Shown here: one piece after another, positions 1-64,000 of the stretch | Layout: every line of letters begins with the position of its first letter | Numbering within the stretch: position 1 is the first letter of the stretch | Assembly (NCBI GenBank): GCA_017453125.1 | Contig: JAFTKS010000002.1 | Location: 20,833 to 84,832 of the forward strand | Reading direction: 5' to 3' | DNA length: 64,000 nt | DNA from: Clostridia bacterium | GTDB taxonomy: Bacteria; Bacillota; Clostridia; Christensenellales; UBA1242 | Translations under genes and position numbers: made by a program | Notes under the pieces: model-generated | Database searches by the model: none | Told to the model about the DNA's origin: nothing | Seen by the model: only the letters and a program-made list of their open reading frames with translations

Positions 1-601
1 CTTTGGAAATGTCGTCTTCTTTTCGAATGAACATTCCTTCGTTTGCATTTTCGATTTGTGTTTTTTGATAAACTTCCATAAGTGGTTCTATGGATTTGTC
101 TGAGTTTGGATATTCGGGTTTGTCATCGCCAATGTCTGCAAAGCCCATAGCCTCTACTTTGTTTTTCTTTGTGCGGAATAAAAGTTTGTTTAAAAGTATT
201 CTTATAGGGAATAGTAGGTATTTTAGAATCCAGAATAACAAAGTGTATAGTATTACGGCTAGGAACATTAGAGGAATTGCTGTAATACAGGTAGATAGTT
301 CGGGATAGTTTGCAACAAAGTCTTCACCTAGTAATTTTTGAACAAAGTATTCAATTATACCAGATAGTGGCAATGTTTTTTGAATTGTTTCTGAGCCTTC
401 TTGAATTTCTAGCGTTGCAGGTATTTCAAGGATAAGATTGGTTAAGGGGATTGTTATAAAAAATACAAGAATAGTAATGAGAATCAAAAAAAGTAAATGG
501 CTTACAGTTTTTTTGAGACCTCTAAAAAATCCCCAAAGTACACCTCCGAGAATTATTACTAAAAAAACTATATTAAATATAAGAGTTAATGTGTCTGTCA
601 T
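1..601 (-). CDS. membrane protein, CvpA-like (C-terminus outside window)
   Basis: Open frame from ATG at 601-599 with an AAGGTGA RBS, running off the window edge, so it is absent from the ORF track. The N-terminus MTDTLTLIFNIVFLVIILGGVLWGFFRGLKKTV is hydrophobic and has a GFxRG motif reminiscent of the colicin V production family. Confidence 0.5.
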   Translation of the reverse strand, partial: MTDTLTLIFNIVFLVIILGGVLWGFFRGLKKTVSHLLFLILITILVFFITIPLTNLILEIPATLEIQEGSETIQKTLPLSGIIEYFVQKLLGEDFVANYPELSTCITAIPLMFLAVILYTLLFWILKYLLFPIRILLNKLLFRTKKNKVEAMGFADIGDDKPEYPNSDKSIEPLMEVYQKTQIENANEGMFIRKEDDISK

Positions 602-906
602 AACTTCACCTTAAAGAACAATTCTAATTCTACTACGATTTTAGCATATAAAAAATCAAAACCAAAATAAATGTTTAAATAAAATAATATTTTTATTTAA
701 TAATAGTTTATTTTATGGGTTAAATATGATTTTTATTGTTTTTTTAATAAGAAAAGTTGAAGATTGTTGTTGTGTTTTTACAAACAAAACATTCTAATTT
801 GGATATACAAAAAATTTGTTTGATAAGTCAAAAAAGATTTGTCTTTTTGAATGCAAACCTATATACTAGAGTAGTATGTTGAAAATCAATATGTTTTAGG
901 AGAGTA

Positions 907-1362
907 ATGAAAGCACTTGTTCAAAAAGTTAATTATTGTAGATTGCATAGCGAAGAGTTCTCAAGTGAAATTGAATCGGGATTACTTGTAACTGTTGGGG
1001 CTAGTATGTTTGATACTTCGTTTGATATCAAATATTTGGCAAAAAAGATTGTTAATCTGCGAATATTCAAAGATGAGAATGATAAATGCAATCTGTCTCT
1101 ACTAGACAAAGATGGACATATAATGGTTGTGAGTAATTTTACTTTGCAAGCAAGAATCAAAAGTGGCACACGTCCCGACTTTAGTCGTGCTGGTGATAGT
1201 GACAAAGCCAAGGCTTTGTATGAGTCGCTTATTGCGGAGTTTAAAGCACTTGGTGTAAAAAGGGTTGAGACGGGAAATTTTAAACATCATATGCATATAA
1301 GTTGTGAATTAGATGGGCCTTTTAATATAATTCTTGAATCGGAAGGTAGAGAGAATGAATGA
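907..1362 (+). CDS. dtd: D-aminoacyl-tRNA deacylase
   Basis: 151 aa. MKALVQKV..., GLLVTVG, VVSNFTL and GTRPDFSRA match the conserved Dtd blocks (E. coli SQFTL / RPSF). Confidence 0.9.
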   Translation: MKALVQKVNYCRLHSEEFSSEIESGLLVTVGASMFDTSFDIKYLAKKIVNLRIFKDENDKCNLSLLDKDGHIMVVSNFTLQARIKSGTRPDFSRAGDSDKAKALYESLIAEFKALGVKRVETGNFKHHMHISCELDGPFNIILESEGRENE

Positions 1363-1720
1363 GAAGTTATTAAGATTGTTTAATACTTTTAAACATTTAA
1401 GATCAATGCAAACAATTGTAAATGAAATATGTGCATTAGATTATTATGTGTACAATTATGATGAACAAGAGGCTATTGCATTGATAGATTTTTGTATCAC
1501 AAAATATGGCGAATATATCAAGAGAATCGGCTCTCTATATAAGAATATGGTTGTTGTTGAGAATGACCATCAATTATACGAGAACAAAGACGAAGTAGAG
1601 ATTAATTCGGACGTGGAATATATTCGTGATTGCTTGATAGTAATAGGTGCTGTTCAGTCGGAAATAAGACCTAGTATTCAGGCGGTAATTGATGAAATTA
1701 ATAGTGTTGATGAAGAATAA
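1355..1720 (+). CDS. hypothetical protein
   Basis: ORF overlapping the dtd stop. The ATG at 1355 is preferred over the TTG at 1334. No recognisable motif. Confidence 0.45.
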   Translation: MNEKLLRLFNTFKHLRSMQTIVNEICALDYYVYNYDEQEAIALIDFCITKYGEYIKRIGSLYKNMVVVENDHQLYENKDEVEINSDVEYIRDCLIVIGAVQSEIRPSIQAVIDEINSVDEE

Positions 1721-1737
1721 TTTTTTGAGATGGTGAA

Positions 1738-2169
1738 ATGGATAACTTAGAAGAAATTTTAATAGAAGTATTGGCTCGTGCTTATTCTAGAATAATATAT
1801 AGTGAAGAAAAAATCCTCAAAGATATGATAGGAGATCCTCTTTCTATCAAGGAGTTTCATACTCTTGAGGTTATATATAAGTCAATGTCCAACAAGACAA
1901 ATACGGCAAGTACAATTGCTAAGCATCTAGGAATTACTCTTGGTACTTGTACAACAAATATCGATAGGCTTATTCAAAAAGGATTGGTTCATAAAGTAAA
2001 AAGAGATGCAGACAGAAGAGTTGTGTATATCGAACTTTCAGAGAAGGGAATTCAACTTCATCTTAAACATCTTGCAATGCACAAGAAAGTTATTTCAAAG
2101 GCAATTGCAAAACTTTCAACCACAGAGAAAGTGTCACTAATGAATGCAATCAATAAAATAGATATATAA
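1738..2169 (+). CDS. MarR family transcriptional regulator
   Basis: 143 aa with a winged-HTH pattern (FHTLEVIY...ASTIAKHLGIT..TCTTNIDRLIQKGLV.K..DADRRVVYIELSEKG) typical of MarR. Confidence 0.8.
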   Translation: MDNLEEILIEVLARAYSRIIYSEEKILKDMIGDPLSIKEFHTLEVIYKSMSNKTNTASTIAKHLGITLGTCTTNIDRLIQKGLVHKVKRDADRRVVYIELSEKGIQLHLKHLAMHKKVISKAIAKLSTTEKVSLMNAINKIDI

Positions 2170-2306
2170 TTAGAAGATACCGTTTGACAATGCGGTGTTT
2201 TCTTTTTTTATGAATGAAATAGTTTTTGTTTGAAAATTATATAAAATATGATAATCTATGTAAAGATTTAATAGAATATAAGAAAGCGTATTGTAAGGAG
2301 TTTTTT

Positions 2307-2981
2307 GTGGCGGAGTTTATAGGCGGAATATTTTCAACAATCTTTGGTAGTCATTCTTGGCTGGCAACAATACTAATATCTATGTTTCCTATAATTGAAT
2401 TGAAGGGGGCTATTCCTGTTGGAATGAATGTAGAGTTTTGGGGAGAAAATGCCTTGGGTTCAACCTCTGCATTTTTGTTGAGTTTGTTGGGTAGTTGCTT
2501 GGTAGTTCCAATTCTAGCATTGATTTTTAAACCTGTAATTAATTGGTTGAAAAATACTAAACTTTTCAAAAAACTTGGTAGTGCGATTGAAGAAAAGGTT
2601 CATAAGCACTCTTCATCAATTGAGCAAAAATCAGAAGGAGAGGCTCGAGGGTCAAAGAAAAAAGTTTTTTTGAAGATGCTTGGGGTGTTTATGTTTGTTT
2701 CAGTACCAATCCCATTAACTGGTGTTTGGACGGGGACTTGTATTGCGGTAGCATTGGGGCTCAAGTTTTGGCAAATATGTGTTTCTGCTATACTTGGTAA
2801 TATGATTGCTGGAATTATAATAACCTGTGTTTGTTCGGTATTTCCTCAATTTACAACTATTATATTTTTAATTGTTCTTGCCTTTGTTGTAGCTATTGTT
2901 GTTTATACCTTAATTAAAATGCTTATAGGCAAAAAACAAGTAGCAAATACAGACAATGTGAAAGAAGATAAAGGCGAATAA
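2307..2981 (+). CDS. small multidrug export-like membrane protein (COG2426 type)
   Basis: GTG at 2307, 6 nt after AAGGAG. Multi-TM protein with the ELKGAIPVG motif characteristic of this family. Confidence 0.6.
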   Translation: MAEFIGGIFSTIFGSHSWLATILISMFPIIELKGAIPVGMNVEFWGENALGSTSAFLLSLLGSCLVVPILALIFKPVINWLKNTKLFKKLGSAIEEKVHKHSSSIEQKSEGEARGSKKKVFLKMLGVFMFVSVPIPLTGVWTGTCIAVALGLKFWQICVSAILGNMIAGIIITCVCSVFPQFTTIIFLIVLAFVVAIVVYTLIKMLIGKKQVANTDNVKEDKGE

Positions 2982-3111
2982 TTCTATCTTGATAGGCTTT
3001 CTATCAAGATTTTTGTTCTTGCATATTGTAAAAGCTAAAATTATTTGATATAATATGTATAATGAAATTTCGTGATGTGTAGAACAAATTTTGCTTTTGG
3101 GAGAGGAAAAT

Positions 3112-4035
3112 ATGGCTAAAGAAATTAAAACAGATGAAATTTTGAGAGAATATTTGCTACGACTTGTATCTGATAATAATAGGGTTATTAGTGGAATGAT
3201 GTCTTCTGCATTTAAAAGTAATAGGCAGGCTTTTGCTATCGCTTTTGATGATATTTACGAGGCGTTTGTTAGCAAGAAGAATCTTGAGTGGCAGAGAATA
3301 AAAGAGGATAGAGAATCGGTTCATCCTAGTTATAAGCCTTATCAATATTTTGATATAGATACTTTGTATGCTTATAAATTATATTTGGATAAGGTAATTG
3401 AGTTTGCTGATAAAAGAGCATATGGTGGCGGAAGAAGATTAATGAACGCCAAAGAGTTCTCTAATGGGGTAAAAGATGCATCTTTCTGGTTGCACGATCC
3501 TAATATTCCACTTGAAGAAAAGGGGTATTATAACAAAACTTCTCCTGTGTCTGCAGTGTGGAAAAAAGGAAGTCTTTCTCCTAAAAAGGCTCTTACAGGA
3601 GATGCTTTTAGAGAGAAATGTGGAAAGTATAATTGTGAAGGTTTGTTGCAAGAATATGTTGAAAACAAGCATTCCAAGAAAAGGCCAGATAATTCTGAAT
3701 TTGAAATTAAGGCAGATGAGATAATTACATTTATGTACAATGGAAACAAACTAACACTAAATGTAGATGAGAAAGATTACTTTGTTTCAAGAAAGGGCGA
3801 AGGTTTGACCGCAATTAAGGCTAGTTGTCCTGTGGGTGTTCTGTTTGGAACATATATGACAAGTGGTCAGGTTTATTATGGAGATATATTTGACCTTGAT
3901 GGAAATTTGGTTGAGGTTAATGGTGGCGGAGAACAATTCTACCCAACAAAGACACAAGAGAAAATAGCAGAAGAAGAAATGTTAGAGAAAAAATATGACA
4001 GTCTACAAGATGGAGATCAAATACATTTGTTTTAA
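3112..4035 (+). CDS. hypothetical protein
   Basis: ATG at 3112 preceded by GGGAGAGG. 307 aa soluble protein with no motif I recognise, followed by a terminator. Confidence 0.6.
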   Translation: MAKEIKTDEILREYLLRLVSDNNRVISGMMSSAFKSNRQAFAIAFDDIYEAFVSKKNLEWQRIKEDRESVHPSYKPYQYFDIDTLYAYKLYLDKVIEFADKRAYGGGRRLMNAKEFSNGVKDASFWLHDPNIPLEEKGYYNKTSPVSAVWKKGSLSPKKALTGDAFREKCGKYNCEGLLQEYVENKHSKKRPDNSEFEIKADEIITFMYNGNKLTLNVDEKDYFVSRKGEGLTAIKASCPVGVLFGTYMTSGQVYYGDIFDLDGNLVEVNGGGEQFYPTKTQEKIAEEEMLEKKYDSLQDGDQIHLF

Positions 4036-4038
4036 AAA

Positions 4039-4064
4039 AAGACTCTATTTTAGAGTCTTTTTTT
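4039..4064 (+). terminator. rho-independent terminator
   Basis: Stem AAGACTCTA / TAGAGTCTT followed by a T-run. Confidence 0.75.
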
Positions 4065-4077
4065 AAACTTGATAAAA

Positions 4078-4106
4078 CAAAAACACACCTTGGTGAAAAG
4101 GTGTGT
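4078..4106 (-). terminator. rho-independent terminator after asnS
   Basis: Stem ACACACCT / AGGTGTGT with a flanking A-run on the plus strand, which reads as a T-run on the minus strand. Confidence 0.75.
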
Positions 4107-4116
4107 TTTTAATTGT

Positions 4117-5502
4117 TTAGAATATACAGTTTTTTGGAGTTCTTGGGCAGAATTGTGCATCACGTATATTTGAAATTCCTGTAATATACATAAGTATTCT
4201 ATCAAAGCCAAGACCAAATCCGCTGTGAACTACAGACCCATATTTTCTTAGGTCTAAGTACCAACTATAATCTTCTGGTTTAAGATTAAATTTGTGGATT
4301 TTCTCAAGTAGAACGTCGTATCTTTCTTCTCTTTGGCTTCCACCAATAATTTCGCCGATACCAGGAGCAAGAAGGTCGCACGCAGCAACAGTTTTGCCAT
4401 CATCATTCATACGCATATAGAATGCTTTGATATCAACAGGATAATCGGTTACAAATACTGGCTTTTTATAAATTGTTTCGCATAGATATCTTTCGTGTTC
4501 GCTTTGAAGGTCGATTCCCCATTCAACTTTGAATTCAAAATTATCGTTATTTTTCTTAAGTTGTTCGATTGCCTCTGTGTAAGTGCAATGAGCGAAGTCG
4601 TTTGAAACTACGTTTTTAAGTTTTTCAATGAGTCCTTTTTCAACAAATTGGTCAAGGAACTCTAATTCTTGTGGGCAGTGGTCAAATACATAATTGATGA
4701 TGTATTTAATCATTTTCTCCATAATTACCATATCGCCTTTAAGGTCGCAGAATGCCATTTCTGGTTCAATCATCCAGAACTCACTTGCGTGACGAGCGGT
4801 ATTGCTGTTTTCTGATCTGAAAGTAGGGCCAAATGTGTATACTTTGCTAAATGTTAAGGCAAAAGCCTCAGCCTCTAATTGTCCTGTTGGAGAAAGGAAT
4901 ACGTTTTTGCCAAAGAAGTCGTTCTCTGGGGTTGCAGTTTCCATAACTTTTTTATCATAGAAATTGTGTGTTGTAACTCTAAATACATCACTACCGCCTT
5001 CGCAGTCAGCACTTGTAATAATTGGGGTGTTGACATACATAAAGTTCTCGCCTTGGAAGAAACTATGAATTGCAAATGCACAAGCGTTTCTAACTCTAAA
5101 TACAGCGTTAAATAAGTTTGTTCTTCCTCTTAGGTAAGCGTTTTCTCTCAAGAATTCAACAGTATGTCTTTTCTTTTGAATAGGATATGTTTCGTCTGTT
5201 GCAGAGCAAATTTCAATTTTGCTTGCAATAACTTCATAAGGTTGTTTGTTTTCTGGGGTAAGAACGAGTTTTCCTTCAACAATAAGTGAAGAACCTGCGT
5301 TTAGTTTGACAACTTGAGCGAAGTTGTCTAGGGTATTGTTGATTACAACCTGAATGCCTTTGAATGTGGTTCCGTCATTTAGGTCAACGAATCCAAAAGA
5401 TTTGTTGTCTCTAGTACTTCTTACCCAACCGCCAATTACAACTTCTTTATCTTTGTATTCTTCGGTTTTGTTTTGAATTGTAACTAAGTCAATTTTGTTC
5501 AT
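4117..5502 (-). CDS. asnS: asparagine--tRNA ligase
   Basis: 461 aa class IIb aaRS. N-terminal OB-fold (GGWVRSTRDNKSFGFVDLNDGT), motif 2/3 blocks (FRSENSNTARHASEFWMIEPE, GFGLGFDR). Confidence 0.95.
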   Translation of the reverse strand: MNKIDLVTIQNKTEEYKDKEVVIGGWVRSTRDNKSFGFVDLNDGTTFKGIQVVINNTLDNFAQVVKLNAGSSLIVEGKLVLTPENKQPYEVIASKIEICSATDETYPIQKKRHTVEFLRENAYLRGRTNLFNAVFRVRNACAFAIHSFFQGENFMYVNTPIITSADCEGGSDVFRVTTHNFYDKKVMETATPENDFFGKNVFLSPTGQLEAEAFALTFSKVYTFGPTFRSENSNTARHASEFWMIEPEMAFCDLKGDMVIMEKMIKYIINYVFDHCPQELEFLDQFVEKGLIEKLKNVVSNDFAHCTYTEAIEQLKKNNDNFEFKVEWGIDLQSEHERYLCETIYKKPVFVTDYPVDIKAFYMRMNDDGKTVAACDLLAPGIGEIIGGSQREERYDVLLEKIHKFNLKPEDYSWYLDLRKYGSVVHSGFGLGFDRILMYITGISNIRDAQFCPRTPKNCIF

Positions 5503-5724
5503 ATAGTGATTACCTCTTTTTGTTATATGTGTAAATCCAAATATTTACTTTAGTTTATAAATTTTAATTATTAACATTGTCTAGTATATAACAAATCTTC
5601 AATAAGTGCAAGTTAGAAAAGCAAAATTCATATTAAATTAGCAATAAAAAATTGTTTGAGATTGTTTTGTTTATTAAGATTCTTGTGTTAGAATGAAAAT
5701 AGTAAATAAATAGGAGAATGAATT

Positions 5725-6999
5725 ATGCGATTAACACAAGAAGAGAAGGATATTCTTGCGGGAAAGCAAGGCGAGACTCTTGCCAAAATAATGAAAACAA
5801 TCGTTGATTTTGGTGATGTCTTTGGTGCTACCAAATTAGTAGAAATTACTCATCCAAGCCACTTTGTTACATCTTTTGGTATTGGGCTTTTGAAACCATT
5901 GTTTAGAACAATGGATGAAATAATTTCTGCGGGGATTACAACAAAACAGCCGTTTACCGTTGACCCTAGACCGATTGATTATACAAATGTAAAATGTAAT
6001 ATGCTAGAAAAATTGGTTTTCAGCAAAATTATGTATAGTCAGCAAAAACGATACGAAGAACAATTGAAAAAAATTGGGTTGAAGGACGAGGCTAGTTTTA
6101 CTTGTACGTCGTATTTTGAAGAGGTTGGTAATGTTCCTGCTTATGGCGATATTTTAGGTTGGGCAGAGAGTTCTGCTGTTGTATACGCAAACTCAGTTAT
6201 TGGGGCAAGGTGCAATAGAAATAGCGGAATGTTAGACTTGTTCTCAGCAATTATAGGGAAAGTGCCTTATTTTGGATTGCTTACCGACGAGGGGAGAAAA
6301 GCTGATTGGGTAATTGAGTTGAAAACATCAAAACTACCTGAGGCTCACGTTTTGGGAAGTGCAATTGGTCTTAAGATTATGGAAGATGTTCCATATATTG
6401 TAGGGCTAGATAAGTTTTTGGGAAAAGAAATAACAGAAGATGTCAAGGGGTATCTCAAAGATATGGGTGCAGCTTGTGCGTCCAATGGTTCTGTTGGTCT
6501 ATATCATATTGATGGACTTACTCCTGAGGCGAAAGAAAAAGGTAAAAAATTAATTAAGAAAGAGGCAAAAGTTTATACCATTACAGACAAAGAATTGGAG
6601 AAGGTTTATCGTAGTTATCCTGTTCTTTGGAAAAATGAAAAAGCAAAGCCAAAGCTATGTTTTATTGGTTGTCCGCATCTTTCTTATCCTCAGCTTGAAA
6701 TGTGGGCTATGAACATAATTGAGGGGTTAAAGTTGAGAGGTAGAAAAAAGGTTGCTGTAAGAACAATTTTGACAACAAGTCCACAAATTGCAGAAAAATT
6801 CAGTGGCACTGAATTGTATGCACAACTCAAAAAGACGGGAGCAAAAGTGTCTAGCATCTGTCCTTTGATGTATACTAATAATCCTATTGCTAGCAAAAAA
6901 CCAATTATTACTAGTTCAAATAAACTCCGTACTTATTCTGCATCAAGGTTCTATAAAAACGATGATATTCTTAAGGTTATTACAGGAGGGAAATTATGA
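5725..6999 (+). CDS. aconitase X catalytic subunit (DUF521 family)
   Basis: 424 aa. The N-terminus MRLTQEEKDILAGKQGE is typical of DUF521/AcnX large subunits. A 4-nt ATGA overlap links it to the next gene. Confidence 0.75.
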   Translation: MRLTQEEKDILAGKQGETLAKIMKTIVDFGDVFGATKLVEITHPSHFVTSFGIGLLKPLFRTMDEIISAGITTKQPFTVDPRPIDYTNVKCNMLEKLVFSKIMYSQQKRYEEQLKKIGLKDEASFTCTSYFEEVGNVPAYGDILGWAESSAVVYANSVIGARCNRNSGMLDLFSAIIGKVPYFGLLTDEGRKADWVIELKTSKLPEAHVLGSAIGLKIMEDVPYIVGLDKFLGKEITEDVKGYLKDMGAACASNGSVGLYHIDGLTPEAKEKGKKLIKKEAKVYTITDKELEKVYRSYPVLWKNEKAKPKLCFIGCPHLSYPQLEMWAMNIIEGLKLRGRKKVAVRTILTTSPQIAEKFSGTELYAQLKKTGAKVSSICPLMYTNNPIASKKPIITSSNKLRTYSASRFYKNDDILKVITGGKL

Positions 7000-7454
7000 A
7001 AAAATTCAAAGGTAGAGTAGTTGCTGGTGGAGAAATAATTGGAGAGGCTATAGTTAGTAGACAAGGTGTCAATACTCTTGCAACTTTCCAAAAAAGTGCT
7101 TTGAAAAATGCGAAAGAGGTTTATTCTTCTGACCAAAATAATCCTGATTTGTATAAGAAATTGTTGACCGGCAAAATTCTTTGTCTTCCTAAAACAATAG
7201 GGTCAACAACGGGTGGACTTGTAATTCAGACAATTTGTTCTATGGGAATCAATCCTAAGGCAATGCTTTTTAGCGAAACGATAGATAGTCTTGCTGCGTC
7301 AGGTATTATCCTTGCTAAGAACTGGGAGAATAGTGATATTATTGCAATTGACCAACTTGGAGACAAGTTTTTGAAATATGTTGAAAGTGGAGACAAGATA
7401 ACTGTTCAAACAGATGGAACTGTCATAGTTGAAAAAACAAATGAAACTAAATAG
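6996..7454 (+). CDS. aconitase X swivel subunit (DUF126 family)
   Basis: 152 aa. The G(R)VVAGGEIIGEAIVS... and STTGG pattern is typical of DUF126. Start/stop-overlapped with the DUF521 gene. Confidence 0.75.
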   Translation: MKKFKGRVVAGGEIIGEAIVSRQGVNTLATFQKSALKNAKEVYSSDQNNPDLYKKLLTGKILCLPKTIGSTTGGLVIQTICSMGINPKAMLFSETIDSLAASGIILAKNWENSDIIAIDQLGDKFLKYVESGDKITVQTDGTVIVEKTNETK

Positions 7455-7690
7455 AAGAAAGAAAAATATCGATGTTCACGACAATTGGTTTGTGCTCAAA
7501 CATCGATATTTTTTTGTGTAAAAACGAGAAAGAGCGGAATTAAATTCCGCTCAAAATCTCGCTAGAAGAAAGGTGTGATAAATATTTATGAAACCTTTCT
7601 TATTTATATCTTGTGTACTTAAAACAATAATATTCATAATTTTAAAAATTTTTTCTAGAAAATGTGTAACTGCTTTATTGAAGAAATGTT

Positions 7691-9169
7691 TTAGTTTGTT
7701 GCAATGATTTGTACTTTTCCATTAATCCAACTTTCAAAGAGTGCGTTGAGGTCTGATTTGCTGGATTTTTCAAATGAGTTGATTAGTGTGCTTGGTGTTG
7801 CGATTCCAAATTTATTGTCGTTGAAGTATGTTTGTAAGCAGGCTATAAATTTATCGTTTCCAAGAACTTCTCGAAGGGAATCGAATAGTAACATTCCTTT
7901 GACATATGCAATGTATACGTATTCGCTTTCGTTATTGTATTCGTTGAGTTTTCTGTTCATTGTTGTATCAGCTTTGCCAAATACTTTGGTGTATACGTCT
8001 ACGAATGTTGAAAAACTATTATTGGTGTTTTTGATGAGTTCTTTTGTGTCAACATTATATGATGGGTTGTTGTCGTAGAAAAGTAAGGTCGAATATTCGG
8101 TTAGTCCTTCGTCAAGCCAACCATATTGAACCTCGTTGTTTCCTACAATTCCATACCACCATTGGTGTGCAATCTCGTGTACAATTACATTTGTAAAATC
8201 GCTCTGGATATCGACTGCATCACTAATTAAAACCAAATTCGGATACTCCATTCCTCCGTGTACAAAATTGCTTTCGACCACGTTAAGTGTGGAATAAGGA
8301 TATTCTCCAAAAAGTTCGTTGAATGTTGTTAGACAATCTATACTTGTCTGAAGATTTTCTTGGGGATACTGATTTTTATAGTAGTAGTAATTGACTTTTG
8401 TTTTGTTTACATTGGCAGAAACTATATTAAATTTGTCAGAAAGTACAATAGCAAAGTCTCTAACCGCTTTTGCGTGAATGTTGTATGTGGTGGTGTTTTC
8501 TTGAGATGTCTGATTTGTTATTTCTCCAGTAGAAGCGATTTTGAGGTTGCTATTTGAGGTGAGGGTTACATTGTAATTGGCGACTTCCGAATAGAAAGGG
8601 TCTCCATTATAATGATAACTATCAATAACAAAATCTCCATCTTCATACATACACGCAATTGGATAAAAGTTTCCAAGATTGATCGTGTCTTCTCCGTAAC
8701 CAAATCTATGATTGATATTAGGTAGAGTTACTTTGTATGTGATTGCAATTTTTACTTTTTCATTTGGAGTTAGATTGTCTTGAAACTGAACATCTAGTAT
8801 ATCGTCATCATTACCATTGATTGTGATTTTTGTCTCTACATCATTGACTAGTAGTTTGCTGATTTCTAGGTCTCCAAAACTTTGACCATTATAATAACAC
8901 TTGTTGTGATTGAGTGTGCTTACAACAGATACTTTCGAGTCTTTTCTAAAACTCCTTGGGTATAGGTGTAATTTTAGATTGTTGAGGGAGTCTTCGGTTC
9001 GGTTGGTGTATTCTAGCGTTTGTTCAACGTCAAGTGTATGGTCATCATTGTAAACAATATTCATTGTGTATGTGTTTAAGTTTTTGCTAATTTTTTCTAT
9101 ATCGCTTTTGCAACCGGCAAAAAAGAATAATGGAAGCAGTAGCAGTAACAAATATTTTTTTAGTTTCAT
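7691..9169 (-). CDS. M1-family zinc metallopeptidase, lipoprotein
   Basis: HEIAHQWWYG...x18...E gluzincin motif. Lipobox signal MKLKKYLLLLLLPLFFFAGC. Confidence 0.85.
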   Translation of the reverse strand: MKLKKYLLLLLLPLFFFAGCKSDIEKISKNLNTYTMNIVYNDDHTLDVEQTLEYTNRTEDSLNNLKLHLYPRSFRKDSKVSVVSTLNHNKCYYNGQSFGDLEISKLLVNDVETKITINGNDDDILDVQFQDNLTPNEKVKIAITYKVTLPNINHRFGYGEDTINLGNFYPIACMYEDGDFVIDSYHYNGDPFYSEVANYNVTLTSNSNLKIASTGEITNQTSQENTTTYNIHAKAVRDFAIVLSDKFNIVSANVNKTKVNYYYYKNQYPQENLQTSIDCLTTFNELFGEYPYSTLNVVESNFVHGGMEYPNLVLISDAVDIQSDFTNVIVHEIAHQWWYGIVGNNEVQYGWLDEGLTEYSTLLFYDNNPSYNVDTKELIKNTNNSFSTFVDVYTKVFGKADTTMNRKLNEYNNESEYVYIAYVKGMLLFDSLREVLGNDKFIACLQTYFNDNKFGIATPSTLINSFEKSSKSDLNALFESWINGKVQIIATN

Positions 9170-9330
9170 ATTTTTATTCCTTTTATGTGAATTTAAAATA
9201 TGTATATGGTTAACTATTAGGAATTTATGACTGTAGAAAAAGAATAATTATTGAGGGTACACTGATGAAGATGCCTGAAGTGGTTTTTTTATTGATTGCA
9301 ATTTGTATGAATTCTTGATAAAATATTGTT

Positions 9331-10263
9331 ATGGAAAAAATTAGATACAAACATCTTAATACTCATCTAAAAGATATGTTTGGAGAAAGAACTCTGAAAA
9401 TTTGTATAGATGGTGGATTTACTTGCCCGAATAGAGATGGTAAAATTTCTTTTGGCGGGTGTCTTTTTTGTGGAGAAATGGGAGCGGGCGAAAATATTAA
9501 GTATAGAACAGATAAAGTCCTAGAGTCTATACAAAGTCAAGTATTAGGTTTTTTGAATTCATATAGGGGCGAGCGTGCAAATAAGTTCATAGCCTATTTT
9601 CAAAGTTTTTCAAATACATATGGGGACATTGATAGTTTGAAAAAGAAATATGACACCGCTCTTGCTTGTAGTGAAAAAATTGTAGGACTTCAGGTGTCTA
9701 CTCGTCCCGATTGCATCGATGAAGATGTTGTAAAACTACTTGCCTCTTACAAGGGAAAATATTATGTTTGTGTTGAACTTGGTTTGCAGACGTCTAACGA
9801 CAAGATTGGTAAATTTTTGAATAGAGGATACACGAAAGCGGATTTTGAGAAGGCGACGACTTTACTTCATAGATATGGTATTGATGTTGTTTCGCATTTG
9901 ATGATTGGTCTTCCAAATGAAACGGAACAAGATGTTTTGGAAACTGTTGGCTTGATTAATAGATTGAAGTGTGAGGGCATTAAGATTCATTCTACCTATG
10001 TGATAGCTGGGTCGGGGCTTGGAGAAATGTATAAGACTGGCAAATACACTCCAATAACGCAAGAGTACTATGTTGATATGGTTGCCAAAGTCATAAGTCG
10101 ATTGGATAAAGATATAGTAATTCATCGAATTAATGCAGACCCTCCTAAATGTTTGTTTCTTGCTCCAGATTGGATTTTGCATAAAAAATTGGTACTTAAT
10201 GCAATTAATCGAAAGCTTGATGAAGATGATATTATTCAAGGGCAGTATTGTAATGCTAGTTAG
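9331..10263 (+). CDS. TIGR01212-type radical SAM protein
   Basis: GGFTCPNRDG...GGCLFCG cluster motif and overall length typical of this family. Confidence 0.85.
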   Translation: MEKIRYKHLNTHLKDMFGERTLKICIDGGFTCPNRDGKISFGGCLFCGEMGAGENIKYRTDKVLESIQSQVLGFLNSYRGERANKFIAYFQSFSNTYGDIDSLKKKYDTALACSEKIVGLQVSTRPDCIDEDVVKLLASYKGKYYVCVELGLQTSNDKIGKFLNRGYTKADFEKATTLLHRYGIDVVSHLMIGLPNETEQDVLETVGLINRLKCEGIKIHSTYVIAGSGLGEMYKTGKYTPITQEYYVDMVAKVISRLDKDIVIHRINADPPKCLFLAPDWILHKKLVLNAINRKLDEDDIIQGQYCNAS

Positions 10264-10380
10264 GATATGAATTAACGTATTCCAAATAAATTTTAGAAAC
10301 ACAAATTAAAATATTTTTACATATTAATTAATATATTAATAAATATTTTATTTGAAAAATTATTTTATTTGGGGTACAAT

Positions 10381-11313
10381 ATGTCTAGGCAAAAATTATC
10401 GCTTAACAAATTAAAAAAATTGAATCATCACGGAGAGGTTTTGCAGTCAGTTGAGTTTTCTGAGTTTTGTACATTCAAATGTGGTGGGAAACTTAAAGTC
10501 TTATTAAAGATAAACACATTAGAAAACTTTATAAAGATAATGTACTATCTTGAAGAAATTGGTGAGAAATTTTTTGTTTTGGGAGCGGGTAGTAATGTGC
10601 TTTGTTCTGACGGCGGATATGATGGTGTCGTTATTAAACTAGAAGGGGATTTTGTTAGGTCTAGACAGCTTTCCGAAACGGAGATTGAATGTGGTGCTGG
10701 GGTCAAATTGTCGCAACTTTTTGCTATTGCCAAAAGTTTAGGTCTTTCTGGGCTTGAATGTGGAGCGGGGATTCCTGCAACTATTGGTGGTGCTACATTT
10801 ATGAATGCTGGAGCATATGGTTTTGAGATGTCTCAAATCATCAAATATGTTGTAGCATATGTTGATGGAAGAATTACTTATTTTGATAATTCTGATTGCC
10901 AGTTTGATTATCGGCATAGTGTTTTTCAAGAGAATAATGGAGTGATTCTAAGAGTTGGGTTTGCTTTCCAAAAGAGAAATATTGAGGATATTGATTTTGA
11001 TTTCAAAGAAACTATGAAAAAGCGACTTGAGAGTCAGCCGTTAGACTATCCAAATGCGGGGAGTATTTTTAAAAGAATAGATGGAATTGTTGTTAGCAAA
11101 GTTCTTGATAATTGCGGAGTTAAGGGATTGACTTTGGGGTCTGCAAAAGTATCGGATAAGCACGCTAATTTTATTATTAATACAGGGAATGCAGAATCTC
11201 AAGATATTTATGAATTGATTGAGATTATAAAATATAGAGTAAAAAAACAAACAGGAATTGAATTGCAAACAGAAATAAAATTATTAGGAGAATTTGATGA
11301 GGTTACTTGGTGA
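10381..11313 (+). CDS. murB: UDP-N-acetylmuramate dehydrogenase
   Basis: FAD-binding GAGSNVL and FKCGG motifs, with C-terminal SAKVSDKHANFIIN, typical of type II MurB. The ATG at 10381 is preferred. Confidence 0.9.
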   Translation: MSRQKLSLNKLKKLNHHGEVLQSVEFSEFCTFKCGGKLKVLLKINTLENFIKIMYYLEEIGEKFFVLGAGSNVLCSDGGYDGVVIKLEGDFVRSRQLSETEIECGAGVKLSQLFAIAKSLGLSGLECGAGIPATIGGATFMNAGAYGFEMSQIIKYVVAYVDGRITYFDNSDCQFDYRHSVFQENNGVILRVGFAFQKRNIEDIDFDFKETMKKRLESQPLDYPNAGSIFKRIDGIVVSKVLDNCGVKGLTLGSAKVSDKHANFIINTGNAESQDIYELIEIIKYRVKKQTGIELQTEIKLLGEFDEVTW

Positions 11314-12028
11314 TTATCATACACATACAACTTATACTCACGGCAAAAGTACAATTGAAGAAAATGTAAAACAGGCCGAGAACTTGGGGTTAAAAGAAAT
11401 TGCAATAACCGAGCATTCTTATTTGGGATATAATCACATAAGACGTGGGGATTTGCAAAAAATGAGAACGGATATAGAAAGTATTAAAGACAATTACAAT
11501 GTCAAGATTTTGCTTGGAATTGAGGCAAATTTAATTTCTCTTGATGGGGATATTGATATATCCGATGAAGAGTTGAAAGACTTGGATGTAGTGGTTCTTG
11601 GTTTTCACAAGTTAACCAAATTGAAATTGTCTCAGTTTTTCAAATTTGCCTTGCCAAATCTTCTTAGAAAGAAACCTACAAAAAAACAAATTGAGAGAAA
11701 TACCAAGGCTTATTTGAATGCTATTGAAAAACATAGAGTAAGTATTATTGCACACCTTGGTTATGCTGGGTGCAAGGTTGATTGTGTGAGTATTGCAAAA
11801 GAGTGTGCAAAAAGAAATATTTATATAGAATTTAATGGTAAAAGAATTAATTTTTCTAAAGAAGATATCGAGGGAATGATTAAAACTGGTGTTAAGTTCA
11901 TTATAAATAGTGATGCCCATCATTATTTGAATGTTGGAAAAAATCATAGAGCGTTTAATTTGATAGAAAAGTACAATATACCTTTGGAGCAAGTTGCCAA
12001 TTTGGACAACCTTCCAAAGTTTAATTAG
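11297..12028 (+). CDS. PHP-domain phosphoesterase (histidinol-phosphatase family)
   Basis: GDYHTHT metal motif, ITEHS and SDAHH. AGGAG lies 6 nt before the ATG at 11297. Overlaps the murB stop. Confidence 0.8.
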   Translation: MRLLGDYHTHTTYTHGKSTIEENVKQAENLGLKEIAITEHSYLGYNHIRRGDLQKMRTDIESIKDNYNVKILLGIEANLISLDGDIDISDEELKDLDVVVLGFHKLTKLKLSQFFKFALPNLLRKKPTKKQIERNTKAYLNAIEKHRVSIIAHLGYAGCKVDCVSIAKECAKRNIYIEFNGKRINFSKEDIEGMIKTGVKFIINSDAHHYLNVGKNHRAFNLIEKYNIPLEQVANLDNLPKFN

Positions 12029-12037
12029 GAGAATGAG

Positions 12038-13033
12038 ATGTCTTTTGCGACAGATGCGAAATTAGAAGTTTTGAAGGGCGGTATTGATAGCGATTGTTGT
12101 TCAATTGCTTTTCTTAGTGCGATTATTAAATGTTGTGGAGAACTGAGTATTTCTGGGAATCATAAAATCAAAGTAGAGATTTTTACCGAAATCAAAGATC
12201 TTTATGATATAGTTAAAAAGGTTATAGAGCAATATTATGGCAAAGAATGTGAGATATCTATCTTGGAAGAAACAAATATTTCAAAAGCAAGTAGATACAA
12301 GATATCCCTTCCTTATGATATTACCGAACAACTTCTGAAGGATTTGGGGTTGATGGGGATTGATTCCGATGGTCTTCTTGGAATAGAGAACGGTATTGCG
12401 GATTTTATTGTAATGGACGAGTGTTGCAAACGTAGTTATATCAAGGGTGCATTTATTGCTTGTGCAACCTCAAATATAATTATCAAAAATTACGATAATG
12501 GAAAGAGTAATTCGGGGTATCACTTAGAATTTGTTTTTAATTTTGAAAAAATTGCCGAAGACTTTGTGAAACTTCTTGAGTCTTTTGAAATCCCTGCAAA
12601 AATAACAATAAGAAAAAATGCACCTATTGTGTATATCAAAGAATATCAATTGATTTGTGATACTTTAGCGTTGGTTGGTGCAAACAAGGCCGTTATGAAT
12701 TTGCAAAATGAAGCGGCGATTAGAGAAGTAAGAAATAATGTCAATAGACAAAATAATTGCCTTAATGCTAATCTTAATAAGACGGTCAAAGCGTCTGTTA
12801 AACAATTAAATGCAATTAAAATAATTCAAGAAAATATCGGTCTTGAATCATTGAGTGAGGGGTTGATGGAACTTGCATTGTTAAGACTTGCTAACCCAGA
12901 AGCGTCTCTTGAAGAATTGCGTAGTCTATCATCACAGAAACTTACAAAAAGTGGTATAAACCATAGGTTTGCAAAAATCCTAGAAACTGCTAATAAGATT
13001 GAGAAAGATAAACTAAGAATAAATACACTATAG
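12038..13033 (+). CDS. whiA: DNA-binding protein WhiA
   Basis: MSFATDAKLEVL N-terminus, LAGLIDADG-like core and a C-terminal HTH (LTKSGINHRF). Confidence 0.9.
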   Translation: MSFATDAKLEVLKGGIDSDCCSIAFLSAIIKCCGELSISGNHKIKVEIFTEIKDLYDIVKKVIEQYYGKECEISILEETNISKASRYKISLPYDITEQLLKDLGLMGIDSDGLLGIENGIADFIVMDECCKRSYIKGAFIACATSNIIIKNYDNGKSNSGYHLEFVFNFEKIAEDFVKLLESFEIPAKITIRKNAPIVYIKEYQLICDTLALVGANKAVMNLQNEAAIREVRNNVNRQNNCLNANLNKTVKASVKQLNAIKIIQENIGLESLSEGLMELALLRLANPEASLEELRSLSSQKLTKSGINHRFAKILETANKIEKDKLRINTL

Positions 13034-13042
13034 GAGAAGAAA

Positions 13043-16000
13043 ATGACAGATTTTGTTCACTTACACTTGCATACAGAATATAGTTTGCTTGATGGAATTG
13101 CTAGAATTGAGCAGGTGACAAAGAAGGCAAAAGAACTTGGTATGCCAGCAATTGCTATAACCGACCACGGAAATATGTATGGTGCGGTTAAGTTTTATGA
13201 TGCTTGTAGAGATAATGATATCAAGGCCATTTTTGGCTGTGAGTTTTATGTTGCACAAGATTTGTATGTAAAAAGTGGAAAGAGTAAATACGCACACCTT
13301 GTGTTACTTGCAAAAGATGAAGTAGGATACAATAACATTTGTATGCTTAATACGATTGCGTTCAAGGACGGGTTTTATTATAAACCAAGAATAGATTACA
13401 AGACTTTGGAAAAGTATCACGAAGGTGTTGTGTGTTTGTCAGCGTGTTTGGCGGGAGACATTCCACAGGCGATAATGAATCGAGACTTTGAAGAGGCTGA
13501 GAGGTTGATAAAGTGGTTCAAGGATTTATTTGGCGACGACTTTTATCTTGAAGTGCAGAATCATCATTTGCCTGAACAGTTGGAGGTTAATGCAAAACTT
13601 TTCGAGTATTCAAAGAAGTTTGGAATTAAGTTGGTTGCAACCAATGACGTGCATTATATCAACAAAGAAGATGCTGAAATGCAAGATGTATTGATGTGTG
13701 TACAAATGGGAAAAACTGTTGATGACCCTGATAGACTCAAGTTGCCTTGTGATGAGTTCTATTTGAGAACAGGGGACGAAATGGCGGAGTTGTTTCCCGA
13801 TCATCCGGAGGCACTTGCTAACACTCTTGAAATTGCAGATAAATGTAATTATAAATTTACTTATGGACATTATTTGTTTCCAAAATACGAGCCTGTCACT
13901 GGAGAAGAGCCTATTGTTTATCTTAGAAAATTGATAGACGAGGGAGTTAAGAAAAAATATGGCGAGTACAATGATGTAATTACTGAAAGAATTGAAAGAG
14001 AGCTTGGTGTTATCAGCAAGCAAGGTTTCGTAGAATATTTCCTTATTGTTTGGGATTATATTAATGCTGCTAGAAATATGGGCATATCTGTAGGTCCAGG
14101 AAGAGGTAGTGGAGCAGGTTCGATTGTAGCGTATCTTATCGGTATTACTAATATTGATCCATTGAAATTTGATTTGATTTTCGAAAGGTTTTTGCATACG
14201 GAGAGAGTGTCTGCTCCCGACTTTGACGTAGACTTTGAGGATTGTAGAAGACAAGAAGTTATCGGATATGTTCGAAAGAAGTACGGAGAGTCTAGAGTTG
14301 CCAAAATTATTACTTTTGGAACAATGGCGGCAAAGAACGCAATAAAAGACGTTGGAAGGGCGATGAAAGTTCCTTATAGCGAGCTTGATGCAGTAACCAA
14401 GGCAATGCCAAATAAGATTACAAAAGATGGCAAGGAAATTGAGATAAAGCGTCCTTGTATTATTATGAAATCTTTTGGGTTCTGGAAACCAAAAGAAGGA
14501 GCAAAGGACTATGGTGTAGATTATTCTGTACCAGAACTTGTTGCGATGTATAATGAGAATCCTGATGTCAAGAAAGTTGTTGATATTGCAATGAAACTAG
14601 AAGATGCTCCAAGGCAAACATCTACGCACGCTTGTGGTGTTATTATTGGAAAAGATAGTCTTGAGAAGTTTATTCCGCAGTCTAGAAATGGTGATGATAT
14701 TACTACTCAGTATACAGGTGTAGAAATGGAACACTTGGGACACTTGAAGATGGACTTCTTGGGTCTGCGAAACTTATCGGATATTCGTATGGCTATACAG
14801 TATGCTAAGGAAAATTATGGCGTAGAAATTGACTTTGCTCATAGTGATTATGATGACCCAGAGGTGTATAAACTTATTTCTAGCGGAAATACAAAAGCAA
14901 TATTCCAAATTGAAAGTGGCGGGTTCCAGAACTTTATGAAAGAACTTCGTCCAACCTGTATAGAAGATATTGTTGCTGCTGTGTCAATGTATAGACCAGG
15001 ACCAATGAACGCAATTCCAAGATTCGTTCATAATAAACACAATCCTGCAGAGGTAACATACGCACACCCAATTTTGGAACCAATTCTAAAGCCTACCTAT
15101 GGCTGTATAGTCTACCAAGAACAAGTTATGAGAATTGTTCAAGATATGGCTGGATATACCCTAGGTCAAGCTGATATGGTTCGTAGAATGATGGGTAAGA
15201 AACAAGTGGAGAAGATGCAGAAAGAAAAGGCTGTATTCTTACACGGAAGAGAAGAGTTTGTTGATAAAGATGGCAAACTCAATACTGCGATTGATGGTGC
15301 TGTCAAGAGGGGTGTTCCTGAAGATGTTGCGTCTGCTATTTGGGCGGAGATGGAAGACTTTGCAAAATACGCGTTCAATAAATCTCACGCTGCGGCATAT
15401 AGTTTGGTAACTTATCAAACAGCATACTTAAAGTGCTATTATGAGGCAGAATTCTTGACTGCGGTAATAAATAATAGAATTACAAACTCAGACGAAATCA
15501 AGAATTATATTACTTATGCCAAAGAAGAAAAAATCGAAGTTCTTCCTCCAGATATCAATAAATCCGATACATTCTTTACTGTAAAGGACAAAAAGATTCG
15601 TTTTGGAATTGCTGCGCTTAAAAATGTGGGTGTTAACGTTGTTGAACAAATTATTGAGGAAAGAAAAAAGAATGGCGACTTTAAGGATTTGAATGATTTT
15701 GTAAATAGGCTAGACACTTCACTTCTAAATAAACGTTGTGTAGAAAGTTTGATACTGTCTGGTGCTTTTGATTGTTTTGGAGCAAAAAGAAGTCAGATGA
15801 TGAGGGTTTATCCTCAGATTATTGAAAAGGCTGTGTCTGATAGAAAGCATATCGCATCAGGTCAATTTAGTTTGTTTGGTGATGTTCTCAAAGATGATAA
15901 GACCAATATTATAACTATGCCGAATATTCCTGAGTATGATGACCAAACTAAATTGAAACTTGAGAAAGAAGTTGCAGGAATTTATGTTTCGGGACACCCT

Positions 16001-16642
16001 CTTGCCAACTTTGTAGACGAATTCAAGAACTTCAATTTCAATGGCGGAATGTTGCAAGTAGAAGAGTCTGCTGATGAGGGAATGGAAGGCGAACAACAAG
16101 ACGCTGAGAGTAAGTATGACGGGCTTTCGGATAATATGGAAGTTGTTTGTGGTGGAATAATAACTGAAATGAAGAAAGTTTATTCCAAACGTGATGGTAG
16201 CGAAATGGCTATTGTGAAGATTGAAGACTTGTATGGTTCGTTTGACGCAATGTTCTTTTCTAAGATTTTTGCAAACAACAAAGACTTACTTATGGTTGAT
16301 AATATTGTTAAAATCAAAGGTAAGTTGAGTATAAATGATAGAGGCGTTTGTGTAAGGGTTGAAGGGATTAGTAGGATTGAGGACAAGAAAATTGTTGCAG
16401 ATGTTACACCAAAAGAAAAGAAATCTGTTCCAAAATTATACCTTATGTACGACTTGACAGATGAAGAATTGTCCAAGGAGATATATTCTTTGCTGAAATC
16501 TTATCCTGGAGATAGTCCTGTTATTGTTAAATGTAGCAAACAAAATAAGCCTTTCCAATTGGGAATAACAGTTAATCCAAAAGGTTTCCTAATTAATGAA
16601 CTTCACGCATATATTGATGACGATTATGTAAAAGTTATCTAA
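13043..16642 (+). CDS. dnaE: DNA polymerase III alpha subunit
   Basis: 1199 aa. PHP N-terminus FVHLHLHTEYSLLDG, polymerase core PDFDVDF, OB-fold C-terminus. Confidence 0.95.
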   Translation: MTDFVHLHLHTEYSLLDGIARIEQVTKKAKELGMPAIAITDHGNMYGAVKFYDACRDNDIKAIFGCEFYVAQDLYVKSGKSKYAHLVLLAKDEVGYNNICMLNTIAFKDGFYYKPRIDYKTLEKYHEGVVCLSACLAGDIPQAIMNRDFEEAERLIKWFKDLFGDDFYLEVQNHHLPEQLEVNAKLFEYSKKFGIKLVATNDVHYINKEDAEMQDVLMCVQMGKTVDDPDRLKLPCDEFYLRTGDEMAELFPDHPEALANTLEIADKCNYKFTYGHYLFPKYEPVTGEEPIVYLRKLIDEGVKKKYGEYNDVITERIERELGVISKQGFVEYFLIVWDYINAARNMGISVGPGRGSGAGSIVAYLIGITNIDPLKFDLIFERFLHTERVSAPDFDVDFEDCRRQEVIGYVRKKYGESRVAKIITFGTMAAKNAIKDVGRAMKVPYSELDAVTKAMPNKITKDGKEIEIKRPCIIMKSFGFWKPKEGAKDYGVDYSVPELVAMYNENPDVKKVVDIAMKLEDAPRQTSTHACGVIIGKDSLEKFIPQSRNGDDITTQYTGVEMEHLGHLKMDFLGLRNLSDIRMAIQYAKENYGVEIDFAHSDYDDPEVYKLISSGNTKAIFQIESGGFQNFMKELRPTCIEDIVAAVSMYRPGPMNAIPRFVHNKHNPAEVTYAHPILEPILKPTYGCIVYQEQVMRIVQDMAGYTLGQADMVRRMMGKKQVEKMQKEKAVFLHGREEFVDKDGKLNTAIDGAVKRGVPEDVASAIWAEMEDFAKYAFNKSHAAAYSLVTYQTAYLKCYYEAEFLTAVINNRITNSDEIKNYITYAKEEKIEVLPPDINKSDTFFTVKDKKIRFGIAALKNVGVNVVEQIIEERKKNGDFKDLNDFVNRLDTSLLNKRCVESLILSGAFDCFGAKRSQMMRVYPQIIEKAVSDRKHIASGQFSLFGDVLKDDKTNIITMPNIPEYDDQTKLKLEKEVAGIYVSGHPLANFVDEFKNFNFNGGMLQVEESADEGMEGEQQDAESKYDGLSDNMEVVCGGIITEMKKVYSKRDGSEMAIVKIEDLYGSFDAMFFSKIFANNKDLLMVDNIVKIKGKLSINDRGVCVRVEGISRIEDKKIVADVTPKEKKSVPKLYLMYDLTDEELSKEIYSLLKSYPGDSPVIVKCSKQNKPFQLGITVNPKGFLINELHAYIDDDYVKVI

Positions 16643-16716
16643 TTTTCAAATAGATATATTATTTATTTGGTTTAAAAAAGTTTTTGTGTTAAATTATTAA
16701 AGAAAAGATAAAAGGA

Positions 16717-17697
16717 ATGAATATGAGAAGAATTGCTGTACTTTGTAGCGGTGGCGATTGTCCTGGTATGAATGCTTGTATCAAGGCAATTGTAGACGCT
16801 TGTGACTCAAATAATATAGATTTAATAGGAATAAACAGAGGATATCAGGGGCTTATTGAGAATGATGTAAGACCACTTGAGAAGATTGATGTTGCCAATA
16901 TTGAGACAATTGCTGGAACTATTATTAAAACAAGTCGTAGCCCAGAGTTTATGACAGAGAAAGGTTTTAGGAAAGCAATTGACAATTTGAAACTTAATGA
17001 AATTGAAGGTCTAATTGTTATTGGCGGAAATGGTTCGTTTAGAGGCGCTAGAGACCTTGTGAATGCAGGTGTTAATGTAATTGGTATTCCTGGAACAATT
17101 GATAATGATTTGTTCTATACAGAAAGGTCACTAGGTTTTGATACTGCTGTTCAGCAGGCTGTAAATACTGTAACAGACATTAAACAAACAATGTATGCTA
17201 ACGATAGAGCGGTTGTGTTTAAGTGTATGGGCAGACACTGTGGAGATATTGCTCTTCATACTGCAGTAGCTGTTGAGGCAGATTCTTTGGCTGTAAACGA
17301 GATAGAGTATTCCATTCCTCAGATTATTGAAGATGTTAGAAATTCTATGAGTCATGGAGTAAAGGCACCTGTTGTAATGATGAGCGAAGGTTGCAAAATT
17401 GATATGGACGAAATAGTGTATGAACTTCAGTCCCAACTTCACATTGTTGCTAGAGGTATTGAGCTTGGATATATTCAAAGAGGTGGCGTTCCAACTTATT
17501 ACGATAGAATGTTGGGAGTTCGTTGGGGAGTGCTTGCAGTACAACTTCTTATGCAAGATATGACCAATCTTGCAGTTGGTGTGAAGAATGACAAGATTTT
17601 CTCAACACCGCTTGTGGAGGTTGAGCACGTTCTTCAAGAATTCAGAGTAGATATGGTTAATGATTTGAGAACACTACACGCATTACCAAAAATTTAA
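16717..17697 (+). CDS. pfkA: ATP-dependent 6-phosphofructokinase
   Basis: RIAVLCSGGDCPGMNA, GIPGTIDND and MGR motifs. The true start may be the second ATG at 16723. Confidence 0.9.
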   Translation: MNMRRIAVLCSGGDCPGMNACIKAIVDACDSNNIDLIGINRGYQGLIENDVRPLEKIDVANIETIAGTIIKTSRSPEFMTEKGFRKAIDNLKLNEIEGLIVIGGNGSFRGARDLVNAGVNVIGIPGTIDNDLFYTERSLGFDTAVQQAVNTVTDIKQTMYANDRAVVFKCMGRHCGDIALHTAVAVEADSLAVNEIEYSIPQIIEDVRNSMSHGVKAPVVMMSEGCKIDMDEIVYELQSQLHIVARGIELGYIQRGGVPTYYDRMLGVRWGVLAVQLLMQDMTNLAVGVKNDKIFSTPLVEVEHVLQEFRVDMVNDLRTLHALPKI

Positions 17698-17712
17698 TAA
17701 AGGAAGAAATAT

Positions 17713-18243
17713 ATGATAGAGATTGTTAAATACAATGATGATGATTTGAAAGATAATGAAATTGATGAGGTTATTACAAGGGTAAGAGCATTTATTGTAT
17801 CTAGTAAAAATGATATGATTGTTGGCTTTAATGAAGAAGGTTATCAGTTGCTTGGTGGATATGTGTCCGAGGGCGAAGATCTTGTTCAGGGGCTTGCAAA
17901 TTTAATATTCAATGAATGCGGTATTGCTCTAGATTCGAAAGACTCAATAGAACCTTTCTACGAAGTTAGGTACTATAACAAAGATTATAAGGGGTCGGGC
18001 GTCAATAGACTATCTGATTTGATATATTTCGTTGTAAAGACAGATAAACTTCCTAATTATAAGAAACTCAAATTGTCAGATAGAGAAATTGCAACAAAAC
18101 TTCCTTTAGAGATGGTAAGAAGAAGTTTGTTTGGTAAAGAACTTAGAGAGTATATTGAGAAAGAGCAAAATCAAGTAAACAAAATCAAAGCAAAAGAACT
18201 TCTTATGGCTTATGATAAGTTCAAAGAAATTTATAAATTCTAG
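17713..18243 (+). CDS. Nudix-like protein with degenerate Nudix box
   Basis: GYVSEGEDLVQGLANLIFNECGI fits the spacing of GX5EX7REUXEEXGU, but RE reads NL and the first E of EE reads N. Confidence 0.45.
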   Translation: MIEIVKYNDDDLKDNEIDEVITRVRAFIVSSKNDMIVGFNEEGYQLLGGYVSEGEDLVQGLANLIFNECGIALDSKDSIEPFYEVRYYNKDYKGSGVNRLSDLIYFVVKTDKLPNYKKLKLSDREIATKLPLEMVRRSLFGKELREYIEKEQNQVNKIKAKELLMAYDKFKEIYKF

Positions 18244-18253
18244 AACAAAAAAA

Positions 18254-18276
18254 ACAGATACAGTAATTGTATCTGT
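18254..18276. terminator. bidirectional terminator hairpin
   Basis: ACAGATAC / GTATCTGT stem flanked by an A-run and a T-run, between convergent genes. Confidence 0.7.
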
Positions 18277-18287
18277 TTATTTTATTA

Positions 18288-18488
18288 TTAATTATCTTTT
18301 GCTTCTTCGTTGGTTTGTCCGCTTTGATTTTCTTGAGCGGTGTCGCCTGTTTCTTTATCTACAGTTTGTTCGTATCTTTCGTCGCTCTTTTGCATCTGAT
18401 AAGATTTATATGCGTAAGAACCAGCAAAGAATATTACAATAAAGCCTAGTGTGATTCCAATAATTACATTTAATGTTTTTCTATTCAT
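18288..18488 (-). CDS. small single-pass membrane protein
   Basis: ATG at 18488 preceded by GGGGAG at 7 nt. MNRKTLNVIIGITLGFIVIFFAG TM helix, then an acidic tail. Confidence 0.45.
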   Translation of the reverse strand: MNRKTLNVIIGITLGFIVIFFAGSYAYKSYQMQKSDERYEQTVDKETGDTAQENQSGQTNEEAKDN

Positions 18489-18673
18489 ATAGATTCTCCC
18501 CATATTTCTAATATTATATTAATTTTAATACATAATTCTAATAATGTCAATATACTTTTGTATTTTTTTGACTTGCTTTTCCTTGACAGCTTGTTTGCTA
18601 AAAAAGTAAAATATAACATATAAATTTATTATAAAAACTTTGTAAGTTTAATTATTTTTAGGAGTGGGTGTTT

Positions 18674-20455
18674 ATGAAGAAGAGAAGTCAAATAAAAGAT
18701 GAGTTTAAGTGGGATTTGTCACATATATATGCTGATGAGAAAGATTTGCTTTCTGATATAGAAAAGTTGAAGTCTTATCCTGAAAAAATCGCTAGTTATA
18801 AAGGAAAATTGAAAAAAGCTGATAAATGTTTGGAGTTTTTTGAGTTGTCTGGTGAGATTTCCAAATTAAATGAAAGGATTTCTGTTTACCTACTTCTCAA
18901 GTTGTCGGAAGACTTGTCTAATACGAAGTATTTGGAACTAGAGAGTGTTGTGTCTGCAATTGATAAAAAAATTGCAGTTGCCTCTGCTTTTGAAGAAAGT
19001 GAATTATTGTCTTGTGGTGAAAAATATTTAAAGAAATTGATGAATAACCCTAAATTTGAACTTTATAAACTTTCGCTTGATAATTTTCTAAGGAACAAAG
19101 ATCACGTTTTGAGTGAAAAAGAAGAAGAACTTTTAAGCAAAGCGGGAAGAAGTTTAGGTGGATTTTCAGATGTATTTGATAATCTAGATAACCTTGATTT
19201 GAAGTTTGAGGACGCCAAGGATTCCAAGGGTAAAAAACACGAAGTAAATCAACACAATTATAGTGAATTGCTTGAGAGTTCGGATAGAGAGTTGAGAAAA
19301 AATGCATTGATATCTTATAATAAAGGGTATCACTCTATGTCTAATACAATTTCTGCAAACTATATTTCTTCTGTTGAGGGGGACTGGTTTGTTGCAGATG
19401 CATATCATTTTGATAGTGTTCTTGAGAGCTCGTTGTTTGGTGGAAATATTCCAAAAGAAGTGTATGAAAAGTTACTATCAAATGTCAGTGACAATGTGTT
19501 ATTAGTGCATAAGTTTTATAGTTTGAAAAAGAAGGCGCTTGGTTTTAAAGATTTTTATTTTTATGATAGAATTGTACCAATTACCAAAAATTCTAGAAAG
19601 TATAATTATAATACAAGTTGCAAACACGTATTGTCTGCTATGAGTGTTTTGGGAGATGATTACGTTGAGCATTTGAAAGAGGCGTTTGATAATCGTTGGA
19701 TTGATGTTTATCCTTGTGAGAAAAAGGAGTCAGGAGGTTTCTGTTGTAGTGTGTTTGAGCCTCACCCATATGTTCTTCTTAATACTGTTGATGATAGTAG
19801 AAGTATATATACTCTTGCTCACGAATTGGGGCACGCAATGCATGGGAAATTAAGTGCGGAAACTCAACCATATGAACATTATGACCATACGATTTTCTTA
19901 GCAGAAATTGCTAGTACTGTGAATGAGGTTTTGCTATTTAAGTATTTATATAAAAATGCAAAAACCAATCAAGAAAAACTTGCTCATCTTGAGAAGTATA
20001 TTAGTAATATTATTGCAACAATATTTGTTCAAACATTATATAGTGAATTTGAGTTTTATGCGCATACGCTAGTAGAGAAAGGAGAGCCGATAAGTAAGGA
20101 TTTGTTAAATGCAAAATATAAAGAACTAACTCAAAGATACTATGGCAAAGGTGTAAAACTTCTCAAAGAAGATGTGGGAGAGGGTTGGATGAGAATACCA
20201 CATTTCTATAGAAGTTATTATGTTTATAAGTATGCGACAGGAATGATTAGTGCTATTAACTTTGCAAGGAAAATCTATCTTGGGGAAGATGGTGTTGTTG
20301 AGAAATATCTAAACTTTTTAAAAGCTGGTTCGAGCGATTATTCGATTAATATATTGAAAAATGCTGGTGTTGATTTAACAACTGATGAACCTTATAAGGT
20401 TATGTCTGATGAATTAAAATGGGCATTGAAAGAGATGGAGAAATTATTAAAATAA
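18674..20455 (+). CDS. pepF: oligoendopeptidase F (M3B)
   Basis: HELGHAMH zinc motif and length typical of PepF. ATG at 18674 after AGGAG. Confidence 0.9.
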   Translation: MKKRSQIKDEFKWDLSHIYADEKDLLSDIEKLKSYPEKIASYKGKLKKADKCLEFFELSGEISKLNERISVYLLLKLSEDLSNTKYLELESVVSAIDKKIAVASAFEESELLSCGEKYLKKLMNNPKFELYKLSLDNFLRNKDHVLSEKEEELLSKAGRSLGGFSDVFDNLDNLDLKFEDAKDSKGKKHEVNQHNYSELLESSDRELRKNALISYNKGYHSMSNTISANYISSVEGDWFVADAYHFDSVLESSLFGGNIPKEVYEKLLSNVSDNVLLVHKFYSLKKKALGFKDFYFYDRIVPITKNSRKYNYNTSCKHVLSAMSVLGDDYVEHLKEAFDNRWIDVYPCEKKESGGFCCSVFEPHPYVLLNTVDDSRSIYTLAHELGHAMHGKLSAETQPYEHYDHTIFLAEIASTVNEVLLFKYLYKNAKTNQEKLAHLEKYISNIIATIFVQTLYSEFEFYAHTLVEKGEPISKDLLNAKYKELTQRYYGKGVKLLKEDVGEGWMRIPHFYRSYYVYKYATGMISAINFARKIYLGEDGVVEKYLNFLKAGSSDYSINILKNAGVDLTTDEPYKVMSDELKWALKEMEKLLK

Positions 20456-20460
20456 TTGAA

Positions 20461-20495
20461 AGGCAATATGAAAAATCATATTGCCTTTTTGTTGG
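20461..20495 (+). terminator. rho-independent terminator after pepF
   Basis: 11-bp stem AGGCAATATGA / TCATATTGCCT plus a T-run. Confidence 0.8.
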
Positions 20496-20512
20496 TGAAT
20501 AAATTGTATTTG

Positions 20513-21319
20513 TCAATTGGTGTGTTGTTTTTGCCAATTAGTATATTCTTTTGAAAAATCTTCAAAGTATTTTTTTGTAGATGTTTTTTGAAACTTGTCA
20601 AACAGATATGCAAATTCTCTTTGGGTGTTATTGGTTATTGCATTTTGGTGTGTGTTAAATTTTTCTTGATTGGTTTTTAGCAAAGATTGTTTTTTTGAAA
20701 GTTCTGTTTCGGTTGGTGTGAATGGATTTTCTTTGTGTGTTTCTGCAACTATATCTATAAGACTTACTTCACTCATTTTTTTTAGAGTATTGAATTCAAG
20801 ATTTTGTGTTTCAGCTAAAGTATATATTAGTTTTAATTTGTTTGAACAAGATACTTTTTCTTTTTTCTTTTTGTCGAATAGGGTTCTGTCTTCGTATGAT
20901 TCGGTAACCGCGGACATTATTTCATTGTCTTTGAAAAAATCATAAACTTTTTGTGTAACGTGTACGTCTAGTGCTTGCGTTAGTCCGTCAAGTACTGTAA
21001 TGTTTGTTGCGTTGTTAACGCCGTTGACATCTATAAATCCGGTTCTTGCACATTCCATCAAGTAATCGGTTGTTGCATCTTCAATATCCATTCCTACAAG
21101 ATTCATATCGGATAGAACAATTCTTGCATCATCATTAAGAGGTGCTACAGATACGACTTTGAATTTTTTGTCTAGCAAAAATTCTACACGTGGATTGACT
21201 TCGAGTTGTACATAATTATAATCTTGAGCAGTAATCCCCGAAAAGATGATTGTTGCTACAGCACTTGCAAGGATAATTCCTAAGAATATTAAACATATAA
21301 TGGTATTTCTTTTTTCCAT
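20513..21319 (-). CDS. membrane-anchored hypothetical protein
   Basis: N-terminal TM helix. The juxtamembrane block VQLEVNPRVEFLLDKKFKVVSVAPLNDDARIVL...GFID resembles, by eye, the extracytoplasmic module of RsgI-type anti-sigma factors. Confidence 0.55.
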   Translation of the reverse strand: MEKRNTIICLIFLGIILASAVATIIFSGITAQDYNYVQLEVNPRVEFLLDKKFKVVSVAPLNDDARIVLSDMNLVGMDIEDATTDYLMECARTGFIDVNGVNNATNITVLDGLTQALDVHVTQKVYDFFKDNEIMSAVTESYEDRTLFDKKKKEKVSCSNKLKLIYTLAETQNLEFNTLKKMSEVSLIDIVAETHKENPFTPTETELSKKQSLLKTNQEKFNTHQNAITNNTQREFAYLFDKFQKTSTKKYFEDFSKEYTNWQKQHTN

Positions 21320-21372
21320 AAATAGTCCTTATATTTGTAGATAGTTTATTATCTTACTTTTCAAAAAAAATA

Positions 21373-21394
21373 TTCTAGAGAAATACTCTAGAAT
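21373..21394 (-). terminator. terminator hairpin overlapping stop of the 113-aa gene
   Basis: TTCTAGAG / CTCTAGAA stem, with a T-run on the minus strand. Confidence 0.6.
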
Positions 21395-21729
21395 TGAATT
21401 TTGCTATAAGTTGTTTTTATTGTTTCAATACTTCTAAAAATATCACTGATTGAGAAACTTGTTTGCTTTGGAAAAATTTTATGTTTACAATCGTTCAATT
21501 GTTGTTTCAACAAAAGAAAACTGTTGTCAATCATTTTTAGTTCTTTGAATGCGTTCTCGTACTTGCTTTTTAAGTCTAATGTTTGGTCGCAGATTGCTTG
21601 TATATTTTCAACTTCTGTTTTTGAGTAATTTGTTGGGGCTGTAAGAAGATGTTTGCAATAATATAATATTCGATATATTGCAATGTAGTTGTCTATTAAA
21701 TTAAGTTTTAATTTTCCGTTTGCTTTCAT
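21388..21729 (-). CDS. hypothetical protein
   Basis: 113-aa ORF, predicted helical, no recognisable motif. Confidence 0.45.
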   Translation of the reverse strand: MKANGKLKLNLIDNYIAIYRILYYCKHLLTAPTNYSKTEVENIQAICDQTLDLKSKYENAFKELKMIDNSFLLLKQQLNDCKHKIFPKQTSFSISDIFRSIETIKTTYSKIQF

Positions 21730-21862
21730 TTTGTTAGACCTTTTATATTATTAGTTATATGCAAAAATTGACAAATTATGCCAAAAAATTTCTTTTTAAA
21801 TTATTGACAGATTAAGTGTTTTACAAACCAAAACTTGGAATTTTATTAAAGGTTTCTATTGC

Positions 21863-21892
21863 TTGACCGAGGTTGGCAATATATAGTATAAT
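21863..21892 (+). promoter_or_regulatory. sigma-70-type promoter of glycan locus
   Basis: TTGACC - 18 nt - TATAAT. Confidence 0.55.
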
Positions 21893-21980
21893 TAATAATG
21901 TAAATTTTAAATTGTAATTCAAACAAAGCATTGAGGAGTTATGTATATTGCTTTGCCAATGAGGAAAAGGAAGAGGAGTT

Positions 21981-22769
21981 ATGAATAATAGAAAAAGAAG
22001 TTTTTATGAAGTGGTGATAAAAAGATTTTTTGACTTTTTTATTGCGTTAGTTGCAATACTAGTTTTATCGCCAATTTTTTTAATTGTGTATTTGTTGTCG
22101 TTGCTATTCTTAGGTGGTAATCCTATATTTAAGCAATATAGACCGGGACGAAATGGTAAGGTCTTTCCGTTGTATAAATTTAGGTCTATGACGAACAAAA
22201 AAGATGCAGAAGGGAATTTGTTGCCCGATGCAGAAAGATTGCATTGGTGGGGAAAAATCCTAAGAAAAACTAGCCTTGATGAATTGCCACAGCTCTTTAA
22301 TATTCTACGTGGGGATATGAGTATAGTTGGGCCAAGACCAAGACTTATTAAAGATATGGTGTTTTATCCTGAGTATGTTATGTCGGCGTATTCTGTTCGA
22401 CCAGGGCTTACAGGACCTGCACAAGTTTATGATAGAAAGAGCGAACTTAGTTGGGAAAGTGTGTTTCAAAGAGATATTGAATATGCCAACAAGGTTACTT
22501 TTTGGAACGATTTGAAATTGTTTATAGGTACATTTACTGCGGTTTTGAAAGGTGGTTCTGCAGGTGGTTCTGCAGATGCGGAGAAAAATAATAAAAGGGA
22601 ATATTATTATCCAGATCAATTATTGAAAGATAAGAAGATTACAAAATCTCAATATACACGTGGTTTGGAACTTGCGAAAGAAGTTTCAGCGAAAAAAAGA
22701 AAAGGTCGTATAGAATACCAAGCAGACCTTCAAGCAAAAGAAGAGGACAAAGAAAATGATAACAAATAA
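21981..22769 (+). CDS. undecaprenyl-phosphate sugar phosphotransferase (small monotopic PGT)
   Basis: Bacterial sugar-transferase motifs: DELPQLFNILRGDMSIVGPRP and PGLTGPAQV. Lys/Glu-rich C-terminal tail. Confidence 0.9.
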   Translation: MNNRKRSFYEVVIKRFFDFFIALVAILVLSPIFLIVYLLSLLFLGGNPIFKQYRPGRNGKVFPLYKFRSMTNKKDAEGNLLPDAERLHWWGKILRKTSLDELPQLFNILRGDMSIVGPRPRLIKDMVFYPEYVMSAYSVRPGLTGPAQVYDRKSELSWESVFQRDIEYANKVTFWNDLKLFIGTFTAVLKGGSAGGSADAEKNNKREYYYPDQLLKDKKITKSQYTRGLELAKEVSAKKRKGRIEYQADLQAKEEDKENDNK

Positions 22770-23877
22770 GAAAATAATGATGATTGCCACTACAGATAAT
22801 ATGATATGGCAGTTTATGATTCCACATATTAAACACCTTCAGGCTCTTGGTAATGAGGTAGAGTGTGTTTGTGCAAAAACTGGTTTTTGGTTCGATGAAT
22901 TAAAAGAAAAACACAATCTTGTTGTTAATGAGATGGATTTTGCTAGAAACCCAATTACTCCAAAAAATCTAAAGAGTTATAAATTACTTGTAAAATTACA
23001 GAAAGAGAAAAATTTTGATCTTGTATATTGTCAACAGCCAGTAGGTGGACTAATGGGCAGATTGATTGCAAAGAAATTCAAAATTCCTTGTATATATACT
23101 GCACATGGATTTCACTTTTTCAAAGGTTGTCCATTGAAAAATAAATTAATATACAAAACTGTTGAAAAGTGGTTGTCTAGATACACCGATGCTTTGATTA
23201 CAATCAACGAAGAAGATTATCAGAATGCATTGAAGATGAAAGCAAAAAAGGTATATAAAATCAATGGCATTGGTATTGATGAAGAAAAAGTTAAGAAAGA
23301 GAAGTTTAACAAAGAAGAATTTAGAAAACAGTTAGGTCTCTCGACACAGGACAAAGTTGTTTTGACTGTAAGTGAAATTAATGAAAATAAGAATTATATT
23401 GCTATGCTTCAAGCAATGAAAATTCTTGTAGAAAAGGATCAGAATATAAAATTTGTTTCTTGCGGAACAGGTGTTTGGGACGAAAAAATTAAAAATTACG
23501 CTAAAGAATTGGGTATTGATAAAAATTGTATCTTCTTAGGATACCAAAAAGAAATTGGCAAAATTATGCAAGTGTCGAATATTTTCTTGCATGCGTCTTT
23601 TAGAGAAGGTTTGACTCTGTCTGTATTGGAAGCGATGAGTTTAGGTCTCCCTTGTGTTGTGAGCAATGTTAGAGGAAATAGAGATTTGGTGGACAATGAA
23701 AAAGGTGGGTTTGTAGTAGAACCAACTGATTTTGCTATGTTTGCTGAGAAAATATATACTATTTTAAATGATGAGAAATTGACTCAAGAATTCAAAAAAT
23801 ATAATCAAGAAAAAAGCAAATCTTATATGGTAAGTAATGTAAAATCGCAATTGGAAGAAATTTATAAAACATTTTAG
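22756..23877 (+). CDS. GT4-family (GT-B) glycosyltransferase
   Basis: C-terminal EGLTLSVLEAMSLGLPCVVSNVRG motif (E-x7-E type). Confidence 0.85.
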   Translation: MITNKKIMMIATTDNMIWQFMIPHIKHLQALGNEVECVCAKTGFWFDELKEKHNLVVNEMDFARNPITPKNLKSYKLLVKLQKEKNFDLVYCQQPVGGLMGRLIAKKFKIPCIYTAHGFHFFKGCPLKNKLIYKTVEKWLSRYTDALITINEEDYQNALKMKAKKVYKINGIGIDEEKVKKEKFNKEEFRKQLGLSTQDKVVLTVSEINENKNYIAMLQAMKILVEKDQNIKFVSCGTGVWDEKIKNYAKELGIDKNCIFLGYQKEIGKIMQVSNIFLHASFREGLTLSVLEAMSLGLPCVVSNVRGNRDLVDNEKGGFVVEPTDFAMFAEKIYTILNDEKLTQEFKKYNQEKSKSYMVSNVKSQLEEIYKTF

Positions 23878-23885
23878 GAGAAAAT

Positions 23886-24848
23886 ATGTCACAAGAAAAA
23901 GACTTATTGGTCTCGATTATTATTCCTGTATACAAAGTGGAAGAATATCTTGATAGATGCTTAGAGAGTGTTGTTGGTCAGACGTATAAGAATCTAGAAA
24001 TTATTCTTGTTGATGATGGGAGCCCTGATAATTGTCCAAAGATGTGTGATGCTTGGGCAAAGAAAGACAAAAGAATAAAAGTAATCCATAAAGAAAACGG
24101 TGGAGTCTCTTCGGCAAGAAATGAGGGTATTAAAAATGCAACTGGTGATTATTTAACTTTTGTAGATAGTGATGATTTTTTAAGTCCAGCGTTTAGCGAG
24201 TGTATTCAGGGTATTAGTAATGAAAAATATTTATGTTTTGCATATAATTTAGTTGATTTGGATTCAACCACACAAATTACCCCATTTTCATCTATGCGAG
24301 AAAAAGTATTAACGGATTTAAATAAAATCAAAGTTTCTTCTGGTGTTTTTAATTCGGTTTGGAATAAGTTTTACTTAAGACGAATAATTGAAAAAAATAA
24401 TCTGAAATTTGATACATCATTAGTTATTGCTGAAGATTTGAAATTTAATTTTGATTTTTATATGTGTGTCCAGGAATTAACATTGGTAAATGTTGCTTAT
24501 TATAATTATTTTCAAAATTCAACTTCTGTGATGAAAAATATAAATTATGATAAAATCAAAAATACATTACAGGTTTGTGAATATTTAATTTCAAAAATTT
24601 CATTACTTCAACAGAAAGAAAAGTCTTTATTTTTACGCAAATTAATTAGTCAAAATCTATTATCGGTTCTTTATCGAGCAAATGCATATTCTCGTGAGCA
24701 AAATAAATATTTGCAAACAAGATTGAAACAATATAAAAAATATTTTTGTTATGGCGATAATTTTGCGAAAAAATTAGTTATTTTATTTATTAAGATTTTT
24801 GGTGTAAAATTTACAGCTAAGGTTTTGGGTTTGTTTAAACAAAAATAA
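23886..24848 (+). CDS. GT2-family glycosyltransferase
   Basis: SIIIPVYKVEEYL...DDGSPD...DSDD GT-A motifs. Confidence 0.9.
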   Translation: MSQEKDLLVSIIIPVYKVEEYLDRCLESVVGQTYKNLEIILVDDGSPDNCPKMCDAWAKKDKRIKVIHKENGGVSSARNEGIKNATGDYLTFVDSDDFLSPAFSECIQGISNEKYLCFAYNLVDLDSTTQITPFSSMREKVLTDLNKIKVSSGVFNSVWNKFYLRRIIEKNNLKFDTSLVIAEDLKFNFDFYMCVQELTLVNVAYYNYFQNSTSVMKNINYDKIKNTLQVCEYLISKISLLQQKEKSLFLRKLISQNLLSVLYRANAYSREQNKYLQTRLKQYKKYFCYGDNFAKKLVILFIKIFGVKFTAKVLGLFKQK

Positions 24849-24898
24849 ATTCAAATAAGAAGCGGTTTTAAATATGTTGAAATATTTTATTTAAAAGG

Positions 24899-25867
24899 AT
24901 GAGTATGGCAAAAGATGTGTTAATAACAATGGTAATACCGGTTTATAAAGTTGAAGAATATTTAGACAAATGTATGTCTAGTGTTGTAAATCAATCTTAT
25001 AAAAATTTGGAAATTATATTGATTGATGATGGGGGACAAGATAATTGTCCAAAGATGTGTGATGCTTGGGCAAAGAAAGATAAAAGAGTTAAGGTTATTC
25101 ATAAGGAAAATGGTGGACTTAGTGATGCTAGAAATGCGGGAATTAAGTGTGCAAAAGGCAAATACATTTGTTTTGTAGATAGTGATGATTTTCTTCATAA
25201 AGATTATGTAAAACTACACTATGAAAATATTACCAAATATGACGCAGATATAACTATATGTAAGTATAAAGATTTTAGAGATGAGTCTTTGATTGTGGAT
25301 GAAGAAATTAATTCTGTTGATTCGGTTGTGTTTGATAAGAATGAGTTAATATCTGAAATGTTCCAGCGTGGTAGGGTGAATTTTATAACCGCTTGGTCAA
25401 AAATGTATAAGAAAGAAATTTTTGATAATCTCGAATTTATGAAAGGAAGAATTCACGAAGATGAATTCATTGTTCATAGAGTGTTTAGCTTATGCGATAA
25501 AGCGGTTTTTGTTCCAGAAGTGCTATATTATTATAGACAAAGAGAAGGAAGTATTGTTACTAATAAAAATTTTACAGAAAGAAATTTAGATTCTTTCTAT
25601 GCTATTGAAGATAGGTACAATTTCTTTGTAAATACCCAGTTTGAAGAATTGGCATATCAATGTGTTCTTAATACAATAATTTATTGTTATTGCAAGGCTA
25701 AATACATGTCTGCCGATAAGAAATTTTTAAAGTTTTATTTAGAACAATATAAAAAATATTACAAGATGAAAAAGAAAAAAACTAAAAGACAAATAGTATT
25801 TAAAGCTTTGCCTAATTTGATGGCAATTGCATTTAAAATTAAGCAAAAGAAAAGAACAGTAAAATAA
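24899..25867 (+). CDS. GT2-family glycosyltransferase
   Basis: Same GT-A motifs, paralogous to 23886..24848. The start may be the ATG at 24905. Confidence 0.9.
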   Translation: MSMAKDVLITMVIPVYKVEEYLDKCMSSVVNQSYKNLEIILIDDGGQDNCPKMCDAWAKKDKRVKVIHKENGGLSDARNAGIKCAKGKYICFVDSDDFLHKDYVKLHYENITKYDADITICKYKDFRDESLIVDEEINSVDSVVFDKNELISEMFQRGRVNFITAWSKMYKKEIFDNLEFMKGRIHEDEFIVHRVFSLCDKAVFVPEVLYYYRQREGSIVTNKNFTERNLDSFYAIEDRYNFFVNTQFEELAYQCVLNTIIYCYCKAKYMSADKKFLKFYLEQYKKYYKMKKKKTKRQIVFKALPNLMAIAFKIKQKKRTVK

Positions 25868-25902
25868 AAAATGTAGATAAAGAAAACATCAGTGAAATTA
25901 TT

Positions 25903-27369
25903 TCACTGATGTTTTCTTCTCTTAAATTTAAATTTTTGTAATACATTGGAAAGAATTGACATTGCGAATTTTTCTCGAAGTAATAAAATGCATATACAAT
26001 AAATAATTATTGCCAGAACAACTATTATCAAAGTATTCGTAATGCTTGATGATAATATCGTTGTTAATGGATAAATTGAAGCAAACATAATTGCACCAGC
26101 TATTAAGGGTTTTATGCTGGTTTTAAATATTTCTTTTGCAGAGAGGTCTTTTCTGAGAAATATTAACATTGAAATAGTTGCTGCAGCTTCGGCTATAATT
26201 GTTGCAATAGTAGCTCCTAGAGATTTCCAAAAATAGATAAGGAATATATTTAATATTAAGTTTGATATAGCACCTATTGTAAAAGATATTGTGTATAATT
26301 TGTCTTTTTGATAAGGTATCATATACTGAAGTCCAAGAATGTTACTAAGACCAATTATTAATATTAGTGGAGCAAAAATCTTTATAAGTAATGCTGAATG
26401 TAAAAATGAACTGCCTAGAAACCAAGGAATTGCGATGTCAGCAATAAGGATTAGACCTAATGTCATAGGGATTCCTAGAATCCAAATAAAATTACACGCT
26501 TTATAAATATTAAGTTTAACTTGTTTGTGGTTGTTATTTGTTATTTCTTGTGTGTTTCTTGGAATCATTACAAGACCAAGGCAAGTAATAATTGTTGTAC
26601 AAAGCTTTACTATTTTTTCTGCTTGTTCGTAATATCCGTTTTCTGCATCGGAATTGGTTATAAGTCCAATTAGGGTTTTGTCAAGTATTAGAAATACGCT
26701 AGTTGCTATTGTTGGAAGAAATAATGCAAATGATTTCTTTAGGTGTGGCGTTGGGGATAATTCTTTTATGTTGATTTTTTGTATTTCTGGCTTAATATCA
26801 GTCCAGAGAAGAACACTATTAGAAATCAGCATTAAAGAGTGTATTAATGCATAAATCCACAAGTCTTCGGGATTCTTTACAAAAATAAAAATACAAAGAG
26901 TTCCTACAATCTTAACAATTACATTTTTAAGGGCGATTTTACCAAACTCTTCGTTTCCTTGAAAGAAAAAAGAAATATCTAGTGCGACCGATAAAATATT
27001 TAGAGAGAAAATAAGCATTATGTTAGAGTTTTCTCCAAATACTCCGATTAGAAGAAGTGTTCCAAAAACAAGTAAGCTTATGCTAGTTGTGAAAATTTTA
27101 CAAATAAATATTTCCCAGAATATTTTGGTTTGCTGGTGCTTGTCGTCTTGGAACTTTGCAATTTCTCTTTGTGCATATATGTTAAATCCGAATGTTGCAA
27201 ATATAGTAAAGTATGAAATAATTGATGAACAAAAACTACATTTCCCAATACCGTCTGCAAGAAGTGCTCGAGAACTAAAAGGAGTGACAATTACAGGCAC
27301 TATAATTAGCGTGATTTGATATATTAAATTGTAAATATAATTCTTTTTTATGCTATGTTTCTTTGACAT
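25903..27369 (-). CDS. Wzx-type oligosaccharide flippase (MOP superfamily)
   Basis: 488 aa with roughly 12-14 TM segments. N-terminal KNYIYNLIYQI... is typical of polysaccharide biosynthesis flippases. Confidence 0.8.
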   Translation of the reverse strand: MSKKHSIKKNYIYNLIYQITLIIVPVIVTPFSSRALLADGIGKCSFCSSIISYFTIFATFGFNIYAQREIAKFQDDKHQQTKIFWEIFICKIFTTSISLLVFGTLLLIGVFGENSNIMLIFSLNILSVALDISFFFQGNEEFGKIALKNVIVKIVGTLCIFIFVKNPEDLWIYALIHSLMLISNSVLLWTDIKPEIQKINIKELSPTPHLKKSFALFLPTIATSVFLILDKTLIGLITNSDAENGYYEQAEKIVKLCTTIITCLGLVMIPRNTQEITNNNHKQVKLNIYKACNFIWILGIPMTLGLILIADIAIPWFLGSSFLHSALLIKIFAPLILIIGLSNILGLQYMIPYQKDKLYTISFTIGAISNLILNIFLIYFWKSLGATIATIIAEAAATISMLIFLRKDLSAKEIFKTSIKPLIAGAIMFASIYPLTTILSSSITNTLIIVVLAIIIYCICILLLREKFAMSILSNVLQKFKFKRRKHQ

Positions 27370-27642
27370 TGATTTTCCTTGGTTTTGAGAATGATTTTAT
27401 ATAAACAACATTTTTTCTAATATGCTACTTATTTTAACAAAATTAGCAAGTTATTGCAAATATAAATGGATATGAAGGAAAATTTTTTTGAAAGTTTGTT
27501 GATTTGTATTCCTCTTTTCGTGGATTTTGTGTAGTAATGTTATAAAATTTGCAAAATGTTTTAAAATAGTGTATAATATATTTGCAAGATTTTCATTGTG
27601 GGGAAACATTCTTGTAATACACAATAAAAAAAGGGCAAAATT

Positions 27643-28638
27643 ATGGAAAAAATTTCGGTCATAGTGCCGATCTATAAAGTTGAGGAATTCTTGGATAGAT
27701 GTCTTGAGAGTTTGACTCAACAAACTTACAAAAATTTAGAAATTATACTTGTTAATGATGGCTCGCCAGATAATAGTGGGGCGTTATGTGATGAGTGGGC
27801 AAAAAAAGATAAAAGAATTGTTGTAGTTCATAAAGAAAATGGTGGTGTTAGTGCTGCTAGAAATTATGGATTAGAGATTGCTACTGGAAAATATATTGGC
27901 TTTGTAGATCCAGATGATTTCTTGGATACAACAATGTATGAAAAATTGTTAAATGCTTTGATTAATAACAAAGCAGATATTTCGATGTGTGCGTATAGCA
28001 AATACGAAGACGATGGTAAGAAGATTACACCTGTAGAGGAATATAATCTAAGAACGGCGACTGCAGAGACTCTGCCAAAATATCTTGTTACAACAGACTC
28101 TTCTCAAGATCTTGGTGATAAGGTAATTACGGGTAACGTAATGGGAAGTATTTGGCGTGCATTATTTACTAAAAAGATTATTGGTAATACCAAATTTAGA
28201 GATTTGGGATTCTGTGAAGATATGGCATTTTATATGGATGTCATAAAGAATAATCCCAAAATTACTTTTGTTGACGAATACTTATATTATTATTTGATAA
28301 GAAACGATAGTGCTGTTCGTTCTAGAACGATTGATGCATTGAAAAAAAGAGAAGACTTTGTAAGTATACTCGACGATCTTTATGATGGAAGAATATCTGA
28401 TGAAGATTTTAGTATGTACAAATTTTATTGCTATAGATGTAATTTTATATTTGCATCAGTTAGTAAAGATAAAAATGTGAGAAAATATTTCTTAAATAAT
28501 GAAAATTTTCAGAAATTAAATACAAAGAAAAATTATAAAATAAGACAAAAAAATACTACCAATAAAAAAATAAGATTCAAAAATTTCTTGACTCACCACA
28601 ATATGTTTAAACTTTATAATTTGTGGTTTGGGAAATAA
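27643..28638 (+). CDS. GT2-family glycosyltransferase
   Basis: ISVIVPIYKVEEFL...NDGSPD...DPDD GT-A motifs. Confidence 0.9.
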   Translation: MEKISVIVPIYKVEEFLDRCLESLTQQTYKNLEIILVNDGSPDNSGALCDEWAKKDKRIVVVHKENGGVSAARNYGLEIATGKYIGFVDPDDFLDTTMYEKLLNALINNKADISMCAYSKYEDDGKKITPVEEYNLRTATAETLPKYLVTTDSSQDLGDKVITGNVMGSIWRALFTKKIIGNTKFRDLGFCEDMAFYMDVIKNNPKITFVDEYLYYYLIRNDSAVRSRTIDALKKREDFVSILDDLYDGRISDEDFSMYKFYCYRCNFIFASVSKDKNVRKYFLNNENFQKLNTKKNYKIRQKNTTNKKIRFKNFLTHHNMFKLYNLWFGK

Positions 28639-28652
28639 TTGGTGGAGGAAAT

Positions 28653-29486
28653 ATGGAAGGAATTGTTTCAAACAAGCTGAAAGTTATGAACACAAGCGAT
28701 ACTCTAGATTATATCTTGGAACATAATTGTTCGATTGCTAGATATGGAGATGGGGAACTCACTATTATTGATGGGGGATATTTGCATTTTCAAAGTTCAA
28801 ATCCTGAACTAGGAGAAAGATTAAAAAATGTTAAAACAACAGAAAACTGTCTTGTATGTATCCCTGATGCTTTTGGAGGCAATCTTGATAGAGAAGTTCT
28901 AACCAAACTTGAAGTGGATTTTTGGGAAGATAATGTTTCAAAAAACAAAGAAAAATGGGAAAATTTGTTTTCTGAATGCTCGGTATTGGGTGACGCGTTC
29001 ATATCTAGGTTTTATTTAAGATATCTCGATAGAGATGTTGCAACACAAAATTTAAATAAATTACGTCAACTTTGGGACGGTAGAGATATTGTTTTTGTTG
29101 AGGGTAAGAATTCTAGACTAGGAATGGGTAATGATTTGTTTTTTAATGCAAAGTCTATAAGAAGAATTTTATGTCCATTAAAAGATGCTTTTGATAGATA
29201 TGAAGATATAAAGGCGTCCATTCTTAAAAATTGCAAAAAGGGCGACCTTATTATTGTTGCACTTGGTCCAACAGCTACAGTTCTTGCTCACGATTTGAGT
29301 GATTCTGGGTTGCAATTACTTGATCTTGGGCATATTGATATTGAGTATGAATGGTATTTGTCGGGAACAAAGAAAAAAACTCCTGTCAAAAATAAATTTG
29401 TCAACGAGGCAAGAACAGCAGATGACTGCGAAGATGGTGATGTTGACGAGAAATACTTATCAGAAATTATTGATAGAGTTTATTAA
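28653..29486 (+). CDS. GT-D type glycosyltransferase (DUF1792-like)
   Basis: ATG after GGTGGAGG. The N-terminal TLDYILEHNCSIARYGDGE motif matches what I recall for the DUF1792/GT-D fold. Confidence 0.55.
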   Translation: MEGIVSNKLKVMNTSDTLDYILEHNCSIARYGDGELTIIDGGYLHFQSSNPELGERLKNVKTTENCLVCIPDAFGGNLDREVLTKLEVDFWEDNVSKNKEKWENLFSECSVLGDAFISRFYLRYLDRDVATQNLNKLRQLWDGRDIVFVEGKNSRLGMGNDLFFNAKSIRRILCPLKDAFDRYEDIKASILKNCKKGDLIIVALGPTATVLAHDLSDSGLQLLDLGHIDIEYEWYLSGTKKKTPVKNKFVNEARTADDCEDGDVDEKYLSEIIDRVY

Positions 29487-29491
29487 AAATG

Positions 29492-29537
29492 AACAATCAG
29501 ATAATGAGTTAAACTTGTTATTTGATTGTTTTTTTCT
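29492..29537 (+). terminator. terminator-like hairpin
   Basis: AACAATCA / TGATTGTT stem with a long loop, then a T7 run. Confidence 0.5.
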
Positions 29538-29566
29538 GCTTTGATGGGTTAGTTGAGGGATTATTC

Positions 29567-29595
29567 TTGACATTGAGTATATTTGTTGATAAACT
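29567..29595 (+). promoter_or_regulatory. promoter of uppS
   Basis: TTGACA - 17 nt - TAAACT. Confidence 0.5.
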
Positions 29596-29671
29596 ATTTA
29601 AGTTGAAAAGCATAAAATTATAATATATATTTGTTTTTTATGTTACAAGGAGTCGATTAAGGGGTTATTTA

Positions 29672-30373
29672 ATGGAAAAGGATTTGAAAAAATTGCCTAA
29701 GCATATTGCGTTTATAATAGATGGCAATGGTAGATGGGCAAAAAAACGAGGACTTTCTAGGTCTATGGGACATAAAGCAGGCTTTAATAGGCTTGAAAAA
29801 ACCATTAAGGAATGTTTCTATGGATATGGAATACCTATTGTGAGTATATATGCATTCTCGACGGAAAATTGGAATAGACCACAAGATGAAGTAGATTATT
29901 TGGTTGAAATCTTCAGAAAATATGTTGGAAATTCATTTGCTAAGAAGTATCCTGAAGTAAGATTAAATATTATGGGAGACTATACGAAGTTTCCTCAAGA
30001 TGTTGCTGAGAGTGCAAGAAAAACAATGGAGCAAACAAAAGATAATACCAAGTTTATTTTGAATTTGGGAATTAACTATAGTGGTCAGGATGAACTTGTG
30101 TATGCTGTAAATAATATTTTGGCTGAAGGGATTCAAAATGTAGATAGACAAACTATCGAAGATCACTTATATACCAAAGGTCAGCCTCCAGTTGATTTCT
30201 GCGTAAGAACGAGTGGTGAATATAGGATAAGCAACTTTATGCTCTGGCAACTTGCTTATGCGGAGTTTTATTTTCCAAAAGTTTGTTGGCCGGGATATAC
30301 TAGTAAACACCTTTATGCGTCTCTTCTTGAATTCCAGAATAGGGATAGAAGATTTGGTGCAATAAAAGAATAG
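29672..30373 (+). CDS. uppS: undecaprenyl diphosphate synthase
   Basis: HIAFIIDGNGRWAKKRG, FSTENWNRP and RTSGEYRISNFMLWQ motifs. Confidence 0.95.
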   Translation: MEKDLKKLPKHIAFIIDGNGRWAKKRGLSRSMGHKAGFNRLEKTIKECFYGYGIPIVSIYAFSTENWNRPQDEVDYLVEIFRKYVGNSFAKKYPEVRLNIMGDYTKFPQDVAESARKTMEQTKDNTKFILNLGINYSGQDELVYAVNNILAEGIQNVDRQTIEDHLYTKGQPPVDFCVRTSGEYRISNFMLWQLAYAEFYFPKVCWPGYTSKHLYASLLEFQNRDRRFGAIKE

Positions 30374-30497
30374 TAAAAATATATAAAACGACACAAAAAA
30401 TAAAAACTGTGTCGTTTTAATATTTGTTGATTTGATTATTGATGTAGGTGCTCTTGATAGATTATAAAAACAAAAGCATTATTTAGAGTAGGGTTAT

Positions 30498-31295
30498 ATG
30501 GAATTGGAATTTCTAACTTGGGTTAATAATAATCTGCATGGCAGTGGATTTATTAATCAATTATTTAGGTTTATTACATATTTAGGAGAAGACGGTATCG
30601 CTTGGGCGTTACTTGGCGTTGTTTTGCTGTGTTTCAAGAAAACTAGAAAGGCAGGACTTATTCTTCTTGCAGGATTTGCGTCAGTAGTGGTGTTGAATCA
30701 TTTTATTTTGAAAAATATTATTAATAGGCCAAGACCTTTTACAAAACTCTCTGACTTGCAAGATTTTATTACGTCTATTGGAATGACACTTCCTACGTCA
30801 AGTAGTTTTCCTAGTGGTCATACTACAATTTCGATAACTAGTGCAGTAATACTTATTATGTGTTTTGGGAAAAAGGGTGCATGGTCACTAATTCCTGCAA
30901 TCCTTATTTCCATTAGTCGTATATTCCTGTGCGTTCACTATCCAACCGATGTTCTTGGTGGAGTAGTAGAAGGCGTAATATTGGGAATTTTGGTTACAAT
31001 TATTGGTCGTAAAATATTGGATTTTTTAGAAAAGAAATTTAAGCAAAGGAAGCAAAAACAAGGAGCAGATATGGAAGGAAAGATAATAGGAAAAGATATT
31101 GAAGATGATGAGATTGCCAAGGCAAATCCAGTTCCTGAGAATCCAAAGAAAGAAAAGCCTCACGAAAGTATTGTAAAAATCCCAGATCCAAAAGAACTTA
31201 TTATGAAAGAGAGTTTGGAAGAGAGTGATAAACTTCAGGGCGAACAAGAGAAAATAGAGGAGTCTATTGAGGCTAAGAAGAAAGAAAACAAATAA
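30498..31295 (+). CDS. PAP2-family phosphatase (probable undecaprenyl-diphosphatase)
   Basis: KxxxxxxRP (NRPRPF), SFPSGHT and SRxxxxxHxxxD (SRIFLCVHYPTD) motifs, plus a roughly 80-aa Lys/Glu-rich tail. Confidence 0.8.
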   Translation: MELEFLTWVNNNLHGSGFINQLFRFITYLGEDGIAWALLGVVLLCFKKTRKAGLILLAGFASVVVLNHFILKNIINRPRPFTKLSDLQDFITSIGMTLPTSSSFPSGHTTISITSAVILIMCFGKKGAWSLIPAILISISRIFLCVHYPTDVLGGVVEGVILGILVTIIGRKILDFLEKKFKQRKQKQGADMEGKIIGKDIEDDEIAKANPVPENPKKEKPHESIVKIPDPKELIMKESLEESDKLQGEQEKIEESIEAKKKENK

Positions 31296-31342
31296 CAAAA
31301 AAGACATATAGAGAATCATCTATATGTCTTTTACTTAATACT

Positions 31343-31376
31343 AAAAAAACCGAACATAATTGTTCGGCTTTTTTTT
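31343..31376. terminator. bidirectional terminator
   Basis: A-run, CCGAACA / TGTTCGG stem, T-run, between convergent genes. Confidence 0.8.
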
Positions 31377-31384
31377 GTTACAAC

Positions 31385-31597
31385 TTAAGCAAGAACTGTA
31401 ACGTCTTTCTTAGTAACCATAGTTACAAGATCGATAACCCAGAAAATGAATCCAAATGGAATGTTTAGGATTCCGCCAATAAGGTTACCTCTAGAGAATC
31501 TAACTAGGATTCCCAAAATCCAACTTGTAGCAGGAATAATTGCTAGAATCAAACTAACAATATATGGAAGTCCGAAGTAAGCTTTTTGTTTTGCCAT
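31385..31597 (-). CDS. small two-TM membrane protein
   Basis: 70 aa. AAGGAG RBS, own TTGACA-17-TAAACT promoter upstream, two hydrophobic helices. Confidence 0.5.
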   Translation of the reverse strand: MAKQKAYFGLPYIVSLILAIIPATSWILGILVRFSRGNLIGGILNIPFGFIFWVIDLVTMVTKKDVTVLA

Positions 31598-31785
31598 TTC
31601 TATATCTCCTTAAATTTATTTGTAACAATTCAATTCAAATTTGAATATTCTACTTATTTAGTTTAAAAAATTTGAGGAATAATGTCAATTGTTTTCTAAA
31701 ATCTTTTATACAAATTTGAATGTTTTTGAAATTGTAACTATTTGAAGATATTTATGATACGAACAACTGATTTAGAACTATTTTT

Positions 31786-31944
31786 TTAAAATTCGTTAAA
31801 ATCACTGCTAACAAATGATCTACTACAGCATCCGCTGAAAGTGATAAATGGATTTTCGCAGGAATTGCAGTTACAATTATTTCTGCAATTATTATTGCAG
31901 TTGTTATGCCAAGAATGATTTCTATTACATCTATTACAACACAT
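31786..31944 (-). CDS. candidate Cys/Asn-rich micropeptide (52 aa)
   Basis: ATG at 31944, 6 nt after a perfect AAGGAG (31951-31956 on the plus strand). Hand translation: MCCNRCNRNHSWHNNCNNNCRNNCNCNSCENPFITFSGCCSRSFVSSDFNEF. It is below the ORF-track size cutoff. Confidence 0.3.
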   Translation of the reverse strand: MCCNRCNRNHSWHNNCNNNCRNNCNCNSCENPFITFSGCCSRSFVSSDFNEF

Positions 31945-32096
31945 ATTATTCTCCTTATTCTTTTGTTTTGGTGAGGAGTTCTCCTCAATTTATTCTATGA
32001 TATATGTGTAAAATTTGTGTTGGTAATTCTTGCTTATTTGTCTTGTCTTTTGGGTGTAAATATGTTAATATTTTTTATAGTAAAAGGAAGTAAATT

Positions 32097-32741
32097 ATGG
32101 ATATTGTAAAGATTGTTGAACAAAAGATGGGACAAAATTCTTATTTGATTATAAAAGACGAAGATGCAATTCTTATTGATGCGGGAGTTGTTGTGTCTCA
32201 AGTAGAAGAAAATTTGAAAGTATTTTCTCCAAAGCCAAAGCTAAGAGCGGTACTTCTTACTCATTGTCATTTTGACCATATTAGGGAACTTGATAATTTA
32301 ATAAAAAAATATGAGTGTCCTGCGTATATATTTAAATCGGGAAAACCAATGCTTTATAATGAGAATCATAATTTGTCTTGCCTTGAGGCACCATTTAAGA
32401 TTAAGGCAAAAAAAGATATCAAGACATTCAAGGATTCGGAAGAACTTGTTTTCGGAAACATTCAAGTACTGTGTTACAATACCCCAGGTCATAGTGTCGA
32501 TAGTAGTGTTTTTGTAATTGGCGATAATATGTTTACAGGCGATACTGTGTTCAAAATTGAGGTTGGTCGAACTGATCTATATAGTGGGCAAGAAGATGTT
32601 CAATTAATTAGTTTGAAGAGGATAAGAGATGACTTGAGTCGGGATATTAAGCATTTTTATCCTGGACACGGTCCAAATTTTAATAAAGAAGATATGAAAT
32701 ACAATATTGATAGAATATTGGGAGAAAATGAATGGATTTAA
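32097..32741 (+). CDS. MBL-fold metallo-hydrolase
   Basis: LLTHCHFDHI motif, plus a downstream GHS and a C-terminal PGHG. Confidence 0.85.
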   Translation: MDIVKIVEQKMGQNSYLIIKDEDAILIDAGVVVSQVEENLKVFSPKPKLRAVLLTHCHFDHIRELDNLIKKYECPAYIFKSGKPMLYNENHNLSCLEAPFKIKAKKDIKTFKDSEELVFGNIQVLCYNTPGHSVDSSVFVIGDNMFTGDTVFKIEVGRTDLYSGQEDVQLISLKRIRDDLSRDIKHFYPGHGPNFNKEDMKYNIDRILGENEWI

Positions 32742-34408
32742 AAAATATAGTTTATGATAGTTTGAAAGATATTTCAATTTTGACAGGGATTGAGAATCTT
32801 CAAGAACTACTTGTATATACTAATGATATAAAAAACGGAGACATTTCTTTGCCTTGTTTTTCTTTGGCAAAAACTCTTAGAAAGAGTCCTGTTGCAATTG
32901 CTGATGAAATTAAGGAAAATGTTTCGTCCGATTATTTTGATAAAATTGAGAATGTCAACGGATATTTGAACTTCTTTTTGAATAGAAAGAAAGTCTTTGA
33001 GTTGGTGTGTGAATATTTGTCTGGAGAGACCAATACACAACCTGGCAAAGGCAAGACTTTGTTTATTGACTTTAGCAGTTTAAATTTGGCTAAGTATATG
33101 CATATTGGGCATTTGTCAACTACTGTTATTGGTAGTGTAATTGCTAACACTTATGAGTATCTTGGCTATGATGTAAAAAGACTTAATTACGTTGGAGATT
33201 ATGGTACGCCTTTTGGGAAGATGATTACCGCTATTTTGAAATGGGGCGATGTTGAGAAGATTGAGGCTGAGGGTGTTGATTATATTCAGGGGCTATATGT
33301 CAAGTTTAATGTAGAGGCAGAGAAAGATGAATCTCTTATGAATGAGGCTCGTGAATGGTTTTTAAAGATTGAAAACAAAGACCCGGAGGCTATGGAAATT
33401 TATAACAAAATTATTCGTGTTTCAATCAAAGAGGCAGAGAGACTATGTAATATACTTGAGATATATTTCGATAGTTGGATTGGCGAGGCTTTCTATAACG
33501 ATAAACTTCAGCCAGTTATTGAAGAACTTGATAACAAAGAACTTTTGCAGGTGAGTCAGGGTGCTAAAATTGTTGATCTTGAGAAGTATAACCTAGGCGT
33601 ATGTATGATACAGAAGAGTGATGGTGCAAGCTTGTATGCAACAAGAGACTTGGCAACTGCTCTAGATAGATGGGAAAGATATCATTTTGATTTGGGGCTT
33701 TATGTAACAAGTGTTCAACAAAAACTACACTTTGAAAGATGGTTCAAGGTTCTTGAACTTATGGGCAAAGATTATGCACAGAATTTAAAACATATTACAT
33801 ATGGAACATATAGTTTGCCTAGTGGAAAGATTGGTAGTAGGTTTGGAAAACAAGCACTAGTAAAAGATATGATTGAGATATCTGTCAGCAAAGCTAAAGA
33901 AATCGTATCAACTAGAGGAAGTAAGGTTGCTGATATAGATAAATTAAGTCAAGAGATAGGTATAGGTGCTGTTAAATTCGGTGTACTTAAGACCGAGAGA
34001 ATCAAAGATTGTGTATTTGACCTTGATGCAAGTCTTAACTTTGATGGAGAAACGAGTCCATATTTGCAGTATACACACGCTAGATGTTGCAGTATTTTAA
34101 AGAATGCAGAAGGAAAAGACGCTCAATACTCGCTTGATGATATAGACAATGTAGATACATTTGAGCTTATAAAGCATATTAGTAATTTTGAGAAAAATGT
34201 AATTGAGTCTGCCAGGGATTTTGAGCCTTGCTATATTAGTAGGTATTTGATTAATTTAAGTTCACTATTTAATAAGTTCTATAATAACTATAGAATTATT
34301 GAGAATGAAAAAGTAAGCAAAGCCCGTTTGCAAGTTGTTGGATTTGTAAAAGATGCTCTTGCAAAAGGGCTTAAACTTCTTGGAATCAATGCTCCAGAAA
34401 GTATGTAA
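32732..34408 (+). CDS. argS: arginine--tRNA ligase
   Basis: 558 aa class I aaRS with an HIGH motif (MHIGHL) and a DALR anticodon-binding C-terminus. Confidence 0.95.
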   Translation: MDLKNIVYDSLKDISILTGIENLQELLVYTNDIKNGDISLPCFSLAKTLRKSPVAIADEIKENVSSDYFDKIENVNGYLNFFLNRKKVFELVCEYLSGETNTQPGKGKTLFIDFSSLNLAKYMHIGHLSTTVIGSVIANTYEYLGYDVKRLNYVGDYGTPFGKMITAILKWGDVEKIEAEGVDYIQGLYVKFNVEAEKDESLMNEAREWFLKIENKDPEAMEIYNKIIRVSIKEAERLCNILEIYFDSWIGEAFYNDKLQPVIEELDNKELLQVSQGAKIVDLEKYNLGVCMIQKSDGASLYATRDLATALDRWERYHFDLGLYVTSVQQKLHFERWFKVLELMGKDYAQNLKHITYGTYSLPSGKIGSRFGKQALVKDMIEISVSKAKEIVSTRGSKVADIDKLSQEIGIGAVKFGVLKTERIKDCVFDLDASLNFDGETSPYLQYTHARCCSILKNAEGKDAQYSLDDIDNVDTFELIKHISNFEKNVIESARDFEPCYISRYLINLSSLFNKFYNNYRIIENEKVSKARLQVVGFVKDALAKGLKLLGINAPESM

Positions 34409-34459
34409 AATAAAAAACACTTTAATTACTAAAAATTAAAGTGTTTTTTGTTTTGTTGT

Positions 34460-35554
34460 TTAGTCACCCATTTCACTTATATCATCCAATGCTCGTATTT
34501 CACTATCTGGAGCCTTGTGTGGAGCTCCCCAATCATTTTGATTGACTCCACTAGAAGATGCGCTTGTGTCAAGACCTGCTGCTTCATCTTCGCGTCTCTT
34601 GTCTTTTCTAAATTTGTCATAGGAAATGCCTGTAGTTGAGATTTGTTGTGAGTTTTCTTTTCTACGTGCATCATTAGCCTGTTTTTGTGCAGCAGCCTCA
34701 GCCTGTTTACGTTCAGCTTGTTTTTGCCTTGCTGTTTCTATAGCTTGTTCATAGGTAGCTATTTGAGTGTTAAGAAATTCAATGAATGTATTTGAAGGTA
34801 TTTCTTCAGAAAGTACTCGTTTTCTCTCTGATGTAAAAACATCTAAATCTTGACTATAATAGGAATTGTTTGATTTGTTCACAGTAAACAATGAGTAGTG
34901 TTCTAATGCAAAGTTAACATATCTTATAGCGTCTTCTATTTCTATAGTTCGAGTTTTTTTACTAGGGCTAAAGCTAGTTTTGATATCAAGTGCATTGCTT
35001 AGTGCAATGTTGTATTTTTCTATATCTTTATCTTTATAAAGTCCATGCACACAATCTTCAAGTATTTTTGCTTTTTGGTAATTTAATGCGTGTATTATAT
35101 TTGTATTTGGTTGTGCCCAGTTGTTTTTTTTCGCAGTTTTTAATACTTCTAAATATTCATCGGCAATTTGTCTTATAGAATCCAAATTCTGAATATCGGT
35201 AATTTGTTCTAATTGAGACCTGTTTATTCTAAGCTGTTTTGTTTTTATGCTAGGAATAATTGAGTAACGATCAAATGAAATGTTGGTTTTAGGAACTGTG
35301 TCAGGTTCTAAATCTAATTTAAAATGACGATTTTCAGCTTCAGAAATAAAAGCTTGGTGTATTTCTCCGCCACGAAATTGTATGTTTTCCAAAAGACATT
35401 TTTTGTACACATTATCATAAAGTTCTTGGAAATCTTCTGGGCTTGATATTTGTTTCATTCTATTTTTTACATATGAAATGAGTGATTTGGTTGCTTTATT
35501 CTTTCCTATTTCAGGAAGTTGTTGAGTCATATAATTTTTTTCTTTTTGTGCCAC
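34460..35554 (-). CDS. hypothetical protein with disordered charged C-terminus
   Basis: GTG start 9 nt after AGAGG. 364 aa. Last gene of a tight three-gene operon. No recognisable domain. Confidence 0.6.
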   Translation of the reverse strand: MAQKEKNYMTQQLPEIGKNKATKSLISYVKNRMKQISSPEDFQELYDNVYKKCLLENIQFRGGEIHQAFISEAENRHFKLDLEPDTVPKTNISFDRYSIIPSIKTKQLRINRSQLEQITDIQNLDSIRQIADEYLEVLKTAKKNNWAQPNTNIIHALNYQKAKILEDCVHGLYKDKDIEKYNIALSNALDIKTSFSPSKKTRTIEIEDAIRYVNFALEHYSLFTVNKSNNSYYSQDLDVFTSERKRVLSEEIPSNTFIEFLNTQIATYEQAIETARQKQAERKQAEAAAQKQANDARRKENSQQISTTGISYDKFRKDKRREDEAAGLDTSASSSGVNQNDWGAPHKAPDSEIRALDDISEMGD

Positions 35555-35571
35555 TATTTTATACCTCTATT

Positions 35572-35970
35572 TTAATTATTTATCTTTTTGTCTAATTCGT
35601 TGATTGAAGTAAGTAATTTATCTACTAGATTGGGAGTTAATTCGTCTTGGTTGTAGAATTCTTTTAAAATATTTTTCAAGATTTGTTCTTCTTGTTTTAT
35701 ATACATATATACGGGTTGATTTGCTTTGTCGATTTCAATATCATTGGCTTTGTTGATAATTTCTATTAAATTTGGAAGAGATATTTCATATATGTCTTCA
35801 GGTGTATTAGTGTTGCTATTTATTAAATTGTATCGTAAAAGTTGAATTCCTGAAGTTACTCGTAGATAAGTGTTGTCGGATAAAATATTATTAAAATAAG
35901 CCTCATCTATGTACTCTGCTATTATATCAAGTTTGTCTAAAGCTTGTTGTAAAATATCAAATGACTGCAT
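35572..35970 (-). CDS. hypothetical helical protein
   Basis: 132 aa. Its RBS (GGAGAA) is embedded in the last codons of the upstream gene. Confidence 0.6.
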   Translation of the reverse strand: MQSFDILQQALDKLDIIAEYIDEAYFNNILSDNTYLRVTSGIQLLRYNLINSNTNTPEDIYEISLPNLIEIINKANDIEIDKANQPVYMYIKQEEQILKNILKEFYNQDELTPNLVDKLLTSINELDKKINN

Positions 35971-35974
35971 TTGT

Positions 35975-36211
35975 TTATTCTCCCATAAAATAAATTTCTT
36001 TTAAAGTGATATAGTGGTCAAGGGCCATATTATATAAATCTTGGTCTTTGATAGGAAGAATTACTTTTTTGTTTTGTACAATATCAACGTAAGCGAGTAA
36101 AAGTTTTTGATTTAGAACTGGGTTAGATGATCTTTTATCATTTATAACGACAAATTCTGTATTTTCAAATACAAATTTATCAAAAACATCGGATGATATG
36201 TTTAATGCCAT
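35975..36211 (-). CDS. hypothetical small protein
   Basis: 78 aa, first gene of the operon, 4-nt gap to the next gene. Confidence 0.55.
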   Translation of the reverse strand: MALNISSDVFDKFVFENTEFVVINDKRSSNPVLNQKLLLAYVDIVQNKKVILPIKDQDLYNMALDHYITLKEIYFMGE

Positions 36212-36388
36212 AATATTTTTCCTTTTTGTTTAAAATAGCATATTTTTATTTGTAAAGCAACTAAAAAATAAGTACTGGGGAAAAAAACAATGTTTTAAAG
36301 CCTTAATAATATGATATGGTATGTTTTTTTAATGTAATAGTAATGAAATGTTTATTTGGGTGTTGTCTATTTTATTAATAAATACACT

Positions 36389-36417
36389 TGACATAGTTTT
36401 TGTCGAGTGATACACTA
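36389..36417 (+). promoter_or_regulatory. pheST promoter
   Basis: TTGACA - 17 nt - TACACT, with a TGn extended -10. Confidence 0.6.
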
Positions 36418-36423
36418 ATTAAG

Positions 36424-36670
36424 TTTAATAAAAACTATGATGATATTATAGTAGAATATACAAACGAATAAAGAGAGTAGGTGTCATGGGCTGAGAGCAT
36501 CTATATTATAGTTGTATGTTTGAATTTCGAATATCGGAGTTGCTAATAGAAATATTAGACGGATATGTCTCCGTAAAAAAGATAAATCAAGGAAGTTTAA
36601 AACTTTGAAATAGGGTGGTACCACGAACAATTTCGTCCCTATAGCCGTTGGGCTATAGGGACTTTTTGTA
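36424..36670 (+). promoter_or_regulatory. T-box leader (Phe)
   Basis: Conserved T-box AATAGGGTGGTACCACG at 36609-36627, followed by the terminator GTCCCTATAGCC/GGCTATAGGGAC plus a T-run (36635-36667). AGAGA element at about 36472. Candidate UUC specifier at 36526-36528. Lies directly upstream of pheS. Confidence 0.85.
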
Positions 36671-36690
36671 TTGAATAAAAGGAGAAAAAT

Positions 36691-37716
36691 ATGAAAGAAT
36701 TAGACGAAATTAAGAAATTATTTGAAGAAAGCCTTGGGTTAGTCAAGACAATGGAAGATTTGAATAATCTAAGGACCAATTTTTTAGGTAAAAGTGGACA
36801 TTTGACAACTTGTATGAAACTCATCAAAGATATGTCGCCTGAGGATAAAAAGTCGTTTGGTGTTGGCGTTAATGTATTAAAAGATGAAGTTAACAAGGGT
36901 ATTGCCGAAAAACAAGTTGAGTTGGAAAATTTGGCTATTGAGAAAGAACTAGCAGATATGCCAAAGGTGGATTTGACAACTCCTACTGGCAAGGAAAAAG
37001 GTAGCCTTCATCCTGTAACTATTATTGAGCAGAGACTTGGAAATATTTTCCGTAGTATGGGCTTTACTATTGAAGATGGAAATGAGGTAGAGACAGAATA
37101 TAATAACTTTGAGGCTGTTAATATTCCAAAGTTCCACCCAGCAAGAGATATGCAAGATACTTTCTATCTTAATAATGGACAAGTTTTGAAGACCCATACA
37201 TCTGCAAGTCAAAATAGAATTATGAGAAAATATGGTGCTCCACTCAAGGCAATTTTCCCAGGAAGATGTTTTAGAAATGAAGAGCTAGATGCAAGTCACG
37301 AGAATACGTTCTTCCAAATGGAAGGAATGATGATAGATAAGAATGTGTCTATTAGCAACCTTATTTATTTTATGAAAACAATGTTGTCAGAAGTATTTGA
37401 GAGAGAAGTTAATGTTAGACTTAGACCAGGCTTTTTTCCATTCGTAGAACCTGGCTTTGAACTTGATTGTTCTTGTCCATATTGCGGAGGAAAAGGTTGT
37501 AGGGTTTGTAAGCATAGTGGCTGGATAGAACTTTGTCCTTGTGGAATGATTCATCCAAACGTTCTTAAAATGGGCGGTATTGACCCTGAGGAGTATCAAG
37601 GTTTTGCGTTCGGTTTGGGATTGAGTAGGCTTGTAATGATGACCTATGGTTTTGGTGACATTAGACACCTTAATGGAAAAGATTTGAAAATATTAGAGCA
37701 GACAAAGTTGAAATAG
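36691..37716 (+). CDS. pheS: phenylalanine--tRNA ligase alpha subunit
   Basis: 341 aa with class II motifs (FRNEELDASHENTFFQMEG, GFAFGLGLSRL). Confidence 0.95.
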   Translation: MKELDEIKKLFEESLGLVKTMEDLNNLRTNFLGKSGHLTTCMKLIKDMSPEDKKSFGVGVNVLKDEVNKGIAEKQVELENLAIEKELADMPKVDLTTPTGKEKGSLHPVTIIEQRLGNIFRSMGFTIEDGNEVETEYNNFEAVNIPKFHPARDMQDTFYLNNGQVLKTHTSASQNRIMRKYGAPLKAIFPGRCFRNEELDASHENTFFQMEGMMIDKNVSISNLIYFMKTMLSEVFEREVNVRLRPGFFPFVEPGFELDCSCPYCGGKGCRVCKHSGWIELCPCGMIHPNVLKMGGIDPEEYQGFAFGLGLSRLVMMTYGFGDIRHLNGKDLKILEQTKLK

Positions 37717-37725
37717 GAGGAAGTT

Positions 37726-40092
37726 ATGTATATTTCACTTAATTGGATAAAAGATTTCGTTGACCTTGATGGTCTTGATATATATGATATTGCAAATAAA
37801 TTCACTCTATCTTGTGCAGAAGTAGAAGATGTTATTGAAAAAGGAAAAGATATTAGCGGGATTATTTCTGCAAGGATTGAAAGTGTTGAGAATCATCCTG
37901 AGAGTAAAAAACTTCATATTCTTAAGGTGAATACTGGAAAAGATGTTGTACAAGTTGTGTGTGGTGCGCCAAACGTTAGAGTTGGAATGGTTACTGCATT
38001 TGCTCAAATTGGTGCAAAGCTTGGTGACATTGTTATTGGTAAGGCAAAACTTGCTGGTGTAGAAAGTAATGGAATGTGTTGTAGTGCCAAAGAAATCGGG
38101 ATTTCAGATAATCACGATGGCATTATGGATCTTGGAGATGATACACAAATAGGTGTTGACCTTAAAGAAATGTTTCCTATAGAAGACGTTCTTATTGATG
38201 TTGACAATAAGTCACTTACAAATAGACCAGATATGTGGGGACATTATGGAATTGCAAGAGAAATTGCTGCAATTACAGGTAGACCACTCAAGGAATATGT
38301 TGTAGATAATACAGATTATTCAAAGTTGAAACCTTTGAATGTGGAAGTTAAGAGTGATAGCTGTTATAGATATTCTGCTCTTAGAATAGAGAACATATCT
38401 CAAAATGTTTCTCCAATGACTATGCAAATAAGGCTTTATTATTGTGGAATGAGAGCAATTTCTTTGCTTGCCGATTTGACAAACTATATTATGCTTGAAC
38501 TTGGTCAACCAATGCATAGTTTTAATGGTTCAAAAGTAGAAAGTATTGTCGTTCGTGATGTTGAAAAAGATACAGAATTCACAACTCTTGATGGAAACAA
38601 AAGAGTTCTTCCTGAAGGGACAATGGTTATTGACCTCAATAGCGAAATCGGCGCTATTGCAGGTATAATGGGTGGACTTAGTAGTGAGATAGAAGATGAT
38701 ACAACATCTACATTCTTAGAAAGTGCAACATTTGATGCTGTAAAAGTTAGAAAAACAGCAACAGCTTTGGGACTTCGAAGTGAGTCTAGTGCAAGATATG
38801 AAAAGAGTCTAGATCCAGAAATGACTACACTTGCATTGAAAAGATATTCTCATCTTTTAAAACAAATTGATAATGGTGCGACAGTTGTAAGTTCTATTAC
38901 AGACAAGTATAAAAAGAAATATGACAAGATTTCAATTGATGTTGAGAAGGCTTATATTGATAGATACGCAGGAATTGAAATTCCAAAAGAAAGAATGGAG
39001 TCAATCCTTAAATCTCTTGGCTTTGGCGTGGCAGTCAAGGGTGAAACATTCCATATAGATGTACCATCTTGGAGAGCAACAAAAGATATTTCTATCAAGG
39101 CAGATATTGTTGAGGAGATTACAAGAGTATTTGGTTATGATAATATTGAGGCTCTGCCAACTTATCAACCAGTTAAAATGACTAGAATTTCTAGAGATGT
39201 AACTAGAGAATATGATGTGAAATATGCATTGGCTGATAAGTATAATATGCACGAGGTTCATAGTTATATCTGGGAAGATGCTGTGGCAAACGAAAGTCTA
39301 GGAATCAAGACCGAGTCGTATATACATCTAGTTAATTCTCTTCAGAAAGATAATGATGATATTAGAAGTACAATGCTACCAACTATTATTAGAGCATTGA
39401 TGCAAAACAAGAAATACAAATCAGAATTTGGAATCTTTGAAGTAGGACATATTGTCACAGGAATGCAAGACAACTTGGCAGTCGAGGAGAAATCCTTGGG
39501 TATGGGTTGGATGTTTGAAAAGTCAAGTCTTGAAAGCAAGTTGATTGATGTGAAAGAAACTATTCAATATATCTTTGAATATATCTTAAAACTTCCTTTA
39601 AAAATTGTTGTATACAAAAACAAAATTAATTACCTTGCGCCTGTTAATAGTTATGAGTTAATATGTGACGGCGAGTCGGTTGGTCTTATTGGCGTAGTTC
39701 ATCCTACAATTCAAAATAAGATTGACAAAGACAAATATATGATTGTATCTGAGATAAATGTAACAAAATTAAACAAGAAGGATTCTGTTGCATATAAAGT
39801 AGCTCAAGTTTCCAAATATCCAGTAACAACTCTAGACTTTAACTTTGTTCTAAGTTGTGATGATGTCTATGGAACAATTGAAAATGTTGCAAATACAATT
39901 GAAACAGATCTTTCTTATAGGTCAGAACTTGTTGATATATTCTTTAATAAAGAGGCGAATAACAAGAGTTATACAATTAGATATTATGTAACTAGTATGG
40001 AACATACCCTATCAAGTGCAGAGATTGAGTCTTTCCACAAGAAAGTAATTGAGACATTTGAGAAAAAGAATATTCATCTTAAGGCAGAATAA
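37726..40092 (+). CDS. pheT: phenylalanine--tRNA ligase beta subunit
   Basis: 788 aa. N-terminus MYISLNWIKDFVDL, tRNA-binding OB domain, B3/4 and B5 regions. Confidence 0.95.
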   Translation: MYISLNWIKDFVDLDGLDIYDIANKFTLSCAEVEDVIEKGKDISGIISARIESVENHPESKKLHILKVNTGKDVVQVVCGAPNVRVGMVTAFAQIGAKLGDIVIGKAKLAGVESNGMCCSAKEIGISDNHDGIMDLGDDTQIGVDLKEMFPIEDVLIDVDNKSLTNRPDMWGHYGIAREIAAITGRPLKEYVVDNTDYSKLKPLNVEVKSDSCYRYSALRIENISQNVSPMTMQIRLYYCGMRAISLLADLTNYIMLELGQPMHSFNGSKVESIVVRDVEKDTEFTTLDGNKRVLPEGTMVIDLNSEIGAIAGIMGGLSSEIEDDTTSTFLESATFDAVKVRKTATALGLRSESSARYEKSLDPEMTTLALKRYSHLLKQIDNGATVVSSITDKYKKKYDKISIDVEKAYIDRYAGIEIPKERMESILKSLGFGVAVKGETFHIDVPSWRATKDISIKADIVEEITRVFGYDNIEALPTYQPVKMTRISRDVTREYDVKYALADKYNMHEVHSYIWEDAVANESLGIKTESYIHLVNSLQKDNDDIRSTMLPTIIRALMQNKKYKSEFGIFEVGHIVTGMQDNLAVEEKSLGMGWMFEKSSLESKLIDVKETIQYIFEYILKLPLKIVVYKNKINYLAPVNSYELICDGESVGLIGVVHPTIQNKIDKDKYMIVSEINVTKLNKKDSVAYKVAQVSKYPVTTLDFNFVLSCDDVYGTIENVANTIETDLSYRSELVDIFFNKEANNKSYTIRYYVTSMEHTLSSAEIESFHKKVIETFEKKNIHLKAE

Positions 40093-40100
40093 ACAAAAAA

Positions 40101-40125
40101 GCATAGATATTTCTATGCTTTTTTT
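40101..40125. terminator. bidirectional terminator
   Basis: GCATAGA / TCTATGC stem flanked by an A-run and a T-run, between convergent pheT and the nucleoside hydrolase gene. Confidence 0.8.
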
Positions 40126-40157
40126 GTTTATTATAATAATGAAGTGATTGATATGTT

Positions 40158-41063
40158 TTAAGGCATTTTTTTAAGGGTGTCGAAGAAGATTTTTTTGAAT
40201 TTTTTGACGTGAATTCCAGTTGCAACTTGCATATTTGGTGTTTTTGTTGCATCAAAGTCTATAACACCCGTTTGTTTGCTTTCGATAAATCTAATATGCA
40301 CATACATATCTTGAGTGTCAAAAATTTCAGGGTTGGAAACGAATGTAACGGCACAAGGGTCGTGGGTTGCGGCTCCGTCTTTGACGTGTCTGTCTTTGTA
40401 ACTACGGAAAATATATTCGAGCATCTCTCCTGTCCTGTTTGTTGTTCTTGTTTTTTCTATGTCGTCATAGTTTAGGAATGCTTCGTGTCCGTGATTGCTA
40501 GGGCATATTATTATTCTTTCACCACTTTTTAATACATATTTTGCAGCCTCGGGGTCTTGCATAACGTTGAAACCAATGTATGGATTTTTCTTGCTGTCGT
40601 GCAAAAGTCCGCCACTGACAAGAATATATTCTATTTTTTCCATATCTTCTGGATATGTTCTGAGAAGTTGTGCAACGTTTGTAAGAGGGCCTAGGGCAAT
40701 AATAACTATTTGTTCTTTTGATTTCCCAATAATTTCGTGCATTTTCTCTACGGCATCTGTTTTGAGTGGACGAAGATTGTGTTTTGGGAATTTGAATCTG
40801 CCCAAACCTTTTTTGCCGTGTGCTTGAATCGAATTGTCTTTTTCTCTTTCAAGGGGTTTGTTTGCACCAATTGCCACAGGAATGTTTGGTTTGCCGATAT
40901 AATCAAGGAGATTAAGAGTGTTTTTTGTTACTTCATTCACACTTAAATTTCCTGCAATGGTGGTTATGAGCTCCACTTTTAATTTGCTTGAATATACTGC
41001 CATAGCAATTGCTACAGCATCATCTATGCCTGTATCTACATCTAGAATTACTCTTTTTTTCAT
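40158..41063 (-). CDS. nucleoside hydrolase (inosine/uridine-preferring family)
   Basis: N-terminal DVDTGIDDAVAI aspartate cluster. 301 aa. Confidence 0.9.
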   Translation of the reverse strand: MKKRVILDVDTGIDDAVAIAMAVYSSKLKVELITTIAGNLSVNEVTKNTLNLLDYIGKPNIPVAIGANKPLEREKDNSIQAHGKKGLGRFKFPKHNLRPLKTDAVEKMHEIIGKSKEQIVIIALGPLTNVAQLLRTYPEDMEKIEYILVSGGLLHDSKKNPYIGFNVMQDPEAAKYVLKSGERIIICPSNHGHEAFLNYDDIEKTRTTNRTGEMLEYIFRSYKDRHVKDGAATHDPCAVTFVSNPEIFDTQDMYVHIRFIESKQTGVIDFDATKTPNMQVATGIHVKKFKKIFFDTLKKMP

Positions 41064-41322
41064 TGTTGAACCACCTTTTGTTGTGTGTTTTCAATATTTT
41101 GGATTGATGTCTTAATTATATAATTATTCGAGAGTTTCTCAAAATGTTTTTTATGATGTTTCCAAAACCCTTAATAATATATTAATTTACTTTGGAACAA
41201 AAAGAAAATATTGCATTTTAATAAATAAAAACTTGAAAATATCAAGTTATAAACTAAATAGTTTGACAAAAACCCAAAAAGTCTTTAATATTTTAAGAGA
41301 ATGTATTTTAAAAAGGAAGTTT

Positions 41323-42567
41323 ATGGCTCGTAGAAAACTAACAAAAAGACAACAGAAACAAGTGAAGAAATTCGCACTGGCAAATTGGAAAGTTTTGCTT
41401 GTGTTGTTTTTGCTTGTTGTAATTGTTGGTGTTCTTGCTTATTATATGGGTTGGCTTGATTTCTTATTAAAAAAGGATAGCCCAGATATAGAACCAAATT
41501 TTCTCTCAACAGCAGGCGGGTATGAAACTGAAGTTGATGAATTTGGCGAGTTGAAAATTACATTCTTAGATGTTGGGCAAGGGGATTGTATTATCATTCA
41601 GTTACCTGATGGAAAAAATATGATGATTGATAGTGGGGATACTTCCAATACGGTTTGTAATAGTATTTCTCAATTTACTACTACAAACAATATTAAGGTA
41701 TTCGATTATTTATTGTTAACTCACGCTGATGAAGATCACGTAGGGAATATGGACTGGGTGCTTGATAATTATATTGTTGGATTTGTCTTTATGCCGAATG
41801 TTCATAGTACACACGAAGATGTTGGTTTGCTTGTAGACGACATCAACCCTGAGAGAGTGAGTGGAGGAAAGACAGTTAATACAAGATGTTATATGGATTT
41901 CCTTTTGAAAACTGATGCTGAAGATTGTGCTATTGAGATTGTTAATAAAGATAGTGATTTTACAAATAAGATGATTCAACGTGGTACAAATAATGAATTG
42001 AGTTATGTATTTAATTTCTTGACACCAACTGCAGAAAAAGACAAGGTGGCTTATGATAATAACAATGATTATTCGCCAATAATGTATCTTGAATATGCTG
42101 GCAAAAAAATTATGTTTAATGGTGATGCTGAAGTTGATGTTCTTGCTGAATATTGTCAAACTTATGGTGATTCTATTAATGTAGATGTATTGAAGGTTGG
42201 ACATCACGGCTCGGATAATGCAATTTCAGAGGAGTTCGTGTCTGCAATTGATCCTGAAGTTGCTGTGATTCAATGTGGGCTTGGAAATACTTATTTTCAC
42301 CCAAAGAAAGAAGCTTTGAATGCTTTGAAAAATTATGATGAGAGTATAGAGTTATACAGAAATGATTACAATGGTGACGTTCTTCTTTCTATAGGTAGTG
42401 ATGGAGAAATGTCCTGGGTTTTGGAGAAAAACGATTTGTCTAACAACTGGAAAGATGGTAAGGGTGTTTCAATTGCTTTTGCAAAAGATGCAGAAGAGGA
42501 CGTAAACTTTATGGATATTGTAAATGGTTTATTTGTAACACTTAATCGAAAGGAAATTGTTGCGTAA
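41323..42567 (+). CDS. ComEC/Rec2-related MBL-fold protein, membrane anchored
   Basis: ATG at 41323 (MARRKL), one TM helix, then ITFLDVGQGDCIIIQLPDGK and HADEDH...GHHGS, typical of the ComEC C-terminal lactamase domain. Confidence 0.75.
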   Translation: MARRKLTKRQQKQVKKFALANWKVLLVLFLLVVIVGVLAYYMGWLDFLLKKDSPDIEPNFLSTAGGYETEVDEFGELKITFLDVGQGDCIIIQLPDGKNMMIDSGDTSNTVCNSISQFTTTNNIKVFDYLLLTHADEDHVGNMDWVLDNYIVGFVFMPNVHSTHEDVGLLVDDINPERVSGGKTVNTRCYMDFLLKTDAEDCAIEIVNKDSDFTNKMIQRGTNNELSYVFNFLTPTAEKDKVAYDNNNDYSPIMYLEYAGKKIMFNGDAEVDVLAEYCQTYGDSINVDVLKVGHHGSDNAISEEFVSAIDPEVAVIQCGLGNTYFHPKKEALNALKNYDESIELYRNDYNGDVLLSIGSDGEMSWVLEKNDLSNNWKDGKGVSIAFAKDAEEDVNFMDIVNGLFVTLNRKEIVA

Positions 42568-42583
42568 AAAAAAGAGGTAATTT

Positions 42584-43837
42584 ATGTATTTGATTGGAAT
42601 TGATGTTGGAGGAACAAACACAAAGTTTGGAATGATAGAAGATGGAAAGATTGTGAAGTCTTTTACTATTTCCACCAATACTTTTGATATAATCAGACAA
42701 TTGGTAAACGGAATAAAAGAATTGGTTCAATCGATGGGGAAAACTCTTGATGATGTCAGTGGTATTGCTGTTGGATTCCCTGGAATGATAATCAATGATA
42801 TTTTGAAGGATAGCCCAAATATTGGTTTGAGTGACTGCAATCTAGCAGAATTGCTTTCGAATGAACTTGGTAAATCTGTTATTGTTAAAAATGATGCTGA
42901 AATGGCTGTAATGGCGGAGCACAAATTGGGTGCTGGCAATAATTGTAATAATATGATTATGTTGACCATTGGCACAGGTGTCGGTGGAGGAATCATTATT
43001 AACAAACAATTATACACAGGTAATGGCGGAGCGGGCGAGTTGGGCCATATTGTTGTTAATAAAAACGGTCTCAAGTGTAAGTGTGGAAGAACTGGTTGTG
43101 CGGAGCAATATATATCTTTGTCGGCACTAGATAGAATAACAAGAGATTTGATTGTGGGATATCCTGATTCATCAATTAAAATTGAACCAGATAAAATGGT
43201 TGATGCTTGTGATCTTGTAAAGGCATATAAGAAGAACGATAGTTGTGCTATAGAAGTTGTACAAAGATATGTCGCAGAATTAAGTAGTTTTGTGTTAAAT
43301 CTATGTAATATGTTTCGCCCAGAGAAGATTGTTATTGGTGGCGGGCTTACTTATGCACCAGAAATTATTCAAATGGTTGCAAAGGTTTGTAAAGAACAAG
43401 AATTTGGTTATAAGGATAGTCCTAATGTTGAAATTGTTTCTTCGCAACTTGGAAATGAGGCTGGAATACTTGGAGCTATAGTTTGTTGTGAAGAAGTTGG
43501 AGTACAATCAAAGCCTAATATTTCTGAATTGACAGATGTATTGCAAGAGATTTCAGAAGTCAAACAAGAAGTTGAATCTGAAACAGATGAAGAAATGGTT
43601 GTTGAGACATCAGAAGATGATGCGGAAGAAATCCAATCAGAGGAAATCTCTCAATTTGACGAAACATTGGAAGATATCCAAGAAAAAAGAGATGTATCGG
43701 GAGTAAAACAAACATTTGATTTGTTTAAGGCTCTTACAGATGCCTCTGTGTCTAGTGAAAATGCTCAAGATTCAACTCCTGTAGAATATGATGAAGGGCT
43801 ACTTGATAGAGTCAATGAAATGCTAAAAAGAAAATAA
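42584..43837 (+). CDS. ROK-family glucokinase with acidic C-terminal extension
   Basis: IGIDVGGTNTKFG ATP motif and the ROK zinc motif CKCGRTGCAEQY. The last roughly 100 aa are Glu/Asp/Ser-rich. Confidence 0.85.
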   Translation: MYLIGIDVGGTNTKFGMIEDGKIVKSFTISTNTFDIIRQLVNGIKELVQSMGKTLDDVSGIAVGFPGMIINDILKDSPNIGLSDCNLAELLSNELGKSVIVKNDAEMAVMAEHKLGAGNNCNNMIMLTIGTGVGGGIIINKQLYTGNGGAGELGHIVVNKNGLKCKCGRTGCAEQYISLSALDRITRDLIVGYPDSSIKIEPDKMVDACDLVKAYKKNDSCAIEVVQRYVAELSSFVLNLCNMFRPEKIVIGGGLTYAPEIIQMVAKVCKEQEFGYKDSPNVEIVSSQLGNEAGILGAIVCCEEVGVQSKPNISELTDVLQEISEVKQEVESETDEEMVVETSEDDAEEIQSEEISQFDETLEDIQEKRDVSGVKQTFDLFKALTDASVSSENAQDSTPVEYDEGLLDRVNEMLKRK

Positions 43838-44237
43838 TGTTTAAATTAAAAAAGAGAATAGTTGAATAACTCCGTAAGGGGCAATTCAAGATTATCTCTT
43901 TTTTTTGTTGTCGGGGAGTACTAGTGTGTGCTTTTTTACTAAAAATTAAGAATAGAAGAAAAAATACTTTGAGTGTTGAAAATGTTTGCGAGATTTGAAG
44001 ATTGTGGTTTTGTGTATTTTACGAACATTTGAGGAGTCAAAGTATTTTTGTTGTAGATATTTGTCGTCTAAAAGCATCAATTGTGCTGAGTTGTGATGAA
44101 CTCCTGGTGTTTTTCTGTCAGAAAAGTGGAGTTGTATGCTCGGGGTGTTTCGTTATAGATATTTAAAGTCAAGTTAAAATCATTAAATATGCTAAAATTT
44201 TTGTAAAAAATATTTTTTAAAAATAGTTGAAATATCT

Positions 44238-44293
44238 TTGACTAACACAAGATATAGTGGTAAGATGTAATCGTATAACACAAGATATATGGT
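44238..44293 (+). promoter_or_regulatory. nrdD promoter with two NrdR boxes
   Basis: TTGACT (44238-44243) - 17 nt - TAAGAT (44261-44266). ACACAAGATATAGTGG (44245-44260) and ACACAAGATATATGGT (44278-44293) match the NrdR-box consensus acaCwAtATaTwGtgt at about 14 and 13 of 16 positions, 33 bp apart. Confidence 0.65.
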
Positions 44294-44346
44294 TTGCGAG
44301 GGTGTGTCGCCAACTATATATAGAATAAACTAATAAGGAGAAAGAA

Positions 44347-46710
44347 ATGATAACAAAAATAAGAAAAAGAGATGGAAGACTAGTTGACTATGATATTTCC
44401 AAGATTGAGAATGCGATTGCAAAGGCGATGATTTCTCTTGGAGATGGAGAGATTAAGGATTGTAAAAAGATGGCAAGAATTACAGAACTTAATCTTATGG
44501 AGAAGTTTGAGGATAGGATTCCGTCTGTTGAAGATGTACAGGACCAAGTTGAGAATGTTCTTATGACTAATGGATATGAGAATGTTGCGAAAGCATATAT
44601 TCTATATAGAAGAGATCACGAGAAAGTAAGAAATATTCAAAGTACAGTAATGGACTACAAACAGACTGTTGATAAGTATCTTAATCTTGCAGACTGGCGT
44701 GTAAAAGAAAACTCTACAGTTACATATTCTGTAGGTGGATTGATTCTTTCAAACTCTGGTGCAATTACAGCCAATTATTGGTTGAGCGAAGTGTATGACA
44801 AAGAAATAGAACAGGCTCATAAAAATGCTGATATACATATTCACGATTTGTCTATGCTTACTGGTTATTGTGCGGGCTGGTCGCTTAAACAATTAATTAC
44901 CGAAGGTCTTGGTGGAATTCCTGGAAAGATCACTTCTTCTCCTGCTAGCCACTTGTCTACTCTTTGTAATCAAATGGTAAACTTCCTTGGAATTATGCAG
45001 AACGAGTGGGCTGGTGCACAAGCATTCTCTTCGTTTGATACCTATCTTGCACCATTTGTAAAGAAGGATAATCTTTCTTACAAAGAGGTTAAACAGTGTC
45101 TTCAAAGTTTCATTTATGGTGTAAATACTCCATCTAGATGGGGAACTCAAGCACCATTTACCAATGTTACACTTGACTGGGTTGTTCCAAACGATTTGGC
45201 AGAACTTAATGCTATTGTTGGCGGAAAAGAACAAAACTTCAAATACAAAGATTGTAAAAAAGAAATGGATATGGTTAATAAAGCATTCATTGAACTTATG
45301 ATTGAGGGTGATGCTAATGGTAGAGGTTTCCAATATCCAATTCCAACTTATTCTATTACTAGAGATTTTGACTGGTCTGAAACTGAGAACAATAAATTAT
45401 TATTTGAAATGACAACTAAGTACGGAACACCATATTTCTCAAACTATATCAATTCAGATATGGAACCAAGTGATGTAAGAAGTATGTGTTGTAGACTAAG
45501 ACTTGACTTGAGAGAGTTGAGAAAGAAGTCTGGTGGATACTTTGGATCTGGTGAGAGTACTGGTAGTGTTGGTGTTGTTACAATCAATATGCCAAGAATT
45601 GCTTATCAATCAAAAAATGAAGAAGAGTTCTTTGATAGATTGGACAAGATGATGGATATCTCAGCTAGATCATTGAAGACAAAGAGAGAGGTTATAACCA
45701 AACTTCTTGAGGTTGGTCTTTATCCTTATACAAAGAGATATTTGGGTTCTTTCAACAACCACTTCTCAACAATTGGTCTTGTTGGTATGAATGAGGCTTG
45801 TTTGAATGCTAGTTGGCTAAGACAAGATTTGACTCATAAAGATGCTCAATTATTTACTCAAAAAGTACTTAATCATATGAGAGAAAGATTGAGTGATTAT
45901 CAAGAGAAATATGGTGATCTATATAATCTTGAGGCTACTCCTGCCGAAAGTACTTCATTTAGACTTGCAAAACACGACAGAGAAAGATTCCCAGATATTA
46001 TAACTGCATCAAAAGATGAAAGTATTCCTTATTACACAAATAGTTCACATCTTCCTGTTGATTATACTTCAGATATTTTTGAGGCACTTGATGTTCAAGA
46101 TGATCTTCAAACTCTTTATACTTCTGGTACAGTATTCCACGCATTCTTGGGAGAGAAGTTGGAAGACTGGAAGACAACTATGAATTTGGTAAAAACTATT
46201 GCTGAGAATTATAAACTTCCATACTATACAATTTCTCCAACTTATAGTATTTGTAAGAACCACGGCTATATTAGCGGTGAACATTACGAATGTCCTGTCT
46301 GTGGTGCAAAAACAGAAGTTTATAGTAGAATCACAGGATATTATAGACCAGTTCAAAACTGGAATGATGGTAAGACTGAGGAATTCAAAGAAAGAAAAAC
46401 TTATGATATTGCAAGTAGCAAATTGAAAAGGGCAAAAGAAGAGTGTGAGTGTTGTGGCAAAGAACCTCAACCACTTGCAATAGCAGAAAATACTTTGTTT
46501 ACAACCAAAACTTGCCCAAATTGTAAAATGGCAAAAATGCTTCTTGATAAAGCAAAAATAAAATATGTACTAATTGATGCTGAAGAAGATGCTGTTCTTG
46601 CAAGCAAGATGGGAGTCCAAAAAGCACCAACACTTCTAGTTCCAACAAAAGATGGTGTTAAAGTGTATGATAATGCGAGCGAAATCAAGAGATTTATCGA
46701 GGGCAAGTAA
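44347..46710 (+). CDS. nrdD: anaerobic ribonucleoside-triphosphate reductase fused to a C-terminal thioredoxin-fold (CPNC) domain
   Basis: N-terminal ATP-cone, thiyl loop SMCCRL (45481-45498), Zn-ribbon CPVCG, glycyl-radical motif RITGYY (G at 46336-46338), then an extra roughly 73-aa CPNC redoxin-like domain (46489-46707). Confidence 0.93.
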   Translation: MITKIRKRDGRLVDYDISKIENAIAKAMISLGDGEIKDCKKMARITELNLMEKFEDRIPSVEDVQDQVENVLMTNGYENVAKAYILYRRDHEKVRNIQSTVMDYKQTVDKYLNLADWRVKENSTVTYSVGGLILSNSGAITANYWLSEVYDKEIEQAHKNADIHIHDLSMLTGYCAGWSLKQLITEGLGGIPGKITSSPASHLSTLCNQMVNFLGIMQNEWAGAQAFSSFDTYLAPFVKKDNLSYKEVKQCLQSFIYGVNTPSRWGTQAPFTNVTLDWVVPNDLAELNAIVGGKEQNFKYKDCKKEMDMVNKAFIELMIEGDANGRGFQYPIPTYSITRDFDWSETENNKLLFEMTTKYGTPYFSNYINSDMEPSDVRSMCCRLRLDLRELRKKSGGYFGSGESTGSVGVVTINMPRIAYQSKNEEEFFDRLDKMMDISARSLKTKREVITKLLEVGLYPYTKRYLGSFNNHFSTIGLVGMNEACLNASWLRQDLTHKDAQLFTQKVLNHMRERLSDYQEKYGDLYNLEATPAESTSFRLAKHDRERFPDIITASKDESIPYYTNSSHLPVDYTSDIFEALDVQDDLQTLYTSGTVFHAFLGEKLEDWKTTMNLVKTIAENYKLPYYTISPTYSICKNHGYISGEHYECPVCGAKTEVYSRITGYYRPVQNWNDGKTEEFKERKTYDIASSKLKRAKEECECCGKEPQPLAIAENTLFTTKTCPNCKMAKMLLDKAKIKYVLIDAEEDAVLASKMGVQKAPTLLVPTKDGVKVYDNASEIKRFIEGK

Positions 46711-47621
46711 TGTACGATATAGTAGTAATTGGCGGTGGAGTGTCGGGAATGACTACGGCACTTTATGGCCTTAGAAATGGAAAGAAAGTTCTTCTAATTG
46801 AGGGAGAGAGTATCGGTGGGCAAATTGCACAATCTCCAAGGGTTGAAAATTTTCCTACATATAAAGAGATTAGTGGCTCGAAACTAAGTGAAGAGTTGTT
46901 TGATCAAATATCTGTTCTTGGTGTAGAGTTTGAATTTGATAAAATCGAACATATAGAAAAAGATGGCAAATATTTCACATTACAAGGTGAGTTTGGTGAG
47001 TATAGGGCAAAAACTGTAGTTGTTGCAAATGGTGTAAAGCATAGAAAACTAAATCTTCCTAATGAAGAGAAGTTGATAGGACACGGAGTATATTATTGTG
47101 CTCTTTGTGATGGACCATTTTATTCGGGAAAAGAAGTAACTTTGATAGGCGATGGAAATACTGCTCTTCAATATGCTCTGATGTTGAGTGGGATTTGCAG
47201 TAAAGTCAATCTTGTTATTATGTTTGATAAATTTTTTGGAGATGATAATCTTGTAAAAGCGGTAGAGGATAAGAAGAATATAAAAATAATTCGAAATTCT
47301 AGAACTATTGAGCTTGTAGGAGAAACATCTCTTGAAAGTATTAAGTTTGAGAAGTCTGACAAATCTACTTTTGAAATAGCGGGTACGCCTTTGTTTGTAG
47401 CGATTGGGCAGATTCCTGATAATAAGTGTTTCAAAAATCTTGCAGACCTTGACGAACAAGGATATTTCAAGTCTGATGAATCTACAAAGACAAGAACTGA
47501 AGGTTTCTATGTTGCTGGTGATACAAGAACGAAAGCTGTTAGGCAGGTTGCAACTGCTGTGTCTGATGGCGCTGTTGCTGCAACTCAGGCTTGTAATTAT
47601 ATTAATGCAAATTTTAAATAA
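46710..47621 (+). CDS. thioredoxin-reductase-like flavoprotein lacking the NADPH HRR motif
   Basis: GGGVSG FAD fold, redox-active CALCDG, second fold GDGNTA and C-terminal GD motif (YVAGD). The position of E. coli HRRDxFR reads IMFDKFFG. The ATG overlaps the nrdD stop (TAATG). Confidence 0.85.
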   Translation: MYDIVVIGGGVSGMTTALYGLRNGKKVLLIEGESIGGQIAQSPRVENFPTYKEISGSKLSEELFDQISVLGVEFEFDKIEHIEKDGKYFTLQGEFGEYRAKTVVVANGVKHRKLNLPNEEKLIGHGVYYCALCDGPFYSGKEVTLIGDGNTALQYALMLSGICSKVNLVIMFDKFFGDDNLVKAVEDKKNIKIIRNSRTIELVGETSLESIKFEKSDKSTFEIAGTPLFVAIGQIPDNKCFKNLADLDEQGYFKSDESTKTRTEGFYVAGDTRTKAVRQVATAVSDGAVAATQACNYINANFK

Positions 47622-47627
47622 AAAAAT

Positions 47628-47663
47628 ACCAAAGTGAATATGTGGGTTCACTTTGGTTTTTTC
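47628..47663. terminator. bidirectional terminator
   Basis: 11-bp stem ACCAAAGTGAA / TTCACTTTGGT flanked by an A-run and a T-run. Confidence 0.85.
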
Positions 47664-47667
47664 TTTT

Positions 47668-48831
47668 CTAGGTAAATGGTTTGTCGATTATAAAAACAAA
47701 TTCATAAGGCGTTTTTTCTTCGGCAAATTCCTGATGTAACTGATCGAGTATTTGTTTCTTTGTTAGCTGTGAAGAGAAGTCTTCTAGGATATCAAAAAGA
47801 ACTTTGATTTTATTTTTTTGTTCAATAATTCTTACGCCGTGTATTTGAATGTTTTTATTTAATTTTCTTAATGTTTTTAATATTCGTTCGTGTGTGGTTT
47901 TTGTTAGAGGGTCTTCTATATCTATTGGGTCAACTTGAATTGTTAAATTTATATGAAGTTTGTCCCAGAAATGTCTTTCAATTTTATCAACCAGTTCGTG
48001 ACAGTCAAGAAGTGTTGTTGTTTCAGGAACTTCGATATGAACTGATACAAATGTAGAGCCACTACCATAGGTGTGAATTAGAAGATCGTGCATATCGTTT
48101 ACACCATCAAAACCAAGTAGTTCACGTTTGATTTTGGATACAAGTTTCTTATTAGGTTTGACACTAATCAGTGGGTCTATTGTGTCGTTAATCATTCGAA
48201 TAGCAGAGACAACGGTTAGTAGCGAAACCGCAAGTCCTATATAACCATCAATATTTATAGAGCAAGATTGCATTACTATCATTGAAATAAGTATTGCAAT
48301 TGATGATAGCATATCATTTCTAGAGTCGACCGATGTCGCAAGAAGAGTGTCGCTATTTATGTCTTTTGCAAAGTTTCTATATAGTATTGCTAGGAATAGT
48401 TTTACAGCAATCATAACGCTAAGAATAACGTAAGTATAAATTCCAATCGATATTTCTTCTGGCTCTAGTATTTTTTCAAAACAAGATTTGGAAAATAATA
48501 CACCAAGTATTAACATTACAAGAGATATAAGCAGTCCGCAAATGTATTCAACTCTTGCGTGACCAAAAGGGTGTTCTTTGTCGGCTGGTTTGCTTGAAAG
48601 TTTGAATCCAACTAGTGTGATTATAGAACTTCCTGCATCGGTTAGGTTTCCAATTGATTGAACTATGATTGTTATGCTATTTGAAATAATTCCAATGACT
48701 ATTCCTGTTGCAAAAATCAAAAGATTAAAAAATATTCCAATCGCTCCTGCAACAACTCCATATCTATGATGTACATCGGGGTCGCTAGTTTTTCTATAGT
48801 TTTTTATAAATAATTTTTTAATTAGTTTCAT
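47668..48831 (-). CDS. cation diffusion facilitator family transporter
   Basis: Six TM segments. LTDAGSS, HPFGHARVE and the C-terminal cytoplasmic domain are typical of CDF proteins. Confidence 0.88.
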   Translation of the reverse strand: MKLIKKLFIKNYRKTSDPDVHHRYGVVAGAIGIFFNLLIFATGIVIGIISNSITIIVQSIGNLTDAGSSIITLVGFKLSSKPADKEHPFGHARVEYICGLLISLVMLILGVLFSKSCFEKILEPEEISIGIYTYVILSVMIAVKLFLAILYRNFAKDINSDTLLATSVDSRNDMLSSIAILISMIVMQSCSINIDGYIGLAVSLLTVVSAIRMINDTIDPLISVKPNKKLVSKIKRELLGFDGVNDMHDLLIHTYGSGSTFVSVHIEVPETTTLLDCHELVDKIERHFWDKLHINLTIQVDPIDIEDPLTKTTHERILKTLRKLNKNIQIHGVRIIEQKNKIKVLFDILEDFSSQLTKKQILDQLHQEFAEEKTPYEFVFIIDKPFT

Positions 48832-48906
48832 TTATTAGTAATAACCTCTTTGTTTTAATTGTTGTTACAATGTTTGTTGTGTGTGTCATTAATATCTTAG
48901 TTTTTG

Positions 48907-49602
48907 TCAATAACCCCTCAGATAAGTGTTATAAATATTTTTTCTAAGAATACTTGCAAATTGTTCTGCGGTATCTTTATCTATTGGGTCAAGTCCCGAT
49001 TGAAGGCAGTTCTCGTTGTCGACAAATTTCTGTAAAAATAACTTTTTTGCGCCCTTGATTAACTCGGCAATTTTTGTGATATCTTCTCGTGTGTGATACT
49101 GCTTTATAAGTGTTGTTCTAAACTCATAATCAATTCCGCAATTCATTATATATTCAATAGTGTCTTTTATGTTCCAGTGCGTATTTGTGTTAGTGGTTGT
49201 GTTGTATTTTTCAATGCTATTTTTGATGTCCATTGCAACATAATCTATTAACTGATTTTCAATTAAATTTTTGAGCATGGATAGATTTGTACCATTTGTG
49301 TCTAGTTTAATTTTGTAACCCATATCTTTGATTTCTTTTATAAATGCTGGAAGGTCAGGGTTTAGTGTTGGTTCACCACCTGAGATTACAACGCTATCAA
49401 GAACATTTTTTCTTTTTTCCAAATATTCCAAAACTTCGTTTTCTGGAATAATGTCATCAATACCTTTTACGAGTCTTGAGTTGTGACAATATGGACAAGC
49501 AAAGTTGCAACCTCTTGTAAAAATAGTTGCACTGATGTGTCCGTCAAAATCCACAAGTGATACTTTTTGCAGTCCAGATATTTTCATTTTAATCACCTTC
49601 AA
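48907..49602 (-). CDS. nrdG: anaerobic ribonucleotide reductase activating protein (radical SAM)
   Basis: CNFACPYCHN cluster motif and GGEPTL. 231 aa. Confidence 0.88.
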   Translation of the reverse strand: MKVIKMKISGLQKVSLVDFDGHISATIFTRGCNFACPYCHNSRLVKGIDDIIPENEVLEYLEKRKNVLDSVVISGGEPTLNPDLPAFIKEIKDMGYKIKLDTNGTNLSMLKNLIENQLIDYVAMDIKNSIEKYNTTTNTNTHWNIKDTIEYIMNCGIDYEFRTTLIKQYHTREDITKIAELIKGAKKLFLQKFVDNENCLQSGLDPIDKDTAEQFASILRKNIYNTYLRGY

Positions 49603-49836
49603 TTTTATTTTTTTCTAGTTTAACAATTTTATCAAAATTTGTCACTTATTTTAGGGGCAAGCTTGCTTGTTTGATTTTTTTTGTATGAATAGTTAAATTA
49701 AAAAAATTATGTTTTGACCCATTATTTTATTTAACAAAAAAAATATATTTTGCTATATTAATATATAAAGATAAATTTCTTTGACTAAAATTTATTCTTG
49801 AAAGATTAATCTTGTAAGATAAACAGGAGAGCAAAA

Positions 49837-52569
49837 GTGAAATATTACTATAATTATTCTCTTAAAGATGTTTATGAAAAATTGAACACATCAGATAAGG
49901 GATTGTCTACACAAGAGGCAAGTGCTAGGCTTCAAAGAAATGGAAAGAATGTGCTTGAGGAAGGCAAGTCCAAGACTTGGATACAAAGATTCTTTTCACA
50001 AATGAAAGATTTGATGATAATTGTATTGTTGGTTGCTGCTTTGATTTCTGCTGTAATTGCTGTTATCGAAGGGAAATATATAGACCTTATAGATGCTGGA
50101 ATTATCTTGTTAATAGTTATTCTCAATGCGGTTATTGGAACTATTCAAGAAAGTAAAGCCGACCAGGCAATGAAAGAACTGACCAAAATGAATCGACCAT
50201 TTGCCAAAGTTATAAGAGATGGCGAGATTTGTAAGATTAAATGTGAAGACATTGTTGTGGGAGATTTGGTTGTATTAGAGGCGGGAGATGTTGTTCCTGC
50301 TGATATTAGACTTATTTCCACAAAGTCGCTTAAAATTCAAGAGTCCACACTAACGGGTGAGAGTGTTCCTAGTGAGAAAGATTGTACTTTAGAGCTTGCA
50401 GATGAGACGCCACTTGGCGATAGAAAGACTATGGCTTATAGTACAGGTGTTGTGTCCTACGGTAGAGGTAGTGGAATAGTTGTTGCTACTGGTATGAATA
50501 CTGAAGTAGGAAAGATTGCTGGTATGTTAAATACTCAAGAGAAAAACGATACACCTCTTCAAGTACAACTTGCAAAGACTGCAAAATTTTTGTCATTTGT
50601 AGTCTTGGGCGTGGCTCTTATAATATTTATTGCGGGTATTATTAATAGAGGCGCTGGCGAGAGTTTGCTAGATAGTATTGTTAGTAGCTTTATGACGGCA
50701 GTTGCTATTGCGGTAGCGGCTATCCCAGAAGGTTTGCCTGCTGTTGTTACGATTGTTCTTGCTATTGGTGTTAAGAAGATGAGTGAAAGAAAGGCGATTG
50801 TGAAAAATTTGCCTGCAGTAGAAACGCTTGGCTGTTGTGAAGTTATTTGTTCAGATAAAACAGGAACATTGACTCTTAATAAGATGACGGTTAAACAATT
50901 CTATACAAAGTCTATGGGAATGTTTTATAGGGAAGATAATCCAGTTGATGAAAGTGTTAAAACTTTGATTGAGGGTATGGTTCTTTGTAATGATACCGAA
51001 GAGCGTTTGGACAATGAATTGATTGGAGATCCTACGGAAACTGCCCTTGTAGCATATGCTAGAAAAATCAAGTTGAATATCAAAGAAATCAAGGCTAATA
51101 ATGTTAGAATTGATGAGATTCCTTTTGATTCAAAAAGAAAGTTGATGACAACAGTACATAGTGATACTGTTCAAGAGACAAAGATTAGTTATACAAAAGG
51201 TGCTTTTGATATGCTCCTTCAGAAGTGTACAAAGATTCTTGATTTGAATAAAGAAAGAAATATTACGGAAGATGATATAGTTGCACTGAAGAAAGCAAAT
51301 AAAGAAATGGGCTCGAATGCTCTAAGAGTTTTGGGCTTGGCTTATAAAAAGCATCACCTAAAAGACCACGATAATCTAGAAAGTGACCTTGTGTTTGTTG
51401 GACTTGTTGGAATGATTGATCCTCCAAGAAAAGAAGTTGCTGGTGCGGTTGAAACTTGTGCTAAGGCTGGTATGACTGCAATAATGATTACTGGAGATCA
51501 TTTGGATACAGCTGTTGCAATTGCAACGCAAATTGGTATTTATAAGAAGGGCGATAGGGCTATTACAGGTGCAGAACTTGATAAACTTACTGATGAAGAA
51601 TTCTTGAGAGATTTGAAGAAGTACAAAGTTTATGCAAGGGTTAGCCCTGAAAATAAAGTAAGAATTGTTAATGCTTACAAATCTTTCAATATAATTGTAG
51701 CTATGACAGGAGATGGTGTTAATGATGCCCCATCAATCAAGACTGCAGATATTGGAATAGGTATGGGTATTACTGGCACTGATGTTAGTAAAGGTGCTGC
51801 CGATATAGTTCTTGCAGATGATAACTTTGCAACAATAATTGCTGCTGTTGAAGAGGGTAGAAAAGTTTACTCTAATATTAAGAAAGCTGTACAATATTTG
51901 CTTTCTGCTAATATTGCAGAAGTATTGTGTTTGTTTATCGCAACGATTTTCTTGAAAGTTGAATTTTTAAGCGCGGTAATGATTCTTTGGGTCAATCTTG
52001 TTACTGATAGTTTGCCTGCTCTTGCACTTGGTGTTGAGAAGGTTGAAAAAGATATAATGAATAGACCTCCAAGAAAGGCTGGTCAATCGTTATTTGCTGG
52101 ACATACTGGAAGAAATATAATTATTCAAGGATTGTGTCAAACTGCTCTTACAATGCTTTCTTATTGTTTGGGTGGATATGTTCTTGGTGGCGGAGTGTTT
52201 AGAGAAGATGTTGCTATGACAATGGCGTTCTTGACACTTTCTCTAATTCAATTGTTGCACGCATATAATAGCAGGTCTCAGAAACATTCTTTATTCTCAA
52301 GTAATCCGTTCAAAAACAAACAACTAAATTTGGCGTTTGTTGCAGGACTTATTCTTACTGCTATAACATTTATTCCTGCGTTCCAAACATTTATGGGAAC
52401 AACAATGCTATCGCTATCTGAATTCTTAATTGCAATTGGCTGTGCGTTTGCTATAATTATTTGTGTTGAAATCCAAAAGTTTATTGAATGGTGTATTGAA
52501 AAAAGAAAAAATAAAAATATTGCTAAGTTTGAAAAAGAACAAAAAGAAAAAACTGAAGGTTTGAATTAA
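49837..52569 (+). CDS. calcium-translocating P-type ATPase (P2 type)
   Basis: TGES, DKTGTLT, TGDH and GDGVNDAP motifs. 910 aa, GTG start after AGGAG. Confidence 0.93.
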   Translation: MKYYYNYSLKDVYEKLNTSDKGLSTQEASARLQRNGKNVLEEGKSKTWIQRFFSQMKDLMIIVLLVAALISAVIAVIEGKYIDLIDAGIILLIVILNAVIGTIQESKADQAMKELTKMNRPFAKVIRDGEICKIKCEDIVVGDLVVLEAGDVVPADIRLISTKSLKIQESTLTGESVPSEKDCTLELADETPLGDRKTMAYSTGVVSYGRGSGIVVATGMNTEVGKIAGMLNTQEKNDTPLQVQLAKTAKFLSFVVLGVALIIFIAGIINRGAGESLLDSIVSSFMTAVAIAVAAIPEGLPAVVTIVLAIGVKKMSERKAIVKNLPAVETLGCCEVICSDKTGTLTLNKMTVKQFYTKSMGMFYREDNPVDESVKTLIEGMVLCNDTEERLDNELIGDPTETALVAYARKIKLNIKEIKANNVRIDEIPFDSKRKLMTTVHSDTVQETKISYTKGAFDMLLQKCTKILDLNKERNITEDDIVALKKANKEMGSNALRVLGLAYKKHHLKDHDNLESDLVFVGLVGMIDPPRKEVAGAVETCAKAGMTAIMITGDHLDTAVAIATQIGIYKKGDRAITGAELDKLTDEEFLRDLKKYKVYARVSPENKVRIVNAYKSFNIIVAMTGDGVNDAPSIKTADIGIGMGITGTDVSKGAADIVLADDNFATIIAAVEEGRKVYSNIKKAVQYLLSANIAEVLCLFIATIFLKVEFLSAVMILWVNLVTDSLPALALGVEKVEKDIMNRPPRKAGQSLFAGHTGRNIIIQGLCQTALTMLSYCLGGYVLGGGVFREDVAMTMAFLTLSLIQLLHAYNSRSQKHSLFSSNPFKNKQLNLAFVAGLILTAITFIPAFQTFMGTTMLSLSEFLIAIGCAFAIIICVEIQKFIEWCIEKRKNKNIAKFEKEQKEKTEGLN

Positions 52570-52587
52570 TCTTCAAAGGAGTGTGAT

Positions 52588-53256
52588 ATGGGCTATATTG
52601 TCGTAATTACAGGAACAGATGGTTGTGGAAAACAAACACAAACCAAATGTCTTATGGATAGGCTTGCTATAGAGGGTATTGACGCAATGGCAGGTACTTT
52701 CCCAAAATACGACAGCCCATCTAGTGCTCCTGTTAAAATGTATCTAGGTGGAGAATTTGGTGATGCAAATTCGCTTGATGCGTATCAAGCAAGCACGCTT
52801 TATGCTGTGGATAGATTGTGTACGTATAATAAAGATATGAAAGAGTACTATGAGAATGGTGGTATTATCGTTCTAGATAGATATGTGGAGTCGAATATGC
52901 TTCATCAGGCGGGTAAAATCCGAGATAGGGCTGAGGTTGATAAGTATCTAGAATGGTTGGAAGATTTTGAATATGGAAAACTTAAACTTCCTAAACCAGA
53001 TAAAGTCATATTCTTAGATGTTCCTATTGAGGTTTCTTTGAAACTCAAAGAGAATCGGGCATATAAGGCGGAAACGAAAAAAGATGTTCAAGAAGATGAT
53101 GTGGAACATCTGATAAATGCTTATAATAGCGGAAAATATGTTAGTGAAAAATATGGTTGGACGACCATTTCTTGTGTTGAAGATGGACAACTTCTCTCAA
53201 TTGAAACAATTGCAGAAAAAGTGTGGAATTCAGTTAAAGAAGATTTAAAGAATTAA
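52588..53256 (+). CDS. tmk: thymidylate kinase-like nucleotide kinase
   Basis: P-loop GTDGCGKQTQ and a DRY motif (VLDRYVESN). 222 aa. Confidence 0.8.
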   Translation: MGYIVVITGTDGCGKQTQTKCLMDRLAIEGIDAMAGTFPKYDSPSSAPVKMYLGGEFGDANSLDAYQASTLYAVDRLCTYNKDMKEYYENGGIIVLDRYVESNMLHQAGKIRDRAEVDKYLEWLEDFEYGKLKLPKPDKVIFLDVPIEVSLKLKENRAYKAETKKDVQEDDVEHLINAYNSGKYVSEKYGWTTISCVEDGQLLSIETIAEKVWNSVKEDLKN

Positions 53257-53348
53257 TTTTTAAAATGAATGCTTAATGTATTAAATTTAGTAGAACCCCT
53301 TGAAAATAATAATTTAAACTAAGGCAAGTCATTTCAAAAGGTGTAAGT

Positions 53349-54443
53349 ATGGATATAAAAATAATAGGTACTAGCAAATCAAATGAGGCTGTGAAAAAAG
53401 ATGAGTTTGATATATTTGGTGGTAGGATTGCAGGTCTAGGGGCTGGGAAAGGCTCTCTAGAGGCTGTTTTTGCAGAAGATATATCAAAGACCCAAAGAAG
53501 GATAAAACAAGTCAAGTCGGCACTTAGATCGGATGTTTTTGAACATAATGTCATCACGATTTCTTTGGTTGGTATTCCAAAAATACTTGCAATGATGTTG
53601 GCTGCAGAAAAACAATGTTCTGTAAGTGGAATGTCTTTTGCAGATGTGGAGGAAAATCTCACAGGCAAAGAAAAGGTTTTGTATCAGAAATGGGTGGATA
53701 TATTCAAAAATAGGATTGCAAAATCATTAAGTGGAACGGCGTCTACAATTACTGCTCCAAGAATGGAATCGATTGCTAGATATTATTCAGAATATCTATT
53801 GAGTGTATTTACAAAAACAAATGTTATACTTTCTTGTAATTACAAGTCTTTTAATTATTTAATTGCTGCGTTTGAAAGATTTTTGTTAGAGGAAAACAAG
53901 GGAGAAATTGAAACTCGCCTAGTTCCGTTTGTAGAAGAAATCGAAACAAAACTACGAGAGATGCCTTATTATGATGTTGACTTGGTGAAGTTGAGTAGGG
54001 TTAGTGGTGCAAGTTTGTTTGCAAATGGAAGAAAGAGCGAAGAGTATTTTGGCGATGTGTATAGTGTTTCATATAAGGCTAGTTTGATGGCTTTGGCAGA
54101 AAGTCAAAGTTATAGAAACGTTAGTTATTCTTTCAATTATGAAGATGTTGAATATTATATTCCAGAAATTATTGCAGGAAGTAGCTTTGCTGAATTATGG
54201 ATTAGCGATCTGAAAGAATTAGAAAAAAATATCCCACAAGCTACTATTGTTGATGTAATAGAAGTTGGTGTGTTTGATGATTTTGTATTAAAGTATGAGA
54301 CTAGAAAATCAGATAAACCAATTGAAATGGAGAGTATTGTCGATAATGTATTTAAAAAATATGAATATGCACTTAGAATGAAAATTCATCCAAGAGCAGA
54401 AGAATTGATTAAATACAATAAAACTAATTCGGATAATCAATAA
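53349..54443 (+). CDS. hypothetical protein with divergent ThyX-like core
   Basis: By-eye similarity to flavin-dependent thymidylate synthase blocks. FEHNVITISLVGIPKILAMML-AEK-x7-S compares with FEH..F.......R...RHR-x7-S, and N-Y-K-S-F-N-Y-L compares with N-A-R-S-L-x-N-F-L. Clear RBS and terminator. Confidence 0.6.
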   Translation: MDIKIIGTSKSNEAVKKDEFDIFGGRIAGLGAGKGSLEAVFAEDISKTQRRIKQVKSALRSDVFEHNVITISLVGIPKILAMMLAAEKQCSVSGMSFADVEENLTGKEKVLYQKWVDIFKNRIAKSLSGTASTITAPRMESIARYYSEYLLSVFTKTNVILSCNYKSFNYLIAAFERFLLEENKGEIETRLVPFVEEIETKLREMPYYDVDLVKLSRVSGASLFANGRKSEEYFGDVYSVSYKASLMALAESQSYRNVSYSFNYEDVEYYIPEIIAGSSFAELWISDLKELEKNIPQATIVDVIEVGVFDDFVLKYETRKSDKPIEMESIVDNVFKKYEYALRMKIHPRAEELIKYNKTNSDNQ

Positions 54444-54521
54444 TACAATAAAGAGAATTAATATAAAAAACCTTAGAGAATTCTAAGGCTTTTTGTTTGT
54501 GCGGGCGATATGAATTTGATA

Positions 54522-54537
54522 ATACCTTATAAGGTAT
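54522..54537. repeat. perfect 16-bp palindrome ATACCTTATAAGGTAT
   Basis: Read directly. It sits between the terminator of the ThyX-like gene and the first tandem-repeat copy. Confidence 0.95.
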
Positions 54538-54542
54538 ATATG

Positions 54543-54785
54543 GCAGATACGCAGTATCAGAAAAAACGAGCAAATAAATGCTCGTTGTGTTTTTTAAGTT
54601 GGGCTGTCGTGGGCGAAAGTGGCGTGAACAATAACTAACTTGTTGCATAATTAGCAGATACGCAGTATCAGTAAAAAACGAGCAAATAAATGCTCGTTGT
54701 GTTTTTTTAAGTTAGGCTGTCGTGGGCAAAAGTGGTGTGAATAATAACTAACTCGTTGCATAATTAGCAGATACGCAGTATCAGA
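54543..54785. repeat. tandem direct repeat, 2 full units (111 and 113 bp) plus an 18-19-bp third start
   Basis: Units start at 54543, 54654 and 54767, each with GCAGATACGCAGTATCAG (internal inverted repeat GATAC-GCA-GTATC). Each full unit holds a hairpin ACGAGCA-AATAAA-TGCTCGT with flanking A/T runs. The units differ by a few substitutions and a 2-nt indel. The third start overlaps the stop codon of the coupling-protein gene. Confidence 0.9.
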
Positions 54786-56835
54786 AATCGAATGGATTTC
54801 CTCCACCAAATCCTCCAGCATTTCCACCACCGGAAGTATTTTTGAGAATTTTTTGGTTTCTGATACGGATATCATAATACAATCCTTGCTCATCAAGCTG
54901 TTGAGGCAACTTGTTGTCTTTTGGTGCTTTTGTCATATCATATACAGAACATTTGTAACTTGGAGTAAATACCGATCTGATTGGGTTCTGTTGTAGAATA
55001 GATACGATACATTCGCCAGAGTTAGGCTTTAGAGACGCTAACTCAGCAGGGTAGATAAGTGGACGGGTATCAAGTTGAACGTTTGTTGATTTGCTTGTTC
55101 CAGAATCGCTCTTATCTCCCTTGCTGACAGAAGTTGTTTCGGTTTCGACAGAAATGTTTCCGCATCGTTTACTGAACTCTTCAAGTGTAGATTGGTCGTT
55201 TGATGCGATGAATATGTGAATGTTACAGTTGTCTTTGATAGTTGCACTTAATTCTTGACCATATTTGATTGATAATTGTGCATACGATTGAAGAATAAGT
55301 GTAAAGTAAATTCTACGAGAACGTGCAACTGTGATGATTGTGTCAAAGCCTTCAATTTTTGGCATATTAGCAAACTCATCAAGAAGGAAGTACACATCTC
55401 TAGGAAGAGCTCCGCCTCGCTTATTAGCAACGTCTACAAGGATTTTGTATAATTGAGAAACGAACATTGATGCGATTGGGTGACGTGTAGTCTTCTCGTC
55501 TGGGATTTTGATAAATACAGCAGTAGGTTGGTCAGCAAATGTCTTAAGATCCATTTCGTTTGTTGAGGTTGCAAAACATACACCCATATCACTGAATAAT
55601 CCCATACGATCGGTAACAATACCCATATATGACTTCATTGTCTTCTCGGCATTGGCAATAACTTGGTTAGCAAGCTGAACTGCTTGAGAAAGTTGGTCTC
55701 TGCCTTTGAAGTAATCTTGAAGACTCTTCATAGTATTGGCACCATCATTGTCTTTGAGATTAAGTATTTTACTAAGGTTATAGAAATTGAACTTGTCTTT
55801 GGTCATTCCAAGTTCAGGATTCTCACTATCTTCTAGCATTGCAAGCATTGTTCCAAGAACCAAGTCTTTGGCTCCACGTTCCCAAATAGGGTCGTTATTG
55901 GATTGAATAGGGCAAAGTACGCTAGCTAAGTCTTTTAGGTCTTCAAACGCCTCGGTTTTCAGAACTTGCTTAAGAGATGCTTGGTGAGATTGAAGGGTTT
56001 GAATATCAGCAAATGCATATCCGTCAAACTCGTACCATTCTCCATAATATACTTGACTGACACATTTTAGTGAGAAGTCTCTAGGGTCATCGTTGTGGTG
56101 AACCTTGACTTCTTTGTTGAGGTTCATAGCTCGTTCGTTGAGTTCGTATGCTCTTGTCATTGGATTCCAACGTGTGCTTTTGAATGGTTCTTTTAGGTCA
56201 AATACGAGAATTCTGTATCCGTTCTTTCTCATTTTCTCACTATGCTCATCAAATATTTCGCCCTTTGGGTCAGTAATTACTAGACAAGGCTTTGCGTGAG
56301 TTTCGCATAAGATTTGAACGGTAGGGTTGATAAACTGAGTGGTTTTACCAGAACCTGTAGTACCAACAACCATTGTGTGTATAGACTTGTACATATTAAC
56401 GTGGAGTTTGTTTCCGATCAACTCAGCTCTAATTGGAATACCAATATTGTCTGACCTGTGTAGGTCTTCGTATAGATGATATTTGAATTGAGGGTCTTTC
56501 TTGAGTTGCTCTTCGGTCATCCAGTTGGTGTCGTAGAACTTCTTCATTCCACCTTTTGTAGTAACCTTTGCTCCGCCACTATCAAATTTAAATTTCGAAT
56601 TGGTTAGTATTAGCAAAAATGCGAGGAATATAACACCGAATACTACAATAAAGGTGTTTCTAAATTCTGGTGATTGGATTGTTCCTACAAGGTCATTAAA
56701 ATGAATTTTCTTGTCTTTGATATAACAAGCAACACAATATGATGCTAGAAACACTGCAATCATACCAAAAATAAATGCAAGGAATATGGTTCTAAATTTT
56801 TTTCCAAAACTTGCTTCTTTTTTCTTGTCAGCCAT
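54781..56835 (-). CDS. type IV coupling protein (TraG/VirD4 family)
   Basis: Two N-terminal TM helices, Walker A VVGTTGSGKTT, Walker B-like YFLLDEFANM, Gly-rich C-terminal tail. Confidence 0.88.
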   Translation of the reverse strand: MADKKKEASFGKKFRTIFLAFIFGMIAVFLASYCVACYIKDKKIHFNDLVGTIQSPEFRNTFIVVFGVIFLAFLLILTNSKFKFDSGGAKVTTKGGMKKFYDTNWMTEEQLKKDPQFKYHLYEDLHRSDNIGIPIRAELIGNKLHVNMYKSIHTMVVGTTGSGKTTQFINPTVQILCETHAKPCLVITDPKGEIFDEHSEKMRKNGYRILVFDLKEPFKSTRWNPMTRAYELNERAMNLNKEVKVHHNDDPRDFSLKCVSQVYYGEWYEFDGYAFADIQTLQSHQASLKQVLKTEAFEDLKDLASVLCPIQSNNDPIWERGAKDLVLGTMLAMLEDSENPELGMTKDKFNFYNLSKILNLKDNDGANTMKSLQDYFKGRDQLSQAVQLANQVIANAEKTMKSYMGIVTDRMGLFSDMGVCFATSTNEMDLKTFADQPTAVFIKIPDEKTTRHPIASMFVSQLYKILVDVANKRGGALPRDVYFLLDEFANMPKIEGFDTIITVARSRRIYFTLILQSYAQLSIKYGQELSATIKDNCNIHIFIASNDQSTLEEFSKRCGNISVETETTSVSKGDKSDSGTSKSTNVQLDTRPLIYPAELASLKPNSGECIVSILQQNPIRSVFTPSYKCSVYDMTKAPKDNKLPQQLDEQGLYYDIRIRNQKILKNTSGGGNAGGFGGGNPFDF

Positions 56836-57132
56836 TTTTCATTCTTCCTTTTTTGATATTGTTTATGTATGGGTTTTGTTTTAGACAAAAACACACCTAT
56901 ACGTAAGACATATAATATTTTTTGTTATTAAATAAATAATTACTCTATAATAGTATATTGCTTTTTTATTAAAGTGTCAAAAAAAATGCACTAAGTTTAA
57001 AAATAATTAATTATTTGAATAATTATTAAAAATCTTTGAAAAATCTAATTATTTTAGTTGACTAAAATTCAAAATTTATATAAACTTGAATTAAGTTTAA
57101 AATAAAACTAAAAAAAATTATGGAGAAATGGT

Positions 57133-57468
57133 ATGAACAAATTTTTAATGAGTTTACAGACTATGGCAGGAAAGTTGTTTGAAGACAAAATTATTTCTGG
57201 CGACAAAGATTCTCTTTCTGATATCGCAGAATTCTTCAAATTATTAATGAACAAGATTCTTGCTCCAGTACTTATTGTTATTGGTGCTGCTGCAGCTATC
57301 TATGCTGTATACCTTGGTGTTATGTATGCTAAGGCTGAAGACGCTAACAAGAGAAAAGAAGTTCAAGGAAGATTAATTGGTGCCGCTATTGGTGTTGTAA
57401 TTATCATCGTTGGTATTACTCTATGTTATGCTGTTAAGTGGGATTCAATTGTATATAGTCTAATGTAA
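57133..57468 (+). CDS. VirB2/TrbC-like pilin-type small membrane protein
   Basis: 111 aa: a long leader, then two hydrophobic helices separated by a charged loop (AKAEDANKRKEVQGR). Own terminator. Confidence 0.55.
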   Translation: MNKFLMSLQTMAGKLFEDKIISGDKDSLSDIAEFFKLLMNKILAPVLIVIGAAAAIYAVYLGVMYAKAEDANKRKEVQGRLIGAAIGVVIIIVGITLCYAVKWDSIVYSLM

Positions 57469-57485
57469 TAGATTATCAACTAAAA

Positions 57486-57509
57486 ACATCGCAAATGCGG
57501 TGTTTTTTT
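57486..57509 (+). terminator. rho-independent terminator
   Basis: ACATCGC / GCGGTGT stem (one G-U pair) plus a T-run. Confidence 0.75.
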
Positions 57510-57785
57510 GCGCTTTAAGATGTGTTGGTTTTTGGGGTTAATTTTCAAAAACTTTCAAAATTTGCTTTTTAGTGGTAGATAATCAAAAAAATAAATTTAT
57601 GGAATAATAATTATTGAATTTTTCATATGACGACAATGTGATATATCTTTTAAAAGCACAAATCTTTCCAAAGTGTGTCAAAATGCTTGGCGAGTGGTCT
57701 AAATTGTGTTAAAATTACGAATAATAAGAGTAAAAACAAAACTATGCCTTGAGTTGGTTTTGATATAAAAGGAGAATGTCCGAGA

Positions 57786-58124
57786 ATGGGATTGTCGCAA
57801 TTGTTAGGAAGAAGTGAAGCGGGAGCAATGGTAAATCAAATATTGAATACTTGGATTGGCCCGCTATTTACGGTTATTGGTGGTGTTGGGGCTATATATA
57901 TTGTTATTCTTGCTATTCAGTATATAAAGAGCGAGAGCGATAGCAAAAGAGCTGAAGCAAAATCAAGAATTGTCAATTGTGTAATTGGTGTATTGTCGCT
58001 AATTATTATTGGTGTTGTTTCTATGGCTGTTGACTGGGCAAAACTTGTAGAAATATTTGGCTATACTGCTAAAGGTTATTCTGATCCCGATGTTGCAACT
58101 AGACTATTGCCATTTCTAAGATAA
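57786..58124 (+). CDS. VirB2/TrbC-like pilin-type small membrane protein (paralog)
   Basis: 112 aa with the same helix/charged-loop/helix layout (IKSESDSKRAEAKSR loop). Shares the IG-x-x-AIY-x-V-x-L-x-x-x-Y-x-K-x-E pattern with the previous gene. Confidence 0.5.
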   Translation: MGLSQLLGRSEAGAMVNQILNTWIGPLFTVIGGVGAIYIVILAIQYIKSESDSKRAEAKSRIVNCVIGVLSLIIIGVVSMAVDWAKLVEIFGYTAKGYSDPDVATRLLPFLR

Positions 58125-58133
58125 ATATAATTA

Positions 58134-58162
58134 AAGAGGTTCGAAGCGAATCTCTTTTTTTT
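58134..58162 (+). terminator. rho-independent terminator
   Basis: AAGAGGTTCG / CGAATCTCTT stem plus a T8 run. Confidence 0.8.
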
Positions 58163-58522
58163 GTGTTAAAAGAGTTGCGCTTTGAATAATTGTTATTGTT
58201 GAAAAACTTCTACATATAGGTATTTTTTATAATTTTTGTTTTGTTGTTACAATTGCTTTTTAAAATATAGCCTTTTTAGTGTTTTGTTATTGTTGTTGAA
58301 GGCTAAGATTATATGGTGTTTGGCTTAAAATTATTTAAGTCATTTTAGAGTAAAATATTTATATTATAAAAAAGTAAAATATATTTATATTATTTTATTT
58401 GTTTTTTTTGTCGAAATAGGGTAAAATACTTTTAAGATTTATGATTAGACTGATTTACTAATCATTTTTGCTTTTGTGTACACCTGTGCATATAATAGAA
58501 GAACATTTAGGAGAATGGAAAA

Positions 58523-64000: not shown

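Follow-up and report, generated by a model that had tools for sequence, protein, structure and literature searches.

Two overlapping genes on the plus strand of the window, a stretch of 64,000 nucleotides from a Clostridia bacterium, encode a class III (anaerobic) ribonucleotide reductase (RNR) extended by a redoxin domain, and a flavoprotein of the thioredoxin reductase (TrxR) family. The nrdD stop codon TAA (46708-46710) shares its final A with the ATG of the flavoprotein gene (46710-46712), and the junction reads TAATG, just as the earlier note had described it; all that the note reads directly from the sequence is confirmed. The locus comprises the following features:

44238-44266, plus: promoter-like site upstream of nrdD, TTGACT-17-TAAGAT with TG extension (consensus match only)
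44245-44260, plus: NrdR-box-like site 1 (ACACAAGATATAGTGG; likeness to the NrdR operator consensus)
44278-44293, plus: NrdR-box-like site 2 (ACACAAGATATATGGT), 33 bp downstream of site 1
44347-46710, plus: nrdD-grx fusion gene, 787 aa (ORF call, Pfam/NCBIfam profiles, homologs)
44356-44622, plus: ATP-cone, allosteric on/off domain, residues 4-92 (PF03477, E 6e-22)
44707-46404, plus: class III RNR catalytic core with glycyl-radical domain, residues 121-686 (PF13597, NF006126, TIGR02487)
44869-44871, plus: C175, beta-A ('bottom-face') cysteine, aligned with C175 of Escherichia coli NrdD and C125 of Thermotoga maritima
45484-45495, plus: finger-loop motif M380-C381-C382-R383 within SMCCRL (read from the sequence)
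45931-45933, plus: E529, putative active-site proton donor, aligned with T. maritima E495
46252-46302, plus: C636, H639, C649 and C652, putative Zn-ribbon ligands by analogy (sequence reading; invariant in the homolog alignment)
46327-46344, plus: glycyl-radical motif RITGYY with G664 (sequence reading; homologs)
46405-46482, plus: flexible linker, residues 687-712, with a variable Cys cluster (C700, C702, C703)
46483-46707, plus: C-terminal thioredoxin-fold (Grx/NrdH-like) domain, residues 713-787, about 75 aa (PF00462, AF2)
46513-46524, plus: redoxin active site TCPNC, C723-P-N-C726 (sequence reading)
46627-46629, plus: putative cis-Pro P761 in APTL (sequence reading; invariant in the homolog alignment)
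46710-47621, plus: gene for the TrxR-family flavoprotein, 303 aa, its start codon overlapping the stop of nrdD
46725-46748, plus: FAD-binding GxGxxG (VIGGGVSG), residues 6-13, aligned to E. coli TrxB
47097-47114, plus: redox-active CALCDG (C130, C133), residues 130-135, aligned with CATCDG of E. coli TrxB
47148-47165, plus: second dinucleotide loop GDGNTA, residues 147-152, replacing GGGNTA/GGGNSA
47217-47240, plus: IMFDKFFG, residues 170-177, replacing HRRxxxR (alignments)
47628-47657, no strand: hairpin flanked by T/A runs at the end of the two-gene operon, like an intrinsic terminator for both directions
48907-49602, minus: nrdG, radical-SAM activase of NrdD (TIGR02495, 208 bits, cutoff 131)

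The product of the first gene is a class III RNR, NrdD. It matches PF13597 (NRDD; 646 bits, cutoff 26, E 5.5e-194), NF006126 (1137 bits, cutoff 548) and TIGR02487 (532 bits, cutoff 326), and it carries a Zn-ribbon as well as the glycyl-radical motif RITGYY, which is kept in 119 of the 120 best NrdD homologs. The nearby nrdG is a separate gene on the other strand, as noted before, with one cation-efflux gene between it and the flavoprotein gene; in most related loci it adjoins nrdD-grx. In the finger loop C382 occupies the column of the thiyl-radical cysteine and C381 is an additional cysteine; the alignments give MCCR here, MGCR in E. coli NrdD and SCCR in T. maritima. E529 lies in NLEATPAE (NIEQVPAE in T. 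maritima), and E. coli has a Tyr at its position. Among 80 related fused loci SMCCRL is present in 79 and NLEATPAE in all. The promoter-like site overlaps the first of the two NrdR-box-like sites, both of which resemble the NrdR operator consensus. Furthermore, the core ACAC[AT]ANATAT shows an enrichment of about 32-fold in the regions before nrdD(-nrdG) versus the rest of the 80 related loci, and the two-gene operon is probably regulated by NrdR.

The continuation of NrdD into a thioredoxin-fold domain, proposed in the earlier note, is borne out by profile and structure prediction. Residues 716-764 match PF00462 (Glutaredoxin; 35.8 bits, cutoff 22.9), and the AF2 model gives the domain a pLDDT of 86-93 and the expected beta-alpha-beta-alpha-beta-beta-alpha topology; with its CxxC and cis-Pro loop it is predicted to be a redoxin of the glutaredoxin/thioredoxin fold. 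Of the 70 parsable related fusions, 67 have CPNC. The nearest solved redoxins are weak matches only (the Grx 2klx, E 1e-4; B. subtilis-type Trx; NrdH). The best NCBIfam redoxin match, the YruB family TIGR02196, scores 25.2 bits, below its cutoff of 88.6, and Grx3 (TIGR02181) 23.4 bits, below 90. The domain is a small, divergent redoxin that forms a type by itself, outside the YruB/Cp9, NrdH and classical Grx equivalog families. The preceding linker is predicted to be disordered (pLDDT <50 across residues 657-709) and differs in length and sequence between homologs. Its cysteines are probably not essential because they are absent in 35 of the 70 related species with a parsable linker. The full-length AF2 model of the fusion (pLDDT 59.7) is too poor for docking the redoxin domain onto the active site.

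Linkage of the fusion to the flavoprotein and the proposed relay

The architecture of ATP-cone, NrdD and redoxin is present in all of the 120 best homologs (80-100% identical, from many independent assemblies), in about 18 of about 82 C-terminally complete 50%-identity cluster representatives and in all of the best 80 of at least 599 relatives among GTDB species-level genome matches. Isolate genomes with the fusion include those of Pseudobutyrivibrio sp. YE44, Anaerocolumna aminovalerica DSM 1283 and Ruminococcus turbiniformis. A TrxR-like gene directly follows the fused nrdD in 67 of 80 species, mostly at gaps of less than 20 nt and often overlapping, and each of the 67 linked TrxRs, full or near-full in length, keeps CxxCDG. 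In contrast, a sister group of non-fused NrdD with the same SMCCRL and NLEATPAE has a TrxR within 4 kb in 0 of 80 loci (Fisher p = 5.6e-32), and neither a linked redoxin nor a linked reductase was found beside it in these loci. The linkage is thus specific to the fused NrdD, and because of it a dedicated relay from flavoprotein to fused redoxin to the NrdD cysteines is well supported. At 13 of the 80 fused loci, mostly from Lachnospiraceae including Pseudobutyrivibrio and Anaerocolumna, no TrxR lies within 4 kb (some flanks are short); therefore the dedicated reductase is either dispensable or encoded elsewhere.

We consider it probable that the two-gene operon provides anaerobic dNTP synthesis with a self-contained reducing system, and we infer its electron-transfer steps, its donor and an independence of formate as follows. 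A donor would reduce the FAD of the flavoprotein and the FAD its disulfide C130/C133, which would in turn reduce the C723/C726 disulfide of the redoxin domain tethered to NrdD via the flexible linker. C723/C726 would then reduce the C175-C381 disulfide formed in the NrdD active site at each turnover, with C382 as thiyl radical, E529 as proton donor and G664 as the store of the radical that NrdG installs. In this scheme the fused domain would act like NrdH or Cp9, that is, glutaredoxin-like in sequence and recycled by a TrxR-type enzyme, not by glutathione. The literature offers precedents: a fused Grx reduces the class I RNR of Facklamia ignava (PMC6187632), and a TrxR-like enzyme is the reductant of Cp9/YruB redoxins (PMC3720550). 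The arrangement of fusion and flavoprotein is widespread and common in gut Firmicutes, no study of it was found in the literature searched, and the proposed system is directly testable.

The flavoprotein, its donor and alternative readings

The flavoprotein has the FAD-binding GxGxxG, the redox CxxC and the two-Rossmann fold of low-molecular-weight TrxRs, including a Pyr_redox_2 domain; CALCDG and both dinucleotide folds are retained as the earlier note had read them. Its AF2 model (pLDDT 79) has NTR structures as best fold matches (Foldseek, TM 0.67-0.80). With the TrxB equivalog TIGR01292 it scores 285.7 bits, below the cutoff of 343.45. The HRRxxxR motif of NADPH-dependent TrxB is absent, in agreement with the earlier note: in the alignment IMFDKFFG fills exactly the columns of HRRDGFRA in E. 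coli TrxB and HRRDHLKA in the Methanosarcina mazei TrxR, and in the clade of the flavoprotein M/L, F and F stand in place of all three 2'-phosphate-binding arginines. Each of the 120 best homologs of the flavoprotein (73-97% identical) carries IMFDKFFG and GDGNTA unchanged; invariant columns were taken from a 41-sequence sample.

A neighbour-joining tree built from the nrdD-linked TrxRs derives the clade of the flavoprotein from linked TrxRs still bearing HRRxxxR; its separation from the FFTRs (ferredoxin-dependent flavin thioredoxin reductases) rests on similarity ranks. The basal members of this lineage have the motif, and two derived clades appear to have lost it independently of the FFTRs; therefore ferredoxin or flavodoxin is just one candidate donor among others. 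In clade (a), to which the flavoprotein belongs, the Asp at position 2 of the GxGxxA loop is invariant and the central Gly of the dinucleotide loop is changed to Ala in 19 of 26 members, giving a degenerate GDANxA in most. Residues separating clade (a) from the HRR-type linked TrxRs lie nearly all in the NADPH site (E. coli numbering: G154 to D, R176 to L/M, R177 to F, R181 to F), and the pyridine-nucleotide site has been rebuilt specifically. Clade (b) carries QNLxxLT and has 7jyp as best PDB match (3e-70). NADPH at the canonical site is an unlikely donor because hydrophobic residues have taken the place of the three arginines and the GxGxxA loop contains an Asp. However, about 14 related species have a canonical HRRxxxR TrxR in the same operon position; therefore the relay in itself does not imply independence from NADPH, which is a trait of the clade. 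The interpretation in the earlier note is supported in part: the hard-wired coupling that it suggested is borne out at the genetic level, its probable NADPH independence not for the whole system.

For the donor we lean slightly towards a low-potential protein (ferredoxin or flavodoxin) over NADH. A serious alternative, though a less probable one, is that the same relay is fed by a TrxR that uses NADH, as Cp34 of Clostridium pasteurianum does; losing the three arginines would then only switch specificity from NADPH to NADH. In C. pasteurianum and C. novyi the gene for a Cp9/YruB redoxin adjoins that of an NADH-dependent TrxR (PMC3720550), and YruB is, below cutoff, the best NCBIfam redoxin match of the fused domain. 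NADH is plausible because, with the Rossmann fold kept, GxGxxA is formally intact and because NADH-specific AhpF also has hydrophobic residues, F-A, at two of the Arg positions (LLEFAPEMKA). The T. maritima TrxR prefers NADH, and its relative from Thermosipho africanus (7jyp) bears the QNLxxLT of clade (b). Against NADH speaks the end of beta-2, which has no acidic or amide residue (Ile in the flavoprotein, Thr/Ala in the clade, Glu in AhpF); moreover, the invariant Asp in the phosphate-binding loop and the change of the central Gly to Ala argue against any canonical dinucleotide binding.

It is improbable that NrdD is formate-dependent like the E. coli enzyme, with redoxin and flavoprotein in accessory roles (for example maintaining cysteines of the active site or Zn-ribbon in the reduced state after oxidative damage, or gating the activity by redox state) and not as source of the stoichiometric electrons. 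A double-Cys finger loop and the Glu correlate with thioredoxin-dependent class III RNR, as PMC9669993 reports citing Wei 2014, and C381 and E529 are both present, as is the beta-A cysteine; to this extent the assignment of SMCCRL to the thiol type in the earlier note holds. MCCR is not diagnostic, however, since Met380, absent from the SCCR loops of Neisseria bacilliformis and T. maritima, is retained. Its E. coli equivalent takes part in formate-dependent chemistry, and 83% of double-Cys enzymes keep this Met, so that they are potentially formate-capable and either reductant is possible in principle (Burnim et al., PMC9669993); the reductant is therefore not fixed by the motif alone. The non-fused sister group with an identical active site but no linked redoxin, and the 13 fused loci without an adjacent reductase, also fit formate. 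On the other hand, Cys381 and Glu529 are invariant, and the formate-type enzymes of E. coli and P. copri have neither (PMC11226230). The NrdD of T. maritima, which shares this Cys/Glu set, needs a protein reductant of >10 kDa and is inactive with formate (PMC4493059), and fusion plus operonic reductase is the pattern of stoichiometric RNR reductants such as NrdH and Grx::NrdB (PMC6187632).

Membership of the flavoprotein in the FFTR family, suggested by a likeness raised in the earlier note, is very improbable. Absence of HRRxxxR is the criterion for non-NTR TrxBs in Clostridia (PMC10880999), and ferredoxin should be plentiful in the host, an anaerobic Firmicute. FFTRs are, however, described as devoid of both GxGxxA and HRRxxxR (PMC10880999), whereas here GxGxxA is formally kept as GDGNTA with its unusual Asp, though degenerate (GDANxA) in most members of the clade; no conserved C-terminal aromatic tail is present. 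In sequence and fold the flavoprotein is closer to NADPH-type TrxRs (150-193 bits, 193 for 4zn0) than to the FFTR structures 6gna, 6gnd and 6gnc (113-122 bits, 122 for 6gna) or the cyanobacterial FFTR 5j60 (106 bits). No FFTR is among its top 50 Foldseek fold matches, the aligned FFTR stretch is 19 residues shorter (276 vs 295; chains of 288 and 303 aa), and the flavoprotein nests within the nrdD-linked TrxRs with their HRR-type basal members. Finally, a sequencing or assembly artefact joining two genes is rejected by the database survey, since the same unbroken ORF recurs in hundreds of independent assemblies, isolate genomes among them.

Comparison with known systems

In Methanosarcina barkeri the class III RNR reportedly uses an NrdH-like redoxin and a [4Fe-4S] ferredoxin:disulfide reductase, as Wei et al. 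are said to have found in 2015. There too a dedicated redoxin and a dedicated reductase not using NADPH would feed the enzyme, but that reductase is reportedly of the iron-sulfur FTR type, unrelated to flavoprotein TrxRs, and the redoxin a separate protein. The Grx::ATP-cone::NrdB of F. ignava resembles the fused NrdD in having a Grx-like domain on the RNR polypeptide as its own reductant; it differs in being class I, with an N-terminal fusion on the radical-generating subunit and glutathione-dependent reduction (PMC6187632). The same paper lists one 'Glutaredoxin:NrdD' RefSeq protein, WP_082039398.1 from Lachnospiraceae bacterium TWA4; the NrdD fusion is not characterised there and a linked reductase not described.

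The FFTRs (C. acetobutylicum 6gna/6gnc; Gloeobacter 5j60/6xtf) share the low-molecular-weight TrxR scaffold without the NADPH arginines (PMC12796991, PMC8154056), but form a separate lineage, described as free of both NADPH motifs, and serve general thioredoxins. The T. africanus TrxR 7jyp, with the QNLxxLT of clade (b), is the solved structure most closely related to the linked reductases that lack the motif; the flavoprotein, a member of clade (a), scores 177 bits against it. The C. pasteurianum Cp34/Cp9 pair, as far as it is outlined in PMC3720550, likewise unites a YruB-family Grx-like redoxin with an operonic non-NADPH TrxR-like flavoprotein in a clostridial anaerobe, Cp34 being likened here by description. 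Its acceptor is a peroxiredoxin and not an RNR, its redoxin is free and its donor is NADH (Reynolds, Meyer & Poole 2002, via PMC3720550).

The class III RNR of N. bacilliformis runs on thioredoxin, TrxR and NADPH (Wei et al. 2014, as cited in PMC9669993 and PMC4493059). It shares the double-Cys finger loop, the beta-A cysteine and the active-site Glu with the present enzyme, and in both a Trx-fold protein would deliver the electrons as a dithiol, to be recycled in turn by a flavoprotein of the TrxR family. According to these secondary accounts, N. bacilliformis uses a free general thioredoxin, a normal NADPH reductase encoded elsewhere and SCCR without Met, whereas in the present system the redoxin is fused, the reductase is operonic with a rebuilt NADPH site and the loop reads MCCR.

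Organization of the nrdD-grx operon

The fused anaerobic ribonucleotide reductase (RNR) gene and the adjacent gene of a thioredoxin reductase (TrxR) family flavoprotein form a two-gene operon in which the NrdD stop codon and the flavoprotein start codon have one base in common (TAATG).

Features of the nrdD-grx region (positions in the window)
44245–44260 and 44278–44293: NrdR-box-like sites, overlapping and following a promoter-like site at 44238–44266
44347–46710, + strand: nrdD-grx, uninterrupted ORF of 787 codons
46710–47621, + strand: TrxR-family flavoprotein gene, ORF of 303 codons
47628–47657: bidirectional terminator-like hairpin 3' of the flavoprotein gene
48907–49602, − strand: nrdG (TIGR02495, 208 bits)

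Profile searches place an ATP-cone at residues 4–92 of NrdD, the class III catalytic domain at residues 121–686 (PF13597, E 5.5e-194; NCBIfam NF006126, 1137 bits, cutoff 548) and a C-terminal glutaredoxin domain at residues 716–764 (35.8 bits, cutoff 22.9). The flavoprotein belongs to the pyridine-nucleotide-disulfide oxidoreductases and is nearest to thioredoxin reductase; with the TIGR01292 TrxB equivalog model it scores 285.7 bits and stays under the cutoff of 343.45. The motifs RITGYY, SMCCRL, TCPNC, APTL, CALCDG and IMFDKFFG are each present where the earlier note had read them, and its observation as a whole was confirmed in full.

The prediction that the C-terminal extension of NrdD folds as a redoxin was borne out by AlphaFold2, in which residues 711–787 (pLDDT 86–93) adopt the beta-alpha-beta-alpha-beta-beta-alpha topology of the thioredoxin fold. 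Residues 657–709 stay below a pLDDT of 50, as expected of a flexible tether. The mean for the whole protein is 59.7, and the catalytic core is modelled poorly owing to a shallow alignment. The linker that connects NrdD to the redoxin domain contains a variable acidic CxC/CxxC cluster with the cysteines C700, C702 and C703 (46444–46455). This cluster looked promising among close homologs as a conserved shuttle comparable to the C-terminal cysteine pair of class I/II RNRs, but several distant fusions lack it. Among 70 related species with a parsable linker, 23 have two or more linker cysteines and 35 have none, and the shuttle was rejected; the cluster thus appears to be no required part of the system.

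Across 80 related loci, the core of the NrdR-box-like sites shows an enrichment of about 32-fold in the sequence upstream of nrdD; a motif search found no nrdR gene in the window. An Rfam scan of 43500–50000 returned only a sub-threshold chance match. A single cation-efflux gene separates nrdG from the flavoprotein gene. In an 81 % identical relative, the same overlapping nrdD-grx/TrxR pair and a convergent nrdG enclose another gene at this place, so the cation-efflux gene is not part of the system.

Some further genes of the window may be mentioned. About 3 kb downstream of nrdG, a gene of the thymidylate-kinase/deoxynucleoside-kinase family (52588–53256) is a second dNTP-metabolism gene nearby. 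Two small ORFs (57133–57468 and 57786–58124) resemble the type IV secretion system pilin family PF18895, one of them narrowly missing the Pfam cutoff and the other exceeding it, which suggests a conjugative element further downstream. Upstream of nrdD, the ORF 42584–43837 has, by inspection of its translation only, the look of a ROK-family sugar kinase, and it ends in a highly acidic, low-complexity tail of about 100 residues.

Distribution of the fusion and linkage to a reductase gene

The fusion of NrdD to a redoxin is real and common. The architecture ATP-cone, NRDD and glutaredoxin was found in all of the 120 best database homologs (80–100 % identical, from many independent assemblies). 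In a species-level scan with one genome per GTDB species at least 599 relatives were matched, and the best 80 of them (69–81 % identical) are all fusions, since their alignments extend to query residues 783–787. A frameshift or an assembly artefact joining two genes is rejected by these two sets of fused ORFs. More broadly, a thioredoxin-fold tail with CPNC, CPKC, CPRC or CQNC is present in about 18 of the roughly 82 sequences with intact C-terminus among 150 representatives of NrdD clusters at 50 % identity; the remaining ones end about 30 residues past the glycyl-radical motif. The best 80 fused loci belong to Christensenellaceae, Oscillospiraceae, Acutalibacteraceae, Lachnospiraceae, Erysipelotrichaceae and other Bacilli MAGs; isolates among them are Pseudobutyrivibrio sp. 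YE44, Anaerocolumna aminovalerica DSM 1283 and Ruminococcus turbiniformis. The full operon occurs in at least one cultured species, R. turbiniformis, where the reductase is of the HRR type.

Other arrangements were seen among the cluster representatives. P0345 and P0363 are NrdD-NrdG fusions with a C-terminal radical-SAM activase (NrdG-like, CxxxCxxC) in the place of the redoxin. A large share of the representatives (P0242–P0390) are 900–1900 aa long and match the query in two to four separate stretches, a pattern suggestive of one to three inserted elements, inteins or others, and a number of these adjoin the finger loop (e.g. HNCCRL after an insert).

A TrxR-family gene follows nrdD-grx directly in 67 of the 80 fused species-level loci, usually with a gap of less than 20 nt and often overlapping; the 13 loci without it are mostly from Lachnospiraceae. 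As a control, 80 metagenomic loci were taken from a sister group of NrdD without the fusion (66–74 % identical to the cluster representative P0255), which has tails of about 30 residues and shares the SMCCRL and NLEATP[AG]E motifs with the fused group. Within 4 kb, no TrxR-like or Grx-like gene is present at any of these 80 loci (Fisher p = 5.6e-32 for the linked TrxR); nrdG is located immediately upstream in 72, and 66 extend for 1.2 kb or more on the downstream side. Thus, the reductase gene goes along with the fused redoxin rather than with NrdD itself, which is the signature one would expect of a reductase recycling the fused redoxin domain. The putative hard-wired disulfide relay proposed in the earlier note is therefore well supported by comparative genomics.

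Active site of NrdD and the reductant

In the finger loop the query reads MCCR and the E. coli NrdD MGCR. The beta-A cysteine (C175) is kept and Glu529 stands at the position of the E. coli tyrosine. C175, the CC pair and E529 align with C125, the SCCR motif and E495 of the Thermotoga maritima NrdD. A single node divides the class III enzymes into a single-Cys (MGCR) and a double-Cys (MCCR/SCCR) lineage (Burnim et al., PMC9669993). The double-Cys enzyme of Neisseria bacilliformis is described there with thioredoxin as reductant, and formate versus thioredoxin is explicitly left open for the large MCCR group (PMC9669993). The T. maritima enzyme was inactive with formate and depended on a protein fraction above 10 kDa (PMC4493059). 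Judged by its residues, the active site is of the redoxin-associated type, with the caveat that the motif alone does not decide the reductant.

On this question the gene linkage decides more than the motif. The fusion acts as a natural 'Rosetta stone', joining an MCCR enzyme to a redoxin in at least 80 species of Clostridia and Bacilli, in most of which the fused NrdD is also operonically joined to a TrxR. Together they are strong genomic evidence for the dithiol route in MCCR-type enzymes.

The donor site of the flavoprotein

The loss of the NADPH motif HRRxxxR was verified by alignment with E. coli TrxB, in which IMFDKFFG corresponds exactly to HRRDGFRA and GDGNTA to GGGNTA, and the first correspondence is the same in the PDB alignment with the M. 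mazei TrxR. Across the 67 nrdD-linked reductases three classes of donor site were defined.

Donor-site classes of the nrdD-linked reductases
(a) TLF: (T/A/I)(L/M)FD(K/R)(F/L)F(G/A) with GD(A/G)N(T/S)A; about 25 species plus the query
(b) QNL: QN(L)xx(L/F)TG with GGGNSA; about 24 species
(c) HRR: canonical HRRxxFR with GGGNSA; about 14 species including R. turbiniformis

Among the fused loci of related species, L037 has an aberrant MRRNTYSPSA at this place, and L015 (TRKDRFSG) and L006 (VSGNKFSG) are intermediates by appearance. A neighbour-joining tree (single method, with E. coli TrxB as single outgroup and root) shows the HRR class as basal and paraphyletic and (b) and (a) as derived clades. 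Almost all conserved positions distinguishing (a) from (c) lie in the NADPH site, namely G153D, R176 to L/M, R177 to F, R181 to F and E183D (E. coli TrxB numbering without the initiator Met); two more are in the FAD domain. This concentration indicates that the site was remodelled in a targeted way rather than by drift. Three versions at one conserved operon position provide a ready-made natural experiment on electron-donor change in the TrxR family.

The clade (b) motif is that of the solved T. africanus TrxR (7jyp, VQNLPYLTA), which is the best PDB match of clade (b) (3e-70). The TrxR of T. maritima prefers NADH; no literature was found on PDB 7jyp or on this donor preference.

[quoted passage not shown] In Clostridia they are recognized by the absence of GxGxxA and HRRxxxR together with clustering with known FFTRs (PMC10880999). 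The assignment of the flavoprotein to this group, suggested in the earlier note, is not supported. Its sequence scores 150–193 bits against NADPH TrxRs, but only 113–122 against the C. acetobutylicum FFTRs and 106 against the Gloeobacter enzyme. The best matches of its AlphaFold2 model (pLDDT 79) are NADPH-type structures, with no FFTR structure in the top 50. FFTR membership was rejected on these ranks and on the tree, which covers the nrdD-linked TrxRs and E. coli TrxB. The arginine loss appears independent of the FFTR lineage, so the donor is not inferable by homology.

As donor, a protein (ferredoxin or flavodoxin) would rank slightly above NADH. NADH has to be taken seriously as well: the small Grx-like redoxin Cp9, a member of the YruB family, is encoded beside an NADH-dependent TrxR-like protein in C. 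pasteurianum and C. novyi (PMC3720550), and the best NCBIfam redoxin match of the fused domain, although sub-threshold, is this YruB family. Furthermore, the NADH-specific AhpF has hydrophobic residues at both arginine positions (LLEFAPEMKA). However, clade (a) has no acidic residue at the end of beta-2, and its phosphate-binding loop carries an invariant Asp, with the central glycine changed to alanine in most members. NADPH is an unlikely donor given the remodelled site, and the NADPH independence suggested in the earlier note is plausible for clade (a). Besides the operon, no ferredoxin, flavodoxin, thioredoxin or second TrxR was found in the 64-kb window by motif search and Pfam on ten small ORFs.

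Returning to the protein donor, we consider it possible, if rather doubtful, that clade (a) is an unrecognised, independently evolved class of pyridine-nucleotide-independent TrxR, distinct from FFTR/DFTR and with the fused redoxin as its sole client. If so, a large group of uncultured Firmicutes of the gut would have its dNTP synthesis wired directly to the low-potential ferredoxin/flavodoxin pool.

In the literature no description of a C-terminal NrdD-redoxin fusion or of a linked reductase was found; Wei et al. (2014, 2015) and Buey et al. (2018) may mention fusions in passing. The only Grx-NrdD mention is a RefSeq entry, 'Glutaredoxin:NrdD' of Lachnospiraceae bacterium TWA4, in a supplementary table (PMC6187632). 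The reductant of class III RNRs is settled for a handful of enzymes only. The present system is a widespread and readily testable form of redoxin-dependent class III RNR, offering a compact set of two or three proteins for testing the dithiol route.
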